A DNA stretch of 64,000 bases from Amoebidium appalachense (lineage: Eukaryota; Protista; Ichthyosporea), in contig CAVNZM010000005.1 in NCBI GenBank assembly GCA_963693365.1, forward strand, positions 1,302,001-1,366,000, read 5' to 3'. Numbering within the stretch: position 1 is the stretch's first letter; each line of letters begins with the position of its first letter. Position numbers and translations under genes: made by a program. Positions 1-64,000 of the stretch are shown here, one piece after another. The notes beneath the pieces were generated by a model. It was given only the letters and a program-made list of their open reading frames with translations, did not search any database and had not been told where the DNA came from.

Positions 1-40
1 CATCGTGTATGCGTACTTCGTACCGTGTTCCGCATTCAAA
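1..40 (+). mobile_element. 3' tail of poly(C)-ended repeat family (subfamily B), cut by the window edge
   Basis: catcgtgtatgcgtacttcgtaccgtgttccgcattcaaa followed by a C run is near-identical to 49967-50006 and 10930-10967. Confidence 0.75.
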
Positions 41-441
41 CCCCCCCCCTCCCCCCTCCCTTCCCCCACCTCCCCCCTCTCCCCGACGCTTTCCTCTCCC
101 AGAGTTCTTGCCCAGAGTCAAGATATTGAGTAGCCTTTTTGCCCCCTCGTCCCCTCCCCCCCCCCCCCCCCTCCCCCCCCCCCCCCCCTCCCCCCCCCCC
201 CCCACCCCCTCCCCTCCCCCTCCTCCATCCATCCCCCCCCCCCCCCCCCCCCCCCCATCTTTCCATTTTCCTATGTGTCTGGCTGCACATAGTGTGGCTT
301 TGGGCCGGCATAGAATGGCCGTATTGGCTTTATACATATTGATTAGTTTAGGCGCCTGTGTATGCGGTGTGTGTGTGTGCCCTGGAATCTTTGGTGAAAC
401 ACGCTTGAATGCTTGGTGTTGGTGAAACGCGGATTACAAGA

Positions 442-714
442 CTTCAAAGCAACCACGGCTGCTTCCATTTTAGCCGCTGGGCGGCGAGCCACATTAGTGA
501 CGTCATTCTGTGCACAATTTCCATGCCACCGTTTAGTCACCCTGAAAAAGGCGCGCAACTGAAGCTGGCTCTGTGGTATGTCGACATCGGCATGTGACAC
601 AATTTGATGGCGACTCTTGATTGGTGAGACACATTTGAGAAATGTGGCTCTTGGGTGCTCAGCGGTGAATCAGCGCCCAGACGCTAAAATGGGAGAAGCG
701 GTGGTTGGTTTAAG
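442..714. mobile_element. Candidate MITE with imperfect ~35-bp terminal inverted repeats
   Basis: caaccacggctgcttccattttagccgctgggcg (450-483) matches the reverse complement of cgcccagacgctaaaatgggagaagcggtggttg (674-707). No coding capacity; no clear TSD. Confidence 0.5.
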
Positions 715-761
715 GTGAACATTTGGGTGGTTAGGTGTGGGATGTCAAAGAAAGAATGCTA

Positions 762-792
<31 letters not shown>

Positions 793-1246
793 GGGGAGCA
801 GGAGGGCATAAGAAACCTCTAGGGGTGACGAGAGAGGGAAAGCTGGTGTGAGTGTGTGGACTGAGGAGATTGGGGGGGAGGGTGGGGGGAAGGAAGGGGG
901 GAGGGGGGAGGGGGGGAGGGGGGGGGCTAGGAGGGGATGGAAGGGAGAGGACAGAGTGAACGATTGACGAGGAGGAAGGAAGAGGAAAGGGAGGGTACTG
1001 CTGGTAGAGTGTGTCCGAAGGTGAGTGTGGTTGTGTGTTTGTGGATCGGATGGGATGGTTGAGGTGGGATGAGGTGGAAGGTCGGGAATATGGGGTGGTT
1101 GACTGGTGGGTTGACTGGTGGGTAGGTGATGGTGTGGTGAAGGAGTCCGTGGGTGTTTTGGTGGTGGTGGGTGATGGGTGGTTGGGGGGGGGGGGGGGGG
1201 AGGGGGGGGGGAGGGGGGGGGGGGGGGGGGGGATTCTGATGAACAG

Positions 1247-12830
<11,584 letters not shown>

Positions 12831-13872
12831 TGTCTCCCTCCCAGGCCTGGCCCCTATCACACCCACATAGACATACACACACGCGCACACACAGACATGC
12901 AGCACCTGCACACTAACGCACCCACACAAACGCACATTTTCTCTCTCTCTTTCTCTCTTTCTTGCCAACCACACATGCATGTACATACATATTTAGGCGC
13001 TTGTGCGCAGTCATTTTTCCTGAAAGGCAACCTTTGATAGTTCGCATGTCTTGACGGCTTGGCTTTCAGAGCACACAATACCCTCGTGGCGCTTGCATAT
13101 GCACACACATGCAATGCCATGACATACACATACACATATACCTTTCCGTCCGTCCCTCCCACCTCTCGTTGTTTCACGTACCCAAGTACCCGTAACACCC
13201 GTGAAATGCACACGTGTAGCAGTAGTAACACATATTGGATCAGTCTAAACGTTTGGTCACATGACTGTGAATGAATGTGCATGTGAATGTTCTTGCCCTT
13301 GTCCTTAAATTCATTAGGTCACCTTGGCACATCAACTAGCCTATAGATATATGTACATACGATGTAGTCTAATTAGACACTGCTGTTTTTGTAGGTTGTG
13401 AACGATTGTCGTTTGCAAGCTAACCGATTGTGTTGTGTGGTGTTTCTGAAACGCACCACAAGTAAGTGTAGCTGAATGACGCTGTGTGCAGTGTACATGC
13501 AAATGTTAAAGCAGGCACTTTGATTGCCTGCATAATGCATGCAGATGTACATGTAGCGCTTGGAAGTATGAATGTAGTGTAGCTGTATGCAGCTTGAGTA
13601 GACGCAAGGTAGTAAGGCCTGTGCACGAGGTCCAAGAATAACAGTAAAAGAACTGGCACCTGACGTCGCGCATACCCACAACCAACCAACCCCCCTCCCC
13701 CTTCCTCAGAAAAAAAAAGAGAGCCGAGAGAGAGAGAGGGGGGGGGGGAGAAAAAATTAAAAAGGAAAAAACACTTCACCCTCTCTTCTCCTCTTCCCGA
13801 ACCTACTTTACGGTCACAGTGTGAGCTTCTATGTATTCTCTGCTGCAGCCTCCCGGCCGGATCCCCCCCCCC

Positions 13873-13903
<31 letters not shown>

Positions 13904-14662
13904 ATTTTTAACCACCACTACTAAGTGACACGTACATGCACGCACATACTCGCACACAGCAAATTTTCACACGAGTCCATGCCTCACATACCTCCCAAGT
14001 AAAAGGTTCGTACGTACACAGCTGCATGCATGTGCCGACAGACCTGTGCACTATGAGCACTGCCCTCTATGCGCTCAGATACCCTCTCTCCGGGGCCAAG
14101 ATCTTGGATCGATGTGTACAGGTTGGGACTGGTCAGAACCGCCAGTTGTACGGTATGCATGGTGCGCAGCCGTTGGCAATTCTCCTTCAACTCATTAGAT
14201 CTAAATGACGTGTGCAAATGTACATGTAGGTTGAGAGCAAGGGCAGGTATGCAGGCATGTGCACCAGGACACTTGCCAGGTAGAAATGAGATTGAGGGTC
14301 TCGGTTCTTCCCCCGTTTACTCCCCTCTAGGATAGTAAGACTCCGTACCTCACGGAGGCAGCAGGTCTCTCCCCAGGCGGCACACTGATTTAATAAATGG
14401 GGCAAAAACAACGCCAGGCATGTGATGGGTGTCTACCACACACACGTAAAATAGCCGGGTGGCTAATAGTTATCTGCGTATGTTCAAGGCAGAAAATGCT
14501 AAAAACCTATGTATAAATGGGTCTTTTCGAACTTTGCACAAGTTTATAACTGTACTTACACACTGAATCTCCTATAAAATGTGTGATAATCGATTGCTAA
14601 ATACGACAATAACCAATATATGTATGTAGCTAGGGGACCCCCCATAAAATTTTATCCAGCCC

Positions 14663-15309
14663 CTAATCACACAAGGGCTCATTATCCTGCACCCCCAGGA
14701 AATCCTGCCATACGGAGGGCAGACGTTCACGAGGGCCCAGCGTTGCACACTCATCCCTGGACGCTAATGTCAGTGCAGCCTTTCCACGCTCACGGGGATC
14801 CCTAACCTGGCCCACAACTGGGCTCTGCATGGCGGCAGTAAACCTAGTCTTTGCCTTGCTTGCAGTGGATGCACGCTGCACTGCCTCAGTGCTGACGGAT
14901 GTGGCATCGGGGGCCACAAACTCGGCAACAACATCGCTGGGGGCAGACAGGAGCACAGGTTGCTGCAAGTCTGTGGCATCCAACACGGTGATCATCTGTG
15001 CTGGCATGGCTGACCCGAGAATAGGGGCCTGGTCGTTGACTAGCGGTGATGCCATTACTTGCAGTGTGTTAGACAGCCAGGGGATAGGGAAACTGCAAGA
15101 CGACAAAAGGGTGCGGTATGTACTGCGATCAAGTGCGTCCGATGCGTAGGTATAGCCCAAAGCGTTGATGTTGTTGACTTGACGGGGGGTGATTGGCATT
15201 GTGAACACGGCCATTTGCTGGTCGAACCCATGCGGCACTGGTGATTGGTTGGTGGTGTAGAGCTCAGGGGGGACAACGGCCCCAGGGTCACGGTCGTGCC
15301 CGTGGCATG

Positions 15310-15353
<44 letters not shown>

Positions 15354-18285
15354 TCAAGATGAGGGGGAAGGCGTGGTGTTAGAACACCATCTACATTTTT
15401 TCCTTTAGGTGCTGTTGGTGGCGCACGCATACAGGAGTGTAGCATTTGTGCACCGCCCCATACTGGGATCGCAATACTATGAAGGACTCAAATGCCAAAC
15501 GAAGAACACCCCCAAAAACCAATTACTTGCAAGCCCACAACGGCAGCATCCTCAAAACACGTCAGTACTCCTGACCGTTACATTGCACGGTGTGTGTGTG
15601 TATGTGTGCATGTACTACGGTTCTGGGGCTGACTGTGTGTGGATGGTGGGTAGGGTGGTGATGTTGGGGAGGACGTAGTTGCAGTGGGTGTGTGGAGGGG
15701 AGGGGAGGAGGGGGGGGGGGGGGGGGGGGGGGGGTGGGAGGGAAGGGGAGGGAGACCGACGTGAGAGTGAGGAGGGGGGGGAGGGGGGGGGGGGTTTTGA
15801 ATGCGTCAAAAAGTACGAAGTACACAAGAACAAACGGATAACACGATGCAGAATGCAAGCCATACATAAAGAGTATGCATAATAAGCAGAGCCCATCCTC
15901 AGGGGGGGCCCACGTCATCCACAGTACCCGAGTTTCGACCTATTCCCCTCGTTAACGAAACCCAACTCAGATACTGTTTCACTTGAACATGAGTAGGTCA
16001 CCCGTCTTGATCAGAGACGAGCAGGGTTGCTTATGCAGGCAAGGGCAGTGGGAAAGGCCGGGGGTTAAAGTTGCAGCAGTAAGCAGAAGCAAGAAAAATA
16101 TGGAGGGGGGGGGGGGGGGGGCGGAGGTTACCTGCCACATGGCCCAGCCCTTATCGACCATGGTGTGGTGAAGGAAAAAGACAGGGTCATTGGGTGAAAA
16201 CAAAACGTCATTCATGGTGCCGCCGTTGCCCCCAACATTCACATGGATCGTGCCGTGCCAGATTTTTCCACCAATCAGAGAAGCTCTGGAATGCGGGGCG
16301 GTTCAAAAAACCGGCTGCTGCTTCAGCCGGCCCAATGGTGCGCCAGGTGACCCCAAATGGCCTGGTCACACACGTGTTGCCGTTGTAGCGGATGGGACCG
16401 ATGAGGGTCTGCATGACACATGACGAGCCTGATGTGGGTAGAGAGAAAGAGGGGAAGACACTGTGAGTTCATGCTTTGTGGCAACAGATATCGTGTGCAC
16501 GTGTGCGGCGGAGAGGTTGTTTGGTTAGTCCGGAATCTACAGGGCCGGGCCTCCAGCCAAAAAAAAAAAAAAACATGTAAACGAGACTAATGGTCGAGAT
16601 GAGAGGTGATCGAGGATGAGGGGCGGGCGCGTGCGGGGGAGGGGGGGGGGGGGGGGGGGGGTAGTAACAGTAGTACAACGACATGCAACGACGAACTGGG
16701 CAAAACAGGATGCGCAGAAAGGATGCGGAGCATGCAGAGCCCACACACACCATCGGCCCCCTTTTTCCTCTTTCTGGGTACCCTGTCCAGCCCCCACCCG
16801 CATAAGTGCTAATCTACCGCTCTTATTTCTTTTTCAATGCAACATCATGTCATTCTCCTTTTGCTGGTAATGTTGGTGGTGGGTTCATTGAGTTTTCTTT
16901 TTATTCAGGGAAACGGGAAGGGAGGGGAGGGGGGAGGGGGCAGGGGGGAGAGGGGGGGGGGAGGGGGGTACTCACTGATGCCATCCCAGTCATCAATGAC
17001 ACTGATGGAGGGCCGGGTGGTCTGCACATCCTTGACGTCCTGGGTCCAGTCCCAATATGGCAGGGTCAGGCACGCATAGGAACCCCCCAGGGCACGCAGC
17101 TGGTTCTCGTACATCAGAAGCATCTGCCGGTGCCAGGCCAAAAACGCATTACTGTTGTGGCCATATTCGTTGGTGGCGGGGTTCCAATGGAGAGACTTGA
17201 CACGGTCCCATTGCCCGGAAGTGAACAGGGTTCGAACGGCACTAATGAAATTGTCTTTTTGCGCACGTGTAAGTTCACGCCATTCCTTGCGCACACGTCT
17301 TCCCTGTGCGTCAGACAAACCTGCACACACGTCGGGTGGAGGGGGTGGGGGTGCTGCGGAGGTAGTGGTTGTAGTAGTTGTGGTGGTTGTCCTCCTCGTT
17401 GTCGTGGTGGTGGTGGTGGTGGTGGTGGTGGTGGTTGTGGTGGTGGTGGTGGTGGTGGTGGTGGGTTTTGGGGTTGTAGTGGTGGTGGTGGTGGTGGTGG
17501 TGGGTTTTGGGGTTGTAGTGGTGGTGGTGGTGGTGGTGGTGGTGGTGGGTTTTGGTGTTGTAGTTGTGGTGGTGGTTGTGGGCGGGGTCGTGGTTGTGGT
17601 GGTGGTGGTGAAGGGATCGGGTGTTACAGAACGTGTTGTAGTCGTTGTGGTGGTGGTTCTCGTGGTGGTTATTGGCGGGGGGTTGGTGGTGGTCGGATTT
17701 AGGGTAGTGGTTGGGCCCGGATTTGGGGGGCAAATCACGTATCCGTAGCCTTCTGGGCTGTTGCATATGCAGTAGAAGCTCCCACGGGTGTTAATGCACC
17801 GCCCCCTTATTGGGCAAGGGGTGCTTACACATTCGTTGATATCCACACACGCTTTGTATTGGAAGGTAAATCCTTTGCGGCACCGAACACACCGCCGGCC
17901 ATTCCAATTACTTCCTGCAGGGCAGTTGGTGCCAGTGGCCACACAGCCCAGTGTCGAGTCCCAACGATAGCCATCGGCACACGTGGAGCGGCATAAACCT
18001 GTGTGTTTGTGTGTGTGTGTGTGTGTGTGTATGTGTGTGTGTGTGCGTGCGTGTGTGCGTGCATGCGAGCGTGCGTGTGTGTGTGTTGGGGGTGGAGGGG
18101 GGTGGGGGGTCAGGAGTGTGCTTGCATACACGAAAATAACATCTGTATTATCTATATCACTTTGTTTGTTTTCAAACCCTCTGCAATTTGTTGATGCAAT
18201 CCTTCCATGATCTGAGAAATTAATGTTATAGCTTGCTGGTTGTGTTCTCACCTGGGTCGGCCCAGCATTCTGCATGCTTGTAGCC
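14663..18285 (-). CDS. Tyrosinase (type-3 di-copper) with N-terminal Cys-rich/EGF-like modules and a Thr-rich linker; apparent frameshift; 5' end unresolved
   Basis: Exons 18285-18252 (probable), 17998-16976, 16428-16132, 15310-14663. Motifs: CVDINECVSTPC...CINTRGSFYCIC (Ca-binding EGF), RVRKEWREL, H...GH..NAFLAWHR, LPYWDW (CuA), HGTIHVNVGG, SPNDPVFFLHHTMVD (CuB), LGYTY. The 297-nt middle exon is out of phase with its neighbours. Confidence 0.85.
15795..16101 (-). mobile_element. Poly(C)-ended element (subfamily A) in a tyrosinase intron
   Basis: Reverse complement of 4290-4596, flanked by G runs on both sides. Confidence 0.85.
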
Positions 18286-19673
18286 CTTTACAATTCACCA
18301 AAAATTTTAGCTAAGACTTCATATGTGGAGGGAGTGTCCTACCATATCCGTCCATGTAGAAGCCGTCATCACACCTCAAGGGGACGAAGAATGATAACTG
18401 TGTGTATCCAGTTTCCGCACACAGGAGCAGGCACACTGCCCACACCAGTATTAAGGTAGTCATGTTTTCTCAATCCTGCTCCCCGTATGCGCTATGTGCT
18501 GGGCACATTAAAATATTAATGCGGTAAATTGTGGGTGGGAATGAAGGGTGCAGAGTAGTTAGACTCGGGGAGTCTTCTGGCGCACAATTTCCAGACAGCA
18601 CGCCGAATGTGCCCGTCTGGGGTCCTAAATAAGCTGCTTGCGCATTGAAGGTAGGTAGGTGCCTGTGTATCGAGGGTTTGCAGGGCAGAGTATGTGCCTG
18701 CAGCTGAAGGCAGCACTTATATATACATTTTGATAGCTATCGCATCACACAAGTCAGCTTGCACAACCATTCAAGAATGCGTGCGACTCACGGTAAGCTT
18801 TAGGTAGCTTTTATGGTGTTTGTTGTTTCTTATTTCTCGAAGACCGTTCCGGAGGCTTTGTGGCCTCGGTCACCGTGGGACTGTCCGTGGCAGCGGGTAG
18901 ATCTGAGTCACTGACTCATTTGGAAAGCACTGATTGGCTGTTGCCTACCATGAAGGCAGGAGCAGTGTAAATTGATGCGGTGCAGGCTGGCAGCCTGGCA
19001 GACGTCGACTGCAGCATTCCGTGCTCGTGCCATGCTGTGACTGCTATACATTAATAGGTTGTATTATTCAGGCAAGTCCAATAATTTAGTATTTAGCTGC
19101 TGATAGCTTCCACTATATCTCTATCTCACTAATTTGATAATTTTCTAATCGAACTTCCAGTCCTCTTCTGCCAACGTTCTGTGGTTGCTAGCTGCATTGC
19201 CCCCGTGTAGCCTCCCGGCCGTGTACAGAAGTGTAGATTGCTACTTTGGATGAAAACAATTTTTTCCTGGTATTATTTTCTTAGTAATAAAGATTGTACT
19301 AAGTCTTTGGAGCAGATGTGCCCCTTACAAATGGTGCGAGCACATTTCGACTTCTAGAAATATTTAGCACCGCTCAAATAGATTCACCTAGAACCGCTCT
19401 TGCAAATCCCCCCCCAAATTTTGAAGCATTCAGATGCTAAAAAAATCAAAGTCATTCATCCACATGCATTACCACTGGCAGATCGATATAGCCATTATGA
19501 ATATTTATCTTCAGATTTATATATAAATGCTGTAAATAGTACCTAATACTCCTGTTACACGTTCTTTATTAGTTTGATACTCTCGAACCAAATTCTTCGA
19601 CGAAGATCTTTCCGTCGAATAAATCCAGCCAAAAGAAAAATAGATCTCCTCCCCTCTCTCTCCCCTTCTCCCC

Positions 19674-20296
19674 TGGGCACAAATACAAATAAACCCCGCA
19701 ATAGTGTGTGTGTGACTTTGGACTGCCACTTACTTATTAAACATGTACACAATCACAAGATAATCACGCAATATAACAAATGGAAAAAGATACCACACGA
19801 CACTAGACCCGATGAAAGCATACACCTTGAAAAACTAAGCCTTATGTCTCGTTTTATATATACTGACCGCCTCAACCATATTGCCAAATATGGCACTCGC
19901 AAGTGTATAACACCTAAATACATATTACCTTCCTGTAGAACTGGTCTTTCTCTAGCTGATGGTATTATTGATCAATTACCACGCTTTTACTGTACACGTG
20001 CTATACAGTGGAGATCTAATAAGTATAAGGTGGCATCATTTGCATGCCCAAACAACACACACACACACCAGTTTAACCGGTCATGTATCGCCAAATGTAG
20101 TTTGATAGACCACATAATACCGCAACACACACACGTCACATTCACAACAGACACCCAGAAAGATAGCCTACCTGTAAATTACAACATCCTTGATTTTATA
20201 CTAAACACGCGTAACTACGACCTGTTTATTAGATGTATTGATTGGCTTGAGAAACACATCACTACAAAATTATAGCGCACGCGCACACACACACAC

Positions 20297-20350
<54 letters not shown>
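19674..20350 (+). mobile_element. 5'-truncated 3' end of a non-LTR (LINE-like) retrotransposon with a (CA)n tail
   Basis: AT-rich ORF to a stop at 20275, with a Cys/His cluster (WRSNKY...CPNNTHTHQFNRSC..C) like LINE ORF2 C-termini, directly followed by (CA)n. A second, diverged copy lies at 63806-64000. No RT motifs are visible, so the family assignment is inference. Confidence 0.6.
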
Positions 20351-20351
<1 letters not shown>

Positions 20352-20383
20352 CCAGCTGATACCGAGTGTCCCGAGGGGAGCCC

Positions 20384-20425
<42 letters not shown>

Positions 20426-21296
20426 GGGGAACCCCAACTAATTGATTTCTCCTTGTAGTCTTTATGGTGTCTCGCAGAGAAAGTAAACCCTGATATATAG
20501 TCACCACCCGACATCTATGTACGTGATCATGATATACCGCTGAGGGGATATTCCGAGCAAACCCCCCCCCCCCATACCTGAGACTGGTTCTCTTTGCCTC
20601 GAGTAAACAGCGTAAACCCCAGATCACCATTCCAACATAAGGTAGGGGTTTGCTGGGAGGCCCGCGCTTTTTTTTGAGAAATGGTGTAAGCGGAGAAGCT
20701 GATTGGTCAAAGCAGGTGGCCAGTAAGATTTCGCTCCACTGCGCGACGCTAACCCCAGGGTGTGCAATTTGCGTTTTTCTCAAAGTCCCATTTCAGTAGG
20801 AGGAATGTGTCATCACTGAGTTCTCTCCAGCCTGTATGGTTAGTAAAGGGGGCATCGGCCTTTCTGAGAAATATTTTTCTTGGTTTATTTTGCCCCTGCT
20901 AGGACCGCTTTGAAGGGTCATTGGACCGAAACCTTCAACCCTAAAGGCAGTGGGCCATGCAAGGCTCCAAATAATATTGCCATCGGATGCGCTGTTCAGA
21001 TGATGCGGTTGTTTCAACTTGTGCAGCGTATACGGGCCCTCTGAAGAGGGCCGCCGGGTACGGCGCACCGTCCAGCACAGTATGTACTGGACCGGCAGGC
21101 TGCACAACGGCGTCAGCGCCGGCGGTGCCGTGCATACGCCCAGCTACGCCGCTGAATCTTGTGATTGATAACATGCAAATGCACAAACACATGCATGGGG
21201 ACGTAACAATCGAACTAAAATGCGGTGTAGTATCACTGCCGTAATTGCCTTGGTCAGGATTGTTTCTCGAGCCCCTACTAGGCCTAGGGCCTCTCC

Positions 21297-21359
<63 letters not shown>

Positions 21360-21539
21360 CGGTACCTACCCACCCACCCAACCACCCACCCACCCACCCA
21401 CCCCGAGCCCTCTTTCCCTACCTCCCTCTCTGAGAGATCTCTCTAATTCAATCTATCTCTCCCCCACCCCCCTCTCTGCCTCTCTCTCGGCCCCAATCCC
21501 TCCCCACTGCCTCTCTCCCCAATCCCTCCCCACTCCCTC

Positions 21540-22120
<581 letters not shown>

Positions 22121-22806
22121 TTTTCGTTTTGAATTTTTTTTAATTAACGTCATATTCAGCACTGCTGCCTTTTGGTGGGTACCGGCCCCAGGAGACATAT
22201 ACCTACTTTCTAGGCTGAGCCCGCCAAACAGACATGGCAGAACTATCTATGGGACTAACAAAATTTGGCAAACAGACCAGGGGGCTTATGCTGAATTTCA
22301 AAGAAATCAGCGACTAGTTAGGGGGGCTCGGTTACGAAATTTTGCCTGTTTGGTGAGGGGGGTTCTACCGTAGTGTGGTGGGGCTGTGGGGTCTGTGGTG
22401 GTGGGGTATGTCTGGTATCCCATATCGTGTGGTCGTGTGGTGGCTGATTTTTGTCTATATAGGTGTTGTTGTGGGTTGCACACTATTCCGGTGTGTGTAT
22501 CTGCATTTTGCGCAAGCCGGCAGGGTGTGTGTGTTTTTTTTTGGGGGGGGGGGGGGGGAGGGGGGGGAGGGGGGGGGGGGGGGGGAGGGAGGGAGAGGGG
22601 AGGAAGGGGGGTTGTTCTAGGCGTTATGACTTGTTTCTTCCTACGGGCGGTAGCTCTAGGCTTGTGGTTTTTGTGTTGGTGTTTTGTGTGGGGGTCTGGG
22701 TGTTATGTCCTACATCTAGTTTTCCATATCATACAAAGAAAAACTCAGATATGAATACCTCCCTTCCTCCCCCCACCTCCCCCCCCCCCCCCCCCCCCGC
22801 CCTTCC

Positions 22807-22838
<32 letters not shown>

Positions 22839-23029
22839 CAACTCCGGGATCTGTCACGGCTCCCTCCCTTCCGTATTCCCCAATACCACCTTGTCACCAA
22901 ATTTCGTCTCGATCAAAGTTTTCAAATTTTGATTTAGGCAACGTTACGGTAATAAATCGTGCGCACTGTGTGCATGTGGGTGTCCGTGTGTTGTGCACGA
23001 GTGGACCCACGTGTGGGTACGGTGGGTGA

Positions 23030-23267
23030 ATGTGTGCGGTGTGTGTGTGTGAATGTGTGTGTGTGTGTGTGTGTGTGTTTGTGTGTGTGCGTGTGTGTGT
23101 GTCACACGGTGTGTGTGTGTGTGTGTGTTTGTGTGTGCGTGTATATGTGTGTGTGTGTGTGTGTATGCGTGCGTGTGTGTGTGTGTGTGTGACCCCAGTA
23201 CGTGTTTGTGCGTGCGTGTGCGCACGTGTGTGTAGGCATGTGTGTGTGTGTGTGTGTGTGTGTTTTG

Positions 23268-23325
<58 letters not shown>

Positions 23326-23369
23326 TCCCAGTACGTGTTTATGTGTGCGTGTGCGCACGTGTGTGTAGG

Positions 23370-23457
<88 letters not shown>

Positions 23458-23460
23458 TGT
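23030..23460. repeat. (TG)n field with an internally duplicated ~45-bp block (cccagtacgtgttt...gtaggcatg at ~23193 and ~23327)
   Basis: Read directly from the sequence. Confidence 0.85.
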
Positions 23461-24308
23461 GCGTTATATGCAACGGCAGTCAAGTGTGTGCGCTAGATAA
23501 AGAGGAAGGGGCTGGGGGGGGGTATATTCCCTTCTTGCCTTTCCTTGCCGGTGCCCATCGCTGCGGCAACAGAGCCAATACAGAGCATTCATTAGGTAGT
23601 ACGTGCTGCAGCACAGCAGCAGGCATGGTGCTTTTGATGAACCGGGATTATTATCTGCAATGCTATGCATTTCGTACCCACCTTTCCTGAGATGACAAGG
23701 CAACCCTCCTTTTTACCCCTCTCCCCCCTCCCCCCCTCCCCTCTCCCCCCCCCCCCCCCCCCCTCACCCTGGCCGGGCCTTGACTCCTGGGCCTTCTCCT
23801 TAAACACCCCTCTATCCGGATACACGAGGCAGGCCTGGATGCTCTCTTTCACATGTGCGTTGTAGCAGCTCTCTGAACAACCACCATTAAGCCGATTTAG
23901 GGACCCTTATCTGCCTTCCGGCTCTCTCTCCCCCCTGCACTTCCCCCTCCCTCTCCCCCTCCCCCCCCCCTCCCCCCCCCCTCCTCTTCACTCTTCCCCC
24001 CAAAACCTCCGCCTGGGCCACACAAAGCTTCCCTGCAGCGGTTCCGGGGTGCACATTACCCCCCCCCCCCCCCTCCCCCCCCCCCCTCCCCTCCCCCTCC
24101 TCCTCACCAACCACACACACACAGTGACGCACACCGTGACACGCACACACACCGTGACACTTCGACACACACATACACATACACTCAATCAGAAAAAGGA
24201 AACATCCCATCATTACCCCGTCTGAGAATTCCCTTCACACACAGAGAGCTACAGTAACCAGCCATGCATCCCTCAAGCGCAATACCCCCCCCCCCCCCAC
24301 TCCCCCTC

Positions 24309-24341
<33 letters not shown>

Positions 24342-25065
24342 CGCCTTTTTTCCTTCTCCCCCTTTCCCCTACACACACACATGTGTATGTGCATTATTAC
24401 GTAGGAACTCTATTTGCATGCACCATCCTTGGGCCCGGGCGGCAGTGTTCAAAGTTCACATTTATTACTTTGTTTTCTGAAATTTTTAGCTAATGTGCAA
24501 CACATTAGGCGTACCTCTGGACATCTGTACACTCAGTCTGATGCATGCACTGCCTTTCGTGCTTCTGTTTGCATTATGTTTTGTACTCAAGTCACCGTAA
24601 ATTACGTATGTAGACCTCCCTATGGCCCACCCATCTATGCATCCACCACTGCGGCTAAGGCCATGAACCATGGCAAGATACTTTTAATGTTACTCCTCAG
24701 CCTTCTCTCCAAGGGTCCAAGGTTGCCAGCTCACTTACACACACTACACCCAGTCACTTAGAGAGTCTCTCTTTCTCACTCACTTCTCCGTGGCTCTCCC
24801 TCCCGCCTCCCCCTCGGAGTCCCTTCACTGATAAAAGCAACCCCATGCCGGTTCAATAGCCGATACTCACCAACGTTTACACCAACCCTCCTCCTAGGCC
24901 GAGGGAGTATATCAAGGGGGGAGGAAGGGGGAGGGGGGATGGGGGGGAAGGTCTGTGTGTGTTGGGGGGGTTGGTTTTGGAAGGGGGGAGGGGGGTAGCC
25001 TGGCTCCCGAACAAAAGCTTTCCTTCTTTCGCTTGCTTTTTCCTTTTCTTCCTGTCTTTCATTTC

Positions 25066-25113
<48 letters not shown>

Positions 25114-25143
25114 CCCGGCGCGGGGGGAGGGGGGTGGGGGGGT

Positions 25144-25192
<49 letters not shown>

Positions 25193-25435
25193 AGAATGGT
25201 GTCGAGACCCCCTCCCCCCCCCCCCTCCCCCCCCTCCCCCCCCCCCCCCCCCCCCACATTTACTACCATTGCTGCAACCACAACCGCAACCGCAGCCGTC
25301 ACTTAATAACCACCTAATAAAAAACCATCCATACTTATACAAATACGTATCAAGCTAGATGAGGTGAGCAATCATGAACTACTGGCACCTAGGGCATGAG
25401 GCCAATTGAGGAGGCATACGTGTATGTGTGTGTGT

Positions 25436-25475
<40 letters not shown>

Positions 25476-26394
25476 AGGGAAGGAAGGGGGGTGGGGGGGT
25501 GGGGTAGAGGTAGGAAGGGGGGGGGGGGGGGGGGGAGTAGCCAGGCCCCCGAACAAAAGCCTTTCTTCCTTCTTCTGCTTTTTTCTTTTCTTCCTCAGGG
25601 TCTTTCTTTCTTTCTATTCTTTTTTTTTTCTTTAATTTTCAAAGTTTCTTTCTTTTTTTTTTTTTTTTTTGAGAGAGAGAGAGGAGGGGGAGGGGAGGCT
25701 GCCGGGGGAGTTAGGGTTGTCAAGGTTGTGTGTTCCAAGGGCCGGGCGAGGAGGATAGGCTTCTGTGTGTGTGTGTGTGTGTGGTTGGCTGGGGGGGGAG
25801 AGTGGGGGGTAGGGGGGGTTAGCCAGCTAACTGCTGAAGGGGATGAGACGTGAGATCAAAACACGAAGGCTAAACAGGGCTGGGCTGACGGCAGCAATGA
25901 CGTCTAGCAGGTGGATGGGTACATACTGGTGTATGGCATGCACGTAGGTGGGTGGGATGTGGCCACGGTTATCCCCTTGGTTTTCTTGAACACATTGTTC
26001 ACGGTATATACTGTGTTGGATTAGTAACCGTAATTGAACAAAAGTATCCCAAGCATCAAGATGGCTGGATGGTATTTAGGCAACTTGATTGCAATGCCTA
26101 TATGGTGCTTATATATAGTGCACCTCCATTTGAAAACAAGTTGGCAGAAAAAGTCAACATTTAATATTTGCAGCCATCCAGTGGCTACTGTGTTGTTCCC
26201 GTAGGTGGTTTTGGTCTTGTTTTGGCCTTCACTGATGATCACTTTTGCCATACACATAAAGCTGTCTTCAAAATACTGTCCAGAACTAAATCATCTTCTT
26301 CGTGCATTTCAACAATGCTTCGCACTCATACTCACTAATTTAAACCACGTTGATATTGAATACAGGAACAAAAGCGCACATAGCTAAGTCAGTT

Positions 26395-27777
26395 CTATGC
26401 AGCCACATCTGTGTAGGACTTCTCATCATGGCCAGCCACCTTCTCACCCAGCAGGGGTGCTGCCACGTCATCGCGAGCAACAAGCACATCCTCGTGCATG
26501 ACAAGGGGCAGGAGGAGGAGGAGGGGCGTCCAGGCCAGAAACTGGATGAAGGCCGTGAATCCGAACGATGCCTCGTAGCCGTACAGGTCGACAATTAGCC
26601 CACCAACAACGGCACTCCCACTCCACCCGAAACCCGCAACGCTCTCAAGGGAATTCCACAAGCCGCGCTTTTCCGAGGCAACATAATCCATCAAAATGGA
26701 GCGGGTGAGGGGAACAACGCAGTTGATAAGTGCCGAGCGGATGATGTAAACTGCACACAGTACGTATGGTTGGGCCTCCCAGTAGTCGGGGAATAGGGCC
26801 ATAGCGGTGAGAAGGGCCACACCAATCGCCTTAAACGCTAGAGTGACCTCCACACGGCCAACCTTAAGCGACAGCCGCTGTGCAATCAGCGAGAAACACA
26901 CTTCGGTGAACGGGTCCAGCACAAAGAGGATGTTCACCGTGATGGGCGAGAGGTGTAGTTTCTCAGCAAAATAAATCGGGAAGAACTTGATGGTCATACC
27001 GCTCGCTAGGCCGAAAACAATATCGGATGTAGCCACAATCGCGGGCACCATGCTAACATGCAGCCAGCTGAAGCACCCACCCTTCCTCTTCTCGGCGGCT
27101 TCCAAACGGCGCAAAATCGCTGCGTCCTCCTCTGCTTCGGAATTTGTATCCTCGCAAATTGCCTTTGACTGTTCTTTCGCAGTTTTGTCGTCGTTAAAAA
27201 ACGCCAGCGAGCCAATGGAAATAATGTGAAGGGAAATACCGACGGCAAAGATAACGGTCATTTGTGGCATGCCCCAGTCGTCGCCCATATACGCAAACAA
27301 TACAACGTTGGTGATTGGCCCTGAGGCGAGGGACGCAATGCTCAGAATGTACCGGTACATTTCGTACTTGGAACGCTGGCCCGATGCCACTGAATCTGCG
27401 TAGATAGCATACATGGGTGGGGACCATGCACCCATATACAAACCAAAAATGCCCAAGCCAGCTGTAAGAAGGAGATAGTTCTCATACCAGTTGTTGAAAA
27501 ACTGGTACAAACCGGCAAGTGTAACCACCATGCCTACCAAACCAATTGCTGCGCTACCTTTTAGCACGGTATCACGCCTGTATTTATCGGCCAAAAGACC
27601 AGCCGGAATGGCTGCAAGGGCCTGCAGAGTGCCCTGCACACCTTCTGCATAACCTGCATGTTTGTTGTCTTTGCAAAGGGCAAACAGGTAGGGGCCAAGG
27701 ATTGCATAGTTCCACATGCCCATGGCCAGGCCATCGAAAAACGTGAATATGTTGGTGAGTGCTACGTTGTGATTCAT
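26395..27777 (-). CDS. Major facilitator superfamily transporter (no intron in the CDS)
   Basis: ~460-aa ORF with about 12 hydrophobic segments in a 6+6 arrangement, MFS motif A (GLLADKYRR), a second-half repeat (AQRLSLKVGR) and a hydrophilic central loop. First ATG at 27777; probable 5'-UTR intron with acceptor at ~27807. Confidence 0.9.
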   Translation of the reverse strand: MNHNVALTNIFTFFDGLAMGMWNYAILGPYLFALCKDNKHAGYAEGVQGTLQALAAIPAGLLADKYRRDTVLKGSAAIGLVGMVVTLAGLYQFFNNWYENYLLLTAGLGIFGLYMGAWSPPMYAIYADSVASGQRSKYEMYRYILSIASLASGPITNVVLFAYMGDDWGMPQMTVIFAVGISLHIISIGSLAFFNDDKTAKEQSKAICEDTNSEAEEDAAILRRLEAAEKRKGGCFSWLHVSMVPAIVATSDIVFGLASGMTIKFFPIYFAEKLHLSPITVNILFVLDPFTEVCFSLIAQRLSLKVGRVEVTLAFKAIGVALLTAMALFPDYWEAQPYVLCAVYIIRSALINCVVPLTRSILMDYVASEKRGLWNSLESVAGFGWSGSAVVGGLIVDLYGYEASFGFTAFIQFLAWTPLLLLLPLVMHEDVLVARDDVAAPLLGEKVAGHDEKSYTDVAA

Positions 27778-30590
27778 CTTGGCGTTTATTCCTAAAGTAT
27801 TGCTCACTAACGTGTCATTAGTACTAGTACTGGCCTCAGCTAGCTAGTGTGTGGTGTCACGGTATGGAAATGTTTGCTTTATGAAAAAAGAGTTGAGAGT
27901 ATAGATGGCAAGTTTTAAAGTGATGGTTGGGGTGGTAGTAGCTCTTGAATCTAGAAAGAGCACGATGCAGAGTGAAAGTCTGCAGTGCGATACCACAGCA
28001 CGCCTTTTTATGCTCGGGGCTCTAGCCGGCTGGGCTCCTTTCGGCAAAAGCAAGATTCTCAAAATGCATATGATTGGTCAACTAGTTCCTACCTTGATTA
28101 TAAGATGCGCTTACTTCCAATAACAAAACTTATAAATCATGTATTAGTTTTAGTGTTATAATGATTGGTGGATGGATCCACCACACACATGTCATCATGT
28201 AGTCAGTGCTCAGTACTAGTGACTCATAAGTCATAGCTCGAGTCTGCGAGTCGTGAGCGGGGTTGTGACCGTACAGCTGTACAACCGGCAGACTCAGTGA
28301 CACAGCCTACGCCTTTTCCCGCTAGCGCTGCACATATACACTGTAGCACGGAATCAAATAACAATGGTCTTAGCATACAGAATAGTATCATCGCCGAGAC
28401 AGTTTGGCTCAGTCGCAAAAAGCAGGAACAACCATCTGATTGGCCGATTATGTTATCCTAAAACCCCCTAGAACTTTTCGTATTTTCGGGTTTCCAGTAA
28501 TCTTGGAATTCTTGATTAGAATATTTTTGAGGAACTAAAGCATTTTCCCTACAAGGAAGTAGATGTTGCTCAATGAAAAAGCAAGTAACAAAAAGCCTTC
28601 CAGGGGACCATGTGGCTTTATGAGGCTTGCGAGGTTGATCGCAAAACTTGTCACAAATTCACAATGTCAAAACAGGGCTTCATAAGAAAACTGATTTTCT
28701 CAAAAAAATCTCAATTATGTCGCGTTTCAGTACCTCTTTCCCTACGGGTGTCTGCTACACTAGCTGGCAATGTGAACACTTTAGACTTTTTGTTGAATTT
28801 TGTTGTTTGTCACATTGAGTATTTATACGATTTTCACACAGTGTTCAGGTATCTCAGTATGCACTTGTTACTGGATAACTCGTGAAGTTTTTTATTGTCT
28901 TCTCAGTATGCCGTGCATACTTGCATATCTTTCCGTCGAATAAATCCAGTCAAAAGAAAAAAAAACGCATTCAATCACTGAAAATGTTTGGCGGTTTGGG
29001 GGTAGCGCAGCCCTGACTTCAGCCTGAGTGTGCGGCACGACGTCACGTGTGCGTGTTCGTGTGTGTGGGCACGTGTGGCAGTGTGATTGTGTGCGTGTGT
29101 GTGTACAGGTGTGTATGTAAGTGCGTGTGCGTACGTGTCTCTGTGTGTGTGCGCGTGTGTGTGCGTGCGTGTACATGTGTGTGTGCACGTGTGTATGTGA
29201 CTGTGTGTGCGTGTGTATGTGTGTGTGTGTGTGCGCGCGCGTGCGTGTGTGTTCAAATGATGTGTGCGCGTGTGACACTGAATGTGTGCGCGTGTGTACA
29301 GGTGTGTTTGTGTGTGTTCGTGCCTGCGCGCGCACGCGTGTGTGTGACGTGTGTGTGTGTGTGCGTGTGCGTGAGAGCGTGTGTGCGTGCGCGCGCACGT
29401 GTGTGCACGTGTGTGTGCACGCGTGTGTGCACGCGTGTGTGCGGGTGTGCCATTTAAAAAAATAGCTATAGTGAGGCCTCAGTCAGACGTCGACGTGTGT
29501 CCCAGAGATGTAATTAAAGTTCCAATATATTAGTAGTGCCACGTGCTGAGTCAGCTGAGTGTCCACGCGTACGGTACCGGTACCGGTGTGTTCATAAACA
29601 ACAAATGCCGCGGCCGTGTGACTGTGCACGTGACGGCATGATGCACATGTGCACATACATACGCGTGCGTTACAGTATGACATAACATATGCATGTTTGA
29701 TAATGCATGATATATTATTCTGATGACTATGTGCGCCTGCAGCTGTCTATGTGTGTATGCATGACGGTGTGACTGGCCGTGGGGTGGGCACAAGACTACA
29801 TGCGTGTGACACTGTGTGCATGCGTGCTTGTGACCGTCGTGTCTGTACACGTGATCATGAGTGAGAGATAGTGTGTGTGCACCTATGACAGTCACTCTGT
29901 GTGCGTGTGCGTGTGCGTGTGGCACTGTACATGTACATGTGACATTACAGTAGTAGAGGATAGCATGTACATGTCCACAAGTCCGTGCCTGAGAATCAGT
30001 TTGACATGCTTTTCTTTTTTCCCCGGACGCATGCACGCTGGAAATTGCATGTGGTTCGGAGGAGAGTTCGGAGGGTGACTGTTCCTGTAACAGTAGAACG
30101 TGGATGCATATGATCTCAGTCCGTGCACCAATTATGGGCTATATCCTGGTGTGCGCAGGGTTGGGGCATGTGGGCACGGGGGGCTGCAGGTGGTGGGATT
30201 CGACTATTCGAGCATCATTAATTAAGGGTTTGTGTGTTCGAATTGAATCAGAGCCTACCAGTACTACGATCAGTGGTCCTCTAATACCTATCACTGTTGA
30301 ACATGCATGTGATGGTCCTGGGGCCTGGCCAGATGGCGTATGAGTGTCAGTGTCACAATGTCATCACATCAGGGATTTTTGAATTTGAAATGGGAGGGTG
30401 GGGGGAGGGGCGGGGGGAGGAGTAGTTAATAGCGACGCCCGCCCAGGTGGTGCCCCCCTTCCCCCCCCCCCCCCCCCCCCCTCCCCCCTCTCCAAGGTAG
30501 CCGCAGGGGTGGGTGGGTCCCCCTCCCCCGCCCCCCTCCCCCCCCCCCCTCCGGGGGGGGAGGGACCCATCTGGATGAGTGGGGTGGTGG

Positions 30591-30624
<34 letters not shown>

Positions 30625-30796
30625 TATCCCCCAACCCACGGCCCCCGCCCGCCCATGCGCGTGATCATGGCGGCAAGAGTCCCTTTTCCGTCCACCAAAT
30701 TTGTGCATGTATTCGTTACTTCTTTTCTTTCTTTCTTTCTTTTTTTTGGAGGAATTGCTTCCATTTTGGCCACTGATGCATATATCCCCTTCCCCC

Positions 30797-30827
<31 letters not shown>

Positions 30828-31329
30828 ACACAGTCACACCCACACTGCACCCACACCCACCCACACACCCACACACACACCACACACAAACACACACGCG
30901 CGCACACACACACACACATGCACGCACACACGCATGCACACATTTCCCACCCCCAGGGTAAGTTAGTGCTGGTGCTCTTCTTCTGCCGGATGCATACTCG
31001 ATGTGACTGTGTTCTTTGAAAGGTCTACTTTGTGTATGATACAAATGTGTATGATGCTCCATAAAATTTTCCAAGTAAACGACCCGAAACCCCCCCCCCC
31101 CCCCCGGGCCCTCCCGTCTCACTCACCTTCTCCTCCTCCCCCTCCCTCACCCTAGGTATAACAATTTCTAACGACCCCTCCCCCTCAACCCCCTCCCCCC
31201 ACTTCCCGGTGCCCCCTCCCGACTCACCGTCTCCTCCCCCCCCCCTCACCCCCCTCCCTTACCCTGCTCGTTTACACAAGTACATGCATGTGCATATGCG
31301 CACGCACACACACACACACACACAACCGT

Positions 31330-31410
<81 letters not shown>

Positions 31411-33014
31411 CAACAGTCAACTATTTATTAGTATTGGGGGCAAAGACGGTGCTGCCCATGCAGTGTTTGTGTGCGTATATGTGTGGCGGGGAATGTAATA
31501 CTGTATGTGTATGTGGTGTGGGTGAGTGTGTCTGCATGTTCATGCCGGGTGCTCATCAGTTTGTGCACCTTGTATGCGTGTGTGGTACATGCTCGTGCAG
31601 ATACGTGTGGAAGTGTGTGCTGTGTGTGCGCGTGGTGGTGCGGAGACGAATATGAAAGGGGGGGGGGGCGAGGGGGGAGGGCGAGGGGGAAAGGGGGACA
31701 GGGGACCCCGGCGGCGGCGGCGGCGGCGGCAGCCGGGGGGGGGGGGGGGGGAGGGGGGGGGGGAGAGGGGGGGAGGGGGGGAGGGGGGAGGGGGGAGGGG
31801 GGGGGGGAGGGTATGACCTTACGAACTTTAGCCTGAGTTTCAGGTGATCCAACTGAGTGGCTTCTATTTATTAGCCTCGATGCTTACGTTTTGGGTTTGC
31901 ATGTAAACCGCTGATAAATCATAGTAGTCCAAATGACCAGGTTATCAGAGTCTGGTATAGTTATATGATGGCAGCCAATATGGGGTGGGTGGGTCCCCCT
32001 CTTTCGGCCCCGGAGGGGGGAAGAGGGGGGGGGGGGGGGGGGGGGGGGAGGGGGGCATCTACTTGAGGTGAGGTGGTGGGTCCCCCCCCCTCCCCCCCCC
32101 CCCCCCCCCCCTGCTAGCCGGAGGTGTGGGTGGGGCCACCCCTCCCCCATCCGGGGGTGAACGGACCCACCTGTCCAAGGGGGTGGGTGGGTCCCCCCCC
32201 TCCCCCCTCCCCATACTAGCTAGTCACGGTGTGGACGCAATGCATAAGAATGTGCAAATCACATGGCATTTGATGTGTGTGCCAGATAAGAGGTTGTGTG
32301 TACACGTGTATGTATGTATGTGTCTCGGTACATGTGTGTGTCTGCAACGTGTTTGTGTTTGTGTGTGCATATGTGCGTGTGTATGCGTGTGTTGTGTGTG
32401 TGTGTCAGTGATCTACGGCAAAGTACCCCATACGTGCACTGACCCATGTGGCTCTTCTGTGGCACGTGTATTTGTATTGATATGTTCGTGTGTGTGTGTG
32501 CTTCTGTTGTTGGTGATCGTGCATGCATGATGATGGCACATGACGCATGCACGAATTGCGAACGGGAGATGCTATGGGAAGGGGGGGGGGGGGGGGGGGG
32601 GGGAGACAAAGGACGGTAAGAGAGCGAAAAGGGGATTCAGAATGTGGGCTCATGTGCGTGTGCACATCATTATGTGCCACCACAGGGATTTGCATATATT
32701 ACCTATGGGAGTCTGTGAGCGTGCCCGAGAAAGCTCGCGTGTGCGTGTGTCACGCCAGCTGCGTGCGCATGTGTGCCTACGTGCATGATGTGTGTGTGCT
32801 TGTCTGCGTCACACACACACGAGTTATAGTTTTGTTTTTCTCCTGGCTATCTGTTTAGTGTGCGTGTACATGTGCTCTTGTCTATGTGTGTGTGTGTGTG
32901 CGCGCGCGCACGGGGATGTGTGCATGTGCTTTTGTCTATGTGGTGCATGTGTGTGTGTGTGTACGCGCGCGCACGGGGATGTGTGTGTGTGTGCGTGTAT
33001 GCATACGTGCACGC

Positions 33015-33059
<45 letters not shown>

Positions 33060-33291
33060 TCGGGGGGGGGGGGGGGGGGATTGTCCAATTAGTGTAAGCA
33101 GCCGCACACAGCCTGATAGTATTAGAGACGATTCGTGCTGTGATGATTACTACCAGGATATGGAGAAAGGGTCACTCAAATAGAATAATACAGACTAATA
33201 CAAGTTGGGTGGGCCCTCCCTGGGTGGTGGCCGTGGTCTCCCCTCCTCTGTCGCACGCGGAGGGATGTCAGCTGGGGGGGGGAGAGAGGGG

Positions 33292-33322
<31 letters not shown>

Positions 33323-33470
33323 TGCAAACCACACATAAAGAGTATGCATAATGAGCAGACGGTGTGTTTGTTTTCCGAGGCCCTGGGGGGGGGGGGGGGG
33401 GGGGGGGGGGGGAGGGGAGGGGGGGGCCCGGGGGCGGGGGGGGGGGAGAGGGGGTTAAACTGCATGCGCA
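33323..33470 (-). mobile_element. Degenerate fragment of poly(C)-ended element (subfamily A)
   Basis: cataaagagtatgcataatgagcaga (33333-33358) and ggggttaaac match subfamily A in reverse orientation; bounded by G runs. Confidence 0.55.
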
Positions 33471-34751
33471 ACTGACGGGCAGCACCACGGAACTGATCTC
33501 CAAACCGGGACGGGGGAGGGGGGGGAGGGGGGGGGAGAGAAGGGACCTGCTAGATGTAATTAGGGGTAGGACTACTAATATTCAAGATCAAAAAAGCCTT
33601 ACTAATAGACTATGCATTCTGAGCAAAGTTCAACGGACGGGTTGTTCAAGGACGAGCACCCCCGGGCTCCCTGTAAATTCTGCCGATCACAACCCCCCTC
33701 CCTCGGTTTCTTTTAATACATAAGGGTTTTTTTGAAATGGATGGGTGGGCACAAGTAAATATCGAGGTTTCCCCAGGTGGTCGGTCCCTCCCCCCCAACG
33801 TCTCCTCGAGGGGTTGGTGGGTCCCCTCTTCCCTCCCCATCCAAGCTGACCGCCGGCCCCGCCGCGAAAGTCCCCTTCCCCTTCCTTCCCTCTACTCGGG
33901 CCACGAGTCTTTGGTGGGGGTATACCCGGCCCACCTCTTTTGTGGGGCTCCAGGGGGTCCTTCCCATCCCCACCCCGGCCGCAGCTGCGCACCCCAATTT
34001 TTCTTCTTCGACCCCCCCCCCCCCCCCGGTCCACCAATGGACCACCATCACATTCGTTTACTTCTTTCCTTCCTTTTTACCAGCGTTTCAACATTTTGAC
34101 CAGCCTAGCTATCATGCACAACATGAGAGTCTTCGACTGGTATGCCATGGCCGGGTGTGTGTGTGTATGTGTATGTTGATTCTGCTTGTATGGCGATTCC
34201 GAGACATGATATCCCGGAGGAAGGAGACAGTCAATGCTAAATCCAGGCTCGTGTGTGTGTTGGGGGGGGGATGATAGGTCATGGCCCCGCTTAGGACATG
34301 TATGCATGTGCTCACGTGTGCAACAAAAGCAGAACACCGGGTCCCTTTGGTGTGTGTGTGTGTTATGTGCATGTTTGGCGGTGGGGTGACAGGAAGATGG
34401 GTGCAAGTTGGGCTTGTTTCATCAGAGACTTGCATGTTTACATGGGGAACTGGCGCAGTTCCAGCTGTCCAAACCACGCCGGGCCACCTGTGGCCACACA
34501 CTCCCTCCCATCTACATACCGTGGATCCATGTAGTTACATTCGTATTAAGGCTAATATATAGCGTGCTTGTGTGTGCGCGGTGTTACGTCGTGCCAGGTC
34601 GGCCCGGGACCTAATATTTGATAGGCGGCTAGCACATACGCGTCATTATCATAGAAAAAGCAGCCCGCACAGCGCGGCATGCAACGGATTTCGGCTACGT
34701 GCAGGTGGCTCACTCTTTGAACAGTACAACAATTAATCAACAGCCGTGCGC

Positions 34752-37700
34752 TTACTTGGCGGCCTTCTTGGCCAGGGCCTTAAGGGACTCGGTGGTCATG
34801 GACTTGGGGCGCTCGATGGGCAGACCCAGGGCGCGGTCCCAGACAAGGGAGGGCAGCACACCCATGGCACGGGACACACCGAAGAGCACCGTGTAGAAGT
34901 TCATCTCCTTCAGGCCGTAGTGCTGCAGCAGGACACCGCTGTGGGCATCCACGTTGGGCCAGGGGTTCTTGGCCTTGCCCTGCTCGAGCAGGATGTTGGG
35001 TACCACCTTGTACAGCAGAGACACCTGTGTGTAGAGCCCGGTTAGCACCACGTCATGTTTGTCGTCTTCAACCACCAAGACACAGAAAAGCAGGAGTGAG
35101 AAAGATTGACTGGCAGGGAGCGAGGGCGGTGTTTGTGTGTTGGTGGGGGGTCTGCTCATAAGAAGGAAAAGACACGAGGGCCTATAGGTCCTGGGAGGAG
35201 GGAAGAACAACTAAAAACAGGTAACAGCAGCCCGAAGAGAGAGGGGGGGGGGGGGGGATGGGATGCAACCATGTGCACCAGAGTCTGAAAAACTTGTAGG
35301 GAGAGCAGAGGAATGAAGGGCAGCCCGAGAATAACATCCCCCGGGGGGGGGGGGGGGGGGGGGGGGGGGGAGGGGGGGGGGGGGGGGGGAGGGGGGAGGA
35401 TGGGAGCTTGTACGCATCAGAGCACAGAGCAAACGGGCAAACGAGCAAGAAGGATCAAATGATGGAAGGAAAAACAACGACAGTTCCGAACACATACCAG
35501 CTTGAAGTTGGGGTCCTCGGGCAGGTGCTTCAGGGCAAACTCACGCTGGCAAGTGTAGCGGGGGTCGGTCTTGCGGAGCACAGCGTGACCTGTCATGACC
35601 AGACCATCAGTGTTATTGTAGATGTAAGAGGGTGGAGCTTTTTGTTGGTTTAAGAGGGTGGGAAAGCATGTGCCGGTGGGGATGGGGGGGGGGGGGGGGG
35701 GATATGAAAACACAAGGTTTGACAACCCTGGGAGAGGTAACCTGTGGAGATAAGAATCAATTACTTTCGGAAACTCAAGTGGCACAGGAGGGGAGGCGGG
35801 GGGGGGGGGGGGGGGGGGGATCCTCGAACAGTGAATGTTGGATGTGAAAAAACGACCAAAGCTCGAGACGAGGAACAGGGGGCAGGGCATACCGTAGCCC
35901 GGGACGACCTGGCCAGAGTTGAGGGTGGCCCAGACGGCCTCAGAGACGGCCTTCTCGTTGAGGTTGGCCTGCCAGTCAGCACCGAGGCGCTCCTTGAAGC
36001 GGGTGAGCCAGATCAGCACCTCCTGGTTGGCCAGGCCGTGCAGGGGGCCGGCCAGACCGCAGAGGCCGGCAGACAGGGACAGGTAGGGGTCCGACAGGGC
36101 AGAGCCCACCAGGTGGGTGGTGTGGGCAGACACGTTGCCACCCTCGTGGTCGGCATGGATCACGAGGTACAGGCGCAGGAGCTCGATGAACTTGGTGTCG
36201 TCATAGCCCAGCAGGTGCGCAAAGTTGGCGCCCAAGTCCTTGTCCAGGTCGATGGCACCTGCGGGCAAGGCACAGTGAGCAACATGAAGTGCTCAGACCC
36301 TCCTTACTAGAAGGTTAGAGTACCTATCACAAGCAAGGCAAAGCTTGAGGGAGAGAGGGGAGAGGAAAGTAAAACGAGCCCCTGGAGGATGGGAGCAGAT
36401 CACGAGCAAGGCAGAGCTTGGGAGGAAGGGGGGGGGGGGGGGGGGGGGTTGGAATCGGAGAGAGGATGAACCAGGAGTTTAAAGACTACATCGTAAGCAA
36501 TACCGAACGGTTGGGGGGAGGCATTGCAATGGACACGAGCAGTAGACAGGGCAAGGAACTGCGATATGCAGTGGGTTGAGATGGCCAAGAGAAGAACATC
36601 CATTGAGTACATTCCCGAGGGAAGGGGGGGGGGGGGGGGGGGCTATTTACCGATGGAGCCATCCTTGAAGACGTTGCGGTAGATCTTGGCAGCCACAACG
36701 GGCAGCTTGGCAATGCAGTCGATGGAGTCCTCAAGGGCAAGCTCCCAGTACTTGCTCTTGTTCACACCCTCGGCATAGGCCTTGGCAAACTTGCTCTCGC
36801 TGTGCATGGCGGCAACGGCTGCAGGCCACATACTTGGTCAGCAATATTGTACAAAACGTGGACTCGACGTCCGATAAAACATAAAATGAAAGGATCGGGG
36901 AGTGCTGAGAGGGTGGGTGGGTGGTGGTGGTTGGGGGGAGGGGGGAGGAACAGTGCAAGGGAGACAAGGGACCAGAGGGGTTCTTTACCGGCGCTGAGCT
37001 GAGCCATGGGGTGGAGGGTATTGGGGAAGTTGTCGATCATGGTGACAATGTGGGGGGGAAGGTCGGCGCGAGCAGCAAACTCCTTGGACATGGCATTGAC
37101 CTGCATGGCATCAAGAAGTCAGGACTGAGAAGCATGCTATCCCCACTTTCCTGAGGCAAGGTTACACTAAGGCCCCGGGGGAAATGGGCCCCGGAGGGAG
37201 AGGGAGAGAACAAGGGGGAAATGGGAACTTCTCCCACTTTCTTGACCCCCTAGTTTGAAGCGTCCCACGTGAAGCATAAAACGGGTATATTTGTGGCCTG
37301 AGGATAAAGGAGCACTGTGCAAGGGAGGGGGAAGAGGGACAGAGGGATAATGGTGAAAGCACAAGCTTACCTGCTCCTGGGTGGGGACCTCGCCGGTCAG
37401 CAGCAGCCAGAAAGCACCCTCAGGCAGGGGCTCCTCACCACCGGGGGCCTTGGGGAGCACACGCTGAAGATCCGGGAGAGTGTGGTTGCGGTAGCGGATA
37501 CCCTGTTTGCAGCACACGGAGTAAGTAAATGCTTAAGTTACTGGTTGCAGCCACAGCCTTGTCTAGCAGCACGCCATACTTCCCCAACAACCCCCTCCAC
37601 CTCCTCCATCTTTCCCCCAAACACCACGCCACCCATACGAAAGCTAAACACAAGCCAACTGCAAAACACGACTCCCGCCAAGCCACTGCCACCTATAGGC

Positions 37701-38671
37701 AAGCACCCACCTCCTCAGCGTCAAGCAGAGAGGTCTCAGTGACGAGGCACTTGATGCCGCGGGCACCACCATAGGCCTGGTCGATGGTGTACTGACCGAG
37801 GGACACGTTGCCATACTCCTTGCGGAACTTCTTGACATCCTCAATGGTCTTGGGGACGATGTCGTCCATGCGGTCCTTGAGCATAGTAGCACCCTACATA
37901 CGAAACGATAAACGTCAGCTGCTTGCAATCCACCACAAGTTCGTCGTTTCGGGATGCAAGTTCCGAAACTGATTCTACAACGTTCCTTTACACATTCTTT
38001 AAGCTGATGGCCCACACTTATGATCACCTGCTCACAGGTCATGCTGGTGGCCTTAGCCTTTAGACCAGCTGATAACACGTCTGTCTCGACTCATTTAGAG
38101 CTTGCCCACGACAGAGAATAGGGGCATATCCATGAACGAAGAATTTTATGATGCAGACAACAGGATGCTTACCGAGGTAGTCGACTTGTAGCGGAGGCCA
38201 GCGGCAACGGCGGGGGCCTGTTGGAAAGAAGTGATCAGATAAAGTTGTATCAAGCCACAAGCTTCCTTATTTTTTAAAAAGAAGTGTACTCGGTTTGGTA
38301 TAAAAAGGCTTCTTATCAAACAAGTAAGAGCCAAACCAGCTTCAAGACCAGAGGTTAAACGCCCACTACACAGGAGGTAAAAAAAAATTGGCTTGCTCAC
38401 TTTCCCGTTACCAAACTTCTTGTTCGAGTGTGGCTTGCTCACTTTCCCGTTACCAAACTTCTTGTTCGGGTGCATAATGCAAGTGTCTTGCTTGTCAAAC
38501 TCAGCTACTCCCCCCTAAGCATCATTGTTTTCACAGCATCACCCTGCTTTCCCACCAACTACGAACCAGCTGTTTACACCCAGTAGAACTTCTGACAGCC
38601 CACTCGCATGATACAAAACGTACCAGAGCCTTGCCGGTGAGGGCAGCGCGCTGGATAGTGGAGGCCAGCAT
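34752..38671 (-). CDS. CS: Citrate synthase, mitochondrial (eukaryotic type)
   Basis: Nine phase-consistent exons: 38671-38624, 38217-38173, 37893-37711, 37502-37371, 37100-36989, 36818-36651, 36258-35893, 35589-35498, 35024-34752. Motifs [76 protein letters not shown]. Arg/Ala/Ser-rich presequence. Confidence 0.97.
38389..38472. repeat. 42-bp tandem duplication in citrate synthase intron 1
   Basis: tggcttgctcactttcccgttaccaaacttcttgttcg(a/g)gtg, two copies. Confidence 0.9.
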
Positions 38672-38784
38672 CTTCGTGATGTAATCGGTGGTGGGAAAGA
38701 AACAAGGCAAACACAGAACGATCCCCCGACGTGAATGGCATAAAGGCCGAGGCGTGGCCTCCTTTTTGTAAGCAAATACTGAGA

Positions 38785-39195
38785 GTGAGCCAATCAACGC
38801 AAAGAATAAGTGTGTCTATTCAATGACATGAGAAATGTCCAATCACGATGGGGGTACCAACCAGCAGTGGCCGCCACGTTGTGCACACCAACGCTTGAAG
38901 TAATTATAGCTGAAGACGTCATCAGAACCTTGCATAATATTCTGTAACTATAGTAAATAAATGAAATATGGATATTTATTTATATTCAGTACTATAAACA
39001 TGAATATTGCCTGATATAACCTCGGGGATTTGGATTAGTGTTCACAAAGGAAACTAGGTTAAAATGAATGACCAATGGAAACAACCCAAACGATCAGGAG
39101 TAGGACGTGTTTATTTGCATTTTAATTGGGTCGGCATTAACCAATCAGCACTCGGGCAACGTGAAATTCATTGTAGATACGCCAATCAGAATCCA
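38785..39195. promoter_or_regulatory. CCAAT-box-rich promoter region upstream of citrate synthase, possibly bidirectional
   Basis: ccaat at ~38791, 38839, 39073, 39141 and 39182, plus a gacgtca site at ~38915, in repeat-free AT-rich DNA next to the start codon. Confidence 0.45.
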
Positions 39196-40506
39196 GTATT
39201 CCTAACAACACTTGACCCAATTATTTGGTGAGTTACCGTTTTTGGTATATTTCTTTCGCCCGCCCGGCTGGCGGTTGGTTGTCACAAAGTGTTTGTGAGA
39301 TCCATGCTCAGTTCGATGTGAAAAGCACTCAGTTGCACTTTGAAAAGCAAAAGCTCTTCTTTGTCTGTTGTTTATTTACTGTGCATTCTACTAACTGTAT
39401 AGGGCCCTTATGCGGTCCCTTATTATACACACATGCATCACCTTGTGGTTGGGGAGTGGCAGGTCGCTTTTTACTGAGTTTCCGGTGTCCACTTACTGAT
39501 TCAGGCCTCCGGGATCCCGGTCGACGCCCATAACCGCAACTCAAGCTCTAGCTGGGGCAGTTTAGAGTATTTTGGTGCAAGCCTTGTTTTGTGAAGCAAA
39601 CTGCATAGAATAGAGACTCGGCAGCCCTCCAATTGCAGGTTGCGCCAGCTGCCCAAACGTGGCCAATACATATAACAAAGCGGACGTTCGGTTGGGTTCG
39701 GCCACGCATCTAGTGTTTTGTCCAAGCTGTCTCCCAAGGTCCCTTACAGCTTAGCCAGAACTTTCACCTGAGAAGTCTTGGAAAGCGTATACCACCTACA
39801 CTTGCGCTGGAACTCTCGCATCAAAGCTGTGGCTGCCCCCCCCCCCTGCCCCCCACTTTCGAACAACAATTGCAACCCCACAACCACCCAGGCCCAACCC
39901 ACACCGGAGTCCCTTCTGTCCGACCGTTTTCTGCGTCTGCCTCCTAATACCTCCAACTAGAGTTGTTATTTGTGCAACTTGCTAAGTTCATCTCACCTAA
40001 CTGCACCCATCGTTTCCAACCGCTTCATTTTTATAGATACCCTGCATTTTGCCTTGTGAAAGTGCATTTTTTCAACTTCCAGACAGCTGTAGCCGCAGGT
40101 ATTGACCTACATATCTATTCTATTGGCCCGAATCTATGTTGCACTTCAAGCCATGTTGACCTACACTGTGTCGCCTGCTTGATGTGGTGTGTGCTTGTGC
40201 CTCTGCACATGCATCTGGTCTTGTTGGCAGACTGCGGGCTTGTGTTGCTCGGCTGCTAAGAAAATTCACTACAAGTTAGTTCATAGTGCCGTGATTTCAC
40301 CTTGGTGAACGCACTAATGGTGTCAGGTGTGCTAATACGGGGGGTAGACACATACTTAAGTACTCCTTTTGAGCTTAAAGACAGGAGGGGGAGGTATGAA
40401 GTTCTTCGAATCAATCACAACACTGTGTGGTTCGTCTGATGATAGTTCCGATCGCTACCCGGCGACCCAGTTTTGGTTTCCAAGATTTGAGTTCTATTTC
40501 CCCCCC

Positions 40507-40542
<36 letters not shown>

Positions 40543-40940
40543 CCAATCCTATCACCATTAGTACCATCTATATATGTGCTTGATCTCAAACCACCAAACT
40601 TGAGTGAAACCAACAGGAAGTGCCCAAACAAGTCCATACAGGGTAATACTTGCGTAATTACACAAACGAATATGGCCTCCAATAACAGGTGTGTTTATTT
40701 GCCGTATTACCACTACATACTTCTTCCCCTCGTGCTCGGCCCATAAGGACGGCCCTATTCCCAATCCAACACGGGGTGACACTGTACACAGAGCTACAAG
40801 ACGAGATGTGTTCTCCGTCGGCAGCAAGTAACTCAAAACAACAGTATCGAGCCTCCGTTGAACTTAAGAGGCCAAATAGTTCTTCCCTCTTGCCATACAA
40901 AAAGGACATACTGAAAAAAAAAAAACGAGCACTCAAAGTT

Positions 40941-41771
40941 TTACAGATATTTTTTAAACCACTCAGCCGTTTTTGCTGCAGCATCCTCTCTTGCCTTCAC
41001 CACCTCCTCCTTGTCCTCCCTCCCTCTCACCGCAAACCCGTGGTCCGTGCCTGGGTAGCACACAATCTCGCTGGGAACCCCCTCCTCCTTTGCAAACAAC
41101 CCCTTCAGGTTCTCTCGTCCCTTTTCATCGAAAAACATGTCTGTTTCCGACAGCAAAAATAGAGTTGGGCGGGCCAGAGCGTCGATGTCACCAGGCACCG
41201 TAACACGTGAGGGATGGCACCCAACCACCGCATCCACTGCTGGCTCAGCCCCCCCGCCAACCAAAACCGCATATCTGCCGCCAAAACAGTACCCCACAGC
41301 ACCGATTCTCTTTGCTCCCCACTTCTCCTTCAGTTCGCTTATCACCGCTTTTACTTGTGGCAGCACAGCTCCGTCTGTGTTTCGTGCAAAAAAACCAACT
41401 AGGTAGGGTGCTGACGCCATAACCTTCAGCCCTTTCCACAGTTTCGCTCCCACTCCCGGTGCTTCTTCCATCATAAAGTCAAGCCGGTCTGTAGTCAGGA
41501 CCGGGCCGTTCAATATGTCTGGGAGCACAACAGTGAACCCGCTAAGCTCTGCCAGCTTGTCACACAGCAAACGTGCATTGACAAGCGACCAGCCAAAAAC
41601 ATCAGGTAGGAAGAGAATGATTTTGTCTGTGCGTCCAGTGGGTGGGTCGGCTACGTATGCTTGGCGTGAGGCAAGAGTCAACTCTGTGCCTTTGGGCGTG
41701 CCTGTGTGCACGAACCCTGTGGCACAGCAGGGAGGCACTTCGTCCGTGCGTGTGGCTGCTGTCTCTGCCAT
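40941..41771 (-). CDS. Dienelactone hydrolase family protein (intronless)
   Basis: 276-aa ORF with PPCC..G..H.GTPKG, DVFG, the nucleophile motif GYCFGG, HPS, ETD and YPGTDHGFAVR (Cys-Asp-His triad). Confidence 0.93.
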   Translation of the reverse strand: MAETAATRTDEVPPCCATGFVHTGTPKGTELTLASRQAYVADPPTGRTDKIILFLPDVFGWSLVNARLLCDKLAELSGFTVVLPDILNGPVLTTDRLDFMMEEAPGVGAKLWKGLKVMASAPYLVGFFARNTDGAVLPQVKAVISELKEKWGAKRIGAVGYCFGGRYAVLVGGGAEPAVDAVVGCHPSRVTVPGDIDALARPTLFLLSETDMFFDEKGRENLKGLFAKEEGVPSEIVCYPGTDHGFAVRGREDKEEVVKAREDAAAKTAEWFKKYL

Positions 41772-42659
41772 GGTGCAAGTTGGTTACATATGCGAATGAA
41801 AGCTATAAATGAAGTTCACTGGACTGACTCTGAGTGTTGTGTCCCGGCAGACTCACTGAGGAGGCCTTGGTCCCGCGGGCTGGCCCCTGTCACCTACTGA
41901 GGTGACTCGTATTTTTCCTTACACACACAGCGAACAATGGACTCTCGGGACCGTAGAGCCGCCGCGAGAGAAAGCATGCACGCGGTCGCGAGCGTGAAGT
42001 TCAAAGCAGCCCAGGCACCGTCAGTACGTGCCAGGACTGGCCTGGCAGGGGCTGAATCATCCTCGCGCAGTCTATTTTTGGTTGTTGTGCCGGACGGTCA
42101 TGACGTCATTCCCGGCACACAAAAAAAAAAAAAAAAAAAAAATAAAGAAGAAAAGCCTTCGGAAAGGAAAACTGATCATGAGCATTTACCAAAGTTTAAC
42201 GGATAACAATGATATAACTTGTAACCCGTTGACCTTAAAGATTTGTGTGTGCGTGTGTGTGGGTGGGGTGGCGGTGGGGGTGGGTTTGGGGGGGGGAGGG
42301 GGGGAGGGGGGCGGAGCGGGGGCGGTGACAGGGAGGGAGGAAGGCAGGGGTGGGGGAAGGTGGCGCTGGGAACGGTGGGGAGAGGAGGAACAACTGACTC
42401 ACGGGATCCGAACACCCGTGCCAAGTTAGACAATACCAATATGAGTCGGCCCGTCCTCTTGCACGTTCTAATTACATAACTCTGTTCAATCGTCAAGTAG
42501 AAAAGAATGTGGCAAGTGGATGTGCAGCTTAGACCCCTCCCCCCCCCCCCCCCCCCCCCCTTCCCCCTCCCCCTCCCACCACCTACCCACTTACCCACAC
42601 GAACTTTCAAAGACAGGCAGCGGCAGAGAGAAAGAGAGAGAGAGGGAGGGAGAGGGGGG

Positions 42660-43210
<551 letters not shown>

Positions 43211-43725
43211 GAGAAAGTTAGTGGGTTGCCGCTGTGTTTGAGCGGGGGGCGGGGGGTAGCGGGGAGGGGGGGGGGGAGAGAACTATGGCGAGGGAGGGAG
43301 ATGGGGGCGGGAGGGGCGGGAGGTGGGGGGGGAGGGGGAGGGGGTAGGAGAGGTACTAGAATAAGTTTCTTATGGCCCTGAAGCACTAATGTATACGTTC
43401 AGAGCACTCCCCCCTCCCCTCCTCCCCCCCTTCTTCGTGCTCGCTGGCCTGCCGGGCAGCAGTGCTGGCAGCGGCTCAGAGCGCTGCCAGAACCGTTGTT
43501 CACCAAATTTGAATAGTATAAAAATCTTTCCTAAAATGGCAGCCCCGCGATCGTCGATATTGATCGGTCACCTTTTATTGGTTGGACACACCGACTGTTG
43601 TCAACGTGTGCTCGTGTGCACCTGTTTTTTTTTTTTTCGGACTTTCGTAATCACCTATGTTACACGACAACACCTTGTTTGAGATTACTTCATATATACC
43701 TAGTCTTAGATAACTTCAAGTCACA

Positions 43726-45070
43726 ATGGGGCCAAAAGAGCAAGAGCCAAAGTGGCAAGCACAACAGCGGCGCTCGTTCAGCCGTTGGGTAGATTCACAG
43801 TTAGAGCAAATTGGTGCGTCTGAGCTCATACGAGAAGACCTCCTTGAAAAACGCTTTCAAGATGGCCTGACACTGCCGCGTCTATTGGAGTCTCTCTCTG
43901 GCAAGAAAATATTGCGTAACCAGAGGCAGCTTGCTCCAAAAGGCCCTGCAGGCCGGGCCGACAACATTTTTCTGTGCATGGATCTGATAAAGAACGAAGG
44001 CATCAAGCTGGTGGGGGTAGGGGCTACAGATGTGATTCAGGGCTACACAAAAAATGGTGCTTGCGCTTGTATGGTCCCTTATCAAGCACTATAATTTTGG
44101 CGGCGAAACAAACAGCACGGGCTCAAAAACAACCAGCGCATCACCTCTCAAGACACAGCCAAGTGGCGAAGTGACAAATGCAGGCCCATCTTCCGTAGAT
44201 GTGGCACCGGCAGCCGAAACTTGTGCGGTGGACACCCCTTCACCCCAGCGTTCAAACGATCCCCTCCTTGCTTGGGTTAACGAGGTTCTGAAAACACAAG
44301 CACATAGCCCCATCGGCAACTTCACCAAAGATGTCCAGGACGGACATGTTTTCGTTGTGCTTGAAAACCACCTTAACGCAAAATACGGGTTACCCCCACT
44401 GGACCCGACGGCAACCACCGAAGATGTGTTGGCCCAGGCGTCGTTTGTGCACAAGATTCCGCGTCTAATTGATGTGGAGGACTTGGCAGATCCGGACGAA
44501 AAGAGTGTTATGTTGTACGTTTCGTGTTTTAAAAAGTGCGCAGAGGCCCCTCTCCCTCCACCCAAGGAGGTGGCAGCATCGGATGCGACGGTGGAAGCGG
44601 TCGGTGTATCCGAGGAGGCTCCCAAAGAGGTTAAGCTAGACCCCGAGACAACAGCAGTAGTCTACGTGCGAAAACCAACGGTTCCTGGCCAGCATGTGTA
44701 CATGGTTCCCCTGCCGCCAACAACACTTACGGGGCCACGCCGCCGTGAAGTAGCAGTGGGTGGGATGCAGCACTTGGCCTTGTCGCTCGACTGGACCTGT
44801 GCTCCTGACACTGACTGGTACCCGGAGGCAAGCACGTACGAGAGCCATGGGTATGGTTTTGACAAGCAAAACCTGTGGGGGGATCACTGTTGGAAGCTGA
44901 CTGCAAGTGTGGCAGGTTTGAGTGGAAAGACGGAGTTTAGCTTCTATGCGGTATTGACGCAGGAGCCAAGAGGCGAGGTGGTTGAGGTGAGCCTGCCACT
45001 GAAGGCGAAAGTCGGCCACATTAGTGTTGTGGATTTTAACGGTGGCAGTGCTAGCTACCACATTTTGTAG
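43726..45070 (+). CDS. Tandem calponin-homology (filamin/actinin-type actin-binding) protein with an extra C-terminal domain; split by a 1-nt frameshift at the A6 run 44049-44054
   Basis: CH1: WQAQQRRSFSRWVDSQL, FQDGLTLPRLLESLSGK, IKNEGIKLVGVGATDVIQG, continuing in the next frame as MVLALVWSLIKHY. CH2: LLAWVN, IGNFTKDVQDG, IPRLIDVEDLADPDEKSVMLYVSCF. Confidence 0.85.
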
Positions 45071-45255
45071 GTGTAGAAACACATGAGCAGTGTGTTTGTG
45101 GGTTGTAAGTCGTTCTGGTTTTGTGGCAAATTTAGGCTGGACAGTGCTTGGTTAGTTTGTATTTGGGATGGCACTGTTGTTTCGATAGTGACAAGACGTT
45201 CTGTGCGCACTTTTGCACACACACCGTCATACTGTAGCAAAAACATCGATGTCTG

Positions 45256-45286
<31 letters not shown>

Positions 45287-45388
45287 TGCCCACACCCACA
45301 TACACAGAAACAGAAGGACACCCGATACCCACCTTTTTGCACATGGCCACTGTAGCGAAAACTAGCACCTGCCTGCACATACAACAAA

Positions 45389-45430
<42 letters not shown>

Positions 45431-46502
45431 GTTTTGCATATTCAGGCACACACACACACATAACAACACGAACCCAAATTCACATGCACAGGTGCACGGT
45501 TGTGACGTGCGCACACAATGATTTCATGCGCTCGTAGGCATGCATGCATATACATATACACACGTTTTATGTACACTTGCAAACGCGCACACATACACGT
45601 AAGCGCAGGTTCACAAACTGAGTGACAAACACGCCCATGACAGGTTCGTGTCGTGAGCACACATCCCAAGAGCTCCACCATTTGTGGTTCAAAGCAGATT
45701 AGGATTGCTTGTCCACGGCACTGACAAAGGACGGCATATTTGTATTCGTGCCGCCTCTGTCATGATGTAAAGCAGGGCAAACCTAATAAGTGCAAGTCAA
45801 AGCTCGTTTATTAATAATGTTAGTCAGGGTGGCTCTGCCTGCTCTGTAAGTTCATGTGTGTACATAAAAATCCTCAGTGGTGACCCTTTCCATGGTCAGA
45901 TGGCCTGCAGTTTGGCATCTGTGCAACAGAAGAGCATAGCTGCTTACGAGAGGTGATGCGTGTTGCACTAACCAGCGAACAGCGTGTTTTTTGCAACCAA
46001 TGAGAGTTCGCATATCATTTTATCTCAGCCTATCAACTCTTCGCACAATAAGAGTTGCAATCTGAGTGTCCGAGGCTGGGTGGGGGCCGTTCGGTTTTTA
46101 TTTTTTGTGGCTCGCTGACGTAACTTGACTCGTAAGGACGGTAACCCCAGGAATAGTCCTTGTTGAAAATTTTGGGTGAGATAGGGGTTACCAGAAGTAG
46201 TTCTGATACAATACTTATGTTCACTTATGCTTCTGTGTGGATTCTACTTCAAGCAGCTTCCTTTTTATTGGCTCATTCCGTTCGCCGTTCGACCTACGCC
46301 TTTGAACACCACTCAAAACACAGCCAAGTAGGTAGTTACAATGTTACATAATGATTGATGATTGGTAGCTACAGTGTTACATGGTGAGTGGTGAAAGTGT
46401 TACCGTTTTTTGACAATCGACAACACTCGCGGACAGTCTATTGGACACACAAAAAAATACAACTATTACGTTAACCTCAGCTGTTTGATACGTTTTCAGA
46501 GG

Positions 46503-61946
<15,444 letters not shown>

Positions 61947-62039
61947 TAGACGTGTCTATCTCTGCCTTCTCCGCCTCTTCTATTACCCCCTCGTCCTCTC
62001 CCTCCCCTCTCATGCTCTCACTCACTCACTCACTCACTC

Positions 62040-62400
<361 letters not shown>

Positions 62401-62685
62401 TTCCCCATTCCGCCCACCTCCGAGGTCAGGCACACACACACACACTCTCTCTCTCTCTCTTCACACTTTCACTCACTTCACTCCCACCCGACCCATTTAC
62501 TAACCCTGTATTCTCATTATGCAGGGTATTGAGGTCGGCCTACCAGCCGTCGATTCCGAAACCTTCTAGCCAGCCCCCTGCATCTATCCGGGCCCGGTGG
62601 TGGCTACCTCACCTGGTTCTATCCGTTCGAATGCATATTGGCGGGTAGTGTGTGGGTGTGTGTGTGGGGTGGGGTGTGTGTGTGT

Positions 62686-62728
<43 letters not shown>

Positions 62729-63252
62729 ACGTATTGTGCATGGTCTGTGTATGTGTGTGCAATCGGTTGAGAGGGTATGTGGTATAGTGAGTAGTTTGTG
62801 CTCTTGGTGGTATAGAGTGGGGAGGAGCTTACTGTAGTTTTAATTGGCGGATTGGCGATTTTTCGCTGGTGGTTGGGAATGAGTGAGGGTAAACAGGTGC
62901 TAACTTAAGTGCATGTATGACCTAAATCAGTAGACTAATTAGTATTTTGATTTGGTTCTTTATCGTAACGATTTGAATATTACGAAGGCTGCATGTGTGT
63001 TGAGAGCAATTAAGTTGACGTAAAATTGTTGGCACATATGCATTCGATTAATGATGTCATGATTACATTCTCGAATGACGTCACCATGATTGTATCTGAT
63101 GGCTATCGGACCTTTTGGATCCGACTGACATACATTTACTTAGTTAGAAAGTTCAATGTAGTAGTATTTAAAATAAAGGCGAGTATAAAACGATGTGTTT
63201 ATCGAATGTACAGAGACAAGAACCGAATACTGGGTGGGCGGGCGGGCGGGCA

Positions 63253-63285
<33 letters not shown>

Positions 63286-63639
63286 GCATGTGAAGTAAAT
63301 AAAGGTTGATCGAACAGAACTGAAAATCCATCCTAGTCTAGCAAGCGGCAGGGGGGAGTCTCAAGAGGGGTGGGGAGGGGAGGGCCGGAGGGGGGGGGAG
63401 GGGCGGAGGGGGGGGACTCTTACTAAGTACTGCGGCACATGTGTTTATGTCCTTGAAGTTGCCCCCCCTCCCCCCCCCCCCCCCCCTCTCCCCGGCCCCC
63501 CTTCCCTTCCCCCCAAACCCCGAACCCCCAACCCACCCGGCCAGCTTGGGTCCTGAAGCTCATGATACCCCTCTGCCCCTAAAGATACCTCTTGCTTTTC
63601 CCCACGGCCTACCCGTACCAAGCCCTGGGAGAGGCACAT

Positions 63640-64000
63640 GCTCAAATATAATGTGACACATTAGTACAACTTGCCAAATTGTTGAACTCGTGATCCACCG
63701 CATTGTCACGGTGTACCGGGCAATTGGGAAAGTTCTCAGAGTGAGTGAGCACGATGTCGGTTTCATATGTACTACACGTGCAATCTGCACTTTCGAGCTC
63801 ACATATGGGCACAAACACAAATAACTCCCGCAAAAGTGTGCGTGTGACTTTGGACTGCCACTTACTCATTAGACATGTACATAATCACAAAATAATTACA
63901 CAAATGGAAAAAGATACCACACGACACTTGACCCGATGAAACCAGACACCTTGAAAAACTAAGCCTTATGTCTCGTTTTATATATATGATGACCGCCTAC
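63640..64000 (+). mobile_element. Second, degenerate copy of the LINE-like element, cut by the window edge
   Basis: 63806-63997 aligns to 19674-19872 (gtgactttggactgccacttact; caccttgaaaaactaagccttatgtctcgttttatata) with frame-disrupting indels. Confidence 0.75.

What the first reader, a model, noticed from the sequence alone, without database searches (positions are those of the whole stretch)
44651..45070. Actin-binding CH-CH module fused to an amylase C-terminal-like domain
Seen: after a Pro/Glu linker, with no spectrin or filamin repeats, comes TAVVYVRKPTVPGQHVYM...LSLDWTC....WYPEASTYESHGYGFDKQNLWGDHCWKL. Known, from my recollection of the family: the C-terminal extension of Pseudoalteromonas haloplanktis-type and some invertebrate alpha-amylases has the pattern TVIFI..QT..GQD.F ... 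ALDWT...W.....T...G(F/Y)G...LN.WG.HYW.L. The motif order and spacing agree. The N-terminal part also loosely resembles CBM20. Inference: a novel cytoplasmic fusion that might link F-actin to a glucan or membrane ligand, possibly of lateral origin (the gene is intronless).
Basis: partly seen in the sequence, partly recalled or inferred. Interest (0 to 1): 0.7.

Follow-up and report, generated by a model that had tools for sequence, protein, structure and literature searches.

The report
Actin-binder fused to starch-module-like domain
An expressed, intronless gene of a single-celled relative of animals joins an alpha-actinin/filamin-type actin-binding domain to a shortened copy of the tail domain of bacterial amylases, which is predicted to fold like a starch-binding module, so the protein would likely tether glycogen or another partner to actin filaments.

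Summary
Observation confirmed. The window splits the gene with one extra A at 44049; three runs lack it, and a transcriptome protein labelled Amoebidium parasiticum has the intact 447-aa CH-CH plus tail fusion. A run shown to be RNA covers both parts unspliced. The 140-aa tail has no Pfam or NCBIfam match but belongs to a mobile bacterial domain family: 79 of 91 hits sit on starch enzymes, including Pseudoalteromonas and Alteromonas amylases; profile match 98.5%. Models of the tail and of a bacterial member both resemble CBM20-type starch-binding modules (Z 9.0 and 9.1). Bacterial members keep residues that align with CBM20 site 1; this copy has lost them and keeps a second aromatic cluster. 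One more fusion exists, 48% identical. Best reading: an actin-to-alpha-glucan tether (0.4); rival: a repurposed protein-interaction module. Lateral origin is plausible, not shown. No binding was tested.

The parts
43726..45070 (+). Intronless gene for a 447-aa CH-CH plus CBM20-like-module protein (split in the window by one surplus base)
   Evidence: P0001 matches the tail at 100% and reads through; one unspliced contig of RNA run X4 covers 43648 to beyond 45200
43762..44094 (+). CH1, alpha-actinin/filamin type, including the last helix that carries the main actin-binding stretch (role of that stretch recalled)
   Evidence: Pfam PF00307; best PDB hits alpha-actinin E 7.8e-22, filamin E 3.4e-19
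44049..44054 (+). Run of six A; one is an assembly error that causes the apparent frameshift
   Evidence: One base left out at 44049 in contigs of X4, X1 and X9
44096..44260 (+). Long Ser/Thr/Pro/Ala-rich linker between CH1 and CH2 (about 55 aa), poorly conserved
   Evidence: 9 of 45 aligned positions identical with P0002; PDB alignments skip it
44261..44542 (+). CH2
   Evidence: Pfam PF00307 residues 179-272 of P0001; 47 of 89 identical with P0002
44543..44647 (+). Pro/Glu/Ala-rich linker, shorter in P0002
   Evidence: Sequence; alignment A1
44648..45067 (+). Shortened member of the amylase-tail domain family, predicted beta-sandwich of CBM20-like fold
   Evidence: sequence; model and fold
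44783..44902 (+). Best-kept core of the module: the family-specific aromatic cluster (LDWT ... GYG.D..N.W..H.W), ending in the Trp that aligns with the CBM20 site-2 Trp
   Evidence: 40.7 bits of the profile score come from residues 353-414 of P0001; 22 of 40 identical with P0002; joint alignment with six CBM20 domains

Best explanation
The gene encodes a 447-aa protein with a tandem calponin-homology domain and a C-terminal module of the bacterial amylase-tail family, and it likely works as a cytoplasmic adaptor that holds glycogen-type alpha-glucan on actin filaments. Shown: the fusion, its transcription as one unspliced RNA, the family membership of the tail, and a second divergent copy of the same fusion. 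Predicted: the CBM20-like beta-sandwich fold. Inferred: CH1-CH2 binds F-actin as in alpha-actinin and filamin; with no rod repeats it would bind one filament and not cross-link; the tail would grip alpha-glucan through the retained site-2-like Trp and the family's aromatic insert, since the site-1-like residues are gone. The module probably came from a bacterial starch enzyme and was shortened after fusion.
For: 79 of 91 family hits carry amylase or pullulanase domains by the precomputed Pfam column (my count); the module sits C-terminally in 67, N-terminally in 19, internally in 4 and alone in 2 of 92 proteins, as mobile binding modules do. The 12 best of 48,161 solved chains for the window's model are all starch-binding modules (CBM20 Z 9.0, rmsd 2.5, 89 aligned); a bacterial member (pLDDT 95.6) gives CBM20 Z 9.1, rmsd 2.2, 91 aligned, and Foldseek E 6.9e-4. 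The Atlas ranks CBM20 clusters at 0.94 for a bacterial member. The tail is kept between the two fusions at 45% (core 55%) against 59% and 53% for the CH domains and 20% for the CH1-CH2 linker, so it is under constraint. CH1 and CH2 align with the alpha-actinin-4 actin-binding domain through both halves. No signal or membrane segment.
Against: The window's copy keeps only 18 of 43 columns conserved in at least 90% of bacterial members (P0002: 16 of 43), and lacks the first LDW segment, the Lys, the WE and the NH; these align with CBM20 site 1, the better conserved site (PMC9920598, passages). Foldseek gives no hit at E <= 0.001 for the window's model (best 5.4e-3), and Z 9 is only slightly above the 7-8 typical of models without a clear match (note). 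Sequence-level kinship with CBM20 is weak: default profile comparison about 1% probability, and with lowered gap penalties 2 of 100 column shuffles scored as high. 11 of the 91 hits are bacterial non-amylolytic proteins (esterases, phosphoesterases, a reductase, a sugar dehydrogenase, a fragment). No member of the family is known to me to have been shown to bind starch. The CH1-CH2 linker is unusually long.
Confidence: 0.4

Rival explanations
1. The tail lost sugar binding after the fusion and now serves as a protein-interaction or self-association module, making the protein a compact actin adaptor or cross-linker, in the way filamin uses its last Ig-like repeat (recalled).
For: Site-1-like residues present in 97-100 of 101 bacterial domains are missing here; about 30 residues are deleted in both fusions; the branch to the fusions is very long, as expected after a change of function; single-ABD proteins usually need a second contact to organise filaments (established knowledge).
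Against: What is kept is the family's surface-aromatic-type cluster and the site-2-like Trp, not only the strand pattern; P0002 still has an Arg and a WE near the site-1-like positions.
Confidence: 0.3
2. The family is not a starch-binding module at all but a secretion or surface-anchoring tag, and the eukaryotic copy binds some other glycan or membrane lipid, linking actin to the cortex.
For: The P. haloplanktis propeptide was first described as involved in wall spanning (title of Feller 1998 seen in the reference list of PMC1766363); the module is also on esterases, a reductase and a dehydrogenase; several enzymes of one bacterial contig each carry it.
Against: The propeptide is not mandatory for secretion in P. 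haloplanktis (PMC1766363, passages); the module also occurs N-terminally and alone; the predicted fold is a small sandwich matching CBM20/25/26/41, not a membrane barrel.
Confidence: 0.15
3. The CH pair no longer binds actin; the protein is a lineage-specific scaffold with another partner.
For: CH2 is divergent (17.6 bits against alpha-actinin-4); the CH1-CH2 linker is about 55 aa and variable.
Against: CH1 matches alpha-actinin and filamin over its whole length, including the C-terminal helix, and is the best-kept part between the two fusions (59%).
Confidence: 0.12
4. The fusion is an artefact of assembly or contamination.
For: The window holds a frameshift inside the gene and is full of simple repeats.
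Against: Single DNA contigs of two studies span the whole gene, an RNA contig spans it unspliced, a transcriptome protein is identical in the tail and continuous, a 48%-identical second fusion exists, and the flanks are eukaryotic genes with spliced introns.
Confidence: 0.03

Closest known systems
C-terminal propeptide/domain of Pseudoalteromonas haloplanktis-type GH13_32 alpha-amylase (and the extra C-terminal domain of some bilaterian amylases)
   Same: Same sequence family: 28.5 bits against a profile of 12 Pseudoalteromonas-type tails; 32% over 107 aa with the P. rubra tail; terminal position after a flexible linker.
   Different: About 140 aa, not about 190; no Cys pairs of that subtype; attached to CH domains, not to an amylase; no signal peptide. 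Closer in identity to the 89 shorter spirochaete/deltaproteobacterial-type tails (mean 27% against 22%).
CBM20 starch-binding domain (glucoamylase, CGTase, beta-amylase; cytoplasmic examples STBD1, laforin, GPCPD1)
   Same: Best structural match for both models; motif order aligns in bacterial members.
   Different: Two large insertions; no Pfam PF00686 hit; site-1-like residues lost in the window's copy.
Alpha-actinin / filamin / spectrin-family tandem CH actin-binding domain
   Same: CH1-CH2 order and sequence.
   Different: No spectrin, filamin or EF-hand repeats; long CH1-CH2 linker; foreign C-terminal module.

Membership tests
Amylase-tail domain family (P. haloplanktis propeptide type) | Significant profile match to the C-terminal extension of Pseudoalteromonas/Alteromonas amylases and relatives | tested here: met
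   28.5 and 51.5 bits against shuffle maxima of 10.3 and 5.6; hhalign 98.5%, 138 columns
Amylase-tail domain family (P. haloplanktis propeptide type) | Full set of conserved family motifs (GG.D, first LDW, FE.K, WE, NH) | tested here: not met
   18 of 43 conserved columns kept; these five motifs are absent. It is a shortened, degenerate member.
Amylase-tail domain family (P. haloplanktis propeptide type) | Direct match to the P. haloplanktis tail and to invertebrate amylase tails | not testable with these tools
   Neither sequence was returned by any search; P. rubra and P. piscicida enzymes stood in. The Atlas links a bacterial member to mollusc-rich and eukaryote-rich clusters at TM 0.73-0.79.
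CBM20 | Pfam PF00686 match | tested here: not met
   No family for the tail at E up to 10; none for P0001-P0004 tails
CBM20 | CBM20-type beta-sandwich fold | tested here: met
   Predicted models only: Z 9.0, rmsd 2.5, 89 aligned; bacterial member Z 9.1. CBM25 follows within about 1 Z unit.
CBM20 | Site 1 residues Trp543, Lys578, Trp590 (A. niger numbering; PMC9920598) | tested here: not met
   By sequence alignment only: absent in the window's copy; equivalents in 100, 97 and 97 of 101 bacterial domains. No residue-level structural alignment was available.
CBM20 | Site 2 Trp563 equivalent | tested here: inconclusive
   The Trp of H.W aligns with the CBM20 strand Trp in a joint alignment and is kept in both fusions; mapping not confirmed structurally
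CBM20 | Binds starch or glycogen | not testable with these tools
   Needs a binding assay
Alpha-actinin/filamin-type actin-binding domain | Tandem CH1-CH2 | tested here: met
   Two PF00307 stretches; both halves align with alpha-actinin-4
Alpha-actinin / filamin / spectrin proteins | Rod of spectrin or filamin repeats | tested here: not met
   Only CH found at E up to 1
Alpha-actinin/filamin-type actin-binding domain | Binds F-actin | not testable with these tools
   Needs co-sedimentation

The most novel reading that the evidence does not exclude
The amylase tail long described as a secretion helper is an unrecognised family of CBM20-derived starch-binding modules, and this lineage has captured one from a bacterium and fused it to an actin-binding domain to make a direct glycogen-to-actin tether.
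Probability: 0.3. Interest if true: 0.72.

Novelty: new variant of a known kind. Interest (0 to 1): 0.52.

Why it matters
I found no description of a tandem-CH protein with a starch-module-like tail (paper searches; open-access library only). If the tail binds alpha-glucan, this is a direct physical link between actin and glycogen in a close relative of animals. The side result may matter as much: the family of the P. haloplanktis amylase propeptide, which has no Pfam or NCBIfam model, is predicted to be a CBM20-like sandwich with site-1-like residues intact in bacteria, which turns an old open question about that propeptide into a simple binding experiment.

Tried and rejected
No whole genome is held, so paralogues and a possible endogenous amylase carrying the same tail could not be sought. 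Tail alone: no Pfam, NCBIfam, PDB sequence or Atlas hit at 0.9 or more; the word-indexed search found only the protein itself. No relatives in viral contigs and no viral fold match at E <= 0.001. No further CH fusion in metagenome contigs; the second scan gave 20 loci, none recognised as a CH fusion, which I did not check locus by locus. Homodimer prediction of the tail: no answer (score 0.08, mark 0.32, alignment not used); it bears on nothing. Profile comparison with CBM20: the first run included one locus translated on the wrong strand, redone; not significant at default settings, and the 96% value at lowered gap penalties is not trustworthy on its own (2 of 100 shuffles as high). Tree: quick search only, 70 of 103 rows after dropping rows over 78% identical, no animal rows; donor unresolved. 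Intronlessness as evidence of transfer: rejected as weak, since a dienelactone hydrolase and an MFS transporter in the window are also single long ORFs and GC3 of the tail (0.59) is close to the CH parts (0.54) and the hydrolase (0.56). Variants in run X14: 6 synonymous and 3 non-synonymous of 9 coding differences, too few to use. No run was on record as RNA; X4 was shown to be RNA by spliced contigs. Da Lage, Feller and Janecek 2004 is not held, so what it says on this domain is not checked here. Earlier findings of the scan: none.

Full report
Observation. Upstream lie two calponin-homology domains, one in ORF 43726-44094 and one in ORF 44054-45070. The two ORFs are one gene: contigs of runs X4, X1 and X9 each lack one base in the A run at 44049 (the fourth run laid, X14, does not cover the place), and P0001, a 447-aa transcriptome protein that its source labels Amoebidium parasiticum, reads straight through and is identical in the tail. 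X4 is an RNA run: its contigs skip five GT-AG introns of the neighbouring citrate synthase gene and leave most of the intergenic stretch uncovered. One X4 contig covers 43648 to beyond 45200 without a joint, so the CH domains and the tail are on one unspliced transcript. Neighbours are eukaryotic: citrate synthase, a dienelactone hydrolase, a kinesin.

The actin-binding part. The best solved relatives are the actin-binding domains of alpha-actinins (E 7.8e-22) and filamins (E 3.4e-19); both CH halves align, CH2 weakly. No rod repeats follow. A hydropathy scan shows no signal peptide or membrane helix. That the pair binds F-actin is inferred from the family.

The tail. It has no Pfam, NCBIfam or PDB sequence match. 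A full HMMER scan of 1.84 billion representatives gave four hits: itself, a second CH-CH plus tail protein from an unnamed record (P0002, 404 aa, 45% in the tail), a stand-alone bacterial-type domain, and the C-terminus of a spirochaete GH13 amylase. Expanding from these gave 91 proteins; by my count of the precomputed Pfam column 79 carry amylase or pullulanase domains, 11 are other bacterial-type proteins (six esterases, two phosphoesterases with CBM53, an aldo-keto reductase, a sugar dehydrogenase, an Ig/PKD fragment) and one is P0001. The set includes amylases of Pseudoalteromonas rubra and Alteromonas, and a P. piscicida amylase was found separately. The P. rubra enzyme matches the solved 453-residue amylase 1AQH at E 2.6e-220 and carries the tail beyond it; the window's tail matches that tail at 32% over 107 aa. 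Profiles built without the eukaryotic sequences score the window's tail 51.5 bits (89 short-type domains) and 28.5 bits (12 Pseudoalteromonas-type domains); the best of 1000 shuffles reached 5.6 and 10.3. Profile against profile gives 98.5% over 138 columns. The domain is mobile: C-terminal in 67, N-terminal in 19, internal in 4 and alone in 2 of 92 proteins.

Fold. The model of the tail (pLDDT 81.7, all-beta) matches starch-binding modules in all of its 12 best rows among 48,161 chains, CBM20 first (Z 9.0, rmsd 2.5, 89 aligned); Foldseek ranks the same domains first but only at E 5.4e-3. A bacterial member (pLDDT 95.6) gives CBM20 Z 9.1 and three Foldseek hits at E <= 0.001, all CBM20-bearing enzymes. 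The Atlas places another bacterial member near a mollusc-rich cluster (0.97), CBM20 clusters (0.94) and eukaryote-rich amylase-tail clusters (TM 0.73-0.79). These Z values are modest, and sequence-level kinship with CBM20 is weak.

Binding residues. CBM20 site 1 is Trp543, Lys578 and Trp590 and is the well conserved site; site 2 keeps only Trp563 (PMC9920598, passages read). A joint alignment with six CBM20 domains puts the family's first LDW, FE.K and WE on the site-1 motifs and H.W on the site-2 Trp (sequence alignment, not structural). These motifs occur in 100, 97, 97 and 93 of 101 bacterial domains. The window's copy lacks about 30 residues including the first LDW, has Tyr for the Lys, and lacks WE and NH; it keeps 18 of 43 conserved columns, P0002 16 of 43. 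Both keep the family's aromatic insert and the site-2-like Trp. The tail is 45% identical between the fusions (core 55%), against 59% and 53% for CH1 and CH2 and 20% for the linker, so it is maintained.

Mechanism. I commit to an actin-to-alpha-glucan adaptor (0.4): CH1-CH2 on a filament, the tail on a glycogen-type particle through its second aromatic surface. Shown are the gene, transcript, family and conservation; predicted is the fold; inferred are both binding steps. The main rival (0.3) is that the loss of site 1 marks a switch to protein binding or self-association. A third reading (0.15) keeps the older idea of a secretion or anchoring tag; against it, the propeptide is not mandatory for secretion in P. 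haloplanktis (PMC1766363, passages read) and the module also stands N-terminally or alone.

Origin. The tail is closer to the short bacterial type than to the Pseudoalteromonas type (mean identity 27% against 22%), which would fit a transfer separate from the animal amylase tails, but the tree puts both fusions on a very long branch, holds no animal rows and was a quick search. Some bilaterian amylases have an extra C-terminal domain (PMC3096672, passage read), so shuffling from an endogenous amylase is not excluded; no genome was held to check. Lack of introns and base composition do not single the gene out.

Literature. Ten searches of the open-access library (listings seen, passages read in four papers) showed no account of this fusion or of a CBM assignment for the tail. 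Da Lage et al. 2004 and Feller et al. 1998 were seen only as reference titles, and subscription papers or supplements may already discuss the fold or starch binding of the tail.

Verdict. A real, expressed, rare fusion (two sequences found). New variant of a known kind; interest 0.52.

Noticed in passing
L005, L006, L012 (Brevinematales contigs); proteins: Single bacterial contigs carry several starch enzymes that each bear this module, at either end; the module also occurs on esterases, CBM53-bearing phosphoesterases, an aldo-keto reductase and a PQQ-type sugar dehydrogenase, and alone after a hydrophobic N-terminus (P0003, P0005). The family has no Pfam or NCBIfam model.
   Followed up: partly
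window 16905-18287 (-): Exon(s) of a protein with a calcium-binding EGF domain, a long Thr-rich stretch and the start of a tyrosinase domain.
   Followed up: partly
window 36650-38673 (-): Citrate synthase gene; five GT-AG introns confirmed by spliced contigs of X4 and X12.
   Followed up: yes
window 40941-41771 (-) and 26395-27843 (-): Single-ORF dienelactone hydrolase and MFS transporter genes in an otherwise intron-rich window.
   Followed up: partly
window about 46500-62000 (+): Multi-exon kinesin gene starting about 1.4 kb downstream on the same strand (Pfam kinesin on one exon); resembles CENP-E by my recollection, not tested.
   Followed up: partly
window about 59700-61500: The same roughly 760-base block appears to recur two or more times (repeated translations), flanked by long (GA)n runs; could be a tandem duplication or an assembly artefact.
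   Followed up: no
window about 58800-59450: Long array of a 15-base unit giving repeated peptides in several frames.
   Followed up: no
window 43625, 36939, 44049: Homopolymer lengths differ by one base from short-read contigs; other frameshifts in this assembly may be artefacts too.
   Followed up: partly
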